DNA of 64,000 nt. It comes from a virus. Shown one piece after another: positions 1 through 64,000 of this stretch (positions within the stretch are counted from its first letter, which is position 1; every line of letters begins with the position of its first letter). The stretch is taken from the IMG/VR virus record IMGVR_UViG_3300037511_000125, positions 1 through 64,000 of that record; one strand, given 5' to 3'. Made by a program: the position numbers and the translations under genes. A model generated the notes under the pieces. That model did no database searches. It was not told the origin of the DNA and was given only the letters and a program-made list of their open reading frames with translations.

Positions 1-925
1 TCAAGGGCGCGGTAATCTCGGTCGGAGCCGCACGGTCAACCAACTGGATCGAGCACGCCTGAAGGCCCGGCGTGAGTTCCGCAAATGCGTTGGTGTTGAT
101 GCGACCGCCGTCCGGCTTTTTCACTTCTGGCATGGAGATGATGATCATGTCCGTACCGCCAGCGCCGCGACCCTTGAGCGTGTCGTCGCACGACCAGGTG
201 ATTTCATCCTCGTTCCAGCCGAGCACATCGTCGACTAGGCCACGCGACGACTTCGAACCAGCGCCTTCGCGTTGGAACTGCGTCAGTTGCACGATGCCCT
301 GATAGCTGATTGCCTCGAGGATTTCCTGCGTGGTCGTGACAGCGAAACGCGCGGGCATGCCCATTTGCATCGTCCGGACCTTGATAGCGCCGATCTGTTG
401 CAAGAGGAAAAAAGCAAGCTCGCCGCTGTCGTACGTCGAAATGGTCGTGTTGCCATTCGAATCCGCCGGCAGGCTGATAGCCGTTGCGCCGTTCGCATTC
501 AGCAGGCCTTCGCCGTTCGACGGATTTGCGCCGTCGAGCAGAAGGTTACGTTGCTGCTGGAACGTTGCCTGACGCATTGCCAGGCGGTGCGCTTCGACCG
601 TCGACGCGCCAACACGACCAAGCGCGGCCGTGTCGTGATGGTCGTACTCGGCGCGCGAGCGGATCATGTACGTCGGCGTGCTGATTTCGCTGTAGACCAC
701 CGAGCAGCTCGGAAGTTGATTAGACGCGAACTGGCCCGTTTGGACTTGCGTACGAACATCCATACGCTTGATGTAGACAGCCAGGTCACCTTCGCCCAGA
801 CGGACGAGCGGGTCGCCGGTTGCGATCAGGTCAAACGCGCCCGAAGCCTGTTGATATTGCAGGAGCAGTTCGGGCACCAGGTAATGCGGCGAAACCCGAA
901 TCTGTGCAGGTACGATATTAGCCAT
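1..925 (-). CDS. major capsid protein, 5' part (runs off left edge)
   Basis: Not in ORF track. My translation from ATG 925 reads MANIVPAQIRVSPHYLVPELLLQYQQ..., open to position 1. SD AAGGTGG lies 7 nt upstream. Last gene of the head operon; DUF2184-type capsid resemblance is from memory. Confidence 0.6.
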   Translation of the reverse strand, partial: MANIVPAQIRVSPHYLVPELLLQYQQASGAFDLIATGDPLVRLGEGDLAVYIKRMDVRTQVQTGQFASNQLPSCSVVYSEISTPTYMIRSRAEYDHHDTAALGRVGASTVEAHRLAMRQATFQQQRNLLLDGANPSNGEGLLNANGATAISLPADSNGNTTISTYDSGELAFFLLQQIGAIKVRTMQMGMPARFAVTTTQEILEAISYQGIVQLTQFQREGAGSKSSRGLVDDVLGWNEDEITWSCDDTLKGRGAGGTDMIIISMPEVKKPDGGRINTNAFAELTPGLQACSIQLVDRAAPTEITAPL

Positions 926-936
926 GTGTTACCACC

Positions 937-1815
937 TTAGATGAGGATGAGGGCGGTCGTACCTTGGCGATTCCAGGTAGCTGCACCGGTGTTTGCGTTG
1001 AAAGAGACCGTCATGCTGTTGCCGACGTTGATCGAGAGAACCTTGACCGGGAGGACGGCCGTGTTCTGAACCAGCGTGATCGTGCCGGTGAGTGCGCCCG
1101 TTGCGATTGCGCCCGAGGCAGCGGTCACCTGGAAGCTGAAGTGCTGGCTATCGGTGAACGCGCTGACGGTTTGGATGCCGTTGACGAGCGCTGCGCCCGT
1201 GCCGGTCACGCCGGCGAGGTTGATCGTGTCGCCAATCGCGCTAACGTTCGATGCCGCCGCAGCGACCACGACGAACGTGTACACGCCATTTGCAAACGAC
1301 GAAGTGACCGAGGTCACTGCAACCGTCGCCGTGCCGCCAGTCGGGACCAGCGTCTGCGTGTTGAAATCCCAGTTCACTGCCTGCGAGGTCAGGCCGCCAT
1401 CCAGCGATGCGAGGCCCGGATCAGCAGCGACCGCGATCCGTGCGCCCGAACCCATGCGGAAATACGCGACGCTTGCGCCGGTCGAGCCAGCCAGCGGTAC
1501 CGGGCTTTGCGGCGAACCGACCATCGAATAGGCCTGGTTGAACACCGAGAAGCCCGAGAGATTGGCGGCAGCCGTTGCCGGGGCGATCCCGCTGCCGAGC
1601 GTCACATCATTGCCAGCGGCCGGGATGAATTCGCTAATAGCCATGCCGCCCCAAACAGGGGACGTTGCGCTAGGCGCGAGATTGCCCATCGCGAGCGCAT
1701 AACGCACGGCAGGGTCATCCATGAAAACGCCTTGCACATAGCCGGCGCTTTGTACCGAAAACGAGCCTGCGGCATTGGTCGTCTGGTACGGGTAGAAAGG
1801 GGTATTGACATTCAT
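937..1815 (-). CDS. head-associated structural protein (decoration-like, Gly/Ala/Thr-rich)
   Basis: 292-aa ORF between the scaffold and capsid genes. Beta-rich composition typical of virion surface proteins. No specific motif recognised. Confidence 0.45.
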   Translation of the reverse strand: MNVNTPFYPYQTTNAAGSFSVQSAGYVQGVFMDDPAVRYALAMGNLAPSATSPVWGGMAISEFIPAAGNDVTLGSGIAPATAAANLSGFSVFNQAYSMVGSPQSPVPLAGSTGASVAYFRMGSGARIAVAADPGLASLDGGLTSQAVNWDFNTQTLVPTGGTATVAVTSVTSSFANGVYTFVVVAAAASNVSAIGDTINLAGVTGTGAALVNGIQTVSAFTDSQHFSFQVTAASGAIATGALTGTITLVQNTAVLPVKVLSINVGNSMTVSFNANTGAATWNRQGTTALILI

Positions 1816-1833
1816 GTTTTCTATCCAGAAATG

Positions 1834-1858
1834 AAAAAGGCCCGCTCAGTGGCGGGCC
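1834..1858 (-). terminator. rho-independent terminator after the scaffold gene
   Basis: On the minus strand: GGCCCGC-cactga-GCGGGCC followed by TTTTT. Sits 20 nt past the stop at 1878. Confidence 0.7.
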
Positions 1859-1877
1859 TCATTTGGCGACGATTGCC

Positions 1878-3776
1878 TTAGTGGCTTTTCGGTTGAATGA
1901 TCTTGCTCTTCATGCGCGGAGGACGATGCGCATCCATCCACGACGGGCGGCTGTCGAAGAACTCGGTGATCTTGTGACCGGCTTCCGACGTGCGCGTGCG
2001 CATGACCGGGCCATTACCGGTCGATGCCGGTCGGCTTGCGGCTTCAGCGGCGTCCGCATAGATCGCGGCTTCTGCAATCTCGAAGACCGATGCTTCGAGC
2101 TTGCTCAGATCGACGTCCTTCCATGCTGCACTGTGCGACTTCATCGGAGCGGCGAGGCGCTTGCGATATGCCAGCACGTCTTCGCCGTTGAGGGCGCGCG
2201 GAGCCTGCTTGCCAAACGCCGAATAGATGCTGTCGGACTTCGCTTGAGCGTCAGCGAACGCGGCGTGGTCAGCATCGGTGAGCGGCTTCACAGCGAGTTG
2301 TGCAGTCTGTACCAGCATCTTTTCGAGCTGGTTGACGCGCTCGAGCAGGGCGCTTTCACGCTTCGCTGCGTCGGCCTTCGCCTCTTCCTTCTCTTTCTCT
2401 TCTGCGTCGGCCTTAGCCTTCGCTTCAGCCTCTTCCTTTTCCTTGGCTTCGGCGTCGGCTTTGGCCTTATCCGCAGCGGCGAGTTCTTCGGCCGGCATTG
2501 CGTCGGGCTTCTTCTCCATCGAATCCATCCGCTTGCACAGCGAATCGACGGCGGACATCAGCTTGTCCCATTTTTCGGAATCGGCCTTGGCCTTTTCTTC
2601 TTCGGCATCAGCCTTCGCCTTTTCCTCAGCGTCGGCCTTGGCTTTCGCTTCGAGTTCTTGCTTCGCCTCGGCGTCCGCCTTGGCCTTACGCTCTTCTTCA
2701 GTCATCTCAGGTTCCTGAACGTTAGTGGTAGATACGCCAGCAGGCGGACCGCCCTTGTCCCACACGCCAACCTCGCAGATCGCGATGTGGTCGAGCAGTT
2801 TTGGGTTTCCCTCAATAAGACCTTTCTCACCGTTGTCGAGGGTTACAACGGTGTTTTCCAACTTCGGATTGCGGAAGACGACGTTGGGCGACGTGGATAA
2901 CTGCTCTTGCGACATGAGGGTCGCGGTCGCTTCGTCGTAGATGCGGACGATGGCCCAAACTTCGTCGCCCTTGATGTAGGGCAACATGACCGAGCCAACG
3001 GCGCGTTTCTTGAATTCCTCAGAGTTGAGGTTGCTGTTTTCAGGATGGTCAACGATGACCGGCAGGCCGTTGCAGCGCGCTAGAAATTCATCGTTGAGAT
3101 ATTCCTCAGGCGGCCGGTAGACGTATTCCTCGTCCTTCGATCGGTACGAGGTGCCCGTGCCGGTGATGCGAATATCGAACAGCCACATGTTCACGAAGAA
3201 CTGCGGCGACGAGTACTCGCCCGCGACCATCGCTCGAGCTAGGTCCGTCTCCGTCATGTGTGCTTTGCGGATCGCCTTGAACGCGTCCGACTCAAGCACG
3301 AACCGGCAACCGGGATGCAGCGGCTCAGGCCACGAACCAAGCGGAGACCAAACGAAATCAGTGCTCTCGTCGCTCAGCGCAACATCGAACGGTCGGGATT
3401 CGTTGTAGAACGTCGTGAATTCGACTGAGCCATCGTCAGACTTGCCAAGCTCAATCAGCTTATGCGGCTCATATCCGGTTTCTTCCTGCGTCTCGCGTCG
3501 GGCGGCTTCTTCGGGCGTTTCACCGGGCTCAATATGTCCGCCGGGAAAGGCATACTCGCCGGGGTGATCGCCACCGTTGCCGCGCCTGAGAAACAGCACG
3601 TTGCCGTCAGCGACGATCAGCGCTCCAGCGGCCCGGACCTTTTCGGAATCGGCTTTGCTCTTGCCGGCTTCGTGCATCGCAATCGCGACGGCCTGGGATT
3701 CTTTGTGTCCGGCTTGGCGCAGTTCCTCTATATTCCTAGAGACAACTGCGTTACTGGAGCCTGATTCAAGGGGCAT
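1878..3776 (-). CDS. Nudix hydrolase fused to DUF2213-like prohead scaffold/protease with a Lys/Ala/Glu-rich coiled coil
   Basis: Nudix box [23 protein letters not shown] fits GX5EX7REUXEEXGU. The middle region (...[11 protein letters not shown]...) is DUF2213-like. Two [13 protein letters not shown] repeat blocks. Position is between portal and capsid. Confidence 0.75.
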
Positions 3777-4615
3777 GGATTCATCTCATTGGCTTGCGCC
3801 AGTTGTTCTCTCGCGGCTCGTTCGGCAGCTCGCCTAGCCTTCATTCCAGCACTGACTTTGGCTCGGAATTCGTCGCTGCGCTTTATGCCGCGCTGAACGG
3901 CGGAGATTTTCGCGCGGTGCGCTTCGGAAAGCTTCTTGCCAGTCAGCGCGGCGCTGACGCGAGCACTCTTGAGCGCTCTAGCTTCTTCGGACATGTTTTC
4001 TCGTCCGAGACGGCACGCCTCAAGTTCTGCATCGCTACGCTTTCTTCCCCTGTGTGCATCGCCAATGGCGTCCTTGTGAGCCTGGCTAAGCGGGCCTTGT
4101 GATACACCCTTCTTCGCTGCGCTAATTGCTGCCGCATGCTCGGGCGCAGTGACGCGCCCCTTGTGCGCCGCACTTAGTTTGGCTCGCGTTTCTTCGGATG
4201 GTTTTCTGCCTTTCCGAACTGCGCTTAATTTGGCGATGTGCTCGGGTGATTGTTTCTTGCCCTTTGCCGCAGCAGACATCTTTTGCTTCGTTGCTTCGGA
4301 ATGTTCATGGCCGGCAAGTCCGTCTCCACCGTCAGTGAAATTCACTAGCGGGCCACCATTCGCAACGCGCCCTATCGCCGCTATGAACGCGATCTCGGTC
4401 GCGCATGCCTCGGCATCGGTCAACCCTTCGCGGATCTTTACCTTTGGGAGTTTGCCGCCCGCTTTTTGAATGATGCTGGCGAGAAGCGGGTTGTGCGTGC
4501 GCCGTTCATGCTGATTCCATCTACCGCCGACGCCCTTACCAACATAGCAAGGGATGCCGTTGGGACGAAACAAAATATAAACGTAGCTTTCTCGTTTTTC
4601 TTCGTAGACCGTCAT
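3728..4615 (-). CDS. GIY-YIG homing endonuclease with NUMOD3-like repeats
   Basis: N-terminus [26 protein letters not shown] is a GIY-YIG motif. It is followed by about 7 repeats of the S-x-E-x-R-x-K-x-S-x-A-x-K-G type. Confidence 0.8.
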
Positions 4616-5445
4616 GTCATCGCCTTGATCTTCGCGCGAACCGCCTCTAGAGATTCTTTGCCACGAATCGTCAACATAGATTCTGGCAAATCCCTTAAAT
4701 TAAAGAGGAATTGCGCAAAGCAAGAGCAAAAAACTTCTTGCCCAACGGCGGTTACTTGATCGTAGTAACCGGCATCACCGACTTTCATTAAGCCTTTTTG
4801 AATGGCCCAGTTGTCGCGAATCGTATAGATCAGGCCGTCGCGTTCTTTGTGGTCCTCTCTATAAGCGTAGCCGGGTCTCCGCCACATGCTTCGCCAGATA
4901 AGCGCTATTGCGCCACCATCAACGGCGACAATCTCATTGAGTGCGGCTGTAAATTTCGCCGACTGATCGATGGCAACTCGCCGGTCCTCGAAAGAGAGCG
5001 ACGTAAGCGCCTTGCGGATGTGATCCTTCGTATCCTTCACGTCGACCGCGCGACTGCCACCAGCAGGGACCGATGATGCCCAACCGGCGAATCGCTGGAT
5101 CGTCTTCTCGACCGACTGCTGACGATTCAGCTTGATCAGGCTACGCGACACCATCATGCGGCGATCGAGCTCGGTGCGAAGCTTCGGCTTCAAGCGCTCG
5201 ATCGTGTACTTCGGGATGCCCGGATTCGCTTTGAGCAACTGACCGTCGTCGACGAGGCGCTTATAGATGCCCCCAAGCGTTCGGGTCAGCGTGTCGTTAA
5301 GCACGCTCTCAGGCGTCAGTGAATCGACCGCAGCCTTGCGGATGCGCTCCGTCCAGATCGAAAGGTCTTCCGCACTCGTGAATCCGTTCTGCTCGAAGTG
5401 GCGGATGGCCTCGCTGACCACGGTATAGAAGGATTGCGAGGCCAT
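4612..5445 (-). CDS. head morphogenesis protein (SPP1 gp7 / Mu F-like)
   Basis: 277-aa ORF immediately after the portal gene, coupled by ATGA overlaps. The call rests mainly on position. Confidence 0.5.
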   Translation of the reverse strand: MASQSFYTVVSEAIRHFEQNGFTSAEDLSIWTERIRKAAVDSLTPESVLNDTLTRTLGGIYKRLVDDGQLLKANPGIPKYTIERLKPKLRTELDRRMMVSRSLIKLNRQQSVEKTIQRFAGWASSVPAGGSRAVDVKDTKDHIRKALTSLSFEDRRVAIDQSAKFTAALNEIVAVDGGAIALIWRSMWRRPGYAYREDHKERDGLIYTIRDNWAIQKGLMKVGDAGYYDQVTAVGQEVFCSCFAQFLFNLRDLPESMLTIRGKESLEAVRAKIKAMT

Positions 5446-6860
5446 TAGATGTTGTGCGGCGCGGGTTCGTCAGTCTCGGGATCGGGCGCGGGTGGCTTGT
5501 AGTTGCGCAGATCGTCGTAGTCAAGATTCAGCGGACTGACAAACAACTTCTTCGATTCGTTCGCGTTATTCGCAAACCATTCGATGAGTCGCGCCTTGTT
5601 GTCTGGGTCCAGATCGGGTTTAAGCGAATCCAGCGCCGCCGTCAGGGCTTCGAACTTCACCTTCTCGACCTTCACCATCTCCGATTCAGGCTCTTCGAGC
5701 AGATTCGGCCACTCAGCAGAGAAGGCGTTTTTCCACTGGTAGAACGCCTCGGTGTACGACATGCCCCGGTATTCTTCGACATCCGCCTGGATGGTCTTGA
5801 AGAATTCCTCGCTCCACGCCAACCGCATTACGATCGGGTCGAAGAAGCCATACAGCGGCTGCACGCTCTTGCGTTCGTGGTTGATATAGCGAACCACTTC
5901 CTTGGCGTCTTCGGTGCCCTCGCCAAATCCTTCGGCATACGACTCGGAATTGAGCATCTTCGCCGGCTGCGGAACTGCCGCAGCGACGTTCTCAAGGATG
6001 TTCTTTCGGGCCGTCGTCAGCGCACCGTCTGCATTCAGCAGGTTCAACGTCTCGATCGCCTCTTCTGGCGTGATGTTGATAACGTTGTTTGTCTGCGCTT
6101 CCTTGACGACATTGCGCTTGATGCCCTGCAGAACCGCCATAGCGCGGTCAGCAATCGAACCAGCGGGCTTCATCTTAGCGACGATCACGCCGACCTTGCG
6201 GGCCACCATGTCATCCGCGACCATCGTCTGGACGAAGGATTTCAGCGGAAAGAGGGCGCGCTGATAGGCTGACCGGCCCGTGTAGCCGAATGCCGAGTTG
6301 CTGTACTCGATGTACAACGGCGCTTCGTTGAACAGGACCAGAGAGCGGGACGGGTGATACGACTGGCCCGCGGCCGTTACTGTCGTCGGCTTCTGGAAGT
6401 CCGGTGCGTTCGGGTCCTGGTTGAGAACAAGCGAACCTGCCGTATTCAACGGATCGAGCGAGTTGAAGTACAGATCGGCTTCAAGTTTCGCTAGGTCTTC
6501 CGGTTTGATGGGAGACTTCGTATCGACGCCCTTCGCCCCATAGACGATCGCAGCAGCACCGTAGATCTTGCTCAGGCGCCATGTGTTAGCAATCTTGTCG
6601 TCGACGGTGAGTTCATCCCACTTGCGCTCAAATGCTTCAGTAATGCGCTCTTCGGCCACAACGGGCACAGTGATCTTGCGCCGCTGGCTCATGGCGATCT
6701 TGATCGGCTGATCGACGATCTTCGAGCCTAGCGGGTGATACGCGTATATCTGTTTGCAGAGCTGGTAGCTCGGCTCGGCGCCGGGGACGATTTCATCCGC
6801 CATGAGCAGATCGGTCAAAGCCGACGACAGCCTTGAGCCTTCGATTGTGATTTCTGCCAT
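5445..6860 (-). CDS. portal protein (DUF1073-type)
   Basis: 471 aa, directly downstream of TerL. N-terminal ...AEPSYQLCKQIYAYHPLG... resembles DUF1073 portals (from memory). Confidence 0.8.
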   Translation of the reverse strand: MAEITIEGSRLSSALTDLLMADEIVPGAEPSYQLCKQIYAYHPLGSKIVDQPIKIAMSQRRKITVPVVAEERITEAFERKWDELTVDDKIANTWRLSKIYGAAAIVYGAKGVDTKSPIKPEDLAKLEADLYFNSLDPLNTAGSLVLNQDPNAPDFQKPTTVTAAGQSYHPSRSLVLFNEAPLYIEYSNSAFGYTGRSAYQRALFPLKSFVQTMVADDMVARKVGVIVAKMKPAGSIADRAMAVLQGIKRNVVKEAQTNNVINITPEEAIETLNLLNADGALTTARKNILENVAAAVPQPAKMLNSESYAEGFGEGTEDAKEVVRYINHERKSVQPLYGFFDPIVMRLAWSEEFFKTIQADVEEYRGMSYTEAFYQWKNAFSAEWPNLLEEPESEMVKVEKVKFEALTAALDSLKPDLDPDNKARLIEWFANNANESKKLFVSPLNLDYDDLRNYKPPAPDPETDEPAPHNI

Positions 6861-6872
6861 GGGGATGATGTG

Positions 6873-8150
6873 TTAGAAGCCTTCGGAATTCCCAAGGCCA
6901 ATCGCGACGCCGTAGGTGAAACAGTCGAGCAAGTCATCGGCGCGCTTGGCGGCGTCTTTGTCGCCAATGCGGAAGCCCAGGACTTGCGAGAGAAGGTGAT
7001 TGCGCGTCTGACCTTTGAAGTCGGACGTTTGATCGAAAGCGGCCTGACTGACCTTTACGAGTCCGCGATGCGCGTAGCCAGAAACGTTCATGGCTCGCTC
7101 GTCCTTACCCACGGATGTCAGCACGCCGTCGATAGGCTCAGCCGGCCAACCGCGCCGCGCGGCCTGTTGCAAAAGAATCGTTCCCGATCCCTTGTCTTCT
7201 ATGTACGTTCCGATTGCACCAAATCGCGCCTTCGTAAGCGCGGCGTAGTCCTGTAGTTGTCGGTAGACATTCGGCAGCCATGTTTCGAGCAGGCTCCCTT
7301 CGATCTGGATCAGCTCGTAGCCAAGGATGACTAGCGGGTTCTTTTGATGCTTGGCAACCGCCCAATAGATACAGCCTGTTCCGTCGTTATCCGACCCTGC
7401 CTTGATCGCAGTGTCGATCGTGCAGTAGACCCCATCAACATGCTGCGGCAACGGAACCGGCTTGCCATCATCAAGCAACTTGTCGAGCGAGAAAAACGCA
7501 ACGCCCGACCAATCGACAAACTCGGCCTCAAATTCCTGCTGCCAGACGAGCGGATGGTTGATTTCCTTTTCGCGGGCCAACTCATCAGCCGGCACATAAG
7601 GATTTGCGCTCGTCGGCGCGTGGTGTTGCTTAAACCCTAGCTTTGGCTCATTACAGACCGACCAGAAGAAGTTCTCTTCGTCGATCCCGTGCGGCGTGGA
7701 AAATACCCATGCGCCGCCTCGACGTGTTAGCAGGGTAGGCTTGATAGCCCGTTCCCATATCTGCCGCATCTGGCCATTCTTAGCGAATGCCGCTTCGTCC
7801 AGTAGAACGATGTCGTATTCGCGCCCCCGTCCAGCCAACGGGTTATCGTTGGTATGCCAGAAGTCGACGAGACCGCCCGTGGTCGTGCGGATCTCGCCAT
7901 CGTTCTTGCTGGACCGCCGCTTGATCGGCGAGAGGATTTCCAGAATCTCGTCGAACGGCTCGAGCAACTGTTTGTGCTCTGGCGTGAAAATGCCGATCTT
8001 CTTTGCTTTTGCAGCGCCATTTGACGCAATGGACGTCATCAGTTTGGTCTTGCCAAACCGGCGCCCGCATCGGACTGCGTTGAAGCGGTCTCGATTGCGA
8101 TAGATCTCCGCCTGCCCGCTATGCAACGTTGGCAGGAAGATATCGGTCAT
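6873..8150 (-). CDS. terL: terminase large subunit
   Basis: Walker A CGRRFGKTK, Walker B IVLLDEAAF, and a C-terminal RNaseH-like nuclease region with acidic residues. Confidence 0.9.
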   Translation of the reverse strand: MTDIFLPTLHSGQAEIYRNRDRFNAVRCGRRFGKTKLMTSIASNGAAKAKKIGIFTPEHKQLLEPFDEILEILSPIKRRSSKNDGEIRTTTGGLVDFWHTNDNPLAGRGREYDIVLLDEAAFAKNGQMRQIWERAIKPTLLTRRGGAWVFSTPHGIDEENFFWSVCNEPKLGFKQHHAPTSANPYVPADELAREKEINHPLVWQQEFEAEFVDWSGVAFFSLDKLLDDGKPVPLPQHVDGVYCTIDTAIKAGSDNDGTGCIYWAVAKHQKNPLVILGYELIQIEGSLLETWLPNVYRQLQDYAALTKARFGAIGTYIEDKGSGTILLQQAARRGWPAEPIDGVLTSVGKDERAMNVSGYAHRGLVKVSQAAFDQTSDFKGQTRNHLLSQVLGFRIGDKDAAKRADDLLDCFTYGVAIGLGNSEGF

Positions 8151-8199
8151 AGCGCAAAATTATTTCTTGTGGCGCGAGACCAAATGTAAAAACTCGCTC

Positions 8200-8640
8200 C
8201 TAATCAGGCAATCCGCCGTGAACTTGCACGTCATTCTGATTGCCGCCATCGTCTTTCGACTCTCCGTACTTCTTCGGCAGCAACTTCGACATCAACCACT
8301 TGCGAGCATCGACGCGCAGACGTGAGCGCTGGACAGCTTCGCCATTCACGCGCCATCCAACGGTATCGCCATCCTTGCCGAGAACTTCCATCCAGTCGTT
8401 ACGACCGTCATCAGCAATCTCGATGATCTCTTCGGCCATCGCCTCAGCCTGCATCTCGCGCGCGCGTGCGTATTGGTCGCGGAAATCAGACTTTTTATCG
8501 TCCGCTAACCAGCGCAGAACCGTTGCCTTATTAGGCATTCCCGGTTGTTCGCATATCTGGCGCAGCGATTTCCCTTCGATCAACTGCTCACAGATAGTGG
8601 TCGCAATGGCCGTGGTGTAAGTCGATTTAGCCATACCCAC
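8200..8640 (-). CDS. terS: terminase small subunit (HTH)
   Basis: 146 aa immediately upstream of terL. N-terminal HTH ...SLRQICEQPGMPNKATVLRWL... is typical of phage TerS. Confidence 0.65.
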   Translation of the reverse strand: MGMAKSTYTTAIATTICEQLIEGKSLRQICEQPGMPNKATVLRWLADDKKSDFRDQYARAREMQAEAMAEEIIEIADDGRNDWMEVLGKDGDTVGWRVNGEAVQRSRLRVDARKWLMSKLLPKKYGESKDDGGNQNDVQVHGGLPD

Positions 8641-8666
8641 TCATGGGCATGGAGCCCTTCCTTGTT

Positions 8667-9002
8667 TTAATGCCCGATTGCAGCCCAAGTCGTCCCCGCC
8701 GCGCTACCCAGTCCATTCAGAGCGTTGCCCGGACCAAACGGGAGCGTGATCGATGCGCCCGCGGCAAGCGAGATATCAGCGGTCGTGACGGGACTGATGA
8801 ACGAGACATTCAGCGTCTGTGATGCATGCGTGTTCTGCAGTGTTACCCACGTTGAGAATGTACCGGCAGGAATGATGACTGCGCTGGTAGTCCCCACTGA
8901 GCCATTCAGGCTGATACCAGTCGCGCCACCACCGCTCGGTGCTCCGGCAATCCAAACGGGAATTGCTGCCGCGGGGTTACCTTGATTGTTTGGAAATGCC
9001 AT
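8667..9002 (-). CDS. hypothetical Gly/Ala-rich protein
   Basis: 111-aa ORF co-oriented with its neighbours. No motif recognised. Confidence 0.45.
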   Translation of the reverse strand: MAFPNNQGNPAAAIPVWIAGAPSGGGATGISLNGSVGTTSAVIIPAGTFSTWVTLQNTHASQTLNVSFISPVTTADISLAAGASITLPFGPGNALNGLGSAAGTTWAAIGH

Positions 9003-9054
9003 TTGGCTCTCAATTCGTTAATTCAACGTGAAGATCAACGTTATGCTCACGCCG

Positions 9055-10305
9055 TCAATTTAGCGTCGCCGCCAATGTGATGCGAATCCCATCCATCGCG
9101 CCGGTCGTGTTAGTGCCGCTTATCAGCACAATATCTAGCCGGTCGCCGGCTGCGAACGTTACGGGATTCCCGCCGCTCGTGGTGAAGGTCGCCTTGTTAA
9201 ACGTATGCAGGACGCTGAAGGTCCCGATCGAAGTCCCGTTCTGCAGGATGTTGAATATCGGCGAGCCGTCAGGCGTCACGTCCGAGTAACCCGCGCTGCC
9301 GGCAAAGTTCGCCGGGAAGGTCATCGCACGCGGGATGACGATGCTTGCGATTGACTGGTTATTGACGATTTGCGCGTTGCGTACGTAGGGCAGCGGGAAG
9401 TACACCATCTGCCCGGTTCCGGCCTGCACTGCGCTTTGCGCTGCCGTCTGGGCGGCAGTCTTCACGAATGCCGTGCTCGCAGCGTTCTGGCTGTTATCGC
9501 TTGCCGCGGGAGTCGGAACAATCGGGCTGTTGACGAAATTCCATACGCGGGTTGCGCGGGTGACAGATGCAGAGTCGCCCAGGAATCCGCCATTGTCGGC
9601 GTAGGCGTAAAAGTGCAGATCGCCGCCGCCATTGTTCGAACCAGTCTGCGCGGTATCGCTACCGAACTTCCAGAGCGAAACGCCCGACCATTCGAGAAGA
9701 ATCCCCCGGAATACACTACCTGCAGCGTTGTACCCTAATACACCATTGGCTGTGCCACCACTGATCGGCAGATAGGTCGCGGCTGCGCCAGCGGTCGTAA
9801 GATAGTTGCCGGGGGCGAAATTCCCGCTATCCCATGGCGTCGCACCGTTGAACGTCGGTCGCTGGGTAAAAGTGCCAGCGCCGCTGACATTCAATGCGCC
9901 CGCGACCACAACCGGCGCAGACACGCCCGCATCGGTCAACTGCGATGCACCGCCGAAGCTCTGAAAGCTAACCGCCTTCACTGTGCCCGCGAACGTATTC
10001 GTTCCCGTCCAGGTCTGCGTACCGCTCAGCAGGCCAAGATTCGAATACTGGATGCCGGTGTCGAGCACTCCGGTTCCGGTCGTGTTCGAAAACGCGACGA
10101 GGCCATTTTCCGTCGATGACGTCGGACCTGTGACGCTGCCCGATCCAGAGCCGCACGGACTACCTGTCGTGCCGATCGAATATGCGCTAGTAGCCTGGAG
10201 ACAATTCCCTGGCGTCATAGCCGCAGAGGGCGTGACTCCAGGGCTGTACATCTGCGCGCCGGCCGAACTGCACAAGGCAATCAGGAGCAAGGCAACGTAG
10301 CGCAT
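9055..10305 (-). CDS. tail-fibre-like protein with an N-terminal Sec-type signal peptide
   Basis: MRYVALLLIALCSSAGAQ looks like a signal peptide. Followed by fibre-like ...GTQTWTGTNTFAGT... and Gly/Thr/Ser-rich beta repeats. Confidence 0.55.
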   Translation of the reverse strand: MRYVALLLIALCSSAGAQMYSPGVTPSAAMTPGNCLQATSAYSIGTTGSPCGSGSGSVTGPTSSTENGLVAFSNTTGTGVLDTGIQYSNLGLLSGTQTWTGTNTFAGTVKAVSFQSFGGASQLTDAGVSAPVVVAGALNVSGAGTFTQRPTFNGATPWDSGNFAPGNYLTTAGAAATYLPISGGTANGVLGYNAAGSVFRGILLEWSGVSLWKFGSDTAQTGSNNGGGDLHFYAYADNGGFLGDSASVTRATRVWNFVNSPIVPTPAASDNSQNAASTAFVKTAAQTAAQSAVQAGTGQMVYFPLPYVRNAQIVNNQSIASIVIPRAMTFPANFAGSAGYSDVTPDGSPIFNILQNGTSIGTFSVLHTFNKATFTTSGGNPVTFAAGDRLDIVLISGTNTTGAMDGIRITLAATLN

Positions 10306-10462
10306 ATGTCCAAGAATTATTGCCCGCGAACGGGCGAATACCGTCGTTGCGACGGAGCGGAACTGTGGGCGCCCGACACTGCGGCTAGCTCCGGCGGTGA
10401 GGGGTTTGTAGCAGAAGGGCTACTGAATCAGCGATTTCAGGCGAGGTTGTCGCCCTGGGGCA

Positions 10463-11650
10463 TCAAGCGGCCCACGAAACCCAGCTAGCCGACTCAACCT
10501 TTCTCGGCTCATCAACGTTCACCGGCATGCTGAATGTGATGCCCTGCGTCGGGTGCGTCAGCCAAAGAGCTTGGCGCGGCGGCTCATAGCCGAAGTTATT
10601 CGAGTACGCGTACTCGTCGTATCCCTTCAGCGAGCCGTTCACGATCAGGCGTTGCAACTGGATCAATTGGTGCCAATGCCCGAGCAGCATAGTGTCGTAG
10701 CTCGCGCCGATCTGGGTCTGTCTGCTGCGCTTCTTATGGTCGCCGCGGATGATCGGGCCTAGTGCGCCAATCATGCCATCGCCACCGCGGAACTGGTCAC
10801 CGTGAGTGAGCAGGTAGCGGTGATCGTAAATCTTGTACAGCGCGTCCGGGCCGTTCGGGATCAGGAACGAGACGCGCTTGTCGTCTTCGAACCGCTTGGC
10901 GAGGAAGCAGTAAAGCAGCCAGTCGAATGACGTGTAGTTCCGGCCCTTGGCGCGGATCTTATGGGTGTTACGCCCATGATTGCCGGTCACGCACGGCACG
11001 AACACGCGCCCAAACCGATCAGCCAGGGTATTGATACACCACGTCAGCGCGCCGAACAGATCGAGCACGACGGCCATGATTTCATGCTCGTCGGTCGCCA
11101 TGAGTTCTTCATGGATGCCGCCTGAAACCATATCGCCGCCAAGGGCGAACACTATGCCCGGATACTCCGGGTTCACCATGTGGTTGTTCAGGAGGTCAAT
11201 AGCGACCTCGACCATCCGGCGAATGCGCTTGTTGGCAATCGCCATGTCGTATTCGTTCACGCCGCCAATCTGCGACGAGTCGACGACTTCGCCCCAATGA
11301 AGATCCGACGCGAACAGGGTAGGGACGCCGGGCGACTTCTTCGACGGTCGGGCCGATACCAGCCATTTAGGCGGCTCAGCATGGGCCTCAGCTAACTTCA
11401 GGATGCGGCGCTTTACGAATTCCTCGTCGAGCGCTTCACGCTTGCTTGCGGCCAACTGATTGCGGAGCGTGCGCAGTTCGCTTTCCAGCTCATCAACGCG
11501 CGAGACTGGTTCGGGAATGGGCGCGTCATCGTATCGACTCGGCACGCCGTTTAATCGGCCGCGAAGAGTCGATTCCGCCATACCAAGGGCGCGCGCTGCA
11601 CCGCGTACGCTGCCGTGCTGCGCTACGGCTTTCTTCAAGTCGTCAGTCAC
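10463..11650 (-). CDS. HTH plus calcineurin-like metallophosphoesterase
   Basis: N-terminal HTH (GSVRGAARALGMAESTLRGRL). Phosphoesterase motifs DLHWG, GGDMV, GNHG, GHWH. Confidence 0.75.
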   Translation of the reverse strand: MTDDLKKAVAQHGSVRGAARALGMAESTLRGRLNGVPSRYDDAPIPEPVSRVDELESELRTLRNQLAASKREALDEEFVKRRILKLAEAHAEPPKWLVSARPSKKSPGVPTLFASDLHWGEVVDSSQIGGVNEYDMAIANKRIRRMVEVAIDLLNNHMVNPEYPGIVFALGGDMVSGGIHEELMATDEHEIMAVVLDLFGALTWCINTLADRFGRVFVPCVTGNHGRNTHKIRAKGRNYTSFDWLLYCFLAKRFEDDKRVSFLIPNGPDALYKIYDHRYLLTHGDQFRGGDGMIGALGPIIRGDHKKRSRQTQIGASYDTMLLGHWHQLIQLQRLIVNGSLKGYDEYAYSNNFGYEPPRQALWLTHPTQGITFSMPVNVDEPRKVESASWVSWAA

Positions 11651-11723
11651 GGGCGCCCTTTAGTCATAAATGAATAGAATTCTGTCTTTATGTGCCAGAT
11701 ATGGATAAAACTCTGACACTTCG

Positions 11724-11782
11724 AATCTTCTCAAAATCTCCTCACCGAATGAGAAGATTATGAGGAGATTATGAGGAGATTA
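11724..11782. repeat. five copies of a 10-mer TGAG(A/G)AGATT: two inverted, then three tandem at 11-bp phase
   Basis: AATCTTCTCA at 11724-33 and AATCTCCTCA at 11735-44. TGAGAAGATTA, TGAGGAGATTA and TGAGGAGATTA at 11750-82. An AT-rich block lies at 11660-11720. Confidence 0.8.
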
Positions 11783-12004
11783 CGAGTTCAGCAGCGGTCG
11801 AAACTGCCCGCACCACTGGTCCGGCGCAGTGACCGGAAACGTGCTGACCTGCATCTGTTCTTGCATGTCGTATGTCACGGTCGGCGGATTGAGGCGACAG
11901 AACCAGACTACGCTGTCGTCGCCTTCGAACATCCACCCGCAGCGACATGCCTTGCAAGTCTCTGTTGGCTCCGCAATGACCGGAATTACTTTCTTGCGTG
12001 CCAT
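11780..12004 (-). CDS. hypothetical small Cys-containing protein
   Basis: 74-aa ORF with plausible composition, co-oriented with its neighbours. Confidence 0.5.
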   Translation of the reverse strand: MARKKVIPVIAEPTETCKACRCGWMFEGDDSVVWFCRLNPPTVTYDMQEQMQVSTFPVTAPDQWCGQFRPLLNS

Positions 12005-12519
12005 TGCGAGCGCTCAAATAAAATAGCCCACCGAAGCGGGCAAAGCCTGAAGGGGAGTACAGGCGAGGAGACAGGGTGAGGCTACTTTTGCGCGCTCGCG
12101 TAACCCGTAGGGGCCAATCGGCCGGCGCAGCGCTAATTTCACCTTCGTGGCGGGCGACTGGCCGGGATTCGTCCCTCCCGTTTAAGTCCCAGGCCTGCTA
12201 CGCACAGGGTACCAATCGCCCATCATGAAGGCCCAAGTCTTTGCTTGGGCGGTACTTCGGTACGCTTCCCAGCGTTCCATTCGAGAGCGGCCGTGAATCC
12301 ACAGCCCGAACCCTCAAGCCCTCTAAGGGGAACCTCGTTGTCCGACATCGCGGAACAATCACCCGAAACACCCTGTTTCGAGCATTAAATCCGAGATGTC
12401 GGAAATAACTTACGTTTTTGCCGTTTTTGCTGCGGCCTGACTGAGATATCAGTCGCAGCCCACGACACGCCAATCGCACCAGTGGTTGAACTGGTCGCAA
12501 TACCAGCATCGCATCCCGA
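12005..12519. ncRNA. candidate structured noncoding region (strand unresolved)
   Basis: About 515 nt with only Arg-rich shadow ORFs. Hand-folded helices: 12341-49/12395-403 (9 bp) enclosing 12364-70/12374-80 (7 bp), 12232-37/12244-49, and GTAC-TTCG-GTAC at 12252-63. Confidence 0.3.
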
Positions 12520-12795
12520 TTACCGGATGCGAAACTCCCACAGGTCCGAAAGCTTGCGCCTCTGTAGCGCCATCGCCTTCTCCGCTTCCTCGACCGTGCG
12601 GTATCTGTTCCACTTGCGCCATTCCTTGCTCACCAGCGATTCAGGCAACTGGCAGCGAAGGTGCCGCCGACACTCGACGATGACAGGCTTATCCTTCTTC
12701 GACGTAGGCCGGATCGGTCTCTGCTCGACAATCCCGGCGCGCACGGCTTTCGCCTCGTTGCAGGACTCGCGATAGCTATTCACTTGCGCCCTCAA
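12520..12795 (-). CDS. hypothetical protein
   Basis: 91-aa ORF, basic, co-oriented with its neighbours. Confidence 0.5.
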   Translation of the reverse strand: MRAQVNSYRESCNEAKAVRAGIVEQRPIRPTSKKDKPVIVECRRHLRCQLPESLVSKEWRKWNRYRTVEEAEKAMALQRRKLSDLWEFRIR

Positions 12796-12882
12796 TCAGT
12801 TCGGCTAGATCCGTCCAGAACGACGAAAGCTCGAGATTCAGCGCGCCAAGGAACAGAAGCCATGCCGTTAGCGGATTCACTT

Positions 12883-13101
12883 TCACTCTCGCTCATGTTT
12901 GGGAGCGTCGAACAAGGCTTCAATGGCCTTGCGTGCCGCCCATCCCTTGCGGACTGTCAGCGTTCGACGCTTGGGTGCTGGTGCGTTTGCGGTCTTTTCG
13001 ATGGCTCGCTTAGCCTGCCTGGCTGCTTGCGCCTGCTTTGCAGCATAGAAATCTTCCGGATTCCCGTAAGCGCTGGACTCTAGGGGTTCGGGGAATTTCA
13101 T
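12883..13101 (-). CDS. hypothetical protein (first gene after the late terminator)
   Basis: I start it at the internal ATG 13101 (MKFPEPLESSAYG...). The longer track ORF would run through the terminator. Confidence 0.45.
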   Translation of the reverse strand: MKFPEPLESSAYGNPEDFYAAKQAQAARQAKRAIEKTANAPAPKRRTLTVRKGWAARKAIEALFDAPKHERE

Positions 13102-13112
13102 GGCGGTAAACG

Positions 13113-13132
13113 ACAAAACCCGCCAAGCGGGT
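13113..13132 (-). terminator. terminator of a short late leader transcript (tR'-like)
   Basis: Minus strand ACCCGC-UUG-GCGGGU followed by UUUUG. A CCUCCC/GGGAGG hairpin lies just upstream, about 90-100 nt below the promoter. Confidence 0.55.
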
Positions 13133-13221
13133 CGCTGTAGCGGGTTTCTTTGGTGACACCTACACCTCCCATTCCGGGAGGGTAAGCTCAGGCGCAAGGC
13201 CGAATCTGTAATCTGACACGG

Positions 13222-13250
13222 ATTATAAAACGCACTTTTCCGGTTTACAA
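13222..13250 (-). promoter_or_regulatory. sigma70-type late promoter (PR'-like)
   Basis: Minus strand reads TTGTAA-17 nt-TATAAT (-35 at 13250-13245, -10 at 13227-13222). It overlaps the stop of the Q-like gene. Confidence 0.6.
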
Positions 13251-13660
13251 GCACTTTTTGCGGCTGACTGCAAGATTTTTTCGGCGGTCAGCATGGCGAT
13301 GTTTTTGCACAGTGCGGACTTAGCCTGAGCAAGCACCAGATCAACTTTGACGCCACGCAAACTGATGTTGTGCGACTTCCGCATGCGAGTGCTGACCTTA
13401 TCCGCGTCCATCCCCCAAACCCAGTGATATTTGAGGCACCACTTGTATGTGTGATTGGGGAGCATCGTCCAGGCTTTCTCGACTAACCAACCGTCCCACT
13501 CATCTTTAGTCATCGACGGCGCTTGAACCGTCTTTCCCGCATCGCGGAGCAACACATACCATTTGGCCCATAAGGCACATTCGCCAGATTGGAAACGGGG
13601 AGAGCGGACTACGCGGCTCCAGTTATTCAGGCGATCATCAATGTTCTCAAAGTCCATCAC
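13223..13660 (-). CDS. putative late-gene antiterminator (Q-like, by context)
   Basis: 145-aa ORF directly followed by a consensus promoter and a terminated leader. I could not verify sequence similarity to Q. Confidence 0.4.
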   Translation of the reverse strand: MMDFENIDDRLNNWSRVVRSPRFQSGECALWAKWYVLLRDAGKTVQAPSMTKDEWDGWLVEKAWTMLPNHTYKWCLKYHWVWGMDADKVSTRMRKSHNISLRGVKVDLVLAQAKSALCKNIAMLTAEKILQSAAKSACKPEKCVL

Positions 13661-13724
13661 CGGCCCCGTGATTTAACGCTTCACATTATATCGTAAATTT
13701 AGTTGTCCTGCGCGAAACGTTGTG

Positions 13725-13982
13725 CTATAGCCTCATCAGTTTCTGAACTGAAGTGCGCGGGAAAATATATGTCGTGACCGTATTCATTGCATACTTGTAC
13801 GCATCGAGAGCGCTGATCCCGAATCCGAGAGCAGAGATGGTCGGCGTTTCCTGCTGGCAGCACCATACGCCTAAGTGCGGTACATCAGGCACGATGTTCG
13901 TCACCGTAAGATGCGGCTTGTCTCGACCTATCTGCATGGGCAAGCCCGAAGTAGACGGCCATTGCGATACAAAATTCCTCAT
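13725..13982 (-). CDS. hypothetical protein
   Basis: 85-aa ORF with lower GC than its neighbours. Confidence 0.4.
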   Translation of the reverse strand: MRNFVSQWPSTSGLPMQIGRDKPHLTVTNIVPDVPHLGVWCCQQETPTISALGFGISALDAYKYAMNTVTTYIFPRTSVQKLMRL

Positions 13983-14242
13983 CTCTCTTCTCCCGTAACG
14001 CCATACATGTAAATCGGTTGGTCGCCTATACCGCCCACGTCTGCCAGATCTGGTTCGCGCTTATACGGCGCAAGCCAATCTCCGCTCCCGTGCGTTACGA
14101 TTTCTGCGCCGGGGCACGCATACTTTCTCCGCCTCAACGTAGGCATCTTCGGGCGACGCTGGAGGCGATAAAGTACGAATGCGCCGCATGTACCGACACC
14201 GATGAAGAACCCGGCCATCAGGCCATGGATGAAGGGGCTCAT
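13979..14242 (-). CDS. small membrane protein
   Basis: N-terminal TM helix FIHGLMAGFFIGVGTCGAFVLY. Overlapping start/stop with both neighbours. Confidence 0.5.
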   Translation of the reverse strand: MSPFIHGLMAGFFIGVGTCGAFVLYRLQRRPKMPTLRRRKYACPGAEIVTHGSGDWLAPYKREPDLADVGGIGDQPIYMYGVTGEER

Positions 14243-14724
14243 GGTTTTTCCTTTGAAATCACCTCATCGATCGCAACATCCAAACACTCAGGAAATTTCT
14301 CTTCGGGCTTGTGGCCTAGGAAGTAGTGAACGTGCTTTCCACTAGGTAGCGGCACAGTGACGTTTAGCGGCATGCCTCGGCGCATCCACCGATACCGATC
14401 ACCGTCCACCTTCTCGGCCCTGAACATTTCCGCATTCGCATGAGCGAGAAGCTTGGCGGCTTGCAAGTCTTCGCGCAGACGGCGGATTTCGGTGCAGAGT
14501 TCGAGAATGGCTTTCGGCGAATTAGCCTCGATGTGCGCCGCAACCTGCGACTCGTCGATAGGCTCGGGCCAATTACCGATATTGCCGAATACACGGCATA
14601 CGGAATCGCCGTCCGGCCCCCACACATGCATTCCGTCGAACGTGCCATCGGGGCCGCATTCGGTTGACCATGATTCGCCACCTGCCGCCTTAGCAAGAGT
14701 CTCTAGCTTGTCGATGTCGATCAT
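14239..14724 (-). CDS. Ead/Ea22-like protein
   Basis: The ...AAHIEANSPKAILELCTEIRRLRE... motif is typical of the Ea22-like early protein family (from memory). Confidence 0.55.
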   Translation of the reverse strand: MIDIDKLETLAKAAGGESWSTECGPDGTFDGMHVWGPDGDSVCRVFGNIGNWPEPIDESQVAAHIEANSPKAILELCTEIRRLREDLQAAKLLAHANAEMFRAEKVDGDRYRWMRRGMPLNVTVPLPSGKHVHYFLGHKPEEKFPECLDVAIDEVISKEKP

Positions 14725-14975
14725 GCGTCCACTCCCTCAAGCAGCTTGGCGACTTCCGCGACAACCCGATCGGCACGCTCACTATCGAACGAAGTAACGA
14801 GGTCGTATAGCGCATCCTCGTTGCCAACTTTCAACTTGACCTTGAGGTCGACCTGACCAAGTTCTGTTTCGCAAACCTGATGCATGATGAAATCATCGCC
14901 GTCCGGTTCGATGTAGAACAGAACCTGCCGCCCGTCCGATGCTTCGCCGATTGCTGCAAACTTGCGTGTGGTCAC
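14721..14975 (-). CDS. hypothetical protein
   Basis: 84-aa ORF, translationally coupled. Confidence 0.55.
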   Translation of the reverse strand: MTTRKFAAIGEASDGRQVLFYIEPDGDDFIMHQVCETELGQVDLKVKLKVGNEDALYDLVTSFDSERADRVVAEVAKLLEGVDA

Positions 14976-15559
14976 GCTGCTTTCCTTTTAAGTAGACGGA
15001 CTTGCTCTCTGTAGAACGCCTTCATCTCCTGGATTTCGGCGATGGTGTATTTCTTGGGTTCGTGCGGGCCTTCGAGCCATTCGACGCGCGGCAAACCGAT
15101 TCGCTTAACCAGGTTCTTTCGATAGCGGATGAGATTCCCTGACAGGTCAGTATTACATGGCTTACACTGCTTATGGACGTTATCCGGCTCAAATCTGAGC
15201 GCCGGCTCTCTGCCGACACCCTGGTAATGCCCGGCGTGCCATTGGCCCCTGTGATAGCGACCGCACGATATGCACGGCCGATCTTCATCTCTGAGCCTGA
15301 TCCACTGGTTGAACACAACCTGCAATTCGCTGAGGTGATCGCCTCGCGTCTTGATACGCTCCCTGGCTTCGCGCAGCGATTTCCTCTCGGCTTGCTTCAC
15401 CTTGGCCGCCTGCTTTGCCTTGGCCTTATCCGTAAGCGCTATCGCACACGGGACGCTGCACGCCTTGGACATGCTGCTGATCGGCGTGAAACTCGCGTGA
15501 CAGTGCTTACATTTCTTTAATTTGAGCCTTTTCGTAACAGGAAGCGAAGAGCGGATCAC
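14972..15559 (-). CDS. ninG: NinG/Rap-like recombination endonuclease
   Basis: Cys clusters CKHC...CSVPC, and ...CISCG...HAGHY...CKPCN... as in lambda NinG. Confidence 0.8.
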   Translation of the reverse strand: MIRSSLPVTKRLKLKKCKHCHASFTPISSMSKACSVPCAIALTDKAKAKQAAKVKQAERKSLREARERIKTRGDHLSELQVVFNQWIRLRDEDRPCISCGRYHRGQWHAGHYQGVGREPALRFEPDNVHKQCKPCNTDLSGNLIRYRKNLVKRIGLPRVEWLEGPHEPKKYTIAEIQEMKAFYREQVRLLKRKAA

Positions 15560-16380
15560 TTATCGCCTCCGGTTCTTTCCAGCGATTTCCACCCCTTATT
15601 GCGCGCGTAGGCAACCGCCTCAGGCGTCACATCAAACTTTTTCGCCCAATAAACGTGGGTCTCATTACTGTTGCGCATCTCTAAAATCTGCGCTGGGGTC
15701 AGCTTGTACCTTTTGCCGAGAGGTGTGCTCAATGCCTCTTCAATAGACCATCCCTTTCTGATGCGCTCTTTTAGAGTTCCCGGCTCAATCCCCAAGGATC
15801 GCGCCCATTGAGTCAGAGTCTTCGTTTCGCCATTGTGAGAAATGACGCGATTGGCCCTTGTGTTGTTGTGCTGTTCAGTATCCGTAGCCCAACGACAGTT
15901 CCCCGGTTCATAATTTCCGTTGAAGTCGGGATGTCGATCCAGCGTCATTCCTTCAGGGCGATCACCCATGTCTTCATAGAAGTTTTCGAATGACAGCCAA
16001 CGCTCACAAACCGTAATCCCGCGTCCGCCATAGTTATCAAAATGCATGTGCTTTGGGTTTAGGCACCGCTCCTTCATGGCACTCCAAGATTCGTACGTCG
16101 GTGTATTTGACATGCCGTGCTTCACAAGCCGTCGCCCCGTCTCGGTGCTTACTTCCCTTCGAAGGCATCCGCAACTTTTAATATCGCCGGATCGCAAGGA
16201 TTTTCCGCCTACGTCGCAGGTGTTGCCGCATTCGCATACGCAATCCCAATGAATCTGCCATTTTGTGCGACGCTGCGATCGATGCAGCACCGTCAAACGC
16301 CCAAAAGTGAGGCCGGTTAGGTCGATTAGTCTCACAAGTTCCTCGCTTCCGCCCGCTTGGTAGCTTCGATTGTTCGCCAC
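15556..16380 (-). CDS. HNH-family homing-endonuclease-like DNA-binding protein
   Basis: ...LDRHPDFNGNYEPGNCRWATDTEQHNNTR... is an HNH-like core, with a C-terminal HTH-like region. GC is lower than in the flanks. Confidence 0.6.
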   Translation of the reverse strand: MANNRSYQAGGSEELVRLIDLTGLTFGRLTVLHRSQRRTKWQIHWDCVCECGNTCDVGGKSLRSGDIKSCGCLRREVSTETGRRLVKHGMSNTPTYESWSAMKERCLNPKHMHFDNYGGRGITVCERWLSFENFYEDMGDRPEGMTLDRHPDFNGNYEPGNCRWATDTEQHNNTRANRVISHNGETKTLTQWARSLGIEPGTLKERIRKGWSIEEALSTPLGKRYKLTPAQILEMRNSNETHVYWAKKFDVTPEAVAYARNKGWKSLERTGGDK

Positions 16381-16676
16381 GCTTCGATTTTTGCCTCGGC
16401 CCCGACGATCAGCCAGCGCAGGCGCTCTTCGTTCTCCGTAGCCTCTTGCAGGCCCACCAGCGTCTCGATGTAGCTTGGATCGGCATACGCTTCCCTTTCC
16501 TGCATCGCCGCCGTCTTGTGGCCGCGCAACTCGGCGTCACGCATGAGCATCGCCTTCTTGCTCTTTCGGAAATTCTCGAGATACACGCGTTGCGCCTTGG
16601 CTTGCGCGTAGGCGGGCGCGTTGTCGCGGATAAAGTCCAGACAGCGGAAGATGTTCAGTTCGCCTTCGTCGGTCAT
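16332..16676 (-). CDS. hypothetical coiled-coil protein
   Basis: I start it at the internal ATG (MTDEGELNIF...). Confidence 0.5.
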   Translation of the reverse strand: MTDEGELNIFRCLDFIRDNAPAYAQAKAQRVYLENFRKSKKAMLMRDAELRGHKTAAMQEREAYADPSYIETLVGLQEATENEERLRWLIVGAEAKIEAWRTIEATKRAEARNL

Positions 16677-16755
16677 TTCGCCAACCTCCACAACACCGCC
16701 CCACATCCCACCAGAAAAAGAGAGATACCGATTGCTTCTAATATTCCGAGGGGGA

Positions 16756-17331
16756 TCATGCGGCCTCCGAATTCGATTGAGCGATCTGCCGCGCGTCTTC
16801 CTCGCGGGCGGCGTGTTCGGATAAGGCGGGGCTGCGCAGCCATTTCGCAGGCCGGTCGTCGCCTTCTGGATACGTGCGAATGAACGTCAGCAACATGACG
16901 AGGTTGCAAAGGAAATGGCCGCGATGGGGCCGCTTCGATTCCGGGTCAAGTGCCTCGCCGGCCATCATCCCGAAGATCAGGTGACGCGCCGCGCAGGCTA
17001 GAGGCACGCTCCACGCCATACCTTTAGCCCAGTTCCACTCAGCGTACTTGCGGCGACCATAGTCGAATACGGCTGCACATTCCTCCCAAGCAGGGCCGAC
17101 CGAGGTGATCGCATTGCGCAGGTAGACGTCGCTGCCTCCCTCCTGGAACAACGCGAGATTCCACAGAGCACCGATCCAAGCGTTCGCCGGATCGTCTTCT
17201 GCGGTGACGAGTTCGAACTGCTCCGCGATCAGGCGCAGCGGAATCAGTTCGATCGGCACCTTGCCGGCGTTGTAGCGCGCTCCAGATCCGCGCGCGTCCG
17301 AGTGCACGTCGCCAATGTTCGCTGCGTTCAT
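16756..17331 (-). CDS. dATP/dGTP diphosphohydrolase-like protein (DUF5664-type N-terminus)
   Basis: Starts at ATG 17331, which overlaps the upstream stop. ...GARYNAGKVPIELIP... matches the family signature as I recall it. Confidence 0.6.
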   Translation of the reverse strand: MNAANIGDVHSDARGSGARYNAGKVPIELIPLRLIAEQFELVTAEDDPANAWIGALWNLALFQEGGSDVYLRNAITSVGPAWEECAAVFDYGRRKYAEWNWAKGMAWSVPLACAARHLIFGMMAGEALDPESKRPHRGHFLCNLVMLLTFIRTYPEGDDRPAKWLRSPALSEHAAREEDARQIAQSNSEAA

Positions 17332-17525
17332 GCCACCACCTTCTGCCGATCCAGATATTCCTTGACCGCCTCTGCTTCCAGATCCTCCGCCAGATTGTTC
17401 ATCTCGGAAATGAGGCGCACGACTTCGCCCGAGCCGAAACCCTTTGCGGATGCCTCGACTATCTGACGTTGCAACAATCCGATGCGCACTAGCATTTCGG
17501 GTGCTGTGGTTGAGGTGTAGGTCAT
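17328..17525 (-). CDS. hypothetical protein
   Basis: 65-aa ORF with 4-nt overlaps on both sides. Confidence 0.5.
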   Translation of the reverse strand: MTYTSTTAPEMLVRIGLLQRQIVEASAKGFGSGEVVRLISEMNNLAEDLEAEAVKEYLDRQKVVA

Positions 17526-17839
17526 GCCGCTTCCTTCTCAAAAAGGTCGTACACGTTGACGATTTCAAGGCCCAGCTTCTCGGCCACCAGACGTTCGATG
17601 CGTGCGCCGAACGACGCTTCCCATCCAGGTATCATTGCGATCATCTGGCAGCGCGCTACGTGCTCGATGTCGGCTTTTATGCACGTCAGCCAGGCGGCAG
17701 ACGGATCGCTGTTAATTTCTACGGGATTGATCACGTCGTAACCGATGGCGCGCAACTGAGCGGTCAGCGAGTTGAACAGCGGGAAATTTAAATCTATCTC
17801 CCCCGACATTTTTCCGGACAGGTAGATGGTTTTCTTCAT
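17522..17839 (-). CDS. DUF4406 / nucleoside 2-deoxyribosyltransferase-like protein
   Basis: MKKTIYLSGKMSGEIDLNFPLFN...GYDVINP is the characteristic N-terminal motif. Confidence 0.65.
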   Translation of the reverse strand: MKKTIYLSGKMSGEIDLNFPLFNSLTAQLRAIGYDVINPVEINSDPSAAWLTCIKADIEHVARCQMIAMIPGWEASFGARIERLVAEKLGLEIVNVYDLFEKEAA

Positions 17840-18090
17840 GCTGCAATCTCCTCGGTTGTCATTCCAGCCAGCCAGTCAAGCGAACACTCGAGAACCTGAG
17901 CAATCGCGACCGCCGTTTCCCATTGCGGTTTTGCGCCCTTGTTCTCGATCCGGGCGATCACGCTGGAATCGGTACCGACGAGACGCGCAAACTCATACAG
18001 TCCGAACTCGCGCTGCAGGCGCATTTGTTTGATCCGATCGCCCAATGGCGTCGCGCCGCGCTCGTGGGATCTTCGGTGAACGGCTGTCAT
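17836..18090 (-). CDS. XRE-family HTH regulator
   Basis: ...IKQMRLQREFGLYEFARLVGTDSSVIARIENKGAKP... is a classic HTH_3 motif. Confidence 0.75.
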   Translation of the reverse strand: MTAVHRRSHERGATPLGDRIKQMRLQREFGLYEFARLVGTDSSVIARIENKGAKPQWETAVAIAQVLECSLDWLAGMTTEEIAA

Positions 18091-18518
18091 GCGGCCTCCG
18101 TCTCTTCGATATCCATCGCCTGCCGATAGACGCGGCCCACTGGAATCTGCGGCTTGAACGACTTGGCATATGCACCGAACAGAAGCACGTCTTGCCAGTG
18201 GCGGAAAGGCTCCGGGCGCTTTGATTGCTCCTTTTCCAGAGCCTTGGCCGCCAACTGTTCGCGATTGCGTGCCAATGCCTTGCGCTCATTGCTGGTCAGG
18301 GCCTTTGGCTTGCGCGCGTCTTTCCCAGAACCGATCGCCCATAACTTCACCGGATGCCCGATGTTGTTGCGCACATAGCCGGAAATGCGAATTTGCTTAT
18401 CCGCCTTCAGGCGTCGAATGCTCGAAGTCACGAACGACTGAGATACGCCAAGCTCGGCAAACATTTGGGGCGCGGTGCGGGGTTTACCGTCTTTGAGTAG
18501 CGCCAGGACCGTTTGCAT
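18087..18518 (-). CDS. winged-helix DNA-binding protein
   Basis: Starts at the internal ATG 18518 (MQTVLALLKDGKPRTAPQMFAELGVSQSF...). Confidence 0.5.
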   Translation of the reverse strand: MQTVLALLKDGKPRTAPQMFAELGVSQSFVTSSIRRLKADKQIRISGYVRNNIGHPVKLWAIGSGKDARKPKALTSNERKALARNREQLAAKALEKEQSKRPEPFRHWQDVLLFGAYAKSFKPQIPVGRVYRQAMDIEETEAA

Positions 18519-18528
18519 GACTTGCTCC

Positions 18529-18984
18529 TTATGCGGCTTTCTTGACAAGCGCATGCGCTTGCTTGTGGTGGAAATCGCACAGCCACACAACGTCGAGCGG
18601 GCGGCTGTAGTCAGGGTGGTGTGCTTCTGGCCTACATTCACAGGTGGGAACTGCGCAAACAGGCCACGGGGCCAATTTCCCGCGGAGAATCGCCTTATTC
18701 ACGGCTGCGCGCGCACGCGCCCGCTCCGGCTGTGCTTCACGGTATCGATCATTCGCGGCGTGGTGCGCCGCACGGAATGCGTCGGTCTCTTGATATGCCT
18801 TTCTGGCTGCGACGCGATGCGGTTGATTGTCGCGCGCCCTATCATATGCAAGGTAGTAATCGATGTTCTCGGCGCGGTTGGCCCGAGAAGCTGCCTTCAC
18901 GCACTCCTTGCATTTCGACTTATTCGACTCGTAGAACTGATCGGCGGGTTTATCGGCTCCGCAAGCCTTGCATGTAATCGTCAT
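18529..18984 (-). CDS. HNH-like Cys/His-rich nuclease
   Basis: N-terminal CKAC...CKEC, and C-terminal ...EAHHPDYSRPLDVVWLCDFHHKQAH (HNH-type). Confidence 0.5.
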   Translation of the reverse strand: MTITCKACGADKPADQFYESNKSKCKECVKAASRANRAENIDYYLAYDRARDNQPHRVAARKAYQETDAFRAAHHAANDRYREAQPERARARAAVNKAILRGKLAPWPVCAVPTCECRPEAHHPDYSRPLDVVWLCDFHHKQAHALVKKAA

Positions 18985-18986
18985 GA

Positions 18987-19436
18987 TTAAAAAGGCACGT
19001 CATCATCCATTTCGTCGAATCCGCCACCGGCCGGCGCGGCGGGACGAGACGCGGCTTGCTGTCGTGCGGGGCGTTCCGTATCGTTACTACGGGGTCCGTC
19101 TCGACGGTCGCCAAGCATTTGCATCGAATCCGCAACGATATCCGTCGAGTACCGATCAGTCCCGTCCTGAGCCTGATACTTGCGCGTGCGAATCTTTCCC
19201 TCGACGTAGATCGTCGAGCCTTTCTTCAGGTACTCGTTGACGATCTCCGCGAGACGGCCAAAGAACGACACGCGATGCCACTCGGTCGATTCCTTCATTT
19301 CGCCCGATGCCTTGTCCTTGTAGCGGTCCGTCGTCGCGAGACGGATGTTCGCCACCGCGTCACCACTCGGCAGATATCGAACTTCGGGATCAGCTCCCAG
19401 GTTGCCGATGAGAGTAACTTTGTTTACGCTTGCCAT
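18987..19436 (-). CDS. ssb: single-stranded DNA-binding protein
   Basis: An OB-fold N-terminus ([36 protein letters not shown]...) and the acidic tail DDDVPF. Confidence 0.9.
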
Positions 19437-19631
19437 TTATGCAATCTCCTTTGCGTTATTCCGCTCAGCCCAATGCGCCTTGAGCGCGTCCTTAAGTTGA
19501 TTCTCTGCAGCCTCTCCGAACACTGTCCGGATGTTGGCGAGGTAAGCTCTTCGTTGCTCGAGACTCCAGGCGGAGATTTCCTCGATGACGGAGCGGAGTT
19601 GGTCTAAGTCGTGGATCATGAGTCGGCCCAA
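19437..19631 (-). CDS. hypothetical protein
   Basis: 64-aa ORF between the primase and ssb genes. Confidence 0.5.
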   Translation of the reverse strand: MGRLMIHDLDQLRSVIEEISAWSLEQRRAYLANIRTVFGEAAENQLKDALKAHWAERNNAKEIA

Positions 19632-20512
19632 TCCGTCCCGACTGCCTCAGGAATCCGCACATCGGTCTTGATGCCGCGCATCGACAGGCGGTGAGCCAGC
19701 GCGAACGCGGCGTTCTGGCCCGTGAAGTTCTCATCGTTGTCGCCAAAGATGACGACTTCCTTGACGCCAGCCGGTACTTCCCAGTCGCGCATACCGCCTG
19801 CAGAGATAGCCGCCCATGTCGGAACGCCAAACAGCACTGAGGCGCGCAACGCCGTTTCGATGCCCTCGGCAATGCCAAGGCACTCGGCCAAGCCAGTGAG
19901 CCGGATCGCGCCGCTTTTGATCGTGCCGGCCATCACCTTCTTCGCCTCGTCTACCGGAGCCTTTCCGCCGTTACCATCGAGCCAAGTCCGGTGCATCGTC
20001 GACGCTTTACCGTCTGGCATGGTCACAACGGCGAGCATCGCGGGAAACGATCGGCTCGAGTCGTAACGCAGATTCGGATGAAACCGGATCGCAGCGGGAA
20101 CCGTTTCAATGCCCGTGCGACGATTCAGATACGTCCAGACCGCATCGCCCGTGACGACAGCCTTCGATTCCCGGTAGACGCGCTTCAATGCCGCGGACTT
20201 CTGCTCGTCGGTAAATTCACGGCGCGGTGCGTCCTCTTTCGACACACCCAGCACGCGCTCGACTTCACGGGCCGCCTGCGCGAATGACCATCCGTTGATC
20301 TTGCGAAGCAGAGCGAAACCGTCACCGGCTCCGTCGTGCGAGCAATACCAGGTGCCTCGCTGATCCTTGTTATCGAAGCGGTAGCGATCCTTGCCGCCGC
20401 AGATCGGGCAGGGGCCATGCTTCTTCGAAAGGAAGTCGGTCGAAAGGCCAAGCGACGTGAGAATCGATTCCCAGCGTCCAACGCACAGATCACCGATGCG
20501 CTCACGCTGCAT
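19616..20512 (-). CDS. DNA primase (P4-type zinc-binding domain plus Toprim)
   Basis: CPICGGKDRYRF...WYCSH zinc motif. Toprim-like ...VVIFGDNDENFTGQ... Confidence 0.8.
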   Translation of the reverse strand: MQRERIGDLCVGRWESILTSLGLSTDFLSKKHGPCPICGGKDRYRFDNKDQRGTWYCSHDGAGDGFALLRKINGWSFAQAAREVERVLGVSKEDAPRREFTDEQKSAALKRVYRESKAVVTGDAVWTYLNRRTGIETVPAAIRFHPNLRYDSSRSFPAMLAVVTMPDGKASTMHRTWLDGNGGKAPVDEAKKVMAGTIKSGAIRLTGLAECLGIAEGIETALRASVLFGVPTWAAISAGGMRDWEVPAGVKEVVIFGDNDENFTGQNAAFALAHRLSMRGIKTDVRIPEAVGTDWADS

Positions 20513-22067
20513 GCTTCATCCCCTTCGCGTAGGCGATGTTGCGGGACTGGATGTAGCGCTTCGTGTCCGCAGAAGGCTCGCAGGCAACCTTGTTAAGACT
20601 GTTCGGCCACACTCCAAACTTGTCTCGATAAACGTGAGCCACGCGCCCGTCAGACCATCCCTTGATAGCTTGGTGGCCAAGCAATTCGGAATAGAACTGC
20701 TGCTTCTCGGCCATCGTCGCTTTGACCTTCTTCGCGCCGCGTTCCTGCTTGACCAACTCGCCTTCCGCAGCGTGAATCGTGTTCTGCTTCTCAGGTGCGA
20801 AACCGCATTGCGGGCACTTGTGCGATACCTTCAGGAATGAGCATGAAGGGCAGGCGGTCGGCAACTTCTCTTTCTTCTTCGACGCCGATTGCTTCTTCGG
20901 TTTGCCATCATCCAGTTCGAGCGGCAGATCGTCGGTCGGATAACCGAGCGTCTTCGAACTTCCCGAATGATCGAGAATCAGGGCGCGCGTCTTTCCTTCG
21001 GCGGGGCGCAAAACACGGCCGGCCATCTGGATATACCGAATCAGGCTCTTGGTCGGGCGCGCAAGAATGAGCGTCTGGCAGAACGGCGCATCCCACCCCT
21101 CGGCAAGCAACGCCGAATTGCTGATGATGGTTGTCTCGCCCTTTTCGAAGCGCTTCAGCGCCGCGCGACGGTCGTCGGTGTCGTCGTAGCAGTCGATGTG
21201 TTCCGCCTTAACGCCTGCCGCGAGGAACTGCTCGACGATGTGCTTGCTGTGCGCAATGTTCGACGCGAACACCACAGTCGGCGTGCCGCGTGCCAACTTG
21301 AACCAGTGCGAGACGATATCGCCGATCAGTTCCGGCTTGTCGGTTGCCTCGCCAACATCCATGTCGGACCAGTCCAACTCGCCGAACTTGTTTTTAACCT
21401 GCTTGAAGCCGGTCATGTCAGGCTCGGACGGCGCGTAAATATCGCAGTCGACCAGGTATCCTTCGCTGATCAATTCCTGAATCGTCGCCGCGATCACCAT
21501 GCGCTCGAACAGCGGGCCGTTGAGCTTGTCGTAGTGCTTGCCCAGACCCTTCGCGAACGGCGTTGCAGACAGACCGATCACAGGCTTGCCGGCGAATGTC
21601 TCGATGATGCCGCGGTAATCCTTCGATCCCGCTACGCCATGCGCCTCGTCGATGATGATGAAATCAACGTCCGGAATACCACGCTTCGCGATGGTCTGGA
21701 TCGAGCAAACCAGCACGTGTTCGTACTCGCGCCGGCTGTTGTCGCCCTGGATGATTCCGTGCGCAATGCCGTAGTTCTGGAAAGCCTTCGATGCCTGCTC
21801 GACGAGCTGGATGCGGTTGCACAGGAACGCGACACGCTTTCCCTTCGCCCGAGCGCCCTTGACCAGTCCAACGGCAAGCGCCGTCTTACCCATGCCGGTC
21901 GGGCCGTAAAGCATCTGGCGCAGGCAGCCTTCGGACAGGCCGATGCGCAGCCCTTGAATCGCCTGTGCCTGGTACGGACGCAGTTCGAGTTCAGCGCCGA
22001 AACGGCCCAAGCCAATGGGAGGGGCTTCATAAACGGCGGCGGCAAATCCGGTGTCGGTGAAATCCAC
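20502..22067 (-). CDS. SF2 DEAD/DEAH-box helicase
   Basis: Walker A GPTGMGKT, motif II IIIDEAHG, SAT motif, and a C-terminal zinc ribbon CPSC...CPQC. Confidence 0.85.
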   Translation of the reverse strand: MDFTDTGFAAAVYEAPPIGLGRFGAELELRPYQAQAIQGLRIGLSEGCLRQMLYGPTGMGKTALAVGLVKGARAKGKRVAFLCNRIQLVEQASKAFQNYGIAHGIIQGDNSRREYEHVLVCSIQTIAKRGIPDVDFIIIDEAHGVAGSKDYRGIIETFAGKPVIGLSATPFAKGLGKHYDKLNGPLFERMVIAATIQELISEGYLVDCDIYAPSEPDMTGFKQVKNKFGELDWSDMDVGEATDKPELIGDIVSHWFKLARGTPTVVFASNIAHSKHIVEQFLAAGVKAEHIDCYDDTDDRRAALKRFEKGETTIISNSALLAEGWDAPFCQTLILARPTKSLIRYIQMAGRVLRPAEGKTRALILDHSGSSKTLGYPTDDLPLELDDGKPKKQSASKKKEKLPTACPSCSFLKVSHKCPQCGFAPEKQNTIHAAEGELVKQERGAKKVKATMAEKQQFYSELLGHQAIKGWSDGRVAHVYRDKFGVWPNSLNKVACEPSADTKRYIQSRNIAYAKGMKHAA

Positions 22068-22076
22068 GTTCTCTCC

Positions 22077-22637
22077 CTATGGCTTATCAAAGGGGTTAGA
22101 GGAATCGTCCTCTGGCTGGGAGGTTCTAATACCCGAAGGTGAAGAAGGAGAAGCAGTAGAAGAGCCGTCACCAAAGGTATGCTTTGGTGAAGCCTTGGGT
22201 TTGCTCTTTGGTGCATTCTTAGGTGAATCTCCATCACCATCACCAAAGCGCGTAGATTCGCCACGAATGGTGCGGACATACTCGTCCTTAACCATCCGTG
22301 AGGAGTACCAAAGGGGACCGACCTGACTAGACACTAAAGTTACCGGCTCACCATCTTTTCGGCCGGAGCGGGGAACATATATGAAGGGCTCGACCTTCTC
22401 GCCAGCGTCGGCACCCTTCAAGATTCCTTTGTCGGACAGTCCACGCAACGCCGCCACCGTGCAATTCACGGCTTGGGCGATTTCCTTCAGGGGCCAGCGA
22501 AGAACCCCATAATCTTCCGAGTCGTGCATCAGGCACATCACATCGATCCAGACGCCTTTCTCGGCATGCGAACAGCGACGCAAATTGCTGTTCGATGCCC
22601 AGTCGCCAGGGTAGAACTGGAAAGACGGACGCTTCAA
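22077..22637 (-). CDS. DUF1376-like replication-associated protein
   Basis: MKRPSFQFYPGDWASNSNLRRCSHAEKGVWIDVMCLMH is the family signature as I recall it. Confidence 0.65.
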   Translation of the reverse strand: MKRPSFQFYPGDWASNSNLRRCSHAEKGVWIDVMCLMHDSEDYGVLRWPLKEIAQAVNCTVAALRGLSDKGILKGADAGEKVEPFIYVPRSGRKDGEPVTLVSSQVGPLWYSSRMVKDEYVRTIRGESTRFGDGDGDSPKNAPKSKPKASPKHTFGDGSSTASPSSPSGIRTSQPEDDSSNPFDKP

Positions 22638-22679
22638 ATCACTTCCCCTTCATTGGCGTTAAACAGATCCCGTTTCATC

Positions 22680-22895
22680 TCACTTCCCCAAAAACGGAGC
22701 GAGCGCCCCGATCTGCCACAGAATCAGCGCAGCAAGCGATATCAGGCCGACGTACAGAACGACGAGGAACGTGACGTTGCTGTGCATCACGCGCCTGGTG
22801 CGAGACTGCCTGGCAGCCTGTTTGGCCTTGATCGAGGCTATCCAGCGGTCGTATTGAAGACCGGTGGTGATGCCTTTGTCGTGGATGTCGTTCAC
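22680..22895 (-). CDS. small membrane protein
   Basis: C-terminal TM helix FLVVLYVGLISLAALILW. Confidence 0.5.
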   Translation of the reverse strand: MNDIHDKGITTGLQYDRWIASIKAKQAARQSRTRRVMHSNVTFLVVLYVGLISLAALILWQIGALAPFLGK

Positions 22896-23227
22896 GCTGG
22901 CACCTCGTCCCGCGTTTCTTCATCGACAGGGACGCCGCCGATGGGACGGAGATGTTCATCGCCGATGATCCGCTCAGCGAAGAAGGCAATGCCGCTATCA
23001 ATCCGGCCGTCCGTAGTCGCCCACGGCAGAGGATTCGCGCTTCGAACCACCCACGCATCATCGTGACGACCCGTGAATCGGGCGCACACCTTTCCATCAA
23101 TCGACGTGAACTGCTCAAGCGCGACGGCAGGGCGAACCACGTCAACGATCCGATCGACAAGCCCGGGCGTCATGTCATGACAGCCGTTGCTGACGACTCG
23201 GGCAAGCATTCCGGGCTTTACGTTCAC
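22892..23227 (-). CDS. hypothetical protein
   Basis: 111-aa coupled ORF. Confidence 0.5.
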   Translation of the reverse strand: MNVKPGMLARVVSNGCHDMTPGLVDRIVDVVRPAVALEQFTSIDGKVCARFTGRHDDAWVVRSANPLPWATTDGRIDSGIAFFAERIIGDEHLRPIGGVPVDEETRDEVPA

Positions 23228-23409
23228 GCTGCCTCCATTCCCATGAATTTGTGCGGATCGACGCGGTACAGCTCAACCTCAACCACACTTAGGAGTTGTT
23301 GCCCCTGAACCTTGAGCGTGCGTTTAGCGCCGAAATAGCGCGTGTACGTTTTGGCTCGGGCGTCGATCACGACGAGTGCGGGGCCAGAGAAGATGTTTTC
23401 GGGTTTCAA
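23224..23409 (-). CDS. hypothetical protein
   Basis: 61-aa coupled ORF. Confidence 0.45.
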   Translation of the reverse strand: MKPENIFSGPALVVIDARAKTYTRYFGAKRTLKVQGQQLLSVVEVELYRVDPHKFMGMEAA

Positions 23410-23852
23410 GCGGCTCTCGCATAGCCCATAGAGGCAATCTGTTCGCGGACCATCTGCGCCATAACGGCTTTCATTTCTTCCGGGATCTCGACTTCGGGCT
23501 TGGTGAGCCAGCCGCGAATCTGCGACTTGCGCATCGCGCGAAACTGATCAATGGCAGCGTTCGAGCAGATGTTTTGAAGAAGCTCTTCCTGTTCGAGGGA
23601 AAGCTTGGCAAGGCCCATCTTTACCTTGGCAAGCTGGGCTCGGTTCTTGAACCCCAGGTATGCAGCGATTTCACCTTCCTGCAGTTTGCGAATGCGTTTG
23701 TCGAGACAAAGGCAAACCGCATCGCTGTAGTCCTTGCAGGACGCGATAAGGGCGTTGTCCAGATCGCGCGGCTTGGGAATCGTCGTCAGCACGGGCAGGG
23801 CGTCCTGCACGAGCCGATAGAGATAAGTAATTGAGTCCGCTTGATGTTCCAT
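23406..23852 (-). CDS. early regulatory protein (CII/CP76-like, by position)
   Basis: First large gene after the cro-like gene. I start it at ATG 23852 (MEHQADSITYLYRLV...). The family call is weak. Confidence 0.4.
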   Translation of the reverse strand: MEHQADSITYLYRLVQDALPVLTTIPKPRDLDNALIASCKDYSDAVCLCLDKRIRKLQEGEIAAYLGFKNRAQLAKVKMGLAKLSLEQEELLQNICSNAAIDQFRAMRKSQIRGWLTKPEVEIPEEMKAVMAQMVREQIASMGYARAA

Positions 23853-23895
23853 TTGATTCTTCTTGATGTTCCAGTAGGACAAGGGGCCAAATGAA

Positions 23896-23911
23896 GGCTC
23901 CCGAAGGAGCC
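23896..23911 (-). terminator. hairpin between the cro-like gene and the next gene (tR1-like attenuator?)
   Basis: Minus strand GGCUCC-UUCG-GGAGCC followed by UUCAUUU. Confidence 0.3.
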
Positions 23912-23935
23912 AACGTTAAGAAACCTATGAACCGC

Positions 23936-24175
23936 TTAAACCGCTACAACTTTCGATTCAAGCAACTGATCCCTGGATACGCGCCCTTCAGTGAGGCTTT
24001 CGATTGCTGCAGCGTATTGCGTCTCTCCAGTCCACTCGGTTCGGGGTAACCGACCCCTCGCGATCCATTTGCGGACAGCCTGGTAGGTGACCGGCTTCTG
24101 GATCCGTTCATTGAGTTTCTTGGTGAAGGCGGTAAGTCCGCCAGCATCGCCAATTGCTATTTCGATCAGGTTCAT
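23936..24175 (-). CDS. Cro-like / YdaS-like HTH regulator
   Basis: MNLIEIAIGDAGGLTAFTKKLNERIQKPVTYQAVRKWIARGRLP is HTH-like. Divergent from the CI-like gene. Confidence 0.6.
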   Translation of the reverse strand: MNLIEIAIGDAGGLTAFTKKLNERIQKPVTYQAVRKWIARGRLPRTEWTGETQYAAAIESLTEGRVSRDQLLESKVVAV

Positions 24176-24206
24176 GGTCTCCATTCTAGAACCAAAAGTT
24201 ACTGTC

Positions 24207-24884
24207 ATGCAAGAACTGATTGTTCCTGTCGCTCCGGCGACAATGGAACCTATGGTTACTAGTGATGAAATCCGCGATTTTTCAGAGCGATTGAACTCCG
24301 CGCTCGATGCGAAGAACGATGAGCGCGTGGGTCGGCAGGCGCGCCTCGGGAAGGCGTTTGGCTTGAGTCAGAAGGCGGCGCGCAAGTGGCTTGTGGGTGA
24401 GTCCTTCCCCGAGGTGGCGAGAATGATCCAGCTCGCCAAGATGCTCGACGTCCGATTCGAGTGGCTGGCTACGGGACGCGGCCCGCGTTATTTGAATGAA
24501 GAATTAGGGTCAATCAAGCCGGATGAGTCGGTTGATCGGCCTCTTGAAAAGATCCGGCAAGTCATTGACGGCCAGCACCGTGCGTCGCGAATCAGTGATG
24601 AGGACGCGACTTTGCTTCGCGCTGCGGTGGAGTCTGTTCAGACCAATATGGCACCTACGATCCGCGCCGCCGTTTTATTAATGTTGGGTAGCCAAACGCC
24701 CGCAGAGAACCAAAAAGAGAACGCTAATCAGGTAATTGAAGGGCATGTAATTAGTTCACACTCATCGTCACGCGAGGTAAAAGGTTCTGCCAAAGACTTC
24801 GCCGGGAGCAAGATAGCCGACATTCGATCGGAGGCCGTTCCAGACGGTGAGAAGCATCATGACCAACGAAAGAAGGGAACCTGA
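24207..24884 (+). CDS. CI-like repressor (HTH, no S24 peptidase domain)
   Basis: HTH ...LGKAFGLSQKAARKWLVGESFPEVARMIQLAKMLDVRFEWLATG... No Ala-Gly or Ser-Lys autocleavage motifs are seen in the C-terminal half. Confidence 0.65.
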   Translation: MQELIVPVAPATMEPMVTSDEIRDFSERLNSALDAKNDERVGRQARLGKAFGLSQKAARKWLVGESFPEVARMIQLAKMLDVRFEWLATGRGPRYLNEELGSIKPDESVDRPLEKIRQVIDGQHRASRISDEDATLLRAAVESVQTNMAPTIRAAVLLMLGSQTPAENQKENANQVIEGHVISSHSSSREVKGSAKDFAGSKIADIRSEAVPDGEKHHDQRKKGT

Positions 24885-25101
24885 GGTCGTGAGCCTAGAT
24901 GCCTATAGAGCCATCCGCGATCACAGGTCAGCGCGATACGATCAGGAGGTAGTTACAGATGTACATTTCTCGATAACGCGTTCTGGCGCGATCCTGCCAA
25001 GTGCAGTGAAGGTGGTTGATCTGCATGTTCTGGCGGTGCTCGCGTGGAGCTTGGAGGTGTCCTCAAACATGCTCGACAATTACCTGTCTCAGACCGACTA
25101 A
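24859..25101 (+). CDS. hypothetical protein
   Basis: ATG 24859 (MTNERREPEVVSLDAYR...) overlaps the end of the repressor gene. Confidence 0.45.
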   Translation: MTNERREPEVVSLDAYRAIRDHRSARYDQEVVTDVHFSITRSGAILPSAVKVVDLHVLAVLAWSLEVSSNMLDNYLSQTD

Positions 25102-25124
25102 GACCCACACAACGAGAACCATAC

Positions 25125-25149
25125 AAGCCCGCCGCGCGCGGGCTTTTTT
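25125..25149 (+). terminator. rho-independent terminator of the repressor transcript
   Basis: AAGCCCGC-cgcgc-GCGGGCTT followed by TTTT. Confidence 0.75.
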
Positions 25150-25191
25150 GTGTCCCCCATCAATCTGTCCCCATTTGTTACAAAAATGGTC

Positions 25192-25231
25192 ACTTTCGGT
25201 ACTTGCGCGACGTAACCGAAAGTTCTATGAT
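25192..25231 (+). promoter_or_regulatory. operator-like palindrome overlapping a putative promoter
   Basis: ACTTTCGGTAC-N9-GTAACCGAAAGT at 25192-25223, then TATGAT at 25226-31. A possible -35 TTGCGC lies 17 nt upstream. Confidence 0.4.
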
Positions 25232-25315
25232 TCATCCATACCCGCTGCACACGAATCATCAGCACCGCACCACAAACCGCAGCAGCACCGCGGATCAATC
25301 ACGAAGGGGACCGAA

Positions 25316-25639
25316 ATGACCGAAGTAACGAAGGCCTGCATCGCGGGCGCCGTAATGGCCGCAGCTCTCTTTGGCGTCGCCAAGCACGCAAACGCCGAGG
25401 AATACATCCTGGGCACTGCTCAGTGCCACGTATGGACCGATGCGAATCACGGCGAGTTCGATCGCATGCTCGAGCTGGGCTACACGATCGGATTCGCGGA
25501 CTCGTACTCGCTGAATGCGGATACACGCACGTACAAGTATGGCGAAGTCGTTGCAGCCATCACGCGTGAATGCTACCGCGATCCGAAGCAGATGATCGCC
25601 GCCGCTGCAGTTAAGGCGATGAAGACGTTCGAGAAGTGA
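25316..25639 (+). CDS. small secreted/periplasmic protein (immunity-region moron)
   Basis: SD GAAGGGGA. Signal peptide MTEVTKACIAGAVMAAALFGVAKHANA. The mature part has two Cys. Confidence 0.6.
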   Translation: MTEVTKACIAGAVMAAALFGVAKHANAEEYILGTAQCHVWTDANHGEFDRMLELGYTIGFADSYSLNADTRTYKYGEVVAAITRECYRDPKQMIAAAAVKAMKTFEK

Positions 25640-25640
25640 A

Positions 25641-25745
25641 ATGAGCTACGCCGACTACGTCGCCGACTGCACCGCCCGAGGCAAGCGTGCGATTTCGTAC
25701 ACGGCCTGGGCGAATCTGCAGCCTCCGACTGAATGGAGTTTTTGA
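25641..25745 (+). CDS. tiny ORF (34 aa)
   Basis: MSYADYVADCTARGKRAISYTAWANLQPPTEWSF. Its stop overlaps the next ATG (TGATG). Confidence 0.3.
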   Translation: MSYADYVADCTARGKRAISYTAWANLQPPTEWSF

Positions 25746-25918
25746 TGCGCGAATGGTTAGTCAGCATATACGCCGGTTATCACCACACCAATCCGACGTG
25801 GAAGTTCTCGGTAAGCGCAGATAGCAAGGCGATGGCGATATCGATCGGCATGTGGATGTTCGAACACTCAGGTGAGTATATCGACGAGTTCGGTCACGTC
25901 GAGGCGGACAAGATTTAA
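25745..25918 (+). CDS. hypothetical small protein
   Basis: MREWLVSIYAGYHHTNPTWKF..., coupled to the previous ORF. Confidence 0.4.
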   Translation: MREWLVSIYAGYHHTNPTWKFSVSADSKAMAISIGMWMFEHSGEYIDEFGHVEADKI

Positions 25919-26641
25919 CTGTTCGTAGCAGCTTGGCCTTGAGCCAAGCTAGTGCGAATAGCACGAAGTACCGCAGTAGAACCAGATACAGGCTGCATGG
26001 CGTCAGCCTGGTAGGGCAAGTGGATCTTTAAGAATACTGGACAGCGCAGGCCGTAAGGCCAGAACACCGGAGATATTCCCTGCGCCGTATGTGCATGTGG
26101 CCGCACACGAGATAGCCGAGAGGCAGTGCCATTTCCCGAAAGGGACACCGAACACAGCAGCCGCTGGTGTAGAAAGCGGAGCGCCCGCGAACGTCGCGTG
26201 ACCTTGTGAGTCATTCGACCAAGCGGAAGGCGTGCGGGGATGGGAAAACAGACCTGAACCGCGCGCAAAGCAGTACCAGCGCACGATAAGCGCATTCGGA
26301 AGAGTGCTCTTATCGGGCCTGCTGTACTGACGAAGGACCGCTGAACTCCCTGCACTAGATGAGTATCCGCGAAACCGATCCGCCATAAGTCCTACGGGCA
26401 GGGGCAGTAGGTTAGCTGAAGTCCAGTGCATAGCAACAGCGTTCCTTCGTGAGTATTGCATACCCCCAGCGAGAGGGATGATCCGATGCATTTGCCTGCC
26501 AACGCATCGGGGACCAACTGACAGGCTACACCGGGGAGCTTCGGGCGGCTGGAGAACCGGGGATGGTGATAGCTAAACCGCCCACCTATTCACATCCGCA
26601 TTGCTATATGCAGTGCGTTTCGGACTACTACGGAGCATAAG
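25919..26641 (+). ncRNA. candidate large structured ncRNA (about 720 nt, family unknown)
   Basis: No plus-strand ORF longer than about 25 codons. Many nested helices, and GNRA tetraloops that read correctly only on the plus strand (details in findings). Confidence 0.5.
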
Positions 26642-27067
26642 ATGAAATTCGATGCCAACGGCAGGCATTTCTTGGGTGATTGGGGAGTGATCGAGGTTAA
26701 TGCATTGGGTGACACGCTCCAGGCGTTGAAGGGCGCATTGCTGGTCGCGTTCGGCGAGCACCGGGACGCCACGCACTACAGGGTGTTTGACGACGCGGAG
26801 ACGGGCGGCAACATGCTTGCCCTGTACTGGACAAACAGCAGTGAGGCGATTCCGCTGCCCTTCAAGATCGACGCCAACACCGCAGTCGATTTCGTCGCGC
26901 GCTGGCTGGAAGCAAACGGACGCTGGCCGGATGAGCGACCCGACACCGATGGTGACGTGCATGTCGGGTTCCGCATTCAGTCTGGTTGGTGCGACCAAAA
27001 GAATGATCACTGCGACTTCTACACAACCGCTCTGATCATTCCCGAGTGGACTGTCTACGGCAAGTAA
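26642..27067 (+). CDS. hypothetical protein
   Basis: 141-aa ORF with good composition. Confidence 0.6.
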   Translation: MKFDANGRHFLGDWGVIEVNALGDTLQALKGALLVAFGEHRDATHYRVFDDAETGGNMLALYWTNSSEAIPLPFKIDANTAVDFVARWLEANGRWPDERPDTDGDVHVGFRIQSGWCDQKNDHCDFYTTALIIPEWTVYGK

Positions 27068-27091
27068 GCCGCCGCGCCATGCGCGAAGGAG

Positions 27092-27478
27092 ATGAAGATG
27101 CATCGCGAACGACTTGAGCAGATGGTCACCATGCTGCGGGGTTTGCCGCCGGAAGGTGAGGTTGGTTTTGATCTGTCCAGTTGGCATTGCGGAACGACAG
27201 CGTGCGCCGTAGGGCATGCCTGTCTCAATCCAAAGTTTCAAGAGCAGGGGCTAAAACTTGTTCCGAGCAGGAGTGATGGGTTCATACCCTCCTACGCGGG
27301 GAATACGGGTTGGGAGGCCGTGAGGTCTTTCTTTGGTCTGGGAGCGGAAGAAGACGATTACCTGTTTTTTGCCTGGGAGTATCCGAAAGGATCGCAGACC
27401 ACCGCAGCCGAGGTTGCCGACCGGATTGAGGATTTTCTCGCAGGCAATCCCGATCCGGACGAAGTTCTGTCGCTCTAA
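27092..27478 (+). CDS. hypothetical protein
   Basis: 128-aa ORF. Confidence 0.6.
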   Translation: MKMHRERLEQMVTMLRGLPPEGEVGFDLSSWHCGTTACAVGHACLNPKFQEQGLKLVPSRSDGFIPSYAGNTGWEAVRSFFGLGAEEDDYLFFAWEYPKGSQTTAAEVADRIEDFLAGNPDPDEVLSL

Positions 27479-27490
27479 AGGAATTCGATC

Positions 27491-27664
27491 ATGTCCGACG
27501 ACGCCATGGTGATCTGCGACACCCGAGCCAAACTCGCAGAGCTGGATGCGATGCCTCACGGCGCGCTTGTGGAACATCTCACAGAGGTATTCAGCGACTC
27601 GATCCGCCGCAAAGCAAACAGCATTATCGCTGCGGCCACGCGAGATCCGCAGGAGGGTTGCTAG
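27491..27664 (+). CDS. hypothetical small protein (57 aa)
   Basis: MSDDAMVICDTRAKLAELDAMPHG... Below the track cutoff. Its stop abuts the next ATG. Confidence 0.4.
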   Translation: MSDDAMVICDTRAKLAELDAMPHGALVEHLTEVFSDSIRRKANSIIAAATRDPQEGC

Positions 27665-28063
27665 ATGGGCGACTACATCGACATAGTTTTCGCCAAATCC
27701 CCCGATCCCAATCCCGACTTCCGCTTCGTTGAGGTTGAGGATCCGAACGGGGCGTCTGTTGACGTGGGGAACTGGCTGCAGCGCGAGGATGGGCGTTGGG
27801 TGTTGCGGATTGGGGCACCTGTACTGCGCGCCGACTCGGTGCCGCCCAACTTCGTGAGCAAATGGACGGCGGCGATCAAGGATCTACCGATGGGCGAAAA
27901 CATGTTGCTCGAGCCTGCCGCGGCAGATGCAGACCAGTTGACGGACGAGCATCGAGAGTCGCTTGAAACGGCGATACGGGTTATGAAGGATGCGGGATTC
28001 TCCCACACGGTTAAAGGGCTTGAATCTCTTCTGCGCGCCGCATTCGCAAAGGAGCAATCGTGA
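27665..28063 (+). CDS. hypothetical protein
   Basis: 132-aa ORF. Confidence 0.6.
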   Translation: MGDYIDIVFAKSPDPNPDFRFVEVEDPNGASVDVGNWLQREDGRWVLRIGAPVLRADSVPPNFVSKWTAAIKDLPMGENMLLEPAAADADQLTDEHRESLETAIRVMKDAGFSHTVKGLESLLRAAFAKEQS

Positions 28064-28278
28064 ACGCACAACAGCGCACCGACTGGAACAACCGCCCAAC
28101 GCAAGTAAAGGTTTTCGAGCTTTGCGAGTCCTGCGACACGCTTAAAGAGGGCGTCGAGACCCGAGAGGAAACCGGGTACTGGCCAAGCTTCCACGTAAAG
28201 CTGAAATCGTGTGCGTGCTGCTTCGATGTGGCCAAGAACAAGGCTCGCGTTGAGGCGTCGCAGGTTGCTTATTGCTGA
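28060..28278 (+). CDS. small Cys-rich (zinc-ribbon-like) protein
   Basis: Contains CESCD...CACC. Confidence 0.5.
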   Translation: MNAQQRTDWNNRPTQVKVFELCESCDTLKEGVETREETGYWPSFHVKLKSCACCFDVAKNKARVEASQVAYC

Positions 28279-28285
28279 GGAAGAT

Positions 28286-28405
28286 ATGAGCACACTCGGA
28301 TGGATTTGCGTAGGCATTGTCTGCTACGCCAACGTAGTGATGATTGCGATGGCGATTTGCAGGCACTGGAAAGAACAGGATCAACGGATGGGAGTGGGGG
28401 AATGA
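28286..28405 (+). CDS. 39-aa hydrophobic peptide
   Basis: MSTLGWICVGIVCYANVVMIAMAICRHW... forms one TM helix. Confidence 0.35.
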   Translation: MSTLGWICVGIVCYANVVMIAMAICRHWKEQDQRMGVGE

Positions 28406-28524
28406 AAAAGCAACGCGGAGCAACACTGATTGAGCTTTTGATGCTCATCTGGATTGTTGTTGTTTGCACCGGGTTGGGTCTCGGTATATACGCGGTCTGT
28501 CATTTCGTCGCCAAGTTCTGGTGA
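28402..28524 (+). CDS. 40-aa prepilin-like mini-peptide
   Basis: MKKQRG/ATLIELLMLIWIVVV... matches a class III (prepilin peptidase) signal, with Gly at -1 and Glu at +5. The ATGA overlaps the previous ORF. Confidence 0.4.
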   Translation: MKKQRGATLIELLMLIWIVVVCTGLGLGIYAVCHFVAKFW

Positions 28525-28536
28525 GTGAGGCGACCT

Positions 28537-28617
28537 ATGACCGCAATCCTGATCGTCGCGATACTCGTCGCCCTGTTTGATGAGTGTGTATCGCACGCAC
28601 AACCGAAACGGAGGTAG
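28537..28617 (+). CDS. 26-aa hydrophobic peptide
   Basis: MTAILIVAILVALFDECVSHAQPKRR. Confidence 0.25.
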   Translation: MTAILIVAILVALFDECVSHAQPKRR

Positions 28618-28619
28618 AT

Positions 28620-29201
28620 GTGAGCGTAGATAAACGCAGCGTCCACACAGACGCACTGGCAACACTCGGAACCATCATCGACGACACACAGGCGCGTGAT
28701 GCGATTCACTTGGCTGTAGAGCCCGTGATCGCAGCGCACTTGCTGCAACCCGGCGATGACGTTGGCTTGTTGCCTGACGGCAGCGCGACCACGGACGGCG
28801 TGAAGTTGCTTGGCATCGTTGACCCGTTCCTGAAGGAGCCGGTAGGCGAGGGTGAGCGATTCTGGCTTGTCGTCTATCCGCGCCAAATCACGTCTCTGCG
28901 CCACGTGTGGGAACACGCGGATTTCCCGGCATCAGACGAAACAAAAGTCGTCGCGCGATCCAAGGATGAATCCGAGAAGTGGTTGCGGGATTTCATCGAC
29001 GGCGCTGATTGCCCCGGCTACGAAACGGTGATCGCGGCTGCATTGGATAACAGTGGCTCATGGGATCCGGAATACCTGCACTTTCGCGATCGCGATGCGC
29101 ATGGCGATATCCCGCCCGAGTTCTGGGATCACCTTGAGGTTGTAACAGGGCGCACGATTCCGCAGGAAAGCCGCGCAAAGTACTTCTCCTGCGCCTGCTA
29201 A
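28620..29201 (+). CDS. hypothetical protein
   Basis: GTG start 5 nt after the GGAGG SD. 193 aa. Confidence 0.55.
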   Translation: MSVDKRSVHTDALATLGTIIDDTQARDAIHLAVEPVIAAHLLQPGDDVGLLPDGSATTDGVKLLGIVDPFLKEPVGEGERFWLVVYPRQITSLRHVWEHADFPASDETKVVARSKDESEKWLRDFIDGADCPGYETVIAAALDNSGSWDPEYLHFRDRDAHGDIPPEFWDHLEVVTGRTIPQESRAKYFSCAC

Positions 29202-29570
29202 CGAGCAACACCGCCAGCAGCAGTCCCCAACCCGCGAGATCGAAAGGATGCAGCGGGGTAAGTTCGAGAGCGAAGGTAAATCCGGGCCGTACGGCGGGGT
29301 CCGGAGCCCTGATGGAACGGGAATACGCAGGTGGTGACTAGCGTGAGGGGTTCGCAGTGAATGGTAGCGAGCCGCAGCAAAAGTAGAGCTGGCCGGGATC
29401 ACCTCCGGCCCCGTTCCATGAGGGCGAAAAGCGGATTTCACCCAGACACCGCAGCCATTAATTTGTCGCTGGCCATAGGTGGGAAGTGAGCGGTTGAGGG
29501 TGATGGAGCGGAAGTAGCTCTCTCTACATATGCAGGTAAGCACTCCTACGGGAGGCGAACGGAGGATGTG
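29202..29570 (+). ncRNA. candidate structured ncRNA (about 370 nt, family unknown)
   Basis: ORF-free on the plus strand. A 15-bp long-range helix 29307-21/29410-24, GGCCGG/CCGGCC at 29391-96/29405-10, and CUCC-UACG-GGAG at 29544-55. Confidence 0.45.
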
Positions 29571-29741
29571 ATGGGCAAATACGCAAACCAACAGGCAGCA
29601 GCCGAACTCGAACGCCTTCAACGCAAGGCACAGGAGCGGCAGGAGCAACGGCAGCAAGTTAAGGCGCCGCCGCGCGGGTTCTCGGATTTCTATAACTGGA
29701 AACTCGACGCCGAGATTGATCGGATGCAGGGGACTTGGTGA
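29571..29741 (+). CDS. hypothetical small protein (56 aa)
   Basis: GGAGG SD 5 nt upstream. MGKYANQQAAAELERLQRKAQ... Confidence 0.4.
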   Translation: MGKYANQQAAAELERLQRKAQERQEQRQQVKAPPRGFSDFYNWKLDAEIDRMQGTW

Positions 29742-29947
29742 TGGGCCTCGTCACCTACAACACTGAAGGCGATCCGGTGGAGTCGGGCGTATATGCATGC
29801 CGCATCCCAGATTCAATTTGCGACGGGCTACTTCTTGACCGATTCCTGCTTTGGTACGACGGCGGATGGCAATACTGCGGGAGCGACCAACGCTATCGCG
29901 GCCTCGTGAAGGGATGGATCGGCCCATTGCAGCGGAGGCTTCCATGA
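29741..29947 (+). CDS. hypothetical protein
   Basis: The ATG overlaps the previous TGA. 68 aa. Confidence 0.5.
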   Translation: MGLVTYNTEGDPVESGVYACRIPDSICDGLLLDRFLLWYDGGWQYCGSDQRYRGLVKGWIGPLQRRLP

Positions 29948-30240
29948 CGCACCACTGCCACGCTAACGACTGCCCGACACAAACGCCACAAAAGCTTTTG
30001 ATGTGCCCGAAGCACTGGCGCATGGTGCCACGAGAAATGCAGGACCGCGTCTGGGCGACATTCCGCGCTCGAAGTGCAGCGCCCGGTGCGGACCCCGCAA
30101 GTTGGGGCGATTACTACGAGGCCGCTGCCGATGCCGTTGAGCACGTTGCACGGCTGGAAGGGAAGCCCACAGAAAACAGCTATCGACGCATGGTGCCGAA
30201 GTGGCGCGAACATGCCGCCCAAAAGGAGAGGACATGCTGA
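29944..30240 (+). CDS. Cys/His-rich small protein
   Basis: MTHHCHANDCPTQTPQKLLMCPKHW... Confidence 0.55.
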   Translation: MTHHCHANDCPTQTPQKLLMCPKHWRMVPREMQDRVWATFRARSAAPGADPASWGDYYEAAADAVEHVARLEGKPTENSYRRMVPKWREHAAQKERTC

Positions 30241-30424
30241 CCTACGAACGCACAGAGGATTACACCCTCTGCCTGTCCGACGAGGGCTTCGCTCGCCTCG
30301 CCACCGAAACCGCATAAAACGCCCGCACTGCAGCCCGTCATCAAATCTCCGTCGCTATCGCGTTCGGGATTGTTGCTGGGTACTTTCTTCTGCGTGAAGG
30401 GCATTCGATATTGGAGTGGTTCAA

Positions 30425-30607
30425 ATGAACATCCCGAAGAATCTTGATCTGCGCCACGTCGAAACCGCACTGGCGCCTAGCGAACGACTCGCCGCGATCA
30501 ACGAGAACAAGCGCCTGCAAGCAATCCGCGCGCTTGGCAATCGTTGGCTTCTGGCAAAGGACTATTGCAATCACTACGTGCCAATTCTCACCAAGAAGGT
30601 AGCGTGA
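30425..30607 (+). CDS. hypothetical small protein
   Basis: MNIPKNLDLRHVETALAPSERLAAINENKRLQ... Confidence 0.45.
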   Translation: MNIPKNLDLRHVETALAPSERLAAINENKRLQAIRALGNRWLLAKDYCNHYVPILTKKVA

Positions 30608-31302
30608 TGGCAAAAGAAATCATCGCGACTAGTGGTCACTCTATTCTCGTTGACGACTCGGATTTCGAGGAACTGAATAGATACAAATGGACTGTGAATA
30701 TTACGGGCCATGCGGCAAGAAAGATTCGCGTAGAAGCTTCCACGTACAAACGCATCTGGATTGGCATGCACCGCCAGATCATGGGCCTTCCTGCAGGGAC
30801 GCGGGGCAAGGATGGTCACATCGAAGTTGACCACATCAATGGCGATCGCCTTGATAACCGGCGAAGTAATCTTAGAGCTTGCACGCGACAGCAGAATGTC
30901 CTCAACAGACGGGGAAGCAGCAGAACTGGCTTTAAAGGCGTGACACAGCAAGCCAAAACAGGACTTTTTTGCGCTGAAATACGTGTCGGCGCAATCAGAA
31001 AACATCTCGGGTCTTACCAGACTGCCGAAGAGGCGCATGAGGTTTATTGCTTATGGGCCGACATGCTGCATGGCGAATTTGCGAATCATGAGCACAACCA
31101 GCAGGCAAACGCTCGTGCGCATAACGTTATTGAGAAGGTGATGCGGGAACCGAGAGTATCGCTCTCAGACGCAAATCAAATTCGCGATCTAAGAGGGACT
31201 CTTACCGTTCACGAGGTGGCGAAACGATTTGGCATAGCTGCTTCTTATGTTTATGCGATATGGAGTGGCCGTAGCAGGAAGGATACGGGGGTTAAGGCAT
31301 GA
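30607..31302 (+). CDS. HNH endonuclease with AP2 and HTH domains (homing-type)
   Basis: HIEVDHINGDRLDNRRSNLR is an HNH_3 motif. GFKGVTQ...LGSYQTAEEAHEVY is an AP2 motif. Lower GC. Confidence 0.8.
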   Translation: MAKEIIATSGHSILVDDSDFEELNRYKWTVNITGHAARKIRVEASTYKRIWIGMHRQIMGLPAGTRGKDGHIEVDHINGDRLDNRRSNLRACTRQQNVLNRRGSSRTGFKGVTQQAKTGLFCAEIRVGAIRKHLGSYQTAEEAHEVYCLWADMLHGEFANHEHNQQANARAHNVIEKVMREPRVSLSDANQIRDLRGTLTVHEVAKRFGIAASYVYAIWSGRSRKDTGVKA

Positions 31303-31583
31303 GCATCATCAACCACCCAATTCTCCTGACCGACGACTCCGGCTTCGTCTGCGAGGCCACAGTCCGAATCGAATTCGACCACACCCCATTCGAGCGAGCG
31401 ACGCGCGATTGTCCGGGTAGTGCGGAAGAGGTTCGCGTGACCCGTGCAACGGTCTTCGTCGGCAACTTCGAGCTTGGGCCGCATCCGGCGCCGCTGAACC
31501 TTTGGGAGCCGCAAGTTTGGCAACACATCAACGAGCAACGCCAGGCCGATGAACTTGATCGGGCGATGGCTAGGGCCGCTTAA
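31299..31583 (+). CDS. hypothetical protein
   Basis: 94-aa coupled ORF. Confidence 0.5.
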   Translation: MSIINHPILLTDDSGFVCEATVRIEFDHTPFERATRDCPGSAEEVRVTRATVFVGNFELGPHPAPLNLWEPQVWQHINEQRQADELDRAMARAA

Positions 31584-31597
31584 GGCGAGGGAAGAAC

Positions 31598-31897
31598 ATG
31601 AAAGTAACTGTGAAGGGTTTCATCCACGCCGAGAAAGAGCCGTGGGACGAGAAGGCGAAGTTTGCGGTCTATCCGTTCGATATGAGCAAGACAAGCCGCA
31701 ACACGGTCCTGATCAGCGAACAGGATATCGAGGTCGACGTTCCGGATGGATTCGACATCCGCCCCGGACTCGTTGAAAACCTCGAAAAGGAGAAGCAGCG
31801 CATCACGGCGGAGTTTCAGGCGCGCGTCACCGAACTCAATGGCCAGATTCAATGCCTGTTGGCTCTTGAGGGTCCTGTCAGCGAGGTGGTTGCATGA
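31598..31897 (+). CDS. hypothetical protein
   Basis: 99-aa ORF. Confidence 0.55.
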   Translation: MKVTVKGFIHAEKEPWDEKAKFAVYPFDMSKTSRNTVLISEQDIEVDVPDGFDIRPGLVENLEKEKQRITAEFQARVTELNGQIQCLLALEGPVSEVVA

Positions 31898-32262
31898 CCA
31901 CCGAAACCAAGCCTCTGTCCTGCATCGTCATCAAAGACCTTGGGCGCTACAACTTCGCATCCAACGAGAAGCAATGGAACGTTCAGGTTCTCATGCCTGA
32001 CGGCAAGTGGCTATCCGAGAAGTGGAATGAAGACGACGAACCCGCAATCGAAGGGGAGCCGCCGAGCGAAGTCATTGCGATGATTGAGGCGAGGATCAAG
32101 TCCTATTGGATTTGCACGCGACGCGAAGAAACACTGGCCCGCATCGAAAGCTTCCGCCACATGTTCCCGCAAATGGATGACGCATGGGCGCGCAAGCAGA
32201 TCGAATCGCTTGAGTGGCGGATTTCGTCGCTGCGGGATTATCTGATTGAGGAAGAAGAATGA
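31894..32262 (+). CDS. hypothetical protein
   Basis: 122-aa coupled ORF. Confidence 0.55.
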   Translation: MTTETKPLSCIVIKDLGRYNFASNEKQWNVQVLMPDGKWLSEKWNEDDEPAIEGEPPSEVIAMIEARIKSYWICTRREETLARIESFRHMFPQMDDAWARKQIESLEWRISSLRDYLIEEEE

Positions 32263-33278
32263 GCAACGCGCTCCAAGTCATCACCAACGAGATTTACGGC
32301 GTTCGAACCAGTTTCGAGGCCGTAAGTGTTGACCGCTCAATAAACTTTGAGCGGGAAGCCGGATTCGCGATCCAGATGATTTCCGGCAACGACTACGCGC
32401 TCACGCAGGCGATGAACAACAAGCAGTCTGTCATCGACGCTGTGACGAACGTTGCCGCCATCGGGATCAGCCTGAACCCGGCCAAGAAGCAAGCCTATCT
32501 CGTTCCGCGCAAGGGCAAGATTTGCTTGGACATCAGTTACATGGGCTTGATCGACCTCGCCATTCAGGACGGCGGGATCAAGTGGGCGCAGGCGCAACTG
32601 GTGTACGAGAAAGACACGTTCGCGCTCAACGGCATGGATAAATTACCGCTGCACCAGTTCAACCCGTTCGCGAAGGATCGCGGGGAGATCGTAGGTGTGT
32701 ACGTGGTCGTGAAGACGGCTGACGGCGAGTATCTGACGCACACGATGGATATCGATGCGGCCTACGCGATCCGCGACCGCTCTGAATCGTGGAAGCGGAA
32801 CCAACCCGGCAAGCGCGGACCGTGGGAAACCGATCCCGGCGAGATGATCAAGAAAACGTGCGTGAAGCAAGCGTACAAGTATTGGCCGAAGACCGATAGG
32901 CTGAACAAGGCAATCCATTTTCTTGACACCGAAGGCGGGGAGGGTGTCGAGCCGATCCAGCAGCGCAACGAATGCCCCTCTGATCTGCTCACCGCATGGT
33001 GTGACAAGGCGAAGACCGCGCCGAACGCCGACGCGCTCAGCAAAGTCTGGACGGATGGCCTTGCAGTCATCAAGCCGACCAAGGACATGCGTGCTTACAA
33101 CACGTTCAAGGAAACAGTTTCCGCGCGTGGCAATGAGTTGAAGAAGCCGGCCGCCGCCGATGCCAACACGATCGACGTGCAGGCAAAGGAAGTGCCGAGC
33201 CGCGAACCCGGTTCGGATGACGCAGAGTTGCAGGCAGATTTTGAACGCCAGATGGCGAAAGAAGGGGCGTCGCAATGA
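32259..33278 (+). CDS. recT: RecT-family single-strand annealing protein
   Basis: ...[36 protein letters not shown]... is the RecT core. Confidence 0.85.
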
Positions 33279-33931
33279 TCCTTATCGAGGCGATCCAGGG
33301 CACCCAGGAATGGTTGCAGGCTCGAAGTGGCGTGATTACCGCGTCGCGCATCTCCGACGCAATCTCGGTGCTTCAACGGAAATCAGGCTCAAAGAATCCG
33401 GGCGATCCGACAAACGAGTCGGATAAGTATGCGTACGAGGTCGCTTTTGAGCGCATCAGCGGTGTCCCCTATGCTGCGCCCATCAAAGCATTCACACTCG
33501 AGCGTGGGCACACCTTGGAGCCCGTCGCGCGGATGCTGTACGAGGAACGCACCGGCAATCTCGCAATGGAGTCGGGCATCGTTCTGTCCGACGACCGAAA
33601 GTTCGGGTACTCAACGGACGGGTTCCTGAACGACGATCGCGGCATCATCGAAATCAAATGCCCGGTTGATACGGTCAAGATCATGGACATGCTTACGACT
33701 GGCGACACGTCGGAGTACGACCATCAGATCCAGTTCGGACTTTTCCTGACTGGCCGCGCTTACTGCGATTTCATCCAGTACGTGCCGGCACTCGAATCCG
33801 TTGGCCGCGACCTCTACGTCAAGCGCATTGAACGCAATGAGGAGTTTATCGAGGACATGGTTGCCAAGGTTCTCACGTTCGAAAAGCGCGTGACTGCATA
33901 CGAAACGTTGCTGCGAAAGCAAGCCGCCTAA
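33275..33931 (+). CDS. YqaJ/lambda-Exo-like 5'-3' exonuclease
   Basis: GTQEWLQARSGVITASRISDA... and ...IIEIKCP... are PD-(D/E)XK motifs. Coupled to recT. Confidence 0.8.
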   Translation: MILIEAIQGTQEWLQARSGVITASRISDAISVLQRKSGSKNPGDPTNESDKYAYEVAFERISGVPYAAPIKAFTLERGHTLEPVARMLYEERTGNLAMESGIVLSDDRKFGYSTDGFLNDDRGIIEIKCPVDTVKIMDMLTTGDTSEYDHQIQFGLFLTGRAYCDFIQYVPALESVGRDLYVKRIERNEEFIEDMVAKVLTFEKRVTAYETLLRKQAA

Positions 33932-34043
33932 GCCCTCGCCGCTGCCCGCACGGATTGGCTCAGTAGAGCGTGTTCCCGCGCGTATCAAATAGGCAGCGGC
34001 ACCCAATCCCCTAGTCGTACGGTGGTCCCGTACGGCGCTCTTA

Positions 34044-34068
34044 GGCCCGGAAGCTCGGGCCGTTTTTT
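34044..34068 (+). terminator. rho-independent terminator
   Basis: GGCCCG-gaagct-CGGGCC followed by GTTTTTT. Confidence 0.75.
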
Positions 34069-34111
34069 ATTCGTGAATCGTGGCGTGTTTGCTGCGATAT
34101 AGGAGAGAGAA

Positions 34112-34396
34112 GTGGACTTGAGCGAAGCATTCGATAAGTTCGACGACGAGTACATCAAGTTTGAGCGTGTCGAGAACAAGCTGAGCAGTCGACCCGATAT
34201 TCACGCGTTCATCCTGCTCAACCAGTTGCAGCCCGGCACAAGAGACCTGGTAAGCGCCGCCGAACACGACGAAATCTATCTCGACATCGACGTTGATAAG
34301 TTGGCGGAAGTCATCACCGAGGATCAAGTTCGCGACCTCGCGCGTTGCGGTGTTCGGTATGACGATGGGTTGGATTGCTTGGCGATGTTTGTTTAA
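34112..34396 (+). CDS. hypothetical acidic protein
   Basis: 94-aa ORF. Confidence 0.55.
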   Translation: MDLSEAFDKFDDEYIKFERVENKLSSRPDIHAFILLNQLQPGTRDLVSAAEHDEIYLDIDVDKLAEVITEDQVRDLARCGVRYDDGLDCLAMFV

Positions 34397-34434
34397 CCAC
34401 CCTACGGCCACCGGCCGGTACAGGAATAGAGATC

Positions 34435-34731
34435 ATGAGCAACGCATATACGCCAGGCCCATGGAAGTGGACGCGGACACTTGACGGTCTGAATGCACTC
34501 GAAAGTGATTCGATCGCATACGGAATTCTCGTTTGCGCAGAAGACAACGCGCCGCAAGACCTGAACGACGAAGCTAACGCTCGCCTGATCGCCGCCGCGC
34601 CCGATCTGCTCGAAGCGATCCTAGCGCTCGATGATCTCCGAGGCGCATGGGCTCCGCCTGAGGAAACAATCAAAGCGGCATGGTCGAAAGCGCGCGCCGC
34701 AATCGCGAAAGCAACCGGCGTCACACCCTAA
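34435..34731 (+). CDS. Ea22-C-terminal-like protein
   Basis: MSNAYTPGPWKW...NARLIAAAPDLLEAI... is a common phage motif. Confidence 0.55.
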   Translation: MSNAYTPGPWKWTRTLDGLNALESDSIAYGILVCAEDNAPQDLNDEANARLIAAAPDLLEAILALDDLRGAWAPPEETIKAAWSKARAAIAKATGVTP

Positions 34732-34766
34732 CCCTCGCCTATTCGGCCAATTGTGATCTTGAGGAT

Positions 34767-35624
34767 ATGAATGAGCTGGCATTGTTCGCAGGCGCTGGTG
34801 GCGGGATTCTTGGCGGCCACTTGCTCGGATGGCGCACAGTCTGCGCCGTCGAATACAACGCCTATGCCCGAAGCGTATTACTGGCCCGACAAAACGACGG
34901 AACATTCCCGCCTTTCCCGATTTGGGATGATGTCCGAAGCTTTGACGGTCGACCGTGGCGAGGCTTTGTTGACGTGGTTTCTGGCGGGTTCCCGTGCCAA
35001 GACATCAGCGCAGCTGGACGCGGGGACGGTCTCGACGGTGAGCGAAGCGGGCTCTGGACGGAAATGGCTCGGATTATTGGCGAGGTTCGACCGCGATACG
35101 CGTACATGGAGAACTCCCCAATCCTCACTTCTAGAGGGCTCGGACGAGTTCTCGGAGACCTGGCCGCGATGGGGTTCGATGCGGAATGGGGAGTCTTGGG
35201 AGCGGCAGACTTTGGCGCCCATCACCAGCGAGATCGAATCTGGATTCTGGCCCACTCCGAACTGCGTAGGGTATCGGAGCGACGGGGAACTGCTGCTTCT
35301 GTCTCGCAAGTTGACTTCGCGCGAGGAGTATCTAGCGATGTCGGATCGGGCCTGCAACAGCAAGCGGGAACGGTTCTGGCCTACCCCGACCGTCGCAATG
35401 TCGAAGGGATCGAGCGAGGGCGCCCTGACACGCAAGACGGGGCGCAGCCGAGAGAACGACAGACTGGACTACGCAGTCGAGGGGAATGGCCGGAATGGCC
35501 GACTGAACCCGGAATGGATCGAGTGGTTAATGGGTTGGCCCATCGGGTGGACCGAATTAAAGCCCTTGGAAACGGCCAGGTACCGAGAGTGGCTGCAGCA
35601 GCATTCGATCTGCTCTCGCGCTGA
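34767..35624 (+). CDS. DNA (cytosine-5) methyltransferase, frame A
   Basis: Motif I LFAGAGGG, IV GGFPCQDIS, VI ENSP, VIII QRDRIWILA, X RIKALGNGQVP. The middle about 95 aa look low-quality (Arg-rich, low GC3). Confidence 0.75.
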   Translation: MNELALFAGAGGGILGGHLLGWRTVCAVEYNAYARSVLLARQNDGTFPPFPIWDDVRSFDGRPWRGFVDVVSGGFPCQDISAAGRGDGLDGERSGLWTEMARIIGEVRPRYAYMENSPILTSRGLGRVLGDLAAMGFDAEWGVLGAADFGAHHQRDRIWILAHSELRRVSERRGTAASVSQVDFARGVSSDVGSGLQQQAGTVLAYPDRRNVEGIERGRPDTQDGAQPRERQTGLRSRGEWPEWPTEPGMDRVVNGLAHRVDRIKALGNGQVPRVAAAAFDLLSR

Positions 35625-35634
35625 AGCAGCCTAA
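34771..35634 (+). CDS. alternate-frame ORF fully inside the methyltransferase gene, frame B
   Basis: 287 aa open. WPTP occurs twice, plus NPEWIEWLMGWPIGWT and TWPRWGSMRNGE. By hand count GC3 is higher than in frame A, and the GAGGA SD is better spaced for this ATG. Confidence 0.4.
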   Translation: MSWHCSQALVAGFLAATCSDGAQSAPSNTTPMPEAYYWPDKTTEHSRLSRFGMMSEALTVDRGEALLTWFLAGSRAKTSAQLDAGTVSTVSEAGSGRKWLGLLARFDRDTRTWRTPQSSLLEGSDEFSETWPRWGSMRNGESWERQTLAPITSEIESGFWPTPNCVGYRSDGELLLLSRKLTSREEYLAMSDRACNSKRERFWPTPTVAMSKGSSEGALTRKTGRSRENDRLDYAVEGNGRNGRLNPEWIEWLMGWPIGWTELKPLETARYREWLQQHSICSRAEAA

Positions 35635-35653
35635 CCCTCCAATACCTACAGCG

Positions 35654-35824
35654 CTAATAGGGAGGCTTGGCGCGTTGTATCAGCTTCCGTAGCCATTCGA
35701 GGCCGTAGGCATCGATCTTGGACCATTGATCCGCTGATAGGCGGATGGAGCGCTGGACAAGTTTCTGATCGTCGGGGAGCCTCGGGCGCCCGCCAGGGTG
35801 TTTGGGTTTGGGTTTCGTTTCCAT
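35654..35824 (-). CDS. 56-aa basic ORF (RHH-like?) antisense to the operon
   Basis: My translation: METKPKPKHPGGRPRLPDDQKLVQRSIRLSADQWSKIDAYGLEWLRKLIQRAKPPY. No clear SD. The start lies inside a 14-bp hairpin stem. Confidence 0.3.
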   Translation of the reverse strand: METKPKPKHPGGRPRLPDDQKLVQRSIRLSADQWSKIDAYGLEWLRKLIQRAKPPY

Positions 35825-35901
35825 GCGCCACATTGTACACGCTGTATTCGAATCACAGAAACATGTTGCGCATGGTTAGTTTATGAATCACAATAACAGA
35901 T

Positions 35902-36996
35902 ATGGAAATCGTCAAGACATTGAAGTTGCGTATCAAGGACAAGCACGCCACGGCGTTGCTTGCGATGGCTCGCGACGTCAATACTGTCTGGAATTTCTGC
36001 AACGAAACGCAATACCGCAGCCTGAGACGATACTGCAATCGACCCAAAACATGGTTGTCAGGCTTTGATCTCGAGAAGCTTGTTTCAGGGTTTGTGAAGT
36101 GCGAGAGTGTTTCAATCGGCTCATCCACAGCGCAAGAGACTTGCCAACAGTTTGCAAGGCGTCTAAGGCAGTTCAAGCGCCAGAAACTTCGGTGGCGCGT
36201 AAGTGATCGTCAGTCGCCCAGATATTCGCTTGGGTGGGTGCCGTTCAAGGCAACTGCCATCAAGTTCAAAAATGGGCAGTTGCACCTCAATGGAAAGAGC
36301 ATCGGCCTTTGGGATTCATATGGCCTTTCCAAGTATGAGCTTCGCGCCGGCAGCTTCAACGAAGACTCGCGCGGTCGCTGGTACGTGAACATCGCGGTCA
36401 AGGAAAAGGCCGCAGAGAAGCGTGTACCGGATGGCGCGACTTCGATCGGAATCGACCTCGGCCTTAAGACGATGGCGACATACAGCGACGGCACGAAGTT
36501 CGAAATGCCGCGCTGGTATCGACTCTCCGAACAGACGCTCGGAATCGCCCAGCGGGCGAACAAGAAACGCCGCGTTAAGGCTATCCACGCGAAGATCGCG
36601 AATCAGCGCAAGGACGCCATCCACAAGGAAACGTCCGCACTGGTGAAGAAGCATGCAGCAATCTTCGTAGGGAACGTGAACGCGAAAGCGCTGGCGAGAA
36701 CGAGCATGGCGAAATCCGTGCACGACGCCGCATGGACGATGTTCCGGACACAACTCAAGTTCAAGGCCATCAGGCATTGCGTGGTGTTCGAGGAAGTCAA
36801 CGAAGCGTTTTCATCCCAAACCTGTTCGAGTTGCGGAGCTTTGCCCGACTCGCGGCCGAGAGGTATCGCAGGACTTGGAATAAGAGAGTGGGCGTGCAGC
36901 GACTGTGGAGCGGTCCATGACCGGGATACAAACGCCGCACGAAACATTCTCCGCTTGGGGCATCAAGCGCTAGCGGTAGGAGCCTCGCACGTCTAG
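35902..36996 (+). CDS. tnpB: TnpB (RuvC-like RNA-guided nuclease, OrfB_IS605)
   Basis: ...IGIDLGLK... (RuvC-I), ...FEEVNEAFSSQTCSSCGALP...WACSDCGAVHDRDTNAARNI (zinc finger plus RuvC-III). Confidence 0.85.
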   Translation: MEIVKTLKLRIKDKHATALLAMARDVNTVWNFCNETQYRSLRRYCNRPKTWLSGFDLEKLVSGFVKCESVSIGSSTAQETCQQFARRLRQFKRQKLRWRVSDRQSPRYSLGWVPFKATAIKFKNGQLHLNGKSIGLWDSYGLSKYELRAGSFNEDSRGRWYVNIAVKEKAAEKRVPDGATSIGIDLGLKTMATYSDGTKFEMPRWYRLSEQTLGIAQRANKKRRVKAIHAKIANQRKDAIHKETSALVKKHAAIFVGNVNAKALARTSMAKSVHDAAWTMFRTQLKFKAIRHCVVFEEVNEAFSSQTCSSCGALPDSRPRGIAGLGIREWACSDCGAVHDRDTNAARNILRLGHQALAVGASHV

Positions 36997-37050
36997 CGCG
37001 GGGAGATGCCAATAATAGAGGACAACGTGGAAGGCGTATCGCCTAACCCC
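36850..37050 (+). ncRNA. expected omega/reRNA region at the tnpB 3' end (inferred)
   Basis: By analogy with characterised TnpB loci, the guide RNA overlaps the 3' end of tnpB and the right end. I did not fold it convincingly. Confidence 0.3.
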
Positions 37051-37060
37051 AGAGGACACC

Positions 37061-38059
37061 ATGACAACCTATACAGACCGCCAGAAGGCATGCATTCAAG
37101 CGCTTCACGACGCTATTTTCGACAAGTGCCTGATGGACCTGACCGACGACGAGTGCGTGGGAATCCTCGCCTACCTCGAAAGCACGTCTCCTGTTGCTGG
37201 GTTTAGCGAGGCGACGAGCGAGCCGATTTACGAGACGTACACGGGCCAGAACGGTTGGCTTGAAGTCTCGAAAGACGAATACGAGCGCACGAAGGACAAG
37301 TACGAACACCGCATCCGATACGCCGCACCCGATAGTGGGGTGATGACGGGCACGTTTTCGTGTCCGCTGTGCGGGAAAGCGACGCCGCATGAGCACACGG
37401 CGGAGGAACAGGTCGCATACAGAAATATGCGCAAGCTGGTCCCCGATTGGCACGAAGGCACGCTTATGGAAATCCTTAGGGACGCCGGTCTTCGGTTCGA
37501 ATACCGCGATGAAAATGTCCGAGGTGCTGTTATCGCAGGCATCAAGTGGGGATTCAGTGAAGCCATCAAGCAATCCGTCACGTCGCGCGCCGCCGCCCCT
37601 ACACCAGTAGCCGATAGTGGGGCGATGGAAAGTGCATTGGCCGAACTGATCGATAAGATCATGCCAGGTCTTGATAGCGGCAACATTCTTGCCGACGCCC
37701 GCACGGCCAGCGACGCCATCACCAGAAGCGAGCCCGTGGCGTGGTTGGTCAACGGATTGAATAGCCACAACGGGCCTTCGTCGAGCGCATGGATTCGGAA
37801 AGACAATGCCGACGCTGCCGCTGCTTTGCTGTTCCGGGAATCAGTGACGCCGCTCTACCGTTATCCACGCATCGCTCTCGCCGCCGCGAAGCCGGTCAGC
37901 GTGGATGCGGGCGCCATGCGTGAGCGGGATTCGGTGATCGAAGGCTACCGGCGAGAACGAGATGAAGCACTAGCAGATGCCGAACGGTACAAACGCCTGT
38001 ACCAATCTGCGCGCACGCTTCTCAACCCTCCCAACGAATCGACAGGAGAGCCGACATGA
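37061..38059 (+). CDS. hypothetical protein
   Basis: 332-aa ORF. Confidence 0.6.
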   Translation: MTTYTDRQKACIQALHDAIFDKCLMDLTDDECVGILAYLESTSPVAGFSEATSEPIYETYTGQNGWLEVSKDEYERTKDKYEHRIRYAAPDSGVMTGTFSCPLCGKATPHEHTAEEQVAYRNMRKLVPDWHEGTLMEILRDAGLRFEYRDENVRGAVIAGIKWGFSEAIKQSVTSRAAAPTPVADSGAMESALAELIDKIMPGLDSGNILADARTASDAITRSEPVAWLVNGLNSHNGPSSSAWIRKDNADAAAALLFRESVTPLYRYPRIALAAAKPVSVDAGAMRERDSVIEGYRRERDEALADAERYKRLYQSARTLLNPPNESTGEPT

Positions 38060-38355
38060 CCATGCGCGGCGGATTTAAAGTCAGGAATGTTCCACCTCCC
38101 GGCAAGAAACGCATCGCCGATTGGATGGGCTTGCGCGTTGCGATCAAGACCGAAATGACAAACGGCTATGCGACCTTCCCGGCCGGATGCACGGCAGTAG
38201 TCGCTGGCGTCGGCAATGGGCTCCATTTGAAGTTCGATCCGTGCAACTGCTGCGGTATCGCTGGTCACCTCATGCGCGTTCATGGAAGCGAGGTCAAAGT
38301 TATCGACACCGAATCGACAGGATCGACAGGATCGACTGGAGAGCCAACGCTATGA
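38056..38355 (+). CDS. hypothetical protein
   Basis: 99 aa. Its C-terminus carries an STG repeat encoded by GATCGACAG repeats. Confidence 0.5.
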   Translation: MTMRGGFKVRNVPPPGKKRIADWMGLRVAIKTEMTNGYATFPAGCTAVVAGVGNGLHLKFDPCNCCGIAGHLMRVHGSEVKVIDTESTGSTGSTGEPTL

Positions 38356-38525
38356 GCGACGACGACCTCAAATGCCCCGGCTGTGGCGTGATGGCCGACA
38401 AGGTTCAACCGAACGGATGGCTTTTCTACTGCGTTCCATGCAAGTGGGGTTGGGGTCATCCGCAGATTGACTCTCGCGAGGCGGCGACTGATTTTCTTCA
38501 CGATTTGAAGGAGCCAACGCTATGA
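38352..38525 (+). CDS. small zinc-ribbon protein (57 aa)
   Basis: MSDDDLKCPGCG...YCVPCKW. Confidence 0.45.
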   Translation: MSDDDLKCPGCGVMADKVQPNGWLFYCVPCKWGWGHPQIDSREAATDFLHDLKEPTL

Positions 38526-38983
38526 GCGACGTGCTTGCAAAACTTAAAGCCATGCGCGGCGGTGATCGTCACGACAGGCCGAAGTACCTCGGAGACGGAA
38601 TACACGAGTCGGTGAAACTCGACGACATTATCGCCGAACTCGAAGCGCGTGCCGGTGAAGCTGTCCCTCAAGGGTGGAAGCTTGTGCCGATTGAGCCTTC
38701 GAACAAGATGACTGCCGTGGGCCAAGAACACCGTTACGAGTCCGTATGGAGCATCGGGGCCATCTACCGCGAAATGATCGCGCATGCCCCCATTCCTCCT
38801 ACCGGTGACGCCGCAGGAACCTTCGTTAGGTTGCAAGACTTGGAGTCCATCTACGAGGCCATGAACCATCTTGGCGATACGCTAAACGAAATGGATGCCG
38901 TCGAGAAAGAGGACGAAGTTGCGACCGATCCGGGATTCTCGGCAATTCGTGATGCGATCAAGCGCGCAGGAGGCAAGCCGTGA
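38522..38983 (+). CDS. hypothetical protein
   Basis: 153-aa ORF. Confidence 0.55.
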   Translation: MSDVLAKLKAMRGGDRHDRPKYLGDGIHESVKLDDIIAELEARAGEAVPQGWKLVPIEPSNKMTAVGQEHRYESVWSIGAIYREMIAHAPIPPTGDAAGTFVRLQDLESIYEAMNHLGDTLNEMDAVEKEDEVATDPGFSAIRDAIKRAGGKP

Positions 38984-39276
38984 ACATCAAAGAATTGAAT
39001 GACCTTCTTTCCAAGATGGAAGAAGCCGGTTTCAGCAGGGCGGAGTTGAATAACGAGCGCTTGAGAAAAGCTGCAAAGCACTTGCTCGGTGACGCGGCAG
39101 GAAAGGATTCGGTAGATGCGGCGCGGTATCGGTGGCTCAGGTCGGAAGCGTGCGCAAAGTCTCTCCCGCACGCGTATGCGCCGCATGACTTCAGACCAAT
39201 TTTCGGGGATGAACTTGACGCCGCCATTGACGCTATCGCTTCTCTTACCAAGACAGCAGATGGAGAGAAGACTTGA
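38980..39276 (+). CDS. hypothetical protein
   Basis: 98-aa ORF. Confidence 0.5.
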   Translation: MNIKELNDLLSKMEEAGFSRAELNNERLRKAAKHLLGDAAGKDSVDAARYRWLRSEACAKSLPHAYAPHDFRPIFGDELDAAIDAIASLTKTADGEKT

Positions 39277-39515
39277 AAGTTGGACAATGCGTGATGTTAG
39301 TGGGCACTGACGGCTACATGCCACCGTTCGGCGCATTAGGTCAAATCGTCGAACCGATGGACGAAGACGGCGACTACGGAGTGCTGTTCTTCGCGCATCC
39401 TTGCCCGAACCCTCCGGGGATCCATTGGTACGCGCCGCCTTCGTGGCTCATGCCAATCGACGGCAACGAAAAGCAAACCGAAACCGTCGCCACTAATCAG
39501 CGCGGGGGAGATTGA
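39273..39515 (+). CDS. hypothetical protein
   Basis: TTG start 5 nt after GGAGAG. 80 aa. Confidence 0.5.
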   Translation: MKVGQCVMLVGTDGYMPPFGALGQIVEPMDEDGDYGVLFFAHPCPNPPGIHWYAPPSWLMPIDGNEKQTETVATNQRGGD

Positions 39516-39519
39516 GAAT

Positions 39520-39771
39520 ATGGATCAGCGAGAAAGGTTTGAGGCGTGGGTAACGGGCGGCGGATTGCCGGTTGAGCACGCAGCGAACATCGACTTTTTC
39601 TATCCCGGCGCATGGGGTATTTGGCAAGCCGCAGAAGCTGCCGCGCCGGAACTGGCGGTATCGATTTGCGACGAACACGCCGGAAGCGCGACCGATTATC
39701 TGGCATGGGATTGCGCCGAAAGCATCCGCAAGTTGGCCGCTCCAGTTGAGCGCGGGGGAGATAAGTCATGA
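39520..39771 (+). CDS. hypothetical protein
   Basis: 83-aa ORF. Confidence 0.5.
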   Translation: MDQRERFEAWVTGGGLPVEHAANIDFFYPGAWGIWQAAEAAAPELAVSICDEHAGSATDYLAWDCAESIRKLAAPVERGGDKS

Positions 39772-40091
39772 GCCTCTATCAGTGCGAACACTGCGGATGC
39801 TGCGAGAACACTGCGCTTGGTTGCTACTGGTCGGTGAAGATCGAGCCGGAACTATTCGACTGGACCGGAATTGAAGATCGGCGCGCCAAGCATCTATGCA
39901 GCGCATGCGGGCCTGCGCGATACCGCGACGGGACCATGACCGGTCATGGCTCTTGGCATGGCAAGTTCGCGAGAACTTTCCTGCCGATGGGCATGTTCAA
40001 GACGAACCGGGTCGGAAATCTAGAGCACGTCGAAACTGGCAGCGAGGATTTTCGCGCATATGCTCTGTCGGCTGAGCGCGGGGGAGAGTAG
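39768..40091 (+). CDS. Cys-rich hypothetical protein
   Basis: MSLYQCEHCGCCEN...CSACGP. Confidence 0.55.
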   Translation: MSLYQCEHCGCCENTALGCYWSVKIEPELFDWTGIEDRRAKHLCSACGPARYRDGTMTGHGSWHGKFARTFLPMGMFKTNRVGNLEHVETGSEDFRAYALSAERGGE

Positions 40092-40096
40092 CGACT

Positions 40097-40297
40097 ATGA
40101 GTAGATACCCATACACCGATGCAGCGGATTACATTCGCTCGCAAGTACAGGATTTTAGTGAAGACCATCAGATGAGGTTGCCGACTATTAGCCGCTCGCA
40201 AGCAAGTCAGGCATACGGCGCAGTGGCAAAAGCGCTTGGCATGTCTCATGAGGAACTGGCGGTGAAGCTGGCAGATTATGCGAAGTCGTTGTTATGA
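40097..40297 (+). CDS. hypothetical protein
   Basis: 66-aa ORF. Confidence 0.45.
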   Translation: MSRYPYTDAADYIRSQVQDFSEDHQMRLPTISRSQASQAYGAVAKALGMSHEELAVKLADYAKSLL

Positions 40298-40482
40298 CCG
40301 CCATAGCCAACCGTCGCCACCTCCTCGAATCAGCCAACGCCTACGCCCGCGCCCGTCAGCCCACTCCCCAGCAAGTCCTCGATCTATGCACGGCAGTCTG
40401 CCAAACCCTGGCCGATGACTGCGGCGAGGCTGTTTCTATGGTGCTGCCAGGGAAGATCGTTATTTCGCGAGAACCTAAATGA
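40294..40482 (+). CDS. hypothetical protein
   Basis: 62-aa coupled ORF. Confidence 0.45.
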   Translation: MTAIANRRHLLESANAYARARQPTPQQVLDLCTAVCQTLADDCGEAVSMVLPGKIVISREPK

Positions 40483-40778
40483 GACCTTTTGCAGTGGAAG
40501 TCAGCTTTACGATGATCGTAATGGCAGAAGACGAGGGCGACGCCTACCAGTGCGCCCGCGAGAACGCATCCGAAGCTTGGGGGGATACATACGACCCACA
40601 GTTCGACGTGTGCGAGCAAATGAAGACGGAAGACGATCTAAAGCGCCACAAATGGGACGGCCAGTGCATCCCATACGGCGGAGACGGCAATACGCGACTG
40701 AGTGACATTCTCGCGGCGATCGAAGCGGAGCCCGAGCGCGATACGAAGACCATCGATATGTTTCAGGAGGCGCGATGA
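40479..40778 (+). CDS. hypothetical acidic protein
   Basis: 99-aa coupled ORF. Confidence 0.5.
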   Translation: MRPFAVEVSFTMIVMAEDEGDAYQCARENASEAWGDTYDPQFDVCEQMKTEDDLKRHKWDGQCIPYGGDGNTRLSDILAAIEAEPERDTKTIDMFQEAR

Positions 40779-41005
40779 GCGACCGCATGCACGATGCGAT
40801 GGAAAAGGCGCTGTGGAGTGGCGACGGTCCTGCTGCGCCAGAGGAAGCATTTTCACTTGGCTGGCGAGCTGCGCTCGAAGTCGCCTGGGAAGCCGTCCAC
40901 GCAGAGCGCCTGATCGACCCGACCGAGGAACACGGCGATCTGGTGTATCAGCGTGCCGTTGAGGATTGTGAGAATGCTGTGTTTGCGTTGAGGGAGAAAG
41001 CATGA
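40775..41005 (+). CDS. hypothetical protein
   Basis: 76-aa coupled ORF. Confidence 0.5.
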   Translation: MSDRMHDAMEKALWSGDGPAAPEEAFSLGWRAALEVAWEAVHAERLIDPTEEHGDLVYQRAVEDCENAVFALREKA

Positions 41006-41089
41006 AACAAGTGATTCACGATGCAGGTTCACGTCCGATCAAGGGGGGCAATAAGTTATAATTACGGGATACTAAATTAGGATGTGAAA

Positions 41090-41593
41090 ATGCCGCGCGC
41101 CGCACCGAATGACGGATTAACGACAAAGCAAAGATATTTCAAAAAGATGAGCGATGCAGCGCCAACAATTCTCTGCGCATGCGGGTGTGGCGGGTCGCTT
41201 AAGTCAGTCGATGCCTATGGCCGCCCCGCAACGTTCATCAATGGCCACAACGCGCGAAAGTACGAGGGCGAAGAATCGACCAAGTGGGCAGCCCAGAAGC
41301 GATACCGCACGAACAATCCCGATAAGCATCGGGACTACAAGCGTGAATATTATCGCGCTCGGAAACTTAAGGCGATGGAACTTCTGGGTAACAAATGTGA
41401 GTTGTGCGGAATCCCGTATAACGGGACTAACGCCCCCATTTTCGAATTTCATCATAGAAACCCGCACGAAAAAGAAGCTGGCGTTACCAGAATGCTAACC
41501 AATAAGGCTTGGGAGCAGGTCGTTCTGGAAATGACGAAATGCATTCTTGTGTGCGCCAATTGCCACAATCAACATCACGGAGGTGAGTGGTGA
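41090..41593 (+). CDS. HNH endonuclease
   Basis: ...CELCGIPY...FEFHHRNPHEK...LVCANCHNQHH. The upstream region is AT-rich. Confidence 0.8.
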   Translation: MPRAAPNDGLTTKQRYFKKMSDAAPTILCACGCGGSLKSVDAYGRPATFINGHNARKYEGEESTKWAAQKRYRTNNPDKHRDYKREYYRARKLKAMELLGNKCELCGIPYNGTNAPIFEFHHRNPHEKEAGVTRMLTNKAWEQVVLEMTKCILVCANCHNQHHGGEW

Positions 41594-42774
41594 AGCAGGT
41601 TATCAAGGAAGATGGGGCATCGCCCATCAAAATCTGGACCGATGACGTTGAGCAGAGCGCATTGGCCCAATTGAAGAGCATTGCCGGTCTGCCGTTTGTA
41701 TCGAAGCATGGCGTCGCAGTTATGCCTGACGTCCATGCCGGAATTGGGTCAACCGTTGGAAGCGTCGTGGCCACGGAAAAGGCAATCGTGCCTTCGATGG
41801 TCGGCGTGGACATCGGGTGCGGGATGAACGCCGTTCGCCTGTCGCTGAAGGCGTCCGAACTCCCCGACGATCTGAAGACGATCCGCCATCAGATTGAGCG
41901 AGACGTTCCGCTTGGAACGGGTGGGGCGCATCGCGACGACCGACAACCCGACATCCCTGTAGATCTGGCGGCGCGCTACACGCATATCGTCGATCAGCAC
42001 GCCGGGATTCTCAATAAGAACATGAACCGCCAGCTCGGCACATTGGGTAGCGGCAATCACTTCATCGAACTGTGCATCGACGAGGCGCAGGACGTTTGGG
42101 TGATGCTTCACAGTGGTTCGCGCGGCGTTGGCAATCTGATTGGCCGATACTTCATCGAGAAGGCGAAAAAGCGGATGGAGCAATACTTCATCAGCCTGCC
42201 GGATGGCGACTTGGCCTACTTCCCCGAAGACACCGACGATTTCCGCGATTACGTGAAGGCGGTGAACTGGGCGCAGGACTATGCGCTCGAAAACCGCCGC
42301 GTGATGATGGAAGCGGTGATCGCGGCGCTACGCCGACATATCCCCGTCGAATTCACAATTACTCAAGAGGCGATCAACTGCCATCACAACTACGTCGAGC
42401 GTGAAAACCACTTCGGCAAAAATCTCTGGGTGACGCGCAAGGGTGCAATTCGCGCTCGTGAAGGCGACCTTGGCATCATCCCGGGTTCGATGGGTCAACG
42501 CTCATACATCGTGCGCGGCAAGGGCAATCTGGAGTCGTACTGCTCATGTTCGCACGGGGCCGGTCGAAAGATGAGCCGTGCCGAGGCACGTCGTCGATTC
42601 CAGTTGTCCGATCTTGTCGCGCAGACTGAAGGCGTTGAGTGCCGCAAGGATGATGCGGTGCTGGACGAGATCCCCGGCGCGTACAAGCAGATTGACGAGG
42701 TGATGGCGAATCAGACGGACTTGGTTGAGGTCGTTCACGTCCTAAAGCAGTGCCTCTGCGTCAAGGGAGCCTGA
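41587..42774 (+). CDS. rtcB: RtcB RNA ligase (3'-phosphate/5'-OH)
   Basis: ...VGVDIGCGM..., ...LGSGNHFIELC..., ...HSGSRGVGN..., ...NCHHNY..., ...SCSHGAGR... are canonical RtcB metal/GMP motifs. Confidence 0.9.
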   Translation: MVKQVIKEDGASPIKIWTDDVEQSALAQLKSIAGLPFVSKHGVAVMPDVHAGIGSTVGSVVATEKAIVPSMVGVDIGCGMNAVRLSLKASELPDDLKTIRHQIERDVPLGTGGAHRDDRQPDIPVDLAARYTHIVDQHAGILNKNMNRQLGTLGSGNHFIELCIDEAQDVWVMLHSGSRGVGNLIGRYFIEKAKKRMEQYFISLPDGDLAYFPEDTDDFRDYVKAVNWAQDYALENRRVMMEAVIAALRRHIPVEFTITQEAINCHHNYVERENHFGKNLWVTRKGAIRAREGDLGIIPGSMGQRSYIVRGKGNLESYCSCSHGAGRKMSRAEARRRFQLSDLVAQTEGVECRKDDAVLDEIPGAYKQIDEVMANQTDLVEVVHVLKQCLCVKGA

Positions 42775-42876
42775 ATGGATATCGCCAAGGGTAAGCGCGT
42801 AACCGCCAAGGAGGCAGCTGCTATCCTTGGCGTCCCCTACGCCAACATCAGCCGAGTTGAGCATGCCACTAGCTAA
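42775..42876 (+). CDS. 33-aa HTH-like ORF (possibly a remnant)
   Basis: MDIAKGKRVTAKEAAAILGVPYANISRVEHATS. It overlaps the next ORF in a different frame. Confidence 0.3.
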   Translation: MDIAKGKRVTAKEAAAILGVPYANISRVEHATS

Positions 42877-43453
42877 GCCGCCAACAAACACTTATTGGAC
42901 CATCCGGCACAACTTCAACGGCGAACTCTGGCCGCGCCTTTGGCCCACTGAGGCCGATGCCTGGAAGATGCTAGAGAAAGAAACCGGGTTCACGAAAGCG
43001 GAAGTTGCGGCAAAGTGCAACTGGTCGATGGTCCAAGTCAAGCTTTCGTTGGTTGCGGAGGTGGTTCATGAGATTCAGCCTCAAGTTATCCGGGTGGATA
43101 CTCCTGTTCGGACAATTCCCGATGAATTGCATCAGTTCGGCAACGTGCTGGACGCATCCACGTACGCGCTACCATCTGGCGTCTATTTTCTTTACCTGAA
43201 GGGCGCCTTGCAATACATAGGTCAGTCAGCCGAGCCGTCGAACAGGTTGGTCAACCACAGAAAAGCAGGGAAGGTCTTTGATCGCGTTTTCCTGCTGCCA
43301 GTGCCTTCATTCATGCTCGCTCGCGTCGAGGGCGCAATGATTCGGAAGTTTCGTCCACCGCTTAACATCGTGATCGCCCAGATGGGCGGCGAATCGGACG
43401 ATGAGACATCGGCGTGGCTGAGTAAGCCGCTACTAGAGGTGTGTGATGAATGA
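42863..43453 (+). CDS. protein with a C-terminal GIY-YIG/T5orf172-like domain
   Basis: ...GVYFLYLKGALQYIGQSAEPSNRLVNHRK...VEGAMIRKFRPPLN. Start uncertain. Confidence 0.5.
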   Translation: MPLAKPPTNTYWTIRHNFNGELWPRLWPTEADAWKMLEKETGFTKAEVAAKCNWSMVQVKLSLVAEVVHEIQPQVIRVDTPVRTIPDELHQFGNVLDASTYALPSGVYFLYLKGALQYIGQSAEPSNRLVNHRKAGKVFDRVFLLPVPSFMLARVEGAMIRKFRPPLNIVIAQMGGESDDETSAWLSKPLLEVCDE

Positions 43454-43661
43454 TTCAATGTTTCTCGATGACGATGCACTGACGGAGTTGACAGGCAAGC
43501 GCCGCAATTCCGCACGCGTCCGCGTCCTCAATACAATGGGCGTGCACCACAAGATCCGGCCCGATGGTTCGGTGGCCGTGCTGCGCGCCCATGTCGATCG
43601 ATTATTTGGCGAGAAAGCCGCCAAGTCTAAAATGGAGACTTGGCAACCCGCCTGGAGCTGA
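43443..43661 (+). CDS. xis: excisionase-like protein (DUF4224-type)
   Basis: ...LDDDALTELTGKRRNSARVRVLNTMGVHHKIRPDGSVAV... sits directly upstream of int. Confidence 0.6.
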   Translation: MMNDSMFLDDDALTELTGKRRNSARVRVLNTMGVHHKIRPDGSVAVLRAHVDRLFGEKAAKSKMETWQPAWS

Positions 43662-43663
43662 GA

Positions 43664-44725
43664 ATGCCACGCCCACGAAACAAGGAAAACAACGGGCTGC
43701 CGAAGCGCTGGAAACTGCATCACGGGGCGTACTACTACCTTGTCCCGATTGGGTTGGAAGCCGCGTGGGACGGCAAGAAGAAGTTCAGGCTTGGCGCGAC
43801 GTTACCCGAAGCATACGCAGTGTGGGCGGAGCGGGTAGGGCGGCTGGACAAAATCCGCAATGTTGGCCAGCTTCTCGAACAGTACGCAATGGAAGTCATC
43901 CCGACGAAAGCCCCGAGCACGCAGACGCAGAACACCGCCGCACTGAAACCCCTTCTCGAGCATTTCGCACCAGCGCCATTGAACGGGCTGGAGCCGACCG
44001 TGATTTATGCCTATCTCCGCAAACGCGGCAAGGAAGGCTCGAAGACAGGCGCGAAACGGGAGGTAGAGGTACTGTCTCACGCGCTCACGAAGGCTATCGA
44101 GTGGGGCTACATCAAGGCTCACCCGTTCGCGTGGCAGATGCGAATCGAAGGTGATGCGCCGCGCGATCGGTACGTCGAGGACTGGGAGCTGGAGGAATGC
44201 CTTTCTTTGAAGTCGCGTCGGAAGAAGGGCAGCGTCCAGGCGGCGCAAGCCTACATCCGAATCAAGCGCATCACCGGAATGGCTCGCGGCGACTTGCTCC
44301 GGCTGAAACCCGGCGAATTCACCGACGAGGGTATTCCGATCCAGCGCCGCAAGACCGCGAAGAAGACCGGCAAGCGGACTTTGTACCTGTGGACTGACGA
44401 GTTGCGCGCAGCGGTTGCGGACGCCATCGCGGCCCGACCTGTCGATATTTCACCTTGGCTGTTCTGCACGCTGAAGGGCGAATGCTATATCGACGAGAAG
44501 ACGGGCAGAGCAGGCGGATGGGAATCGCTGTGGCGCGGATTCATGGCTCGCGTGATGAAGGAAACAAAGGTGAAAGAGCGATTCACCGAACACGACATTC
44601 GAGCCAAGACGGCCAGTGACGCGGATAGTCTTGAACACGCACAAGCGCTTTTGTCGCATGCCGACAGCCGAACGACGAACCGCGTTTACAGACGGAAGGC
44701 GGAGCGCGTAAAACCGCTGCGGTAA
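43664..44725 (+). CDS. int: tyrosine integrase
   Basis: ATG 43664 (MPRPRNKENNGLPKRWKLHHGAYYY...). C-terminal catalytic region ...HDIRAKTASD...LSHADSRTTNRVYRR. Confidence 0.9.
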   Translation: MPRPRNKENNGLPKRWKLHHGAYYYLVPIGLEAAWDGKKKFRLGATLPEAYAVWAERVGRLDKIRNVGQLLEQYAMEVIPTKAPSTQTQNTAALKPLLEHFAPAPLNGLEPTVIYAYLRKRGKEGSKTGAKREVEVLSHALTKAIEWGYIKAHPFAWQMRIEGDAPRDRYVEDWELEECLSLKSRRKKGSVQAAQAYIRIKRITGMARGDLLRLKPGEFTDEGIPIQRRKTAKKTGKRTLYLWTDELRAAVADAIAARPVDISPWLFCTLKGECYIDEKTGRAGGWESLWRGFMARVMKETKVKERFTEHDIRAKTASDADSLEHAQALLSHADSRTTNRVYRRKAERVKPLR

Positions 44726-44729
44726 AGCG

Positions 44730-44975
44730 TCAAAAGTGGGTTATTCGCGATGCTCGATGCTCGAAATATAAGGGCTTTTCGGGATGTTTTAGATTAAAAT
44801 ATAACCCACATGCATTACGCGTTTGCCTTATGTGTAGCGGCAAGCGGGCCGAACCTTGTACCGGTTAATAGCCTATCCGGGGTTCGAATCCCCGTCTCTC
44901 CGCCATTGATACACAAGGGTTTGCGACCGGTCACTTGGCGCATGTGGGTTATAAAACGGCCTTCGGGTTATTCAA
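44730..44975 (+). other. attP-like region: tRNA-like core flanked by arm-type repeats
   Basis: GTGGGTTAT at 44736-44. A 13-bp perfect inverted pair, ATAACCCACATGC 44801-13 and GCATGTGGGTTAT 44940-52. GGGTTAT at 44965-71. Core at 44861-44905. Confidence 0.55.
44861..44905 (+). other. 3' fragment of a tRNA-Ser-like gene (T-arm, acceptor 3' strand, CCA); not a complete tRNA
   Basis: CGGGG-TTCGAAT-CCCCG TCTCTCC G CCA ends at 44905. No matching GGAGAGA 5' acceptor strand lies upstream. Confidence 0.5.
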
Positions 44976-45460
44976 ATGTCCGTTTCCGCCAGTCCATATG
45001 CGTTAAATTCGGGCTTGAAAGCGGCAATGTATAGTTGCTCCAGCCGTTCCTGTTCAAGGCCGGTCGCGGCAACTGTATGCACCTTGTCAAAGTCAATCCG
45101 ATTATTGCGGACGTGAGTGCCGATGCGCGTGAAGATGTTGTCGGATCTCCCGACATAGACTATTCGATCACCTCGCAACAAAAAATACACTCCAGCCCGA
45201 TGAAGTAATCCCGCGCTTGCTGCGATGTGTTCCGCCGTCATCATCGCTCGGCTTACTTCATCTGCCGCAGCGCTTTCTTGTGCGGACATCATTTTCCCGA
45301 ATATCTCGCGAGCCTCGTCCAACGTCTTGCCAAGCAGAAACTTGCGCTTGTGATTCCAGTACTTCTCGGCGCCAGGCGGAACCAGATAATAGTAGGCTCC
45401 ATGGTGAAGCTTCCAGCGCTTGGGTAGATCTAGGTTCTCCGGGTTTCTGGCTCGAGGCAT
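44972..45460 (-). CDS. chimeric protein: integrase N-terminal (arm-binding-like) segment fused to a GIY-YIG/T5orf172-like domain
   Basis: The first 51 aa are 36/51 identical to the Int N-terminus (hand alignment). The C-terminus reads ...GVYFLLRGDRIVYVGRSDNIFTRIGTHVR...LEQLYIAAFKPEFN. Confidence 0.55.
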   Translation of the reverse strand: MPRARNPENLDLPKRWKLHHGAYYYLVPPGAEKYWNHKRKFLLGKTLDEAREIFGKMMSAQESAAADEVSRAMMTAEHIAASAGLLHRAGVYFLLRGDRIVYVGRSDNIFTRIGTHVRNNRIDFDKVHTVAATGLEQERLEQLYIAAFKPEFNAYGLAETDI

Positions 45461-45521
45461 AGGATAATCTCAAGGTTTCGACTGCCATATTGTAGCCGAA
45501 AAGGTGTGTATAATGTGGTGT

Positions 45522-45653
45522 ATGAAACGCACAAACATTTTCCTCCCGGAGCAGTTGATAGAGCGCCTAAAAGCGCTCGCGGAGAAGACCGGATTATCGG
45601 TTGCAGAGCACATCCGAAGGGCTATCGATGAATATTTGAAGCGGCAGAAATAG
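45522..45653 (+). CDS. ribbon-helix-helix (CopG/Arc-like) protein, 43 aa
   Basis: MKRTNIFLPEQLIERLKALAEKTGLSVAEHIRRAIDEYLKRQK. TATAAT at 45509-14 lies only 7 nt upstream, so the mRNA may be leaderless. Confidence 0.5.
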   Translation: MKRTNIFLPEQLIERLKALAEKTGLSVAEHIRRAIDEYLKRQK

Positions 45654-45700
45654 CGGCGAATAGCGCCCGCAATCTCCGCGCATTGTGCGACGATTTCCCC

Positions 45701-46336
45701 ATGAAACCGCCCGCCCTCACGCACCCCATCGAAGCCGCTGATTTGATGCACGCCACACTTCGACGGACGCCCTTCAGCGACCCCGACTGGCTGTTCGAAT
45801 GGAAGTACGACGGCTATCGCTGCCTGGTCCGCAAGTCTCGCGAGGTCGAACTAATCTCGCGCAATGGGAATCTGTTGAACGCTTCGTTTCCTGACATCGT
45901 GCAGGCGGTCGCAGAGGTTCCGGGTGGCTTCGTTTGGGACGCTGAGCTGTGCGTCGGATCGGGCCGAGGTGCCGAGTTCGCATTGCTCCATCAACGGGCC
46001 AAGACCGTATCAGCGAAGAACGTACCGGCAGCAGCAAGGCGATGCCCTGCGAGGCTGTACGTCTTCGACATGCTGGCGAACAAGCGAGACTTGCGCGGGC
46101 TGCCGCTGATCGAGCGGAAAGCGATCCTGCGCGACTCGTTCGAGGACTCGGATACGCTATCGTTTGTGAGCGGGATTATTGGCGATGGGATTGCGGTGTT
46201 CGGGCTGGTGAAGCAGCACAAGTTTGAAGGCATGTTGGCGAAGCGGCTCGCGTCGACATATCAACGAGGTCGGACGCGGGATTGGTTTAAGGTTAAGTGG
46301 GGCGGGTATAGCAGGCGCGCAGCGGATGCTGGCTGA
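45701..46336 (+). CDS. ATP-dependent DNA ligase-like nucleotidyltransferase domain without an OB domain
   Basis: Motif I EWKYDGYR, III FVWDAEL, IV LYVFDML, V EGMLAKR...RDWFKVK. The ORF stops about 12 aa after motif V. Confidence 0.7.
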   Translation: MKPPALTHPIEAADLMHATLRRTPFSDPDWLFEWKYDGYRCLVRKSREVELISRNGNLLNASFPDIVQAVAEVPGGFVWDAELCVGSGRGAEFALLHQRAKTVSAKNVPAAARRCPARLYVFDMLANKRDLRGLPLIERKAILRDSFEDSDTLSFVSGIIGDGIAVFGLVKQHKFEGMLAKRLASTYQRGRTRDWFKVKWGGYSRRAADAG

Positions 46337-46416
46337 TTGAGGGGTGGCCGTCCCCGGTGAGAGGACGGCGATTTACAGCGAATTACCTGTATTGCGAAAA
46401 AACAGCTTTTGGGCTG

Positions 46417-47025
46417 TTAAGCGGCTTCCGGCTCACTCCCAATCGCCAGGGCCTCAATGACCCGCTCAATCGCATGATCCCGCGCATTCGGAATGGGAAG
46501 TAGCGCCGAGCCAATGTGCGTTAGCAGAGCGGCATGCGGCCAGCCAGGCGGAACATCGGGCACGATGTCATTGCCGTTCTTGTACAGATGCACCGGCACT
46601 TTCGCGAGCAGCGTGCGGATGGCGATATCAGTGCTTACGCGCGGCGGTTCGAAGGCGTAGACGGCCACTGGCGGCTTCCCGGCAAGCGTCAGCGTTACAG
46701 CTGCCATAATCGCGAGCGCGCCGCCGAGGGAATGCCCAACCAGTGTCACGGGCTGATCGCCGATCGCCTTCAGCACATCGCCCGAGATGGCTTGCCACGC
46801 TAGCCAGAAGCCCCGATGCACATTTCCGGCGCGCAGTACCGGCACGGTCGTTACGTCCAGATCCGTGATCCAGCCGTCGAGGTTTTCGGTTCCCGTGAAG
46901 GCGATGCACAGGCCATCATCCGTTTGCCGAACGATGGCCTGCGAGGCGCTACCGTCAAGGCCGATATCTGGCTTGGCAGAGTAGGCCTCTTGAGCCAGCA
47001 ATGCGTAGCCGTGCGCGTCCATCAC
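46417..47025 (-). CDS. class 3 lipase / alpha-beta hydrolase
   Basis: Nucleophile elbow GHSLGGALA. ...NGNDIVPDVP... and ...DHAIERV... are candidate Asp/His sites. No signal peptide. Confidence 0.8.
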   Translation of the reverse strand: MMDAHGYALLAQEAYSAKPDIGLDGSASQAIVRQTDDGLCIAFTGTENLDGWITDLDVTTVPVLRAGNVHRGFWLAWQAISGDVLKAIGDQPVTLVGHSLGGALAIMAAVTLTLAGKPPVAVYAFEPPRVSTDIAIRTLLAKVPVHLYKNGNDIVPDVPPGWPHAALLTHIGSALLPIPNARDHAIERVIEALAIGSEPEAA

Positions 47026-47513
47026 GCCACCGGCTCAGACGCAACAACCGGAGCCGAAGCCGGAGCGGGCGACGATGCGCCAGCCTGCGCCGCTTGCTGT
47101 TGCGCGATGAGCGTCAGCACTTGCGACAGAACCGGTTGAGCCGCCATCAAACCGATCAGGATTGCCGGCTGATTCGGAATTGCCGGGATCGATGCAACGA
47201 GCGTGATAAGCGCGGGAAACAGAGTCGCATTGAGCGTCTGCAGATCGTTCGCGTCAATTTCACCGTTGGCTGCGCAGACTGCCGTGTTAACGGTGAGGAT
47301 TTGCGAGACGAGCGCCTGTTGGTCTGCGTTAAGCAGCGCAGCAGCGGCCGGTTGCGTGAGCAGCTTGAGCTGGGCGTTCACCGAGGGGCAGAAGTCGGCG
47401 ACCAACTGTTGCGGCTGAATGACGAGATGCGATTGCGAGCCTGTCGAAGCGCAGCCTGCAAATGCAACGCACGCGACGAGGCCAGCCAGAACTGCGGCGA
47501 GTTTGGATTTCAT
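47022..47513 (-). CDS. lipoprotein
   Basis: MKSKLAAVLAGLVACVAFAGC contains a lipobox. ATGA overlap with the lipase gene. Confidence 0.7.
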   Translation of the reverse strand: MKSKLAAVLAGLVACVAFAGCASTGSQSHLVIQPQQLVADFCPSVNAQLKLLTQPAAAALLNADQQALVSQILTVNTAVCAANGEIDANDLQTLNATLFPALITLVASIPAIPNQPAILIGLMAAQPVLSQVLTLIAQQQAAQAGASSPAPASAPVVASEPVA

Positions 47514-47536
47514 TGGTGAGCCTTTACGGGAGAGGT

Positions 47537-47725
47537 CTAGAACTTCCAGCGAGCGCTGGCTTTTACTTGCGCGCCGTTATTGCCCTTCACGACAGAAAGG
47601 CTTAGGCGGGTAGAGGGCGGGATTTCGGCGTAGACGATCAGGCCGGGTTGGATGTCGTATTGCTTGTCGATCGCGGGAAGAACCTGGACGTGCGAAACGA
47701 GCAGCCAGAGGGTTGCGGCGATCAC
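47537..47725 (-). CDS. small signal-anchored protein
   Basis: MIAATLWLLVSHVQVLPA..., ending in ...SARWKF. Confidence 0.4.
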   Translation of the reverse strand: MIAATLWLLVSHVQVLPAIDKQYDIQPGLIVYAEIPPSTRLSLSVVKGNNGAQVKASARWKF

Positions 47726-47940
47726 TGTGCAGCCGGAGCCGCGGGAGCCTTCGCCGCACCGCGAGCAGCGACAACCTTGCTCACGTAATGCGCGCCGGCC
47801 ACGATCAGCACGACGACAGCGCTTTGCACGTCAGCGGGCAGCATTGCGTGAAACAGGCTGGCAACGTACGAGACGACAGGGGCGACGACGGCGCCAGCGC
47901 CGACAGCGGTGGCGGTAGAGAGGGGCGAATTCGAGTTCAT
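47722..47940 (-). CDS. two-TM small membrane protein (holin-like)
   Basis: The segments AVGAGAVVAPVVSYVASLF and SAVVVLIVAGAHYVSKVV are hydrophobic. Confidence 0.5.
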   Translation of the reverse strand: MNSNSPLSTATAVGAGAVVAPVVSYVASLFHAMLPADVQSAVVVLIVAGAHYVSKVVAARGAAKAPAAPAAQ

Positions 47941-48527
47941 AGATGCTCCGGGTCGTGATGGATAACTTCATCGGGGCTGAACTGATAGCCCTCGACGGCG
48001 TACTTCGTGAACAGCCACACAGGAAGGGGCAACCTGTGTAATCCCTCGTCCTTTCCGATATGCGCGCCGGCGCCGAGCAACAGACCGTTCACGGTCATAT
48101 CGTCGACGAAGGTGTATGGATCAAACGGGTCGGCCGACAGGAATGAATCCCAATCGAACGCCTGCGCGTGCGGACCCCACAGACCACGCTTGCAGTCTTC
48201 AGCGAAGCGCGGCCAGTCCCATGCAGTCGCGAAGCAGCGTTCTACGGGGTGGTGGTGGGCTTGGAGGGGTGCGCCGAGTTCTTCGGCCGTCATATTGGTG
48301 ACGAAGCACCGGCCACCCTCGCGCTCGATCAGCGCTTTACGGGTCCGCTTGAATAGCGAAGTCGTGGTGCGCTCTTCATGGCCAGGGACGAAGTAATCTG
48401 CCGTGATCGTGTCTTTGAGTTCGTGTGTTTGTTCGACGGACATAGATTTGGATACCCGTGCAAGCCCCTCCTGCATGCACGAATGACAGGCGTGCTCAAG
48501 CGGCACGCCATGGGAGCAACGGGGCAT
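47937..48527 (-). CDS. hypothetical protein (weak HNH-like His/Cys motifs)
   Basis: I start it at ATG 48527, because the longer track ORF would run through a terminator hairpin. Contains ...GGRCFVTN...LQAHHHP... Confidence 0.4.
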   Translation of the reverse strand: MPRCSHGVPLEHACHSCMQEGLARVSKSMSVEQTHELKDTITADYFVPGHEERTTTSLFKRTRKALIEREGGRCFVTNMTAEELGAPLQAHHHPVERCFATAWDWPRFAEDCKRGLWGPHAQAFDWDSFLSADPFDPYTFVDDMTVNGLLLGAGAHIGKDEGLHRLPLPVWLFTKYAVEGYQFSPDEVIHHDPEHL

Positions 48528-48535
48528 GATTTGGG

Positions 48536-48563
48536 CAAAAAGAAAGCCGCGCGAGGGCGGCTT
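48536..48563 (-). terminator. rho-independent terminator downstream of the lysozyme gene
   Basis: Minus strand AAGCCGC-ccucgc-GCGGCUU followed by UCUUUUU. Confidence 0.6.
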
Positions 48564-48719
48564 GTGGGGGGGGGAGGGCTTATACCCTCGAAACGAATCG
48601 CGGGGTATAAGCGAAATCGCTTGTAAGGGATGAAAGGCACGCGTAGAGTGGACTTGCGCGTTATTGAGCAAGTGGCGCGCACCCAAGGCTTCGCTGGCGT
48701 GTGCTAGCGGGGCCGTTTT

Positions 48720-49172
48720 TTATGTCGGCATCACGCCGTCTTCCATTGCGCGGGCCAGTCGCTTTGCGCGGTCACCGACCTGTTTGGCCCAGATCGAATT
48801 GAGCATCGCCGCGGCGGCCACCGCATACGAACCGCGTTGCATCGCGCCGAGAGCGTTCTTGAACGTCAGCAGCTTCCCGACCCCCAGGTTAAACGCCATA
48901 TTCGCAACGACGCGTTGGCGAACCTCATCGAGATCACGCCACCATGGCAGATTGCGATCGAGGTTTGCGAACACGTCCGCGAGGTCATCGGCGAGCAACT
49001 GGTCGACTTGTGCGTCGGTGAGCGGATAGGCCCAGCTCGTCGGTAGAGGCTTGGCATTGAGGTTATGACCAACCGCAACAGTGTCCCGAGGTGGCGTCGC
49101 CGTGTCTTTGTACGGGAAGCGGCGCACGCCTTCATCGCGGCGCAGCTCTGCCTCAAGAAGCGCAATGTCCAT
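48720..49172 (-). CDS. endolysin, T4-lysozyme-like (GH24)
   Basis: MDIALLEAELRRDEGVRRFPYKDTATPPRDTVAVGHNL has the Glu, Asp, Thr catalytic spacing. Confidence 0.85.
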   Translation of the reverse strand: MDIALLEAELRRDEGVRRFPYKDTATPPRDTVAVGHNLNAKPLPTSWAYPLTDAQVDQLLADDLADVFANLDRNLPWWRDLDEVRQRVVANMAFNLGVGKLLTFKNALGAMQRGSYAVAAAAMLNSIWAKQVGDRAKRLARAMEDGVMPT

Positions 49173-49317
49173 CGCGACCTCACGAATGAAACTTCAAACA
49201 AACGGGGGAGTTTGTATAACTTTTGATACGCAGTAGTCGTTTCTGTGCGAAACGCGCTGGAAATAGCGACTTTTGTGTATCGAGTGTGTGTTTCTGTGTA
49301 TTAGCAGATTTGCTAGG

Positions 49318-49614
49318 TTACTTGTCGGCCTTGCCATCAAGTTTTTCGTCGATGCGCTCGAGCTTCTTGAAGACCGCATTGATCGATTCGCTGAACCGGT
49401 CAATCGCCTTCTCTAAGGCGCTCGAAGTGACGAACGTTTCCGCGCAGTGCAACTTGAACTCCGCGAGGTCATCAGCGCGCTTCTGTAGAGCCAGGTCGTG
49501 CGCTTCCAACTTCTTGTCCAGTTGCGAAATAGATCGCTTCAGCATGCCGCCGAAAACAGCACTAACCAGCGCAACGCCTGCGCATCCGATCTCAACAGCG
49601 GCGGTGTAATCCAT
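49318..49614 (-). CDS. N-terminally anchored coiled-coil protein (i-spanin or holin-like)
   Basis: MDYTAAVEIGCAGVALVSAVFGGML is a TM helix, followed by a long coiled coil. Sits upstream of the lysozyme gene. Confidence 0.5.
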   Translation of the reverse strand: MDYTAAVEIGCAGVALVSAVFGGMLKRSISQLDKKLEAHDLALQKRADDLAEFKLHCAETFVTSSALEKAIDRFSESINAVFKKLERIDEKLDGKADK

Positions 49615-49630
49615 GCAAGTTCCAGGAGAA

Positions 49631-49656
49631 AAGAAAAAAGCCACCGCGAGGGTGGC
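49631..49656 (-). terminator. rho-independent terminator after the P63C gene
   Basis: Minus strand GCCACC-cucgc-GGUGGC followed by UUUUUUCUUUU. Confidence 0.7.
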
Positions 49657-49681
49657 TTGGGTTTGTTGTGGTTGCAGCGGT

Positions 49682-50671
49682 TTATCCGCGGTCTTCTTCG
49701 TCCAGATCCAGCGGGATCGTCTTGCCGAATCTTTGATGGACTCGATTCAGTTTCGAAATGAAGTCTGGGTAGGTGTCCGATAGCTTCATGATCGTGGTCA
49801 CCGAGGCCAGGTGTTCGCGCAGCTTCGGATGACCAATGTCTTGCGTGAGCCGGCGATGCAGATGCGCCTTGCGATCTTCCTTCTTTGCAAAAGACTTCAG
49901 TTCTTCCAGTAGCCCCGGAGCCAACCGCCCATAGACAATATCGTTCGTCAACAGGCCGAAGTATTGCGGCCGGAACTGAGGGTTGTCAGGCGGGTACTTC
50001 AGGCTGCGAAGCCGGAACAGTTCTTCGTAGTAGTCTGGCGGGAAAGTCTTGACGTACGGCTGCAATTCCTTGGCTACGAATTTCTCTAGGATTTGCGCAA
50101 GCGCATCGCGCTCGCGGTCCTTTTGGTAACCAGTCGCTTCGTCGACCAGCGCAATGATGCCAACGCGCATAAGGCCGCGGGCCAAGGTCTGGCACTGCGC
50201 GACGATATGCTCTTGCTGCTTGCCTAATGCGCCGGCATCCCATGCCTCCAGCACCGCATCGACCAAGTCGGTCAGGATCGTGGCCGGATATCCGTTCGCC
50301 GCACTTCCTCCGTGTGGCGGAATGAACTGAATCGGAGATTCCAGGCCGCCCGCCAGAGCCTTGCCAATAAAGGGCTCAAGAGCTTTTGACCCAGTGAAAC
50401 GGCTAATCCGTGCGCCCCCTTCGCTGAGCCCAACCGCAGCCGTCAGACCCATCTGAGTGATAACGCGAGTCCCATCACTCAGCACATAACACGGTATCTC
50501 AACATCACCAATGCGCAACGGACGATCAGCCGATCCGTATGTTGCATGGGGCATTGCCTTCTTGGCCTCGCGCGCATTCACCGCATTTTTAGCCCGCTGC
50601 GCGCGCTGTTCTGGCGTCATCTTCTGCGCCGCCGCTTTGCCGCCTTTTGCTCTTCCCTTCGTTTCAGCCAC
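49682..50671 (-). CDS. P63C-domain protein
   Basis: ...LRIGDVEIPCYVLSDGTRVITQMGL... resembles P63C family members (from memory). Confidence 0.6.
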   Translation of the reverse strand: MAETKGRAKGGKAAAQKMTPEQRAQRAKNAVNAREAKKAMPHATYGSADRPLRIGDVEIPCYVLSDGTRVITQMGLTAAVGLSEGGARISRFTGSKALEPFIGKALAGGLESPIQFIPPHGGSAANGYPATILTDLVDAVLEAWDAGALGKQQEHIVAQCQTLARGLMRVGIIALVDEATGYQKDRERDALAQILEKFVAKELQPYVKTFPPDYYEELFRLRSLKYPPDNPQFRPQYFGLLTNDIVYGRLAPGLLEELKSFAKKEDRKAHLHRRLTQDIGHPKLREHLASVTTIMKLSDTYPDFISKLNRVHQRFGKTIPLDLDEEDRG

Positions 50672-50783
50672 GACAGACTCCCGTTGATGTGGAGCCTAAA
50701 TAATATCTATCTTTTTCATTCTAAGCAAGATACATCAAACAATGTGAGCCGAAGATAGATTGTGTGCGTATAACTATTTTCGC

Positions 50784-50812
50784 TTGACAACCACACCAAA
50801 GGGGTGGATTAT
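50784..50812 (+). promoter_or_regulatory. sigma70-like promoter for the HTH-GT2 moron
   Basis: TTGACA-17 nt-GATTAT in an AT-rich divergent intergenic region. Confidence 0.45.
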
Positions 50813-50881
50813 GCACGCAACAGGGCGGCCTACCGGCAACCCGCCAACTCCGAAAGGAAGATTCGATGATCTACTATTTTC

Positions 50882-51208
50882 GTGCGCGCTCGCGCCGCCC
50901 TGGATCTTTTAATGCGATACAAAGCACCGTCGACGGAAGACCTGGCGCGACTCAAGGAACAGCTCGGATATACCGGTTCCCGGATGGCCGCATTGTTCGG
51001 CGTGTCGGACGACAATCAATTCCGGAAATATACGGGCGGCAAGGAGCCGCGGAAGGTCAACGCGCAAATGCTGTTCTTTGCTATGGCGCGTTTGGTGCTC
51101 AAGCAAAAGGACATCGAGACGGTATTGGAAAAGATGCGCGAGGTCGGAGCGGACATCGACCTGGACGCGCCATCCACTTCCCGGGCTTCAACTGGCGAAC
51201 CGGAGTAG
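50882..51208 (+). CDS. HTH-type regulator
   Basis: ...LGYTGSRMAALFGVSDDNQFRKYTGG... Start uncertain (GTG 50882 or ATG 50912). Confidence 0.5.
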   Translation: MRARAALDLLMRYKAPSTEDLARLKEQLGYTGSRMAALFGVSDDNQFRKYTGGKEPRKVNAQMLFFAMARLVLKQKDIETVLEKMREVGADIDLDAPSTSRASTGEPE

Positions 51209-51369
51209 TCGCCGCAGCGCTTCTTCTTTCGGCCTGTGGCGGCAACAATCCCAATCCTACGTCTGCTGTAGTGGCGGCATCACCTGTTGCGTTGAGGGGT
51301 GGGACATCTGAACCACCGGTTGTTTCATGCACGACAGAAGCTAGTCGATAGCACGATACATTATGCGGA

Positions 51370-52632
51370 ATGACGCTAAAAAAGAAAGGTCCTAGTAATA
51401 AAATACTAGTATCGTCGATGCTAGGAGATTCTATTGTGAAAAATAAAACATCCGTGGTTGTTGTTATACCGTTTTACAACGGGAGCAAATGGATCGAGCG
51501 GGCCGCGAAGAGCGTATCCGAGCAAACGATCAGTCCGGACGAATTCATTGTTGTTAATGACGGATCAAACGATGCGGAACGGGAAGCTCTGACTCCCATG
51601 GCATCCCAATACGGATTTCGAATCATTGACAAACAGAATGGCGGTCAGGGATCTGCTCGCAATGCTGGCGTCTGGGCATCAACGTCCGAATACATATCAT
51701 TTCTGGATCAGGACGATTACTACCTGCCGCATCACATCGAGGATCTTGTCGAAGCGCTACCGTCCAATGACAGGAGATTGGGTTTCGTATATGCGGACCT
51801 CTGCGAAGGTGATGAGGAGGGCAGGATCGTTCACTCGAATCTGCTGCATCAAATAAAGCACGTCTCACACCCCAAAAAAGGCCATATCGGTGAATTGATT
51901 CGGAACGACCTCTTCATATTGCCATCCGCCTCTCTGATCAAGCGCAGTGCATTTGAGGAGGTTGGCGGGTTCGATCCTCAATTTATGGGATATGAGGACG
52001 ATGATCTTTTTCTGCGGATGTTCCGATCCGGCTTCACCAACTATTTTATAGATAAGCCAGTGACGGTATGGTGCACCCATACTGGCTCCACGTCGTGGAG
52101 CATAAAAATGTCACGCAGTCGCTACAAATATTTCAGAAAACTGACCGAAAACTACCCTGATGATGTCCATAAGGCTCAGTTTTTCATGAGGGACAGTATT
52201 GCGCCACGCTTCGAGCCTGACTTCGTTCGCGAGGCGATCCATGCCTCCAGGAAAAAGCCTGAGCACGCGAAAGAGTATATCGATATTCTTGCCGGGTTCG
52301 TCGGTATCGTCACGGCTAATGATGCCGTCGATGACGAATTCAAGAGGCATCTTCGCCGTTCGTTGTCAGTTGCCAGGGGGGAGGAAATTTCGGTTGAGGA
52401 CTACGGCAAATTCCAGCGCTCGCTCTACGATTGCTATCGGTCCACCTCGTGGAAAATCAGCTCGCCCTTGCGTCTTGCAGCAAAAACACTCACCGGGAAA
52501 CGGTTCATCAGGGATTCGATACCATCGGATGAAAGTGAGGCGATGGATCGATTTATTAGGCTAAGGCGCTCGGTTTCGTGGAGACTAACCGCTCCCGTCA
52601 GATTTGCCAAACGAGCAATCAAAAATGTTTAG
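51370..52632 (+). CDS. family 2 glycosyltransferase
   Basis: VVVIPFYNGSKWIERAAKSVSEQT...VVNDGSND...LDQDDYY (DXD). Visibly lower GC than the flanks. Confidence 0.85.
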   Translation: MTLKKKGPSNKILVSSMLGDSIVKNKTSVVVVIPFYNGSKWIERAAKSVSEQTISPDEFIVVNDGSNDAEREALTPMASQYGFRIIDKQNGGQGSARNAGVWASTSEYISFLDQDDYYLPHHIEDLVEALPSNDRRLGFVYADLCEGDEEGRIVHSNLLHQIKHVSHPKKGHIGELIRNDLFILPSASLIKRSAFEEVGGFDPQFMGYEDDDLFLRMFRSGFTNYFIDKPVTVWCTHTGSTSWSIKMSRSRYKYFRKLTENYPDDVHKAQFFMRDSIAPRFEPDFVREAIHASRKKPEHAKEYIDILAGFVGIVTANDAVDDEFKRHLRRSLSVARGEEISVEDYGKFQRSLYDCYRSTSWKISSPLRLAAKTLTGKRFIRDSIPSDESEAMDRFIRLRRSVSWRLTAPVRFAKRAIKNV

Positions 52633-52891
52633 GGCACAAATGCTAAGACTCGCCAGAATGATCAAGGAACTTGGTGGAACCGTATCTATACGCTTCCACG
52701 AGGGTATTTACGATGCATCCTGCGACGGGGTGCTTCATTACGGCATGACCCCAGAGGGGGCCGTATGGAATGTCCTCAACCAAAAGCGAAGAGCGCGGAA
52801 TCGTGCAGCGCCCACTGAGGCGCGCGAATACCGCGTTAGTCGCTTCTATCAGGTCATTGTCGGGGAAATTCCATCGGCCGGCCAAGGGTGA
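52625..52891 (+). CDS. possible small ORF downstream of GT2
   Basis: MFRAQMLRLARMIKELGG... overlaps the GT2 stop. Weak. Confidence 0.3.
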   Translation: MFRAQMLRLARMIKELGGTVSIRFHEGIYDASCDGVLHYGMTPEGAVWNVLNQKRRARNRAAPTEAREYRVSRFYQVIVGEIPSAGQG

Positions 52892-54688
52892 TCAAGGCAC
52901 CGCCATGCCGGAAGTATTGCTTGTGCCTTGGTCTACGACCGGCGTCGTGCATGTAAGCGCGTTGCCGAGGTTCACGTTCCCGCTAGATCCAGTCTGATAC
53001 CAGATGCACGTCGTCAACCCTCCGATCTGGTTCTGCCCGATCGTAAACTTTCCACCCGCATTGGAGCCCAGGACAATGCCGTTGGTGCCTGTGTTTGCGC
53101 TGTCATCTTTGTTTATGTTGTTCCCGGTGATAGAGCCGCTTGCAGTCGGGCTGATGAAAATAGCGGACGTGTTCGTATGCACAAAGATGTCGTTATGATG
53201 GATCATAACGTTGCCAACGAGACTGTTGATCGATATCTCGTTACCAGAATTTGCGAATTGTGAATCCGATATCTGGAGTTGCGACAATTCACCGGTCGAG
53301 CTGGGCGGAACAAGGAAACCCGTGAAATCGTTCTGAAAATTTGATTGGGTGATTGTCATCCCCTGGCAGAACGATCCATACACCACGCCAGTTCCCAGAT
53401 TATTAAAAACCGATTTGGAAATATTGACGTATATCGCGTACTGGCTGCCATTTCCCTGACAGACCAGACCGGCGCCAGTCGCGGTGGAATTTGCTCCAGC
53501 GCCATAAACGGTAACACTCTCGACATTTACATTGTCCTGACCGTTGATCAGGATTGCATCTGTCCAGAAATGAGATCCGCCGCCCCCGCCATTGTCCGAT
53601 CCTCTAAGCGTGACATTGTAGATGTCACTGCCCGCGAATTGATTCAGAGAACTGGTTTGGGTGAGCAGAATTCCGGAAAAACCTCCGTTTTGACCAGTCG
53701 TAACAGTCATGTCCCTGATATGGGCCGAACTGCCAGGCGCATTGCTAGTAACTACAATGCCGTTATTGGCATTCGGAAAATTCAGGGTGGTTACGTCCTG
53801 ACCGGATCCCCGGATCATGATTGAGGATGGGGCTGTCGGATTGGTGTATGAAGCCGCCGAACTGAATTTATATGTGCCCGGAGGGAAGTCCACGCAAACG
53901 GACCCCGTGGGATTGGCCGCAATTGTCGCAAGGAAAGCCGCGCTGTTGTCGTTCGTGTTGGTGTTGTCGCCCCCATGATCCATGATGGACGGGCAAACGA
54001 GGCTTTTTGCAACATATGCCGTCGTCGCAACTGAGGTGTTATTGGCCCCGCGACTCGCTGTCGGCGCAACCGGGCTTCCCGTAAAGGTTGGCGATGCCAG
54101 CGGCGCGTATGTGCTGGCGGCATTACCTCCGAGCGACGATGCATTGATGGCGGTGTTGCAGCCGAACCCGCTTCCACTCGTCCATTGCAGCGCGCTAGAT
54201 GCGGTGCTGCAGCTCGGGACCGAGGCCGCTACAGGGATTGCGGAAGAAGCTGACGTATTGGCAACAACAGTATTTGCACTTTGGGCGGCCAGATCGCCAA
54301 TCGAGAAAAGTCCCGTAGCGGTAAGCGAGCCCGTGACCGTCAGATTCGAGATGGTAGGAGATGCGCCAAGAACGATGCCACCTGAACCCGTGACCGCCTG
54401 GCCAAGCGCGGATGCTACACCCGTACCCAATCCAGCGAGGCCGGCGACAGGAAGCCCCGTCGCGTTGGTCAGAGTGATTGCCGAGGGCGTCCCAAGGTTA
54501 GGAGTAACCAGCGTAGGTGAATTCGACAGGACAGCCGAACCCGATCCGGTCGAAGTCGTCGCGCCCGTTCCACCATTCGCCGCGCTAAGCGGATTCTGGA
54601 GCGTGAGGCTATTGAACGTGGGAGACGGGAAAGTCTGGGCGAGCGCCACCACCGGCACCAGCAGTGCCGCGAGAATCAGTTTCTTCAT
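52892..54688 (-). CDS. tailspike / tail fibre with a right-handed beta-helix (pectate-lyase-like) domain
   Basis: N-terminal fibre-like Gly/Thr repeats. The C-terminal half has repeated ...N.T...G... rungs. The N-terminus MKKLILAALLVPVVALAQ looks like a signal peptide. Confidence 0.7.
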   Translation of the reverse strand: MKKLILAALLVPVVALAQTFPSPTFNSLTLQNPLSAANGGTGATTSTGSGSAVLSNSPTLVTPNLGTPSAITLTNATGLPVAGLAGLGTGVASALGQAVTGSGGIVLGASPTISNLTVTGSLTATGLFSIGDLAAQSANTVVANTSASSAIPVAASVPSCSTASSALQWTSGSGFGCNTAINASSLGGNAASTYAPLASPTFTGSPVAPTASRGANNTSVATTAYVAKSLVCPSIMDHGGDNTNTNDNSAAFLATIAANPTGSVCVDFPPGTYKFSSAASYTNPTAPSSIMIRGSGQDVTTLNFPNANNGIVVTSNAPGSSAHIRDMTVTTGQNGGFSGILLTQTSSLNQFAGSDIYNVTLRGSDNGGGGGSHFWTDAILINGQDNVNVESVTVYGAGANSTATGAGLVCQGNGSQYAIYVNISKSVFNNLGTGVVYGSFCQGMTITQSNFQNDFTGFLVPPSSTGELSQLQISDSQFANSGNEISINSLVGNVMIHHNDIFVHTNTSAIFISPTASGSITGNNINKDDSANTGTNGIVLGSNAGGKFTIGQNQIGGLTTCIWYQTGSSGNVNLGNALTCTTPVVDQGTSNTSGMAVP

Positions 54689-54694
54689 GGATTT

Positions 54695-54907
54695 TTAGCT
54701 GAGGGAAACGACGCCGCCGTTGTTCCAGAGAACGCCGGCAGTGGTGGGTTTTTCAGTGGGGAGATTGGCCGACCAGGCGGTCGAATTGATGATCGATGCC
54801 AGTTGGGACAGTGGCATGGAGCATTGGGCCATCTGGCCGTTTTGCATCTGCGCAATCGTGACCAGTTCGTCGCCCGTGAGGGCTTGGGGAAGTCCGAATA
54901 TCTTCAT
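54695..54907 (-). CDS. small tail-fibre-associated protein
   Basis: 70-aa ORF between the fibre genes. Confidence 0.45.
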   Translation of the reverse strand: MKIFGLPQALTGDELVTIAQMQNGQMAQCSMPLSQLASIINSTAWSANLPTEKPTTAGVLWNNGGVVSLS

Positions 54908-55111
54908 TTATTCTTTGGGGTCTATGAGTTTTCCGTTGTTGACATTCCAACCATTAGGACTGTTGAAGTGCTTCGCCCATTGCGAATCCGTCATCTGGAT
55001 AAGTTCTTTCTCACCAGGAAGATTCGGGTAATCCAGGATGTCTGTGTCGTACCAGCCAATTACGGGGGCAGGCTGTTCGGCTTTCGGGTCGTATTGTGCG
55101 AATCTCGGCAT
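54908..55111 (-). CDS. tail fibre assembly/chaperone-like protein
   Basis: 67 aa, immediately after the tail fibre gene. Confidence 0.5.
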   Translation of the reverse strand: MPRFAQYDPKAEQPAPVIGWYDTDILDYPNLPGEKELIQMTDSQWAKHFNSPNGWNVNNGKLIDPKE

Positions 55112-55945
55112 TTAATATCCTTTAGCAGTCCACCAGACCGTGTCGCTACCCCCCGAGGGAGCCGCTACGGAAATAGAGAATTGAGTGGTGCTTGTGGCCT
55201 GACCTCCGCAGCATGTGAAGACGGTAAGGTTGATGGCATTTCCGAGGCTGCATGTAAAATTCAAAACCGCATTGGGAAACGCGATCGGGAAGTTCAGGCC
55301 GTTCGTTGTGATCTGAGTAGGGAAAAGTCCATTTCCCCATTGTTCAATGAAGAACCCGGTTGGCGAGTTGGAATCGGGATACTTCTTGAATCCATTGGCC
55401 GAAAGGGAGCTGGGGAATTGACTTGGCAACTGCCCTAGCGGCATAGCCTGTGTCGGCGACACGGCTTGGGCCACATTAAATGTTTCGCTTGATGAACCAT
55501 TAAGCGCCGCGAAATCCGCCTCGGCCTGGCCAAGATTGATTGCCTCATTTGATGTCGCAGCATTCGGCACGACAACCGGGTTATTGAAGGTATTGTTCCC
55601 GGTCCATGTGTTGTTTCCGGATAACTCGGCAAACGACGCCTGCTGGCCCGCAGTGGGTCCGCTAAAGACGAAGTCGCCGACCAGCCACGCTAATGCCGTC
55701 GTTCCTTCCTGAGCGCGCTGAACGGTTAGTGTTGCACTCGATCCTGAAATCGTGATTGCTGTTGCATATACGATTTCATAGTTATTGCGCGTCGCCTGAT
55801 CGTTCAACGTGATCGCAAGAGCAAACCCCGATGGAATGGACGATGGAAGATTGGCCGAACTTGCAAGCGTGATCGTGGTGGCTGTGGTCGACACAGCGCC
55901 AGCCAACGCCGTATTGACGTTGTTCGCAAAAATGAAAGTGGTCAT
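55112..55945 (-). CDS. tail fibre protein
   Basis: Starts at ATG 55945 (MTTFIFANNVNTALAGAVSTTATTITLASSANLP...), a typical fibre N-terminus. Confidence 0.7.
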   Translation of the reverse strand: MTTFIFANNVNTALAGAVSTTATTITLASSANLPSSIPSGFALAITLNDQATRNNYEIVYATAITISGSSATLTVQRAQEGTTALAWLVGDFVFSGPTAGQQASFAELSGNNTWTGNNTFNNPVVVPNAATSNEAINLGQAEADFAALNGSSSETFNVAQAVSPTQAMPLGQLPSQFPSSLSANGFKKYPDSNSPTGFFIEQWGNGLFPTQITTNGLNFPIAFPNAVLNFTCSLGNAINLTVFTCCGGQATSTTQFSISVAAPSGGSDTVWWTAKGY

Positions 55946-55946
55946 A

Positions 55947-56837
55947 TCACGAGATGCAGATAACGCCGCCGTTGACCCAAAGCTGATTCGGGTTGTTCGG
56001 GTTTGTTGTGGGCAAGCCACCGCCGCCGAGTGCGAGAAGCTCTGCGGCGGTAATGGTCCCGAAGAAGACTGGCGCACCCGAGCCTGACCCACCCGGCACT
56101 ACTGCGACAGTGCCGCCGTTGTACCAGATGTCTCCGACCGAAAGACCTAATGATGAAGTCGGATAGTTGAGCGGCGCCGTCATCCACAGCACGCCACCGT
56201 CATTCAGGAAACTCGCCAGGTTGAATTCGATGTTGTACTGGAACGGGAATGAAGCGGTACGACTGGCAAGCAATTCCTGAAGGGCAACCGACACCGAATC
56301 CTGGAACGTCGTAACCGTGAACGTGTTACCCGACACAGTTATCGATGGGGGGTCATTGAGAACCGGATAGTCCGATCCGCCCGCACCGTTGATAAACCGG
56401 TTGACCCGGTTTTTCAGCCAGCCAATGGTGAACATCTGCCCATCGCCTCGATACAAAATCCACGTCAACAATCTTTTATAGATGTCATCCGACGCCACCT
56501 CTGCCGTTCCGGACGCGGAAAAACTCAGGTAGTCATACGGAACCGTGTTGTACGGGAACACGTTGTATCCGGCACGCACAATCGAACTCTGCGTCGAGAG
56601 AACGGGGCGCGTAATGCCATACACGCCCTGTCCAATCCAGTCGAGCAGAGGTCCGTTGATATTGGGTGATGTGTAAAGGCCAAGAGGCGTATTGTTGAAC
56701 CACGACAGGTATCCCTGAGACAGCGAATTAAACCCGTCGACAAAGGCTTGCAGGTTTTGATCATCCGCGTATTCCCGGTACAAATAGCTCGGGATGATCT
56801 GCTGCAATGGCGTGGTTGCAAAAGATTCGACCTGCAT
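55947..56837 (-). CDS. baseplate wedge / fibre-attachment protein (Mu gp48 / P2 I-like position)
   Basis: 296 aa following the J-like gene. Confidence 0.55.
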   Translation of the reverse strand: MQVESFATTPLQQIIPSYLYREYADDQNLQAFVDGFNSLSQGYLSWFNNTPLGLYTSPNINGPLLDWIGQGVYGITRPVLSTQSSIVRAGYNVFPYNTVPYDYLSFSASGTAEVASDDIYKRLLTWILYRGDGQMFTIGWLKNRVNRFINGAGGSDYPVLNDPPSITVSGNTFTVTTFQDSVSVALQELLASRTASFPFQYNIEFNLASFLNDGGVLWMTAPLNYPTSSLGLSVGDIWYNGGTVAVVPGGSGSGAPVFFGTITAAELLALGGGGLPTTNPNNPNQLWVNGGVICIS

Positions 56838-56840
56838 GCA

Positions 56841-58259
56841 TTAGCCTTGATGGACGGTAACGCCGGCCGCCGAGCATGTGAACGCGCTTTCAGGATCACT
56901 CGGAATGATGCTCGTGCCCGCAGTAGGGGAGGCCGGCACTCCGTTGATGGTTACGGCGAACTCCAGTGTCGTGATGTTCTGCGGAGCGATCACCGATGAG
57001 ACTGCGCTCTGAAACGCTGCCGTCATTTCAAGTTCGTTAATCGGCTGACCGACAAAGATGCTATTGATGTAGTTCTGTATCGCTGGAGCCGCCAGTTGCG
57101 CGACGGACGTGCCGCCAGTGAAACTCGGCAGCGTCGTATTCCACGTCACGTCCACAGTCACGATCTGCTGCGGCGGATTGACGAACGTGATTGAATAGGT
57201 ATCCGGATTCTGGAACAGCGAGACAGAGACGTTCCGCGGATTCGGAGACAACGTTGCTCCGCTCACATACGAACCAAAGGCAGAACCGTTCGTCGTCGTC
57301 GTAATTGTGGTGGCCGTGACTGATGCCACGGTGTAAGTCAGGTTGTACGCGGATGGGGTTGCCCCGGTTACCGTGAACGTCTGCCCCGCGATATAGCCGT
57401 GATTGAGGTTGGTTGTGATGACGACCGGATTCGCCGCCGTCATCGCGGTAATGGCGAGTTGCGAACCCTGAAGTACGGCAATGTCCGGAACGCCTTGCAG
57501 AATTGCAGTCGCCACCGAGAATGCATCGCCACCACCGCACACAATCTGCCAGCCGCCGGGCAATTGATTGATCGATACGAGTCGCGCCTGAACGCCAGTG
57601 ATTTTCTCGAGAAGCGTCCGGACGTATGCTGGCGTTCCAGTCGATGCAACCTGTCCAGCCTGAAGCACTCGCGCCCTGTAGTCCTGAACGCTTTCGCTTG
57701 TTGTTGCTGGAGTTCCCGCCTCGGGGTTATTGACGGTGACGTTATAGGCGCTCGGAACCGAGGTAACGATCTGTGTAACCGTATCAGCGGGGATAGCAAA
57801 CGTGCCGCTGTTCGTCGCGACGGCGAAGAGCTGCGGACTGAACCCGCTTGTCTCGATTACACCGCCGTCCTGAAGAGCGTATTGATTCGTACCATCAGAT
57901 ACAAGGAATCCCGGCTGGAATACGTATCCCGCAGGGCCTGCGAACTGGACAAATACGCTACCATTGGCGCCGACACCCTGCGGAATTCCAGCCTGTGCGC
58001 CGAGTTGGGCGAGCAGAAATGCATTAGCTCCATAGGGCGTAACACTGTTGACGGCCTCAACGCGCGCCTGATCGATCGCTACCAGCGCGCCAACGTCCGT
58101 ACCGCTGATGTCATCAATCAGGCCTGCTGGCAGCACCGTATAACCTGGGGACTGCGTGGAGACGTAGTTAATCAGGTTCGCATAGAGCGTTGCCGGCGGC
58201 GTCGTCACCGGGCCAGATGCCGTCATGACCAACGGGATGGACGTGGGGGAAATGGTCAT
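56841..58259 (-). CDS. baseplate J-like protein
   Basis: 472 aa. The call rests on position and size in the Mu-like baseplate order. Confidence 0.65.
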   Translation of the reverse strand: MTISPTSIPLVMTASGPVTTPPATLYANLINYVSTQSPGYTVLPAGLIDDISGTDVGALVAIDQARVEAVNSVTPYGANAFLLAQLGAQAGIPQGVGANGSVFVQFAGPAGYVFQPGFLVSDGTNQYALQDGGVIETSGFSPQLFAVATNSGTFAIPADTVTQIVTSVPSAYNVTVNNPEAGTPATTSESVQDYRARVLQAGQVASTGTPAYVRTLLEKITGVQARLVSINQLPGGWQIVCGGGDAFSVATAILQGVPDIAVLQGSQLAITAMTAANPVVITTNLNHGYIAGQTFTVTGATPSAYNLTYTVASVTATTITTTTNGSAFGSYVSGATLSPNPRNVSVSLFQNPDTYSITFVNPPQQIVTVDVTWNTTLPSFTGGTSVAQLAAPAIQNYINSIFVGQPINELEMTAAFQSAVSSVIAPQNITTLEFAVTINGVPASPTAGTSIIPSDPESAFTCSAAGVTVHQG

Positions 58260-58603
58260 GTCGCAATGGTTTGATTGATGATTGCACCGCTATGGCACAC
58301 GGCATTTACTTGGTAGACGGGCGGGAAAGAGGCGGGGACTCGCGTGATCGTCAACGACGCGAAATACTGTGCGAAGTACTGCTGTATCTGCGTTACATAG
58401 AAGTCCGGGAAAACCTGGGTCACGATCGTTTGCATCTGCGGGATGCCAACATTCGCGAAAAATGGCGATTCTCCGAGATTCAGTTTCAGCGCCTGAACCA
58501 GAGTAGTCAGATAAATGTTGTCGAGGAATCCGTTTGCATCTGGCGTTACCTCAATCCACTGGTATGTGCCGTCTTCGTTAAAAGCTCTTCCCCACGTTCT
58601 CAT
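58256..58603 (-). CDS. small baseplate protein (gp25/W-like position)
   Basis: 115 aa, coupled to the J-like gene. Confidence 0.5.
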   Translation of the reverse strand: MRTWGRAFNEDGTYQWIEVTPDANGFLDNIYLTTLVQALKLNLGESPFFANVGIPQMQTIVTQVFPDFYVTQIQQYFAQYFASLTITRVPASFPPVYQVNAVCHSGAIINQTIAT

Positions 58604-58618
58604 TTAAGTGACCTATGT

Positions 58619-59272
58619 ATGTCAGAGACATATCCACCAAGCTTTTTCGCGCACGAATCCCTCGCGAAACTTTCTCGCGAATATCTGGTTATCGTGCTGT
58701 TCGTAAAAAGCCGATCGGACGCGTTTCCGTGGGCGTTTGAGGTGGCGAGCAGGGCAACTCTGTTTGTCGAGCGCGATCTGCAATCAATGAAGGTGTATGT
58801 CGCCGCCTTTATCGCCACCTTTGAAGGGGCGACACAGGCAATGGATTTGATCCACTACGTTCGAGGCTGGAAAGGCACACACTTTTACGCGCAAGGGCGC
58901 ATGGTTATCGGAGAAATGGAGCAGGCTTTTCATCTCGAGGCTGTCTTGCGATGCTTCGCCGACTCATGCGCCACTCGGGACTACCGTGCGCATTGCTTCC
59001 GCCTCATCGACAATCCATTTGAGCCATTAGCTCCATACCGCAACTTCGATCACGTCGCGCCGTATTTCAGGCACTACGAGGCTAAGGCGGATAACGGGAC
59101 ATACGTTTTCCCTTGTCGCCACATGCTCAAATGGTTTCGAGCACAGGAAGACCATCCGGCATCCATACCGGACCAGATTCAGGCGGAAGGCGTCGAGAAG
59201 TACTGCGATGTCTGCCCGCGATTCGAACCCGATGATTTCGGGGTGACCATCATTAAAAGGAAACTGAAGTGA
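58619..59272 (+). CDS. unknown cytoplasmic protein, first gene of the antisense cassette in the baseplate operon
   Basis: I start it at ATG 58619 (MSETYPPSFFAHESL...), because the 5' part of the track ORF is antisense to 58256-58603. Lower GC. Cys/His-rich C-terminal half. Confidence 0.55.
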   Translation: MSETYPPSFFAHESLAKLSREYLVIVLFVKSRSDAFPWAFEVASRATLFVERDLQSMKVYVAAFIATFEGATQAMDLIHYVRGWKGTHFYAQGRMVIGEMEQAFHLEAVLRCFADSCATRDYRAHCFRLIDNPFEPLAPYRNFDHVAPYFRHYEAKADNGTYVFPCRHMLKWFRAQEDHPASIPDQIQAEGVEKYCDVCPRFEPDDFGVTIIKRKLK

Positions 59273-59607
59273 ATCGAATTCTCATCCCGGCCATAGTCGG
59301 TCTGATTTCCATCAATGCACACGCCGTCGATCTGGCTGGAATTCCGCAGAACTGCCAGGCACCCTTGGCACACGACATGGAAATGGAGAACATCCCCTAC
59401 CTTCTCGATCTCGGGCAGAACGCGGCGCGCATCACCCTGATCGAAACAATAGGTGGGACGCCGGCCTACCAGTACGCGCCGGGCCAGTATCGGATTGATT
59501 GCTTCATCACCGTCCACTGGAGCAACGGGGTGACTGATTACGGCTTCAAATTCAGCATGTGGCAGGATCGGTACGGCCAGCTAAAGGGAACCTACTCCCA
59601 GCATTAA
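59269..59607 (+). CDS. small secreted protein, second gene of the cassette
   Basis: The GTG overlaps the upstream TGA (GTGA). Signal peptide MNRILIPAIVGLISINAHA. Confidence 0.55.
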   Translation: MNRILIPAIVGLISINAHAVDLAGIPQNCQAPLAHDMEMENIPYLLDLGQNAARITLIETIGGTPAYQYAPGQYRIDCFITVHWSNGVTDYGFKFSMWQDRYGQLKGTYSQH

Positions 59608-60317
59608 GGAGTAACTGGACCGCCCGTGTCCGTCTCGGGATTGCTACCCGGAATGTACGGGTGAACGTGATCCTCGAACACAACGCCATTGCCCATCGTT
59701 GCACCGGCAGCACCAAATGTGAACGTCTTCCCGCCCGCGGTAATGGTCACGCCATCAGCATTAAGCATCAGCGAAGTCACTCCGCCGAAGTTGAGCAATA
59801 TCTGCGTCTCTTCGACTACCGCAGTATTGGAGCCGAATGTCGCCGTCGTCCCGGACTGGTTCGTTACGACCGATGATGTTGTGCCTTGCGTCGTTCTGCT
59901 GATAACACCATTGGGGCCTTGAATCTGGGCGGCATTCTGGTCGATCGGACCCGAACCGGAGTTGCTGACCGGCACGAAAACAAGTGCCGTCAGGTTGGCG
60001 CGTTGCGTCAGCGTTGCCGTCCCGCCACCCAGGCCGGAAACTCCGCCGAGATACGTGTCAGCGGGCATCGTGACGCCCTTATCGCCCACCTGGGTCGGCA
60101 TCCGTATCCACGGGCTTTCTGCCTTGGGGATCGTGATGTTCGGCAGCGCCTGAACTGAATCGCTCACTTCGAATGCGACCGTTACGATTGAGCCCGACAC
60201 GCTCACTACCCGACATGGAAGCGCGCGACCGAGTTTCTGAATCGCCTGCTGCGCCCGATTGATTGCAAGCTGGTTCGCGCTCTTCTGCACCCATAGCTTG
60301 TCGTAGTTATCGGCCAT
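59604..60317 (-). CDS. baseplate central spike / gpV-like (Mu gp45-like)
   Basis: N-terminal OB-like ...LPCRVVSVSGSIVTVAFEV... and a C-terminal beta-helical Gly/Thr repeat. Confidence 0.6.
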   Translation of the reverse strand: MADNYDKLWVQKSANQLAINRAQQAIQKLGRALPCRVVSVSGSIVTVAFEVSDSVQALPNITIPKAESPWIRMPTQVGDKGVTMPADTYLGGVSGLGGGTATLTQRANLTALVFVPVSNSGSGPIDQNAAQIQGPNGVISRTTQGTTSSVVTNQSGTTATFGSNTAVVEETQILLNFGGVTSLMLNADGVTITAGGKTFTFGAAGATMGNGVVFEDHVHPYIPGSNPETDTGGPVTP

Positions 60318-61269
60318 TTGGATTCAGGATGCAGTTAGCGATCGTCACCCATTGAGACGCGTCAGGTGCGCGGAAATTGCCGACCTGTCGCAACTCCTGG
60401 ACGATGAAGTTGTTCTGGAATGTCGTCTGATACTTGATACTCGATGGATACGCTGATTGGGTCGTCGTCACGAAGCCGGGGAGGTTTTGAAGCCCTTGCG
60501 GCATCCGGACAATGCTACCCATTTGCAGATCCGCTCTTGCCACCATCTTGATCTGGATGGTGTTGACGCCGATCCACGTCGGTTGGCCTATGAAATCCGT
60601 GAAGACGAGTTGTATCGGGGCGGGGGAAAATGACTTGTCGAATACGACGATCTTTCCAGCCTGAATACCGATCGTCACCCGACTATCGAAAATGCCTTCG
60701 GTAATGTCCCCGACCACTTGCGCCAACTGGTCAAGCGTGTCGTAGACGCCGATCTCGTCATGATTCTGCACAAGATCATTGCTGATGTTCATCTCGATCG
60801 GCATATTGGGATATGCAACATCGAGTGTTTGAAGCAGCGCGTCGGACAGTTGCGCCCCGGCGCGCCAGTTCAGCACGAAATTCCCCGGATTGTCGATCGT
60901 GAACGTGCCCGGCAAGACAACAAAGTCAAGGCTCTGATCGACGCCTTCCCAGTTGCCGAACGCCTGAAACACCATGCCTTTCAAGATGGTTCCGGCCTGT
61001 GCCGGATTGACCAATGGAAGGCCGGCGCGCATCCCCGCCTTCAGTTCAAGCGTCATCCCGGCGAACTGCTGAGGCTGCGTCAGATCCTGTAGCGCTATAC
61101 CGCGGACCTTGATTGTCGATGCCCCTGTGGGCGTTCCATACGGGCCGACCAGAGCATCGTATTCAATCTGCAGCGCCGCAGGATCGATGATGTTATTCGG
61201 ATGACTCGTCCACGTCCGGATTGGCGTCGTGCTTCCGGCTGGCGTTAGGGTCAAGGAATAAAATCGCAT
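60307..61269 (-). CDS. baseplate hub-like structural protein
   Basis: 320 aa; called from its position in the Mu-like order. Confidence 0.5.
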   Translation of the reverse strand: MRFYSLTLTPAGSTTPIRTWTSHPNNIIDPAALQIEYDALVGPYGTPTGASTIKVRGIALQDLTQPQQFAGMTLELKAGMRAGLPLVNPAQAGTILKGMVFQAFGNWEGVDQSLDFVVLPGTFTIDNPGNFVLNWRAGAQLSDALLQTLDVAYPNMPIEMNISNDLVQNHDEIGVYDTLDQLAQVVGDITEGIFDSRVTIGIQAGKIVVFDKSFSPAPIQLVFTDFIGQPTWIGVNTIQIKMVARADLQMGSIVRMPQGLQNLPGFVTTTQSAYPSSIKYQTTFQNNFIVQELRQVGNFRAPDASQWVTIANCILNPNGR

Positions 61270-61544
61270 TACGGATTGACTTCTATGTTGCCGGTGTCTT
61301 CGCGGTAGAGGATCGTACTCTGGCTAAAGATGCCCGGAGCCAACAGCACGTCATGGTTGAGTGACGACCCAACCATCGCTCCCGTCCATATCACCGTGCC
61401 GCTCACGTCGACGATCGACATGTAGTAACGCTGGCCGTAGAAACTCCACGTCACATTTGCCACGTAGCTACCGCCATCCAGCGTTACCGGTGTCGAGAAC
61501 GGCGGATTCGACGCGTTCGACGGAGTGAAAGGAATTAGCGTCAC
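61269..61544 (-). CDS. small tail/baseplate protein
   Basis: 91-aa coupled ORF. Confidence 0.5.
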   Translation of the reverse strand: MTLIPFTPSNASNPPFSTPVTLDGGSYVANVTWSFYGQRYYMSIVDVSGTVIWTGAMVGSSLNHDVLLAPGIFSQSTILYREDTGNIEVNP

Positions 61545-62287
61545 AGCGGAGAACTCAGGAATTGATTGACCGCGCCCGTTAGCTGGTTAATGCCTTGCGT
61601 GGCGCTTTGCGCTGCCGCACCGACTGCTGTCTGCGCACTCGACCAGAAGGAAGACCCGGCAGCGGGCGTGGCTCCCGAAAGTTGCGCGCCAGACGATAAC
61701 TTGGACATCAGTGCGTTAAACGCGCTCGTAGCACTCTGTTGCGTCACCAGTGGTTGAAAGAAGTCCCACTGGTATTCGATCTGGACTTGCCTCCCCGCGC
61801 CGCCCGTCACGTCCGTTACCTGGGTGAGCAAGCAATTCGGGTAGATACCGGCCGGCGTGGCAATCGTGTATGTTCCGCCCGCTGCGTTATGAGCTGCGAG
61901 TGACGATTGCAGGGACGAGAAAATCGCCAGTTTCGTCAGGTAACCAGCCGTATCATTGACGGGGGCAATCATCCGCAAAGAAATCGACAGCGGCTGCTGG
62001 ATGGTCGCGTTCGCGGCCGTCTGCTGATTGGCGAACGGATATACAGCAACCTGCTGGCTGATCAGCGTCGAACCAGGAACAGGGATGAACCGCGCAAAGA
62101 AATCGTCAGCCGTCAGGCTTCCACTGGACAACAGCCCTTGAGCGCCCCCGAGCAATTGGCCGGTGAGACCAATGATCGGCAACATCCCGCCCAACGTATT
62201 CGACGCGATGCCGTCCACCAGAATGATGGGCGACACCTGGAAGGCGATGTCATACGTACTGCGGAATGCATCGGAAATGGCGGCCAT
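61541..62287 (-). CDS. tail/baseplate structural protein
   Basis: 248-aa coupled ORF. Confidence 0.5.
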   Translation of the reverse strand: MAAISDAFRSTYDIAFQVSPIILVDGIASNTLGGMLPIIGLTGQLLGGAQGLLSSGSLTADDFFARFIPVPGSTLISQQVAVYPFANQQTAANATIQQPLSISLRMIAPVNDTAGYLTKLAIFSSLQSSLAAHNAAGGTYTIATPAGIYPNCLLTQVTDVTGGAGRQVQIEYQWDFFQPLVTQQSATSAFNALMSKLSSGAQLSGATPAAGSSFWSSAQTAVGAAAQSATQGINQLTGAVNQFLSSPL

Positions 62288-62288
62288 A

Positions 62289-63905
62289 TCAATGAGGTGC
62301 GGCGTTCATCGACGTTGCCACATTCGCTGTCGTCGAGTTGGTGATGTTGATGTTGACGCTCTGGCCTTGGCGAGCCAGCAGCGCCATGATCTTGTTGATA
62401 TACGGCTGGGTTTCCGACGAAGGAGAATGCGATTCCCAGTTATCTCCATATTTGGAAATGGCCTTATCAACGTTCCCCATGCCCCAGTTATACGCGGCGA
62501 GGGCTTTTCGCACATCCCCGCCATATCGCTTCAGAAGAAAAGTGTCATATCGTCTCGCTGCATCCATTGAATCTTGTAAATTGTTGACATCTCCATGACC
62601 CCATTCTTTCCACGTATCGGGCATGAATTGCAACGGTCCAAGTGCGCCTTTGGGTGATTTGAGATTTTTCCCTCGGTTTGACTCGACCGTATATTGGGCA
62701 TCGACAAGTGCCCCCAATGGGTCAGCAGAAGGCGAAGATGAATCGGATCCGAGTAAATTTCTATCGATCCAATTGCCCACCTTTGTTCCGTGCATCCAGT
62801 CGACAAGGGCATCAAGTTTGGTGTAGTTTTTCGAACCCTTGGGGGTTGGCTGCCCGGTGGTTATTTCGTGGACGACTGGCGTTACTTCCTTATCGATGAA
62901 CTTTGCAAGTGCAATTGCCGCTTTACTGGCTGCATCGCCGAGTACCACAAGATCCGGGCCAGCCTTCGCCAAGCTCTCATTGAACGTGTTCAGCACCTTC
63001 GCCCAATCGGACTGCAGCGCCGCTTTCACATCGGATGCCTGATCCGCCGTACCCTGATTGATCTCGTTCGCCTTGGCATCTGCCAACGTCTTATTTTGTG
63101 CCGCAACCCACTTTGCATCAGGCTGACTTTGCATTGCATTCAGTTGCTGAATGCTATAGAAGTCCGTAAAGCCATATGCCTTCGCCATAGATGCTGCCGG
63201 CATACCAGACTGCTTCCAGCCACGATATTTTGTGGCCGCTGCCCGTGCAAAATCGTACGTCAGTTGTTCGGCGTCTTCGTTCTGGATTTGCTGTGGAGTC
63301 AGGCCGGCCGCGATAAACGCGCGCCAGCGAGATACATCACCCTGCGCATTTGCAACGTTGCCAAGATCGGAAGTCCCAAGACCGAAGCGTTCGAAATTCG
63401 CGTCAAATGCCTGCGTCTGACCAATACGAAGGCCAAGCCCTCGCGCCTGGACATTCTGCCCCGCAACAGTGCTGGTTGCGCCATATACGGCACCAAGAGC
63501 AGACCCTACACCGCCGACGCCGACTGTCCCCAACTTGAGCAAAATCGTGCTCATGCTGACGATGGACTTCTGCATCGCAGCGGACGCTTTTTGCATCCGC
63601 GTCATCTGGATCGCGCCGTCCTTGGCCTTGACGTTGAACTTATCCTGAACGCCAGTCGCGCGGTACATCGCTTTCGAGATCGCGTCGGCCTGAATGGCCG
63701 CGATCATCAGGAAGTCTTTCGAATGTTTCGAAGACTCCGAAAACCCCTCCATGCCCTCACCGGCATCATCGATAACGTCGATGACCTTGGCCCAGTCCTC
63801 GGGCATGTCCTTGAGCTTTTTTTGGTACTCCGAGAATTCCTTGTGGAAGGCTGCAAATTTGCCGTCCGGATCGATGTCGATTTGGATAACGCTCTTCGTC
63901 GTCAT
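62289..63905 (-). CDS. tape-measure-like virion protein with a lytic transglycosylase (SLT) domain
   Basis: ...QYTVESNRGKNLKSPKGALGPLQFMPDTWKEWG... is an SLT motif with catalytic Glu. The N-terminus is a helical Ala/Lys-rich region. Confidence 0.7.
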   Translation of the reverse strand: MTTKSVIQIDIDPDGKFAAFHKEFSEYQKKLKDMPEDWAKVIDVIDDAGEGMEGFSESSKHSKDFLMIAAIQADAISKAMYRATGVQDKFNVKAKDGAIQMTRMQKASAAMQKSIVSMSTILLKLGTVGVGGVGSALGAVYGATSTVAGQNVQARGLGLRIGQTQAFDANFERFGLGTSDLGNVANAQGDVSRWRAFIAAGLTPQQIQNEDAEQLTYDFARAAATKYRGWKQSGMPAASMAKAYGFTDFYSIQQLNAMQSQPDAKWVAAQNKTLADAKANEINQGTADQASDVKAALQSDWAKVLNTFNESLAKAGPDLVVLGDAASKAAIALAKFIDKEVTPVVHEITTGQPTPKGSKNYTKLDALVDWMHGTKVGNWIDRNLLGSDSSSPSADPLGALVDAQYTVESNRGKNLKSPKGALGPLQFMPDTWKEWGHGDVNNLQDSMDAARRYDTFLLKRYGGDVRKALAAYNWGMGNVDKAISKYGDNWESHSPSSETQPYINKIMALLARQGQSVNINITNSTTANVATSMNAAPH

Positions 63906-64000
63906 GATCTCTTAAGGGCTTCTATCAGGTATCGATTCTTGTACTCCTGCGCCGAACGATAGGGCGAGTCGTACTGCTCGAAGGTTTCGGCGAATCCCTC
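63902..64000 (-). CDS. 3' end of an upstream tail gene (partial)
   Basis: My translation reads ...EGFAETFEQYDSPYRSAQEYKNRYLIEALKRS. The stop overlaps the next ATG (ATGA). Confidence 0.4.
   Translation of the reverse strand, partial: EGFAETFEQYDSPYRSAQEYKNRYLIEALKRS

Follow-up and report, generated by a model that had tools for sequence, protein, structure and literature searches.

Comparison with homologous loci identifies positions 25919 to ~26595 on the plus strand of the 64,000-nt viral stretch analyzed here (the window) as a gene for a folded, multi-domain non-coding RNA of ~680 nt, located beside a prophage repressor gene. We regard it as very probable that the plus-strand segment is a genuine functional structured RNA. 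It belongs to a previously uncatalogued and rare RNA family of temperate Paraburkholderia-type phages, for which we use the working name CI-side large phage RNA. An earlier note, made from the sequence of the window, had proposed a large ornate plus-strand ncRNA beside the immunity region, and the proposal has held: the segment is non-coding, has homologues in mosaic contexts, covaries over several domains and has no match in Rfam.

The plus-strand ORFs that lie between the stop (25918) and the ATG (26642) are indeed short, although the longest reach 32–36 codons and not the limit of about 25 that had been given, and the long ORFs are, as had been described, solely antisense (25915–26355, 146 aa, and 26003–26491, 162 aa). 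The frame-specific GC spread is 0.06–0.10 in the segment vs. 0.2–0.3 in the flanking genes, and the homologues differ inside the core by indels of 1–2 nt. This collapse of the GC bias, together with the indels, indicates that the segment is non-coding. In four metagenome contigs the antisense ORFs do carry gene-caller annotations as hypothetical proteins, but a minus-strand protein gene (the 146-aa or the 162-aa ORF) or a decayed pseudogene is hardly conceivable, as frame-specific GC bias is absent, the open frames vary from contig to contig, and the homologues differ by many 1–2-nt indels and by large module swaps that are not multiples of three. The substitutions are compensatory across helices and do not fall at third codon positions; a codon-like pattern, which the earlier note had named as evidence against an RNA, was looked for among the homologues and is absent.

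Ten further distinct loci (designated here by L numbers) were recovered, from three viral contigs and from JGI and Logan metagenome contigs, by translated searches with the antisense ORFs and by exact-pattern scans for a nearly invariant motif. One of the three viral contigs is identical to a prophage locus of Paraburkholderia elongata, the sole named host, and the cultured lysogen Paraburkholderia elongata 5N carries the RNA at NZ_WOEZ01000185, which corresponds to L009. The family was defined by a helix (Ha) enclosing CCGUAAGGCCAGARCAYCGGAGAUAUYY, followed by helix Hc, a GNRA-type hairpin (He), a pseudoknot (S1/S2) and the hairpin P5. All of these elements are present in the window at 26044–26226. 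Members range from ~350 to ~800 nt and exchange peripheral modules, and their flanking genes vary from locus to locus while the RNA stays conserved. There is one RNA copy per locus; the core motif occurs once in the window, where neither a second copy of the invariant loop nor an antisense target for it was found.

Other searches did not extend the family. Neither the GenBank phages nor the PLSDB plasmids matched the segment in BLASTN, and an exact-protein look-up of the window returned only an identical fragment (L003). Two loci related through the downstream 141-aa gene (L001 and L002) lack the RNA, which is therefore not linked to that gene, and a search of viral contigs with the upstream 61-aa gene was negative. 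As scan patterns, GGTGTAGAAAGCGGAGCG, GACGAAGGACCGCTGAAC and TGGTGTAGAAANNNNAGCGCCCG proved too specific, and a third translated-frame search, with the sense frame, gave no matches. Literature searches on the conserved sequences and on structured RNAs of Burkholderia prophages turned up no account of the family.

The clearest evidence for the structure is found in the ~190-nt core (Table 1). In an alignment of the ten sequences that share the defining elements, 97.3% of the cells are paired and 18 of the 34 pairs show compensatory changes, vs. 1–5 in register-shifted controls and 9.0 in shuffles; since the alignments were hand-curated to the structure and there are only ~10 related sequences, the shuffle statistics are not probabilities. 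A first version with eight sequences gave the same result, and L095 and L096, which were found after the structure had been fixed, both fit it. Covariation, which the earlier note had proposed to look for, is present and strong in several domains, pseudoknot included, as read from the hand-curated alignments. The 28-nt loop inside Ha is identical or differs at 1–4 positions across 11 family loci. The inner stem of Hc appears among members as GUGC/GCAC, GUCG/CGAC or GUCC/GGAC, while the third pair of Hd is A.C in five members. He is capped by GAAA or GCAA in eight of the ten members and by a 7-nt loop in the other two. One position of S1 is A-U, G-C or U-A and another C-G or G-C, and the outer stem of P5 runs through the series C-G/U-G/U-A and C-G/U-G/A-U, its inner helices varying by member.

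The helices pointed out earlier that correspond to Ha (26044–50/26079–85) and He (26134–45) were borne out, the former by its three compensatory pairs and the latter with its GNRA loop kept. The same cannot be said of a GGCC-GUAA-GGCC hairpin placed at 26049–60: its 5′ Gs, which lie in Ha, change without compensation, and 26057–60 are invariant. The earlier list had also omitted two key features of the core, the nearly invariant internal loop and the H-type pseudoknot.

Table 1. Elements of the RNA and neighboring features in the window.
Feature	Position	Strand	Remarks
P1/P1a leader stem-loop	25919–27/25953–61, 25930–37/25943–50	+	Begins one base past the upstream stop
P2 hairpin, CAGGCUG-CAUGGCGU-CAGCCUG	25989–26010	+	Compensatory changes read by eye
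Helix Ha	26044–50/26079–85	+	Encloses 28-nt internal loop 26051–78 (CCGUAAGGCCAGAACACCGGAGAUAUUC); 3 compensatory pairs
Helix Hc	26086–88 + 26091–94/26103–09	+	98.6% of cells paired
Hd hairpin GCC-GAGA-GGC	26115–26124	+	GNRA-capped; 82% of cells paired; weakest core element
He hairpin UCCC-GAAA-GGGA	26134–26145	+	100% of cells paired; 3/4 pairs compensatory
H-type pseudoknot S1/S2	26146–26179	+	Linkers GAACAnAGCAn and UAGWA conserved
S1	CACC 26146–49/GGUG 26166–69	+	100% paired
S2	CCGCU 26161–65/AGCGG 26175–79	+	100% paired; 4/5 pairs compensatory
P5 long hairpin	26185–26226; outer stem 26185–88/26223–26	+	Outer stem 100% paired
P6 hairpin	26230–37/26259–66 (26230–26266)	+	Conserved loop GGGAAAACAGAC at 26242–53
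P7a three-tier stack, GGAA cap	26271–26329	+	In MFE and centroid folds; window-specific peripheral insert
P7b long rod	26330–26450	+	ACGAAGGAcCGCUG (26330–43) pairs with CAGCGuUCCUUCGU (26437–50)
P8 small hairpin CCC-N-GAGA-GGG	26463–26477	+	Conserved in window, L004, L014, L096
P9 hairpin	26483–89/26504–10 (26483–26510)	+	Comparison with L096
3′ tail domain	26526–26593	+	CUACACC...GGUGAUAG around GCUUCGG element, then UAGCUAAACC, UAUUCA
Terminal 7-bp hairpin	26599–26617	+	Immediately 5′ of the next gene (ribosome-binding site, ATG)
CI-type repressor-like gene	24087–24884	+	Upstream of the RNA; Pfam Phage_CI_repr, PHROG transcriptional repressor families
Strong intrinsic-terminator-like hairpin with U-run	25125–25145	+	Between the repressor module and the RNA-containing operon
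Palindrome ACTTTCGGTA/AACCGAAAGT	25192–25237	+	Overlaps weak TTGCGC-17-TATGAT promoter-like site; read in sequence

The domains around the core are conserved to different degrees. In P1, compared among the window, L013, L010 and L004, 95.6% of the cells are paired, 9 of the 17 pairs are compensatory (0–2 in slid controls) and one G-U pair is conserved in all four sequences; the inner helix, at 25930–37/25943–50, had been drawn before and does covary. The same holds by eye for the stem of P2 (25989–95/26004–10), which reads CGGGUUG/CAGCCCG in L004, L005 and L013 and CAGGCG/CGCCUG in L008, with the loop conserved. In P6, over an excerpt alignment of seven members, 96.4% of the cells are paired and seven of the eight pairs are compensatory, again with a conserved loop. 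The three-tier stack P7a, which the earlier note had described, stands as a fold of this sequence but is not conserved, being absent in L096 and replaced in L004 and L005 by an unrelated module of ~150 nt. The consensus fold of P7b (window, L004 and L005) has many one-sided G-C/G-U and U-A/U-G changes, and the rod recurs in L096, where its outer stem differs in sequence. In its interior a conserved GAUGAGUAU (26358–66) lies opposite GCUGAAGUCC (26415–24), a motif that in sequence looks like a loop-E or sarcin-ricin motif. P8 varies little among members, so that the case for this putative hairpin is weak. P9, likewise already proposed, reads CCGAUGC/GCAUCGG in the window and CCGAUAAGC/GCUUAUCGG in L096, a difference of three compensatory pairs that confirms it. 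The 3′ tail domain is conserved block by block with L096 only. At the position of the terminal hairpin L096 has a different 7-bp hairpin; the one in the window (26599–26617) has no U-tract after it and was not called by the terminator scan.

It is covariation, as seen in these alignments, and not stability that demonstrates the structure. The segment had been described as densely base-paired, and with 20 dinucleotide shuffles it has z-scores of −3.5 (plus strand) and −4.1 (minus strand); however, when it is set against 176 further windows of 723 nt from this 64-kb stretch, with GC regressed out, the z-score is only −1.35 and 14 windows are as stable. The segment is no outlier against the rest of the window, and folding energy was rejected as evidence. 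The strand is indicated by other features, G-U pairs and GNRA loops, which point to a plus-strand RNA; the earlier remark that the tetraloops are GNRA only on the plus strand stands. Covariation alone does not distinguish an RNA from DNA in single-stranded form, the two strands are equally stable when folded, and the five A.C cells of Hd would become G-U if read on the minus strand. Nevertheless, we consider very improbable a minus-strand RNA or an element acting as DNA (a replication origin, a packaging or recombination site, or a single-stranded DNA structure). The G-U cells of the plus strand (nine in the core, six in P1, six in P6 and at least eight pairs in the 3′ rod) far outnumber the A.C cells, and both the GNRA tetraloops and a T-loop-like motif of two members are correct only on the plus strand. 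In addition, the neighboring genes are all oriented alike, there were no iterons or repeat families in the immunity-side region scanned (23800–25400), and the window has no second copy of the core motif.

Rfam gave no match at the gathering score for the window or for eleven family loci, and Rfam 15 gave none for 25500–27100 of the window even at E ≤ 10. This is in line with the earlier note, which had recognized no known family and had suggested this search, taking a match to a mundane family as evidence against its proposal. Membership in GOLLD, ROOL, OLE, raiA or HEARO was rejected, there being no covariance-model match in Rfam 15 (we take GOLLD and ROOL to be RF01998 and RF03087). ARAGORN detected neither tRNA nor tmRNA in the window or in ten family loci, and a tRNA, a tmRNA or a Y-RNA-like element (YrlA) was ruled out for lack of ARAGORN or Rfam matches. 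L014 and L096 have no more than an isolated T-loop-like hairpin, and among the non-exhaustive set of ORFs scanned with Pfam there was no TROVE/Rsr gene, whereas YrlA has an rsr (Ro60) gene adjacent to it. A riboswitch or cis-regulatory leader was also discarded, given the unrelated downstream genes, the lack of a terminator at the 3′ end and the variable spacing to the next start codon.

Group I introns can carry GIY-YIG homing endonuclease genes, and free-standing Seg-type endonucleases are found in the tRNA gene region of T4. In a similar way, the RNA gene of L011 is split by an insertion of ~915 nt with a GIY-YIG+NUMOD3 ORF, which lies 10 nt away from the best-conserved stretch of that gene, and the pseudoknot of the family resembles that of group I introns in that the 5′ strand of one stem abuts the 3′ strand of the other. 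However, there are no P4–P6 or P8 elements between the pseudoknot strands, the RNA of the window interrupts no gene, and the boundaries in L011 (the 5′ exon ends in G and the insert in A) break the group I rules. Rfam gave only chance-level matches when the L011 insertion was tested as a group I intron, and Intron_gpI was not matched at E ≤ 10 in the window segment or in L011 5400–7300. The ORF upstream of the RNA has its own stop (25918), the one downstream its own ribosome-binding site and ATG (26642), and the flanking genes are unrelated between members; a group I intron was rejected.

The position of the RNA is constant in one respect. In all seven loci that could be judged it lies downstream of a CI-like repressor gene and co-oriented with it, at 0.25–2.6 kb, so the placement next to the immunity region made earlier was right. 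In the window, the palindrome between the repressor gene and the RNA may tentatively be taken as an operator-controlled early promoter; the promoter scan called no promoter at 25192–25237, and because the half-site ACTTTCGGTA is not enriched window-wide the call remains tentative. The genes that follow the RNA differ by member (a 141-aa protein of no known kind, a pentapeptide-repeat protein, GIY-YIG and others), and no partner protein consistently co-occurs among the family loci.

The best explanation, which we hold tentatively, is an early-expressed folded RNA particle that acts in trans. The RNA would be transcribed within the repressor-proximal "leftward" early operon and trimmed from the operon transcript, for example at the long P1 stem, giving a stable folded particle. 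The working surface would be the conserved core, internal loop and pseudoknot together, as a predicted site of binding or catalysis for a partner from host or phage, and the variable rods would be structural ornaments. Size and modularity resemble those of large ornate RNAs more than those of compact regulatory leaders. Against a particle stand the lack of a consistent partner protein, an MFE stability unexceptional for the genome, and the split in L011, an insertion that a compact single particle would not obviously tolerate; the position in an operon behind an early promoter, without a terminator of its own, suits a cis element equally well. DicF, a 53-nt sRNA of the Qin prophage, is processed from the transcript of the immunity-region dicB operon and acts by base-pairing. 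It is likewise a non-coding RNA among small genes of an immunity-proximal prophage operon, without promoter or terminator of its own, and release of the RNA described here would also require RNase processing; however, this RNA is more than ten times larger, has complex tertiary-structure motifs, and its conserved loop has no antisense target in the window.

The main rival to the particle is a cis-acting operon element, in which the nascent RNA would modify RNA polymerase (processive antitermination) or control the expression or processing of the operon; we think this possible, if on the unlikely side. The RNA is always inside the operon, co-oriented with and downstream of the CI-like gene, and no intrinsic terminator was detected at its 3′ end in any member by the terminator scan. 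In L095 it is the first transcribed element and lies directly behind a promoter set between two operator copies, the operator recurring beside a Cro/YdaS-like gene, while in the window a strong terminator and the candidate operator/promoter are found ~0.7 kb upstream and the operon runs on to the recombination genes RecT and YqaJ and to the integrase. A processive antiterminator would be indifferent to the genes that follow, matching the varied neighbors. On the other hand, in most members ORFs of 0.2–0.9 kb, usually one to three, lie between the presumed promoter and the RNA, the 3′ end has no conserved terminator, anti-terminator or SD-sequestering hairpin, and the next start codon lies anywhere from ~270 to ~590 nt or more beyond the core. 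In the lambdoid phage HK022, put is an RNA of ~70 nt, folded into two stem-loops, that brings about processive antitermination in cis without a protein; pL and pR are each followed by one copy. The RNA has the N/nutL position of lambda, behind a repressor-controlled early promoter (clearest in L095), and would be co-transcribed with the following operon, but at 350–800 nt it is ten times the size of put, pseudoknotted, with exchangeable ornate modules, usually behind one to three ORFs, and present once per phage and not once per early operon. In size and copy number the RNA does not match an antiterminator of the put type.

That the RNA is a ribozyme or self-processing RNA, whose pseudoknotted core would cleave or ligate and so, for instance, excise the RNA, with RtcB perhaps handling the products, seems improbable to us. 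The molecule is large and highly structured, its core is pseudoknotted and nearly invariant, and, being embedded in an operon without promoter or terminator of its own, it would need processing to become a discrete species. RtcB is encoded downstream in the three RNA-bearing phages with enough sequence to judge. However, there was no match to an Rfam ribozyme, including group I and II introns, HDV-like, twister and hammerhead, and related viral contigs often encode RtcB (145 hits), with the RNA lying within 6 kb in none of 80 RtcB loci, so that the link may reflect shared ancestry. An nhmmer profile search of these 80 RtcB-centered viral loci found no further copies. A broader reading, which we find doubtful, is that of a new class of giant ornate phage RNA whose pseudoknotted, nearly invariant core would be catalytic or self-assembling; it would act in the first minutes after induction or infection, perhaps as a decoy, scaffold or substrate in RNA damage and repair, and its gene would be so well conserved across phages that a GIY-YIG endonuclease has taken it as a homing site. 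The co-resident RtcB ligase would be a pointer to a conflict over RNA damage and repair under that reading.

GOLLD and ROOL typically have tRNA genes close by and occur in prophages whose hosts are Lactobacillales, Actinobacteria or rumen bacteria. Both are large ornate prophage-associated RNAs (PMC5737381, PMC12286853), and both form homo-oligomeric cages, as shown by cryo-EM. The likeness to them suggested by the earlier note stands as one of kind and not of membership: the RNA has several hundred nucleotides, many helices with GNRA loops, a conserved core with variable or exchangeable domains, and is carried by temperate phages and prophages. Unlike them, it is matched by neither covariance model even at E ≤ 10, has Burkholderiaceae as its host group, has no tRNA genes nearby (in the window and ten family loci), and occupies a fixed place in a repressor-proximal early operon.

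To our knowledge large intricate RNAs of bacteria and phages are few (RNase P, group I and II introns, tmRNA, OLE, GOLLD, ROOL and raiA), and each has so far proved to be a ribozyme, an RNP scaffold or an unexpected RNA-only assembly. The family adds a new example with a defined address, the repressor-proximal early operon of temperate Burkholderiaceae phages. The core of the RNA, compact, pseudoknotted and nearly invariant as it is, hints at a specific molecular partner, and the natural module-swap variants are ready-made structure-function experiments; with that address, that core, those variants and the lysogen Paraburkholderia elongata 5N, the function of the RNA is directly testable. The split member L011 would be a rare case of a homing-endonuclease cassette invading an RNA gene other than tRNA or rRNA. 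If the RNA is an RNA-only antiterminator, it would be a second, unrelated answer to the problem solved by HK022 put, and if it acts in trans, it would be a new RNA of phage-host interaction.

The ORF-free segment beside the prophage repressor gene specifies a conserved plus-strand RNA of several structured domains, which has moved between phages independently of its neighbors and is found at a fixed location within the repressor-proximal operon. From the stop codon at 25918 to the ATG at 26642 only short ORFs occur on the plus strand, as the earlier note had described, although they run to 25–36 codons and not just to about 25; the long ORFs, of 146 and 162 aa, are indeed both antisense. The three-phase GC spread was 0.2–0.3 in the flanking genes versus 0.06–0.10 across the segment. 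Family members differ by indels of 1–2 nt all along the core, so that a conserved reading frame is ruled out; a coding sequence or a DNA-level element at this segment is unlikely.

Rfam 15 gave zero matches, both for the entire window at the gathering score and for 25500–27100 at E<=10, and BLASTN of the segment found none among GenBank phages and PLSDB plasmids. Since these DNA searches failed, the translated 162-aa antisense ORF was used as query against a collection of 5.8 billion proteins, on the premise that gene callers had annotated the same spurious ORF elsewhere. This yielded two metagenome contigs (L004 and L005) that have 25969–26470 in common with the window at 75–88% identity (BLAST-aligned blocks), with unrelated flanking genes on both sides and two internal stretches swapped for other sequence. 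The block that is conserved best supplied a search motif (GTAAGGNNNNAACACCGGAGATAT, window 26053–76), which retrieved viral contigs L006–L008, new metagenome loci L010, L011, L013 and L014 and, as the sole genome, Paraburkholderia elongata 5N, whose prophage locus (L009) is identical to L008. A second translated-frame search added the Logan contigs L095 and L096, in which the “invariant” motif differs by one or two bases, and a third found no further relatives. The family comprises 11 distinct loci, the window included, and its size and host range are underestimated because the collection scans require exact motifs. Homologues of the downstream 141-aa gene occur without the RNA element.

About 200 nt of all members were aligned unambiguously by MAFFT. 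For the core (ca. 190 nt, from helix Ha to stem P5) gaps were placed by hand, sequences were padded with N to hold the columns, and pairs were then counted. With eight sequences 97.4% of the cells were paired and 16 of the 34 pairs showed changes on both sides. With L095 and L096, both discovered after the structure had been written down, the ten-sequence core had 97.3% of cells paired, compensatory changes in 18/34 pairs and a covariation score of 0.416. Shuffling gave 82.9%, 9.0 compensatory pairs and a score of 0.156, counts that are not probabilities, the alignments being hand-fitted to the proposed structure and the related sequences available only about ten. Sliding the registers of this core by 1–3 columns left 28–46% paired and 1–5 compensatory pairs. 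Two helices drawn in the earlier note are elements of the covarying core, namely Ha (ten-sequence alignment) and He. Its GGCC-GUAA-GGCC hairpin is contradicted: the 5′ half belongs to Ha and varies with it, and the 3′ half never changes.

Features of the RNA and of the region upstream (window coordinates)
Feature	Position	Strand	Remarks
CI-type repressor-like gene	24087-24884	+	upstream of RNA
Strong terminator-like hairpin	25125-45		between repressor-like gene and RNA; followed by small ORFs, then RNA
Leader stem-loop (P1)	25919-61	+	first base directly 3′ of upstream stop codon
Helix Ha	26044-50/26079-85	+	
Nearly invariant internal loop, 28 nt	26051-78	+	within Ha
Hc	26086-109	+	
Hd	26115-24	+	weak hairpin
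He	26134-45	+	UCCC-GAAA-GGGA
Pseudoknot stem S1	26146-49/26166-69	+	A-U, G-C, U-A at one position
Pseudoknot stem S2	26161-65/26175-79	+	five different sequences among members
P5	26185-88/26223-26	+	outer stem

Outside the core, compensatory changes were found in 9/17 pairs of the leader (four sequences) and, in an excerpted alignment of seven sequences, in 7/8 pairs of P6 (26230–66), around a conserved loop, GGGAAnACAGAC. L004 and L005 retain the long rod at 26330–26450, in which G-C is often exchanged for G-U and U-A for U-G, and L096 has an equivalent rod with a different outer-stem sequence. Inside it, GAUGAGUAU (26358–26366) lies opposite GCUGAAGUCC (26415–26424), also in L004, L005 and L096; we read this AGUA facing GAA as a putative signature of a loop-E/sarcin-ricin (S-turn) motif. 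The 3′ tail is common to L096 as far as about 26593, and the previously drawn hairpin 26483–89/26504–10 has three compensatory pairs against it. The RNA therefore extends over about 25919–26595, essentially as first proposed. The stack at 26271–26329 proved to be an insert specific to the window, with no comparative support. A T-loop-like CCGGUUCGACUCCGG (4-bp stem and UUCGACU loop, identical in form to the tRNA T-arm) is present in the 5′ module of L014 (minus strand, ca. 120–60 nt 5′ of the core) and L096 (ca. 950–915, minus strand), where ARAGORN found no tRNA, and is absent from the window's own 5′ module.

The dense base pairing attributed to the segment agrees with shuffle z-scores that look significant (−3.5 plus strand, −4.1 minus strand), but once GC content is regressed out, the segment is unremarkable among 176 windows of equal length from this 64 kb (z = −1.35, 14 windows equally low), so that drawable helices alone are not evidence. 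After GC correction, the lowest folding energies of the 64 kb are those of 723-nt windows at 11192–12275 and 48014–49458, below the value of the segment. As to the strand, plus-strand G-U cells number nine in the core, six in P1 and six in P6, with at least eight pairs in the rod, while A.C cells (G-U if the minus strand were used) number five in the weak Hd and two in P1. GNRA loops, as already pointed out, and the T-loop-like element are correct on the plus strand only, and the neighboring genes are all on the plus strand.

The window covers a temperate-phage region. Wherever sequence upstream of the RNA is available (window, L006, L010/L097, L011, L014, L095 and L096), the RNA is located 0.25–2.6 kb downstream of a same-strand HTH and/or S24 CI-like gene, often with KilA-N, ANT or Rha genes in between. 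In the window, further 3′ of the RNA and on the same strand, come more small ORFs, RecT, YqaJ, cytosine methylase, TnpB, an HNH protein, RtcB and integrase. L095 (1410–1500) has a terminator and, after it, a promoter-like TTGCAT-17-TACTAT, with the RNA beginning immediately downstream. Two exact, inverted copies of the 12-mer TAGCAAACGCTA flank this site, and the 12-mer recurs at 2333–2383, at the start of a Cro/YdaS-like gene (four sites versus 0.5 expected), which looks like a shared operator analogous to oL/oR. The 3′ end of the RNA lacks an intrinsic terminator in all members. We take the layout to match the lambda map position of pL-nutL-N. In the window, the TnpB gene (OrfB_IS605 and Cas12f-like TNB domain; 35902–36996, +) lies inside the prophage early operon.

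Two small ORFs 5′ of the RNA are conserved in some members, one of 34 aa (25641–25745, “YAEYVA..C...WA.LQP”) with relatives in L004 and L013, the other of 61 aa (25733–25918, ending in DKI) with a homologue in L013. Neither was seen in L006, L007, L008, L095 or L096. They are not obligate partners. Just 3′ of the RNA, L007 (1030–1833, Pfam E = 2e-50, after an intervening 48-aa ORF) and L010 (ca. 7690–7971) carry a pentapeptide-repeat protein gene; as such proteins are often DNA mimics, it may be carried as cargo for anti-defence or for gyrase protection.

Each of the three RNA-bearing phages whose sequence extends far enough for a verdict encodes an RtcB RNA ligase on the strand of the RNA and 10–15 kb downstream of it (window 41587–42774, +, abutted by an HNH-like ORF at 41084–41593; L008 1400–2593; L023 6001–7176). 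RtcB is common among related viral contigs (145 matches), and no copy of the RNA lies within 6 kb of any of 80 RtcB loci; ancestry rather than function may account for the association. The RNA gene of L011 (metagenome contig Ga0302220_10005548, 5578–7000) is interrupted by an insert of ca. 915 nt, made up of ca. 240 nt of non-coding sequence and an ORF of 231 aa that resembles a GIY-YIG+NUMOD3 homing endonuclease. The 5′ part of the gene (leader, Ha and invariant loop) ends at 5637, and the insertion point is 10 nt to the 3′ side of the best-conserved stretch. The core restarts exactly at Hc (6552), which has two mismatches at the junction, and continues as an L014-like long form. The insert resembles, in part, the 3′ end of the L007 short form, and L011 has no group I intron signal.

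Full-text literature searches for the conserved sequences and for structured RNAs of Burkholderia prophages found no earlier description of this family. It was tested against group I introns, put (the cis-acting antiterminator RNA of HK022), tRNA-like/YrlA RNAs and riboswitches, and by the features compared belongs to none of them. The likeness in kind to GOLLD and ROOL holds, and these are what it would work most like, being likewise large, ornate and phage-borne and having variable domains besides a conserved core. However, it matches neither covariance model, has no tRNA neighborhood and occurs in another host group, and is not a member of either class.

Its size, ornate exchangeable modules, single copy and lack of an expression platform lead us to favor, tentatively, a folded particle acting in trans. 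The main rival, a cis-acting RNA that controls the operon in a put-like or other manner, is supported by the position in the operon, but size and architecture argue against it and we regard it as less likely; that the RNA is a ribozyme seems quite improbable. The RNA, whatever its role, would be synthesized early from an operator-controlled promoter, and its transcript would require processing to give a discrete RNA species; in the trans-acting particle, the invariant loop and the pseudoknot may together form the working surface.

Follow-up and report, generated by a model that had tools for sequence, protein, structure and literature searches.

Post-transcriptional control in the early operons of temperate phages is described in detail for only a few coliphages, and these operons are dense with tiny genes of undefined role. 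The structured RNAs that come closest to the one reported here fall into a few groups. A nut site consists of a boxA (CGCUCUUA/GCUCUUUAACA) beside a short boxB hairpin. The lambda N leader combines nutL with an RNase III-sensitive structure, and the lambda cIII mRNA forms alternative structures. The early RNase III sites of T7 (R0.3-R1.3) are irregular hairpins between cistrons that keep an internal mismatch or loop. The put RNA of phage HK022 is about 70 nt long, has two stem-loops with a triplex in stem I, and acts in cis (PMC9378689). It occurs as two similar copies, putL and putR, shortly 3' of the PL and PR early promoters (PMC9378689).

The segment considered here occupies positions 29202-29570 of the window, by which we mean the whole 64-kb stretch of viral DNA that was analysed. 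It is a conserved folded RNA of a new family without an Rfam match, and a candidate regulatory RNA. The original prediction of a structured noncoding element was borne out: in the homologues compensatory changes accompany the conservation of the main helix and of several more, and no small conserved peptide is encoded. Two of its features had to be redrawn. What is conserved is less than the full 370 nt, namely a tandem hairpin of some 60 nt with optional modules, and the element is tied not to the operon but to the gene downstream.

Locus and architecture

The window is a phage-like region in which a long plus-strand run of small genes follows an intrinsic terminator (Table 1). All genes that flank the element are on the plus strand. 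The upstream gene matches PHROG 11912; it is a variable neighbour and lies outside the element. Two side observations concern the window at large. About 60 nt past the terminator there is a TTGCGC-N17-TATGAT sequence (25203-25231), spotted by eye and below the threshold of the promoter scan, which could be a candidate promoter of the operon that contains both noncoding blocks. In the minus-strand half of the window, positions 11724-11786 hold a 21-nt inverted repeat with 90% complementarity plus a tandem TGAGGAGATTA direct repeat; this could be an operator or a terminator-like site.

Table 1. Coordinates in the window of the element, its parts and the surrounding features
Feature	Position	Strand	Remarks
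HTH protein gene	24087-24884		Read as cI-like
84-aa ORF	24847-25101		Just 3' of the cI-like gene
Intrinsic terminator	25125-25145		Strong; AAGCCCGCCGCGCGCGGGCTT then a T run; 3' of the 84-aa ORF
First noncoding block	25919-26641		723 nt; no plus-strand ORF above 61 aa
Upstream gene, 193 aa	28620-29201	+	GTG start after GGAGG; stop TAA at 29199-29201
5' domain (optional)	29202-29280	+	Starts directly after the stop codon with CGAGCAAC
Hairpin Pa, outer helix	29231-35/29253-57	+	In the 5' domain
Hairpin Pa, internal loop	29236-38/29250-52	+	Conserved GAG/GCA
Hairpin Pa, inner helix	29239-41/29247-49	+	AUC/GAU
Hairpin H1	29281-29305	+	UCCGGGCC/GGUCCGGA; 9-nt loop; no spacer to H2
H2, 5' strand	29306-29321	+	GCCCUGAUGGAACGGG; CCCUGA nearly invariant across instances
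H2, variable apical insert	29322-29409	+	88 nt here; from a few nt (about 10) to about 190 elsewhere
H2, 3' strand	29410-29425	+	CCCGUUCCAUGAGGGC
Single-stranded junction	29426-29437	+	GAAAAGCGGAUU; conserved
3' domain, irregular hairpin	29438-29503	+	Pc1 at 29438-43/29498-503
3' domain, Pc2 and Pc3	29448-52/29490-94; 29455-58/29479-82	+	
3' domain, loops		+	Purine internal loop GGGAAGUGA; 20-nt apical loop
Tail	29504-29570	+	GAAGUA and pyrimidine tract GCUCUCUCUAC (29511-29527)
Tail, small hairpin	29531-33/29540-42	+	
Tail, terminal hairpin	29543-46/29551-54	+	CUCC/GGAG; loop UACG
Downstream gene, 56 aa	29571-29741	+	MGKYANQQAAAELERLQRKAQERQEQRQQVK...; SD GGAGG at 29561-65, ATG at 29571
RecT gene	32259-33278		Identified through a homologue in L053
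YqaJ-family exonuclease gene	33275-33931		Identified through a homologue in L053

The universal core, present in all 11 instances, is hairpin H1 abutting the long helix H2. H1 has 5-8 bp, and 0-1 nt separate it from H2. The long-range helix that drew attention to the segment is real; it had been described with 15 bp and has 16 when its closing G-C pair is counted (29306-21/29410-25). Its 5' strand starts with (G/A)CCCUGA in 10 of the 11 instances, and the partner strand is either UGAGGG(C/U), which gives a G.G mismatch at pair 6, or CCAGGG(U), which gives an A.C mismatch at pair 7. Every instance has one non-canonical pair near the base; in the window the G.G at pair 6 is the only mismatch of the helix. 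Above this basal segment H2 is conserved as pairing only. Its apical part is shortest in L064 and longest in L052 (about 190 nt), the total length of H2 ranges from 41 to 218 nt, and in L063 and L066 the helix is broken up by internal loops.

The other parts come and go. The 5' domain is present in the window, L052, L055, L058 and L059 and absent from L053, L054, L061, L063, L064 and L066; a further hairpin, Pb, is an optional module that the window lacks. The junction GAAA(A)(C)GCKGAU is found in 8 of 11 instances, is reduced to GAAAC in L063, and is missing from L061 and L066. The 3' hairpin domain has Pc1-Pc3 in instances of the window type and a short Pc1 in the L055 type, and is absent in L061, L063 and L066. 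In the tail, the tract GUA(A/G)C(C/U)(C/U)U aligns across all types and a CUCC...GGAG hairpin is often located at the Shine-Dalgarno sequence (SD). Between H2 and the AUG there are 31 to 145 nt, depending on the instance.

Three smaller pairings had also been proposed. GGCCGG/CCGGCC (29391-96/29405-10) is present, and is kept only in L052 and L059. The C(UACG)G hairpin exists as CUCC-UACG-GGAG at 29543-54, with a stem that five instances retain without covariation. The distal pairing GUAG 29383-86/CUAC 29524-27 is weakly supported: L052 and L059 show one compensatory change by eye (AUAG/CUAU), and the pairing lies within a part that most homologues lack.

Homologues and conservation

Eleven distinct instances of the element were collected: the window's own and those of loci L052, L053, L054, L055, L058, L059, L061, L063, L064 and L066. 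The ten beyond the window come from metagenomic phage contigs and from one Paraburkholderia dilworthii prophage (L061). A search with the upstream protein led to the viral contig L002, which is the contig of L055 and has the same gene order; its 264-nt gap holds a long helix whose arms are different in sequence yet complementary. L052, L053, L054, L055, L058 and L059 were obtained from the contigs of the 56-aa protein clusters and their members. A core covariance model (R1) detected a further instance in L061, a locus obtained through a different gene; there the element precedes a 78-aa protein that shares the N-terminus MGKxAN...ER.Q. The subfamily of this protein in turn gave L063, L064 and L066-L073, the last eight of which are identical across the compared region, and also L065, which has the gene but not the element.

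Other searches bounded this distribution. BLASTN with the element found no homologue in the phage and plasmid collections. Scans of a genome and metagenome collection for the proteins and for a 3'-domain DNA pattern returned nothing; they used exact patterns only, and the collection evidently does not include the JGI samples that hold L052 and L054. A 17-base Pa pattern occurs in 43 stretches of viral contigs, which is the count estimated for chance alone; apart from the contig of L055, none of them is element-like by nhmmer or covariance models. Within the 64-kb window the element is single copy according to two covariance models and a custom helix scan, the latter added because model R2 fails on long H2 inserts and overlooks the copy in the window itself. 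Nor was it found elsewhere in about 540 kb of other phage contigs.

Does the element belong to its operon or to one gene? The downstream neighbour is always an MGKxAN homologue of 56-78 aa. Upstream there are seven kinds of neighbour: the 193-aa gene, a 64-aa gene, an HNH-AP2 gene, an acyl-carrier (ACP)-like gene, a GP17-like gene, a 74-aa membrane-like gene and a 47-aa gene. The MGK protein is small and rich in arginine/lysine and in glutamine. Its 56-aa form is rare, with 4 clusters among 5.8 billion proteins, to which a divergent 62-78-aa subfamily can be added; it has no match in Pfam, PHROG or PADLOC, and AlphaFold predicts two helices for it at low confidence (pLDDT 62.6). In L065 (2440-2520) a 78-aa MGKxAN homologue abuts the preceding 190-aa gene with no element between them. 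The gene can thus exist without the RNA, which makes the element an accessory, as a regulator would be.

It is of note that homing-endonuclease-like genes occur around this position. The window has an HNH_3 plus AP2-domain gene at 30544-31302, 1 kb 3' of the element, and HNH_3/AP2 genes lie immediately upstream of the element in L053 (293-754) and in L063 (upstream of 2893). This suggests that free-standing endonuclease genes insert at this intergenic spot.

The case for a folded RNA is carried by the comparative analysis. In the alignment of all 11 sequences, a small sample in which several members share parts, H1 and H2 together comprise 20 pairs, 14 of them changed on both sides, and 91.7% of cells are paired. 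When the partners are slid, 29-49% are paired, and none of 500 shuffles reaches the observed value. H2 alone, with 8 distinct arm pairs, has double-sided changes at 11 of its 16 pairs and 91.4% of cells paired; again no shuffle of 500 equals it. These counts refer to trimmed H1 and H2 arms; the variable apices were cut off by hand to let MAFFT align the arms. A core alignment of 7 sequences agrees on the covariation, and RNAalifold recovers H1 and H2 de novo from the untrimmed compact members.

Individual changes show the same behaviour, and extend it from the strongly covarying H1 and H2 to the smaller helices Pa and Pc1-Pc3, which are compensated as well. H1 reads UCAGG/CCUGA in L064 (C-G to A-U), GCCCG/CGGGC in L063 and GGUCC/GGACC in L054. 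The inner helix of Pa exchanges U-A for C-G, and its outer helix has C-G, U-A and G-C versions of the same pairs. Compared with L055 and L053, Pc1 changes from CAC/GUG to GCA/UGC (UCACC/GGUGA against UGCAC/GUGCA). Compared with L054, Pc2 changes from A-U to C-G, and Pc3 from A-U to G-C and from U-G to C-G (CCAU/GUGG against CCGC/GCGG). Single-sided changes retain pairing through G-U in H2 of L058 against L061, and Pc3 of L058 has A-U for G-U.

An alternative helix, AAAUCCG (29278-84) with CGGAUUU (29432-38), would compete with H1 and can pair in most instances. It was rejected on two counts: the C-to-A change in H1 of L064 is compensated within H1 and not in CGGAU, and L061, L063 and L066 do not have the CGGAU segment. 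H1 is accordingly the conserved helix.

Conservation of a different kind is seen further 3'. Over 29426-29525, the first 100 nt from the GAAA junction and including the 3' domain hairpin, the window, L052, L058 and L059 are 97-99% identical. The adjoining gene, compared in frame for two pairs (L052 and L059), is 82-87% identical, with third positions at 72-81%, and in the same four phages the upper stem of H2 and the 5' domain vary freely. The sole explanation that we can offer for this near-identity is strong selection on nearly every base.

Could the segment instead encode a peptide? It had been described as free of plus-strand ORFs. That is right in so far as no ORF is conserved, but there is one non-conserved 42-aa ORF with an ATG start (29361-29489). 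No open frame across the element is common to all homologues on either strand. On the opposite strand, the frame that stays open through the element of the window is interrupted in L059, where one of the few substitutions creates a stop, and it is not colinear in L054, whose own open antisense frame is closed in the window.

Folding statistics of the single sequence say less. The inverted repeats listed for the window include 29306-29321/29410-29425 (16 nt, 94% complementary, 88 nt apart); of the others listed in the 64 kb, just two reach at least 90% complementarity. The minimum free energy (MFE) z-score of the segment is -2.67 on the plus strand and -2.34 on the minus strand. Taken alone these z-scores are modest, and it is the comparative evidence that is decisive.

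The strand assignment comes mainly from context. The curated helices together have 17 G-U against 6 A-C cells, but in H1 and H2 alone the two tie at about 8 each. A plus-strand RNA is indicated by the fixed orientation with respect to the operon, the abutment to the SD and the number of independent helices. We infer from these that the plus-strand RNA is the active form, and consider it very probable that the element operates at the RNA level.

The element belongs to no family in Rfam 15. With all 4227 models there were 0 matches at the gathering threshold in the whole window, no match of E<=10 inside 29202-29570 in a permissive search, and nothing on the element at E<=5 in seven homologous loci. 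Riboswitch, ribozyme, GOLLD, ROOL, HEARO and leader models were among those that failed to match.

The original prediction had also raised the possibility that the segment is related to another noncoding block of the same operon (25919-26641), or that the two are parts of one system. We found no detectable relation between them. The first block is itself strongly structured (MFE z = -3.49), with a 29-nt long-range inverted repeat at 26315-43/26437-65, and it has no Rfam match and no BLASTN match in the phage collection. The two blocks have no common sequence, and the covariance models of the second do not match the first. Nor do they appear to co-occur: by sequence search the first block was not found in L055, the sole relative with sufficient upstream context, nor in L060 and L061, both of which have the 141-aa gene that lies 3' of the first block; L061 has the core of the second. 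The first block merits separate study.

Candidate functions

What does the RNA do? The best-supported functional reading, which we hold tentatively, is that it is a modular cis-acting leader of the MGKxAN gene, in whatever form. It is based on the covariation, the lack of a conserved ORF, the synteny with the downstream gene, the accessory status seen in L065, the single copy, the near-identity of the first 100 nt from the GAAA junction, and the excess of G-U over A-C in the curated helices. The element would be transcribed within the plus-strand operon and fold into a modular leader of the gene that starts at 29571. H1 would stack straight onto the base of H2, making the tandem hairpin the invariant core, and the 5' domain, the GAAA-GCGGAU junction and the 3' domain would be accessory modules gained and lost between phages. 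The H1-H2 duplex may then serve as a recognition site for a trans-acting factor, either an RNase III-type endonuclease that cuts double strands or an RNA-binding protein with sequence specificity, and this factor would set the stability or the translation of the downstream cistron, whatever gene stands upstream. The lambda N leader, the cIII mRNA and the early RNase III sites of T7 operate in this manner. Both the action in cis and the identity of the factor are what we infer from these features. What probability remains, a minor share, goes to mechanisms outside those named in this section.

RNase III specifically is a possible candidate for the factor, on the unlikely side. Such a substrate should offer about two turns of imperfect duplex conserved in pairing over sequence, and H2 has 16 bp or more, with compensation at 11 of 16 pairs and H1 abutting. 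The interrupted H2 of L063 and L066, however, would be a poor classical RNase III substrate.

Three more specific schemes for a leader were considered. Simple masking of the SD is not supported by modelling of SD accessibility. The predicted probability that the SD is unpaired ranges from 0.05 to 0.85 across instances and is 0.74-0.82 in the window, predicted accessibility is not below that of 14 other window genes, and neither forcing H2 nor blocking either of its strands shifts it consistently. In L054, L058, L063 and L066 the SD is covered by a CUCC/GGAG hairpin; a second SD, with less predicted occlusion, exists in the window, L052 and L059. A three-part switch of SD, anti-SD and anti-anti-SD, formed by the SD, the pyrimidine tract and the GAGGG or CAGGG of the H2 3' strand, has the necessary 5-6 bp complementarity in 10 of 11 instances by eye, but it is unsupported because constrained partition-function folding has no consistent effect on the SD. 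Finally, a CsrA/Rsm leader was dismissed: GGA is in the H1 loop of only 3 of 9 loop types, and GGAU in the H2 apex is common but not universal.

The first alternative to a cis-acting leader is a noncoding RNA in its own right. It would be cut out of the operon transcript and affect a target of the host or the phage in trans, perhaps as a decoy or sponge, with the downstream gene merely co-inherited or encoding a protein partner. We regard this as unlikely. Its size of 200-475 nt, in several domains, resembles that of large noncoding RNAs, and the 97-99% identity of the first 100 nt exceeds what secondary structure needs and suggests dense contacts. Yet the universal part is only H1 and H2, about 60 nt, and L061 and L066 do without both the 3' domain and the junction. 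No promoter or terminator bracketing the element was found, and its 3' end runs into the SD of the gene.

A loop in the H2 insert also bears on action in trans. The 11-mer GGAUCACCUCC (GGATCACCTCC) at 29396-29406 is displayed in the loop of hairpin 29391-29410 and reproduces exactly the conserved 16S rRNA 3' tail with its anti-Shine-Dalgarno sequence. It is the sole exact copy in the window, and there are 0 in 73 other loci; the match is 10/11 in L052 and 9/11 in L059, so that an exact 16S-like loop, which would suit a decoy, is a property of the window's copy only. The resemblance is a post hoc observation. It enters a bolder reading, in which the tandem hairpin and the near-invariant 3' domain represent a new class of phage riboregulator that engages host machinery, with the loop at 29396-29406 as a decoy or internal anti-SD and the MGK protein as a partner. 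Possible targets would be the ribosome, a factor that binds the 16S tail, or RNA polymerase. We consider this reading quite unlikely; if the 3' domain or the 16S-tail-like loop did prove functional, the element would be of wider interest.

Processive antitermination of the put or nut type is, in our estimate, very unlikely. Here RNA polymerase would be bound by the tandem hairpin as it emerges, with or without an N-like protein that could be the MGK protein, and would be made to read through downstream terminators. The layout invites the comparison: adjacent stem-loops with a 0-1 nt spacer in an early operon resemble the two-stem, V-shaped put RNA (PMC9378689). The position of the site directly 5' of a gene for a small protein rich in arginine/lysine and glutamine likewise recalls nutL-N and putL-nun, and linkage to what lies downstream rather than upstream fits an action on downstream transcription. 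On the other hand, the site occurs only once, without a similar second one, and it lies about 4 kb into the operon rather than near a promoter. The plus strand of the element has no sequence within 2 mismatches of boxA (GCTCTTTAACA), of which there are 6 window-wide against 10.3 expected. No intrinsic terminator is predicted on the plus strand from 29570 to 32000, and H2, at 41-218 nt, differs from the compact put RNA of about 70 nt.

It is most improbable that the element acts as DNA, that is, as a protein-binding palindrome, a recombination or origin site, a mobile-element remnant or a homing-endonuclease target whose inverted repeats work as double- or single-stranded DNA while RNA folding is incidental. 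Inverted repeats do appear to covary when both arms bind the same protein, G-U and A-C tie in H1 and H2, and HNH-AP2 genes are close by, directly upstream in L053 and L063 and, in the window, 1 kb downstream. But six or more separate helices that differ in sequence each retain their pairing, the single-sided changes noted above (H2 of L058 against L061; Pc3 of L058) keep pairing through G-U, and the element is always in one orientation, right against the SD of a single gene. No direct repeats, target duplications or second copy were found. Criteria for a MITE or an attC-like element likewise point elsewhere: there is one copy per genome, always in the same orientation and position, with no flanking direct repeats.

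That the segment is a functionless GC-rich spacer that happens to fold, as the z of only -2.67, the similar value for the opposite strand and the many helices that high-GC sequence yields might suggest, is scarcely credible and already contradicted by covariation far above shuffled and slid controls, by conservation across phages with differing flanking genes, and by the nearly invariant 3' domain.

Comparison with known systems

In general plan the element is like the lambda N and cIII leaders. In each case a structured leader of at least 100 nt lies directly 5' of a small early-operon gene of a temperate phage, a long imperfect duplex is a possible RNase III target, and a single cistron within a polycistronic message is concerned. 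The element differs from them in that it has no sequence or Rfam relation, no boxA or boxB was found, it is not promoter-proximal, and occlusion of the SD is not consistently predicted.

With the RNase III sites of the T7 early region it has in common an early-operon location between cistrons, an irregular hairpin with a conserved internal mismatch, and pairing that is conserved over sequence. T7, however, has several similar sites per operon, as against a single gene-tied copy here, and the element has in addition a nearly invariant CCCUGA strand, a second hairpin and large accessory domains.

The HK022 put RNA is comparable in layout, being formed of two adjacent stem-loops of an early phage transcript (PMC9378689). 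Two abutting stem-loops are present in all 11 instances of the element. The two differ in number, place and size: there is one copy here, about 4 kb past the terminator at 25125-25145, and H2 spans 41-218 nt.

Finally, the element resembles the phage and prophage intergenic motifs of Rfam in being an orphan supported by covariation and placed 5' of a hypothetical phage gene, and differs in that none of the 4227 models matches it. As a covariation-supported modular RNA with a minimal core of H1, H2 and the CCCUGA strand, it adds to these a family absent from the catalogues, and one whose natural variants already supply the design for compensatory mutations.

Follow-up and report, generated by a model that had tools for sequence, protein, structure and literature searches.

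The analysed window is a 64,000-nt stretch of viral DNA, in which two reading frames of the same strand are open over almost the same segment. ORF A lies on the plus strand at 34767–35624 (285 aa) and extends from the ATG at 34767 to the TGA at 35622–35624, and ORF B, located in the A+1 frame at 34771–35634 (287 aa), extends without a stop from the ATG at 34771 to the TAA at 35632–35634. A Shine–Dalgarno-like GAGGA sequence, read at 34761–34765 of the same strand, is apparently common to both start codons. Frame A carries the cytosine-5 methyltransferase (C5-MTase) motifs I (FAGAGGG, 34785–34805), IV (GFPCQD, 34986–35003), VI (ENSP, 35109–35120), VIII (QRDRIW, 35226–35243) and X (GNGQVP, 35568–35585). 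In frame B, TWPRWGSMRNGE (35158–35193), two copies of WPTP (35248–35259 and 35377–35388) and LNPEWIEWLMGWPIGWT, a motif IX-like block at 35503–35553, were found. The original prediction had described two frames open for about 860 nt, both with recognisable motifs, and the coordinates, the A motifs and the WPTP, LNPEWIEWLMGWPIGWT and TWPRWGSMRNGE elements of B were all reproduced. The hand-counted GC3 values given there also agreed with the computed ones, which were 0.57 for frame A (0.61, 0.55, 0.56 and 0.45 by region), 0.71 for frame B (0.68–0.77) and 0.76 for the RecT gene of the same genome, the GC content of the two-frame gene being 0.60. Megablast of the 24000–46000 part of the window against phage records gave no match, and a look-up of contigs coding for the identical B protein yielded nothing further.

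The Pfam search assigned A to PF00145 (2.1e-29) with a match confined to aa 4–169, and the NCBIfam model TIGR00675 covered only the same residues with a score of 75, which is below its cut-off of 100.65. Protein A also matched phrog_363 (4.8e-68) and M.HhaI (4.9e-12), and 8,000 homologues were collected, for which the NCBI name is DNA cytosine methyltransferase. AlphaFold models were produced for A and B, each as a separate monomer. In the model of A, pLDDT exceeded 90 at aa 1–170 and was 88–94 at aa 270–285, including the terminal helix (aa 271–284, 88–94), and Foldseek aligned ~170 residues of it, that is, the large domain only, with M.HaeIII (5.8e-14) and M.HhaI. The linker at aa 166–243 (35262–35495) had pLDDT values of 41–48 and is predicted to be disordered. 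The centre of A, which had been noted as junk-like, indeed proved to be unconstrained in frame A: about aa 166–243 could not be aligned among 120 homologues and varied in length, and the pLDDT remained below 50. The C-terminal block of A (35520–35621) consists of RVVNGLAHRVDRIK (35520–35561) followed by motif X and the terminal helix. Motif X was assigned from the motif pattern and the model, as the Pfam match does not reach it, and its residues G268, N269 and Q271 were invariant in the 120 homologues. In the stretch that separates motif VIII from motif X, neither Pfam, nor the alignment of the 120 homologues, nor the model revealed a conserved sequence for a target-recognition domain (TRD) and motif IX; conserved sequence resembling these elements occurs in frame B only. 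Protein A has the fold of a C5-MTase large domain without TRD or motif IX, and consequently A alone would be an incomplete enzyme.

Protein B gave no match in the Pfam, NCBIfam, PDB-sequence profile or Foldseek searches. Homology searching of both translations thus placed A in PF00145 and left B without a Pfam model, yet with 6,818 scored homologues showing 50–83% identity across 97–100% of the length, and the B family comprises 16,052 clusters at 50% identity. B matched phrog_1008, named 'DNA methyltransferase' (1e-23), and phrog_26627 (1e-18). The first of these bears out the earlier suggestion that the frame-B motifs occur in real phage methylase-type proteins, and the database proteins of the phrog_1008 type are in turn read from the B frame of loci like this one. 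The monomer model of B was poor (mean pLDDT 56, below 50 in the leader). The conserved part of the B alignment is a core (aa 95–262, 35053–35556), composed of GxKW..YD..SW.T.Q.SLL, TWPRWGSMRNGE, two WPTP modules and LNPEWIEWLMGWPIGWT, which presumably represents a target-recognition domain followed by the motif IX-like block. Among the homologues, the WPTP modules were gained and lost as B-frame units. The leader (aa 1–94, 34771–35052) is overprinted on motifs I–IV of A, is under weak constraint and can be dispensed with in some lineages, since it is missing from two homologous loci (L151 and L160) and from phages SG4 and S-H1, where B is a short internal ORF of 156, 209, 202 and 218 aa, respectively. 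Given this weak constraint, the role of the leader could be purely translational.

Profile comparison of the B family with 10 canonical C5-MTases by hhalign placed residues 202–257 of B on the end of the TRD and motif IX (P 0.012), and the same score was reached by 1 of 150 column shuffles. In this alignment, the second WPTP module and the LNPxWxEWLMGWP segment of B were paired with the 'PT(L/I)TA' element of the TRD and with motif IX. Comparisons with E. coli Dcm and M.HhaI put the B block at the same place and were not significant. No C-terminal PF00145 match was returned by Pfam either for an artificial A-B-A chimera or for the natural B proteins that carry motifs IX and X (P0055, L122 and L150). 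Following the hhalign placement, with its P of ~0.01 for the motif IX assignment, B presumably corresponds to the TRD plus motif IX.

The reading frames were then followed in 161 homologous loci, which span GC contents of 0.46–0.69 and many phyla and include isolated phages. When stops were counted at interior codons and the expectation was obtained by conservative synonymous resampling, the +1 frame contained no interior stop in 146 of the 161 loci (~4.4 expected, median P(open) 0.007), and the +2 frame of the same loci contained ~14.5 stops. The +1 frame was open even at a GC content of 0.46–0.50, where P(open) is ~0.002. The B leader was free of stops in 149/149 loci (1.2 stops expected), and the same was true for the whole B frame upstream of 35248 (2.9 expected) and for the A linker (2.8 expected when the B codons were resampled synonymously). 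Two loci from MAGs, L090 and L106, had a stop inside A.

Codon-position entropy along the gene followed frame A, then frame B and then frame A again. The A pattern was observed at aa 1–165 (34767–35261), which contain motifs I, IV, VI and VIII and where entropy in 149 loci was 0.5–0.9 at position 1, 0.4–0.6 at position 2 and 1.2–1.3 at position 3, as well as at aa 263–285. The centre and the LNPEWIEWLMGWPIGWT block showed the B pattern, and the four-fold sites of A lying under the motif IX-like block of B had an entropy of 0.08 bit. Two spots are constrained in both frames. At 35226–35259, motif VIII of A (QRDRIWIL) overlies SGFWPTP of B; here R155, R157 and W159 of A and G158 of B are invariant, and W160, T162 and P163 of B are conserved at a level of at least 90%. 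At 35503–35561, the motif IX-like block of B overlies RVVNGLAHRVDRIK of A, and entropy was low at all codon positions (1.01, 0.66 and 0.60 bit). Some synonymous A codons are fixed in the leader overlap (GCT for A10 in 84%, TTC for F50 in 94%), the control codon usage being an approximate one drawn from flanking long ORFs. A and B are an overprinted pair, in which each frame has its own segments under amino-acid-level selection, strong in the core of B and weak to moderate in its leader. Among the three readings offered by the original prediction, which had expressed no preference, it is the overprinted pair that the 146 of 161 loci open in both frames, together with the selection acting in each frame's own segments, support.

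The GAGGA sequence lies 1 nt from the ATG of A and 5 nt from that of B, as had been noticed earlier. Across the loci, the last SD-like 4-mer is usually situated 3–5 nt before the A start, that is, 7–9 nt from the B ATG. The B ATG at +4 was present in 133 loci, and the A start beside it was variable (ATG in 61, GTG in 38, TTG in 18 and a non-start codon in ~16); in the cases with a non-start codon that were inspected, A begins a few codons upstream. Retention of the B ATG means that Asn2 of A is always encoded by AAT; in the flanking genes, 59% of the Asn codons are AAC. Since the SD-like sequence of the window is just 1 nt from the A ATG, initiation of A may be inefficient here, or it may occur by different means. 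Both starts are presumably used.

More than 140 independent loci, some of them in complete isolate genomes and in cultured phages, share the two-frame organisation, and B accompanied the Dcm at every locus examined. Cultured members of the family include Acinetobacter phage ABMM1, Mycobacterium phage SG4 and Pseudomonas phage phPA-G. Single-chain relatives with a B-type small domain were absent from the best matches, which were dual-frame loci instead. The frame-switching proteins found were three singletons (P0248, P0258 and P0297), which are probably indel errors. In three relatives (L122, L150 and P0055), A ends after motif VIII and B carries motifs IX and X, the A-type C-terminal block with motif X being read in frame B at a distance from motif IX. 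Members of the family were detected in 4 of 5,426 E. coli genomes, in prophage context, and no restriction gene was annotated next to them in these four genomes. Annotation pipelines report one frame only, a 'DNA cytosine methyltransferase' where A is called and a 'hypothetical protein' where B is. The two-frame layout is very widespread and mostly missed by annotation, and it was known before from one E. coli enzyme; the literature searches returned only M.EcoHK31I and M.AquI, and no earlier description of this family was found.

M.EcoHK31I, from E. coli HK31 with the site YGGCCR, is a heterodimeric C5-MTase whose β subunit is encoded in another frame of the α gene; α contains motifs I–VIII and X, β contains motif IX, and their association is needed for activity (PMC2836561; PMC3404938). 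Compared with this enzyme by its description, the family resembles it in having a second polypeptide in an alternative frame of the first gene (B open in 146 of 161 loci) and the window locus in having a large subunit with motifs I–VIII and X, while a short β lying within α has its counterpart in L151, L160 and phages SG4 and S-H1. In contrast, B of the window is not contained in A, as its start lies 4 nt behind that of A and its end 10 nt beyond the A stop, and it possesses a leader of ~90 aa overprinted on motifs I–IV. The two systems also differ in the location of the recognition modules, as conserved recognition-type modules are found in B of the window, where A shows no conservation and is predicted to be disordered from motif VIII to motif X, whereas the literature puts the predicted TRD of M.EcoHK31I in α. 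Moreover, the window enzyme is a phage orphan methylase without an adjacent restriction gene.

M.AquI is a two-polypeptide C5-MTase split in the variable region, with motifs I–VIII in α and part of the TRD and motifs IX–X in β (PMC3404938). Its motif distribution is like that of L122, L150 and P0055, but differs from that of the window locus, where motif X is on A. In these AquI-like relatives, B is not downstream of A either; its ORF, in the +1 frame, extends back over the full length of the A gene. With the canonical monomeric enzymes of PF00145 (M.HhaI, M.HaeIII and E. coli Dcm), A has in common the fold of the large domain as well as motifs I, IV, VI, VIII and X, and the C-terminal part of B aligns colinearly with their TRD end and motif IX, but the presumed small domain of the window enzyme lies on another polypeptide in another frame. 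Long same-strand overprinted pairs, in which two proteins are made from the same nucleotides in different frames, are known from small phages and viruses, such as phiX174 with its genes inside other genes. Set against these pairs, the present locus differs in that its products would be complementary halves of one enzyme, and that the overlap covers ~100% of both genes (~285 codons) and has been retained in phages from several bacterial phyla.

The succession of segments under selection, which is exactly A, then B, then A, could also be read as the trace of two programmed frameshifts, +1 from A to B near 35248 and −1 from B to A at TTA-AAG near 35557, by which a single methyltransferase with the canonical order of motifs I–VIII, TRD, IX and X would be made. 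'A AAG' is a shift-prone pattern in E. coli and it is present in the B frame at 35558–35561; it follows automatically from the Lys(AAA)-Ala of A and its presence is therefore uninformative. The segments that a shifted product would leave unused are nevertheless stop-free in 149/149 loci (2.9 and 2.8 expected), and a conserved ATG at +4 would not be needed for shifting. At each of the junctions (35226–35259 and 35503–35561), a conserved block of one frame overlaps one of the other, thus there is no room for a clean switch, and the sequence displays no independent shift signal, with no +1 signal at the first junction. Relatives in which B lies inside A, or in which motif X is read in frame B, require no shift at all. 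The original prediction, which had proposed shifts near 35260 and 35555, located the points where selection switches correctly, but shifting is not needed to account for them, and we regard this explanation as very unlikely. It is almost certainly wrong to see in the locus a decayed gene or the result of assembly indels: the rare singletons P0248, P0258 and P0297, which change frame midway, and L090 and L106, which have a stop in A, fit this view, but the decay considered earlier is rejected by the identical organisation that recurs in over 140 independent loci, among them loci of complete isolate genomes and of cultured phages.

Two further explanations concern B itself. Were frame B an untranslated by-product, kept open by composition and passive conservation from A and mis-called by gene callers, one would expect features such as the GC content of 0.60, the variation in the N-terminal two-thirds that follows frame A, and the B entries that are mostly metagenome gene calls named 'hypothetical'. 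This is highly improbable in view of the frame being open at GC 0.46–0.50 despite a P(open) of ~0.002, the fixed ATG at +4 and the WPTP modules that come and go as B-frame units. In addition, variation in the centre and the IX zone follows frame B, and the four-fold sites of A are invariant there although the A sequence is not conserved. Alternatively, B may be a genuine protein that is no subunit of the methyltransferase; its gene, overprinted on that of the methylase, could code for a regulator or serve some other phage function. The similarity to motif IX is weak and no significant match to a curated family or a solved structure was obtained, as would be expected for such a protein. On the other hand, this would leave A incomplete, without a conserved TRD or motif IX, and B is found beside the Dcm at every locus examined. 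Motif X sits on the B polypeptide in L122, L150 and P0055, a shift that is sensible only if B is part of the enzyme, and M.EcoHK31I provides a precedent for a subunit of this kind. We consider a B protein unrelated to the methyltransferase unlikely.

We therefore favour, with high but not full confidence, the reading that a phage cytosine-5 methyltransferase, naturally split into two obligate subunits, is encoded here, with the subunits occupying two co-extensive frames of 860 nt. Ribosomes recruited at one Shine–Dalgarno site would initiate either at the ATG at 34767, producing A, or at the ATG at 34771, producing B. Protein A would provide the complete large domain with motifs I–VIII, a floppy linker of ~80 aa, for which the absence of stops would be the sole requirement, and motif X, which would fold back onto the N-terminal domain. 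Protein B would begin with the weakly constrained leader of ~90 aa, read from the nucleotides of motifs I–IV of A, and continue as the small domain, containing the target-recognition modules with WPTP and the motif IX-like helix. We infer that A and B form a heterodimer with enzyme activity; they would assemble non-covalently, and the resulting enzyme would methylate the phage DNA, presumably evading host restriction. A frameshifted fusion may be formed as an additional product.

More tentatively, and with a good deal of doubt, the co-extensive twin-start layout might represent an undescribed and very widespread way of encoding an obligate heterodimeric enzyme. If this twin-start reading were true, the ratio of the subunits would be determined by which of the two start codons is used, and the B leader would be a de novo peptide with a role of its own, for example in docking onto A. 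Most of the small phage 'orphan Dcm' genes in the databases would then be mis-annotated as single-subunit enzymes, and the B family, with its more than 16,000 clusters at 50% identity and no Pfam model, would be a missing major specificity subunit of methyltransferases.

As pipelines call one frame only, thousands of phage and prophage methylases are annotated as if a protein of 240–330 aa without a recognition domain were the whole enzyme, and there is no family model for the presumed specificity subunit B. If B is ignored, prediction of specificity, heterologous expression and interpretation of phage methylomes and anti-restriction would fail. Few same-strand dual-coding regions of phage and bacterial DNA match this one in length and in breadth of conservation, and the natural intermediates, in which B is internal or motif X is found on either chain, make the route from a single-chain enzyme to an overprinted heterodimer testable. 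Natural heterodimeric C5-MTases are wanted as scaffolds for targeted methylation (PMC2836561), and this family offers thousands of putative heterodimers for that purpose.

Two overlapping open frames on the same strand, as claimed by the original prediction, are present in the window sequence and in its ORF list. Frame A runs from the ATG at 34767 to the TGA at 35624 (+, 285 aa) and frame B, which is frame A+1, from the ATG at 34771 to the TAA at 35634 (+, 287 aa); all C5-methyltransferase (C5-MTase, Dcm) and other motifs named previously were found at the positions assigned to them. A GAGGA sequence at 34761–34765 lies 1 nt ahead of the A ATG and 5 nt ahead of the B ATG. GC3 is 0.71 in frame B and 0.57 in frame A, the RecT, RecE-like and RtcB genes of the window having values of 0.71–0.76. 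Frame A matched phrog_363 (4.8e-68) and has at least 8,000 homologues, named DNA cytosine methyltransferase by NCBI; its PF00145 match (2.1e-29) is confined to aa 4–169 and its TIGR00675 score is under the family cut-off. No Pfam or NCBIfam model matched frame B, which hit phrog_1008 “DNA methyltransferase” (1e-23) and phrog_26627 (1e-18). Its 6,818 scored homologues, almost all metagenome gene calls labelled “hypothetical”, are 50–83% identical across 97–100% of its length, and 16,052 frame B clusters were obtained at 50% identity (E up to 1e-3).

The comparative sequence evidence strongly supports that the two-frame organisation is real. IMG/VR and GTDB genomes each contributed 80 loci to a comparison set of 160, in which Pseudomonas, Acinetobacter, Paraburkholderia, Akkermansia, Leptospira, Treponema, Verrucomicrobiota, Planctomycetota, and Patescibacteria are represented and GC spans 0.46 to 0.69. 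In almost all of these loci the N- and C-terminal blocks of A share one frame and the blocks of B are in +1. No interior stop was found in the +1 frame of 146 out of 161 genes, where about 4.4 stops are expected when A codons are synonymously resampled from each gene's own, already biased usage. The probability of an open +1 frame had a median of 0.007 (about 0.002 at GC 0.40–0.50), and the +2 frame contains about 14.5 stops. After removal of eight aberrant loci, stops were also counted per segment in 149 non-redundant loci: the B frame had none across A codons 2–92 (1.2 expected) or 2–165 (2.9 expected), and the A frame had none across the centre (A aa 166–243, the linker between the motif VIII and motif X blocks), where 2.8 are expected if B is resampled synonymously. 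Cultured phages are organised likewise, A being the annotated frame in Acinetobacter phage ABMM1, Mycobacterium phage SG4, Synechococcus phage S-H1, and Microbacterium phage R1, and B in Pseudomonas phage phPA-G and Stenotrophomonas phage SOVA965; in E. coli prophages, the PGAP annotation covers A only. Two MAG loci carry one in-frame stop within frame A with frame B intact, in the linker in L090 (~3040) and immediately ahead of motif VIII in L106 (~2935); pseudogenisation, misassembly or recoding could explain these stops. Three singleton database proteins (P0248, P0258, and P0297) change mid-chain from A-type to B-type or from B-type to A-type; the likeliest explanations are indel errors or rare fusions of natural origin, and none of the three reconstitutes the canonical order of motifs I–VIII, target-recognition domain (TRD), IX, and X.

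Codon-position nucleotide entropy was computed in bits over the 149 loci, position 1 of A being position 3 of B. The frame A pattern was seen at A aa 2–165 (0.5–0.9, 0.4–0.6, and 1.2–1.3 bits at positions 1, 2, and 3) and at aa 263–285 (0.85, 0.70, and 1.36), while aa 244–262 (1.01, 0.66, and 0.60) and the centre (1.78, 1.53, and 1.61, from only 15 alignable columns) followed the frame B pattern, the third position of B being the most variable in the centre. Sites constrained in both frames lie at 35226–35259 and 35503–35561. At four-fold sites of conserved A residues the entropy was 0.08 bit beneath LNPxWxEWLMGWP of B (the motif IX-like block) and 1.43 bit in the N region, where about 1.96 is expected. 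At the conserved A columns of aa 1–92, the most frequent codon reached 0.62 versus 0.34 expected from the codon usage of flanking genes, used as control, and single A codons were near-fixed (A10 GCT 84%, V68 GTT 86%, P118 CCA 81%, G136 GGG 99%). Therefore, according to the entropy, four-fold-site, and codon-usage data, the conserved core of B is strongly selected and its leader (aa 1–94) weakly to moderately. Conserved Gly codons of A (34767–35261) favour GGA (0.5–0.74 vs. 0.23 in flanking genes), which puts Glu or Asp into the B leader and may be due either to selection favouring a leader that is acidic or disordered or to another nucleotide-level constraint.

The start region has the consensus NTGAATGAGYTGGC. 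The B ATG at +4 was found in 133 loci, because of which Asn2 of A is always AAT; in flanking genes, Asn is encoded by AAC 59% of the time. A starts with ATG in 61 loci, with GTG in 38, and with TTG in 18, while about 16 have a non-start codon there, and in the cases inspected among these an A ATG lies three codons upstream. The last SD-like 4-mer usually ends 3–5 nt before the A start, that is, 7–9 nt before the B ATG. In the “LRELALF” type loci, which are without the consensus, both frames open further upstream. From this arrangement we infer that two initiation events may take place from one ribosome-binding site.

Among 120 homologues, aa 1–165 of A are highly conserved, aa 166–243 are not alignable and vary in length, and aa 244–285 are conserved. 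The AlphaFold model built with this alignment had a pLDDT of 88–97 over most of aa 1–170 (with a dip to 60–80 near aa 71–100), 41–54 at aa 171–270, and 88–94 in the C-terminal helix beyond motif X. The Foldseek matches to M.HaeIII and M.HhaI were limited to about 170 residues (target-normalised TM ~0.45), which correspond to the large domain. Conservation, model, and Foldseek thus indicate that the large domain of A is complete and that no part of A could act as a TRD or motif IX.

The alignment of B has four parts: the leader, the core (GxKW..YD..SW.T.Q.SLL and TWPRWGSMRNGE), a varying number of WPTP-containing modules, which come and go as B-frame units, and the end, LNPxWxEWLMGWPIGxT followed by LKPLE..F.EW.QQH. 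Modelled alone, B had a mean pLDDT of 56 (leader below 50, best region aa 171–200), and it matched nothing by Foldseek or among PDB sequences. In a profile–profile comparison of the B family with 10 canonical C5-MTases, B 202–257 was colinear with the “PT(L/I)TA” element of the canonical TRD and with motif IX (RRLTPRECxRLxGFP) at P 0.012; of 150 column-shuffled controls, one attained this score. The placement was identical, though not significant, when E. coli Dcm or M.HhaI was compared by itself. The assignment of this segment as motif IX/TRD is supported but not proven.

The most distant relatives (L151 and L160) and phages SG4 and S-H1 have a +1 frame that is closed at the 5′-end; their B is an internal ORF of 156–218 aa, which starts just ahead of the GxKW block in L151 and further upstream in the others. 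This layout matches that of M.EcoHK31I and shows that the leader is dispensable. The +1-frame B-type ORFs with internal start are 202 aa long in SG4 gp64 (L162, 1431–2243) and 218 aa in S-H1 (L164, 897–1712); both loci belong to a different Dcm subfamily of LFSGIGGLELGLERAG type, thus the split two-frame design spans phages of Actinobacteria and Cyanobacteria, beyond the subfamily of the window. L122, L150 (from a Paraburkholderia isolate), and P0055 have an A that ends shortly beyond motif VIII, and B reads on past the IX block to an in-frame motif X, RxxRI(K/R)ALGNGQVP, a distribution resembling that of M.AquI. Consequently, motif X can be on either polypeptide, which is understandable only when A and B belong to one enzyme. 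In L150 (2424–3941, Paraburkholderia adhaesiva), the 168-aa A ORF ends directly after motif VIII and the 505-aa open stretch in +1 contains the IX block and motif X besides six WPTP-type modules; such gain of modules may be a route toward new specificities.

The window locus most probably encodes an obligate heterodimeric phage C5-MTase, in which frame A would provide the large domain (I–VIII, linker, and X) and frame B the small domain (TRD and IX), and the heterodimer would methylate phage DNA. That B is a protein with unrelated function is improbable given the incomplete A and the switching of motif X between the chains. Even less credible is a single A-B-A product formed by two ribosomal frameshifts: it accounts for the A-B-A selection mosaic, but leaves unexplained the open state of the unused segments, the conservation of the B ATG, the overlap of conserved blocks at both junctions, and the variants with internal B or with motif X on B. 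The openness of the +1 frame across loci and the frame-specific selection contradict both the idea that frame B is a by-product ORF, which is very unlikely, and decay or sequencing error at the locus, the chance of which is negligible.

The neighbours of the methylase in the window are genes for an HNH endonuclease (30544–31302, +), a RecT-like annealing protein (32259–33278, +), and a RecE-like exonuclease (33275–33931, +), all upstream and making the region a phage early/recombination module, as well as TnpB and RtcB. The TnpB/IS605-OrfB-like transposase ORF (35902–36996, +, 364 aa; phrog_506 3.6e-67) lies within this module, 268 nt downstream of the methylase. Between them, a 59-aa ORF (MWRMETKPKPKHPGGRPRLPDDQKLVQRSIRL..., 35654–35833, −) had no match in PHROG and looks, by eye, like a small ribbon-helix-helix-type DNA-binding protein. 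The RtcB-like RNA ligase (41587–42774, +; phrog_1075 1.1e-150) could serve tRNA repair as counter-defence. Megablast of window positions 24000–46000 against 50,697 phage records gave no match.

Among the characterised C5-MTases, the known exceptions consisting of two polypeptides are M.EcoHK31I and M.AquI; the alpha gene of EcoHK31I contains motifs I–VIII, X, and a predicted TRD, the beta chain with motif IX is coded wholly inside another frame of the alpha gene, and activity requires association of both chains (PMC2836561, PMC3404938). Compared with this published description, the window gene would work alike. However, its two frames overlap co-extensively from twin starts, the leader of B is overprinted on motifs I–IV, the conserved recognition modules are in B instead of A, and the gene is a phage-borne orphan methylase. 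Our literature search for the two-frame family found no description of it as such. The principle is already known, while the architecture and scale appear to have been unappreciated.
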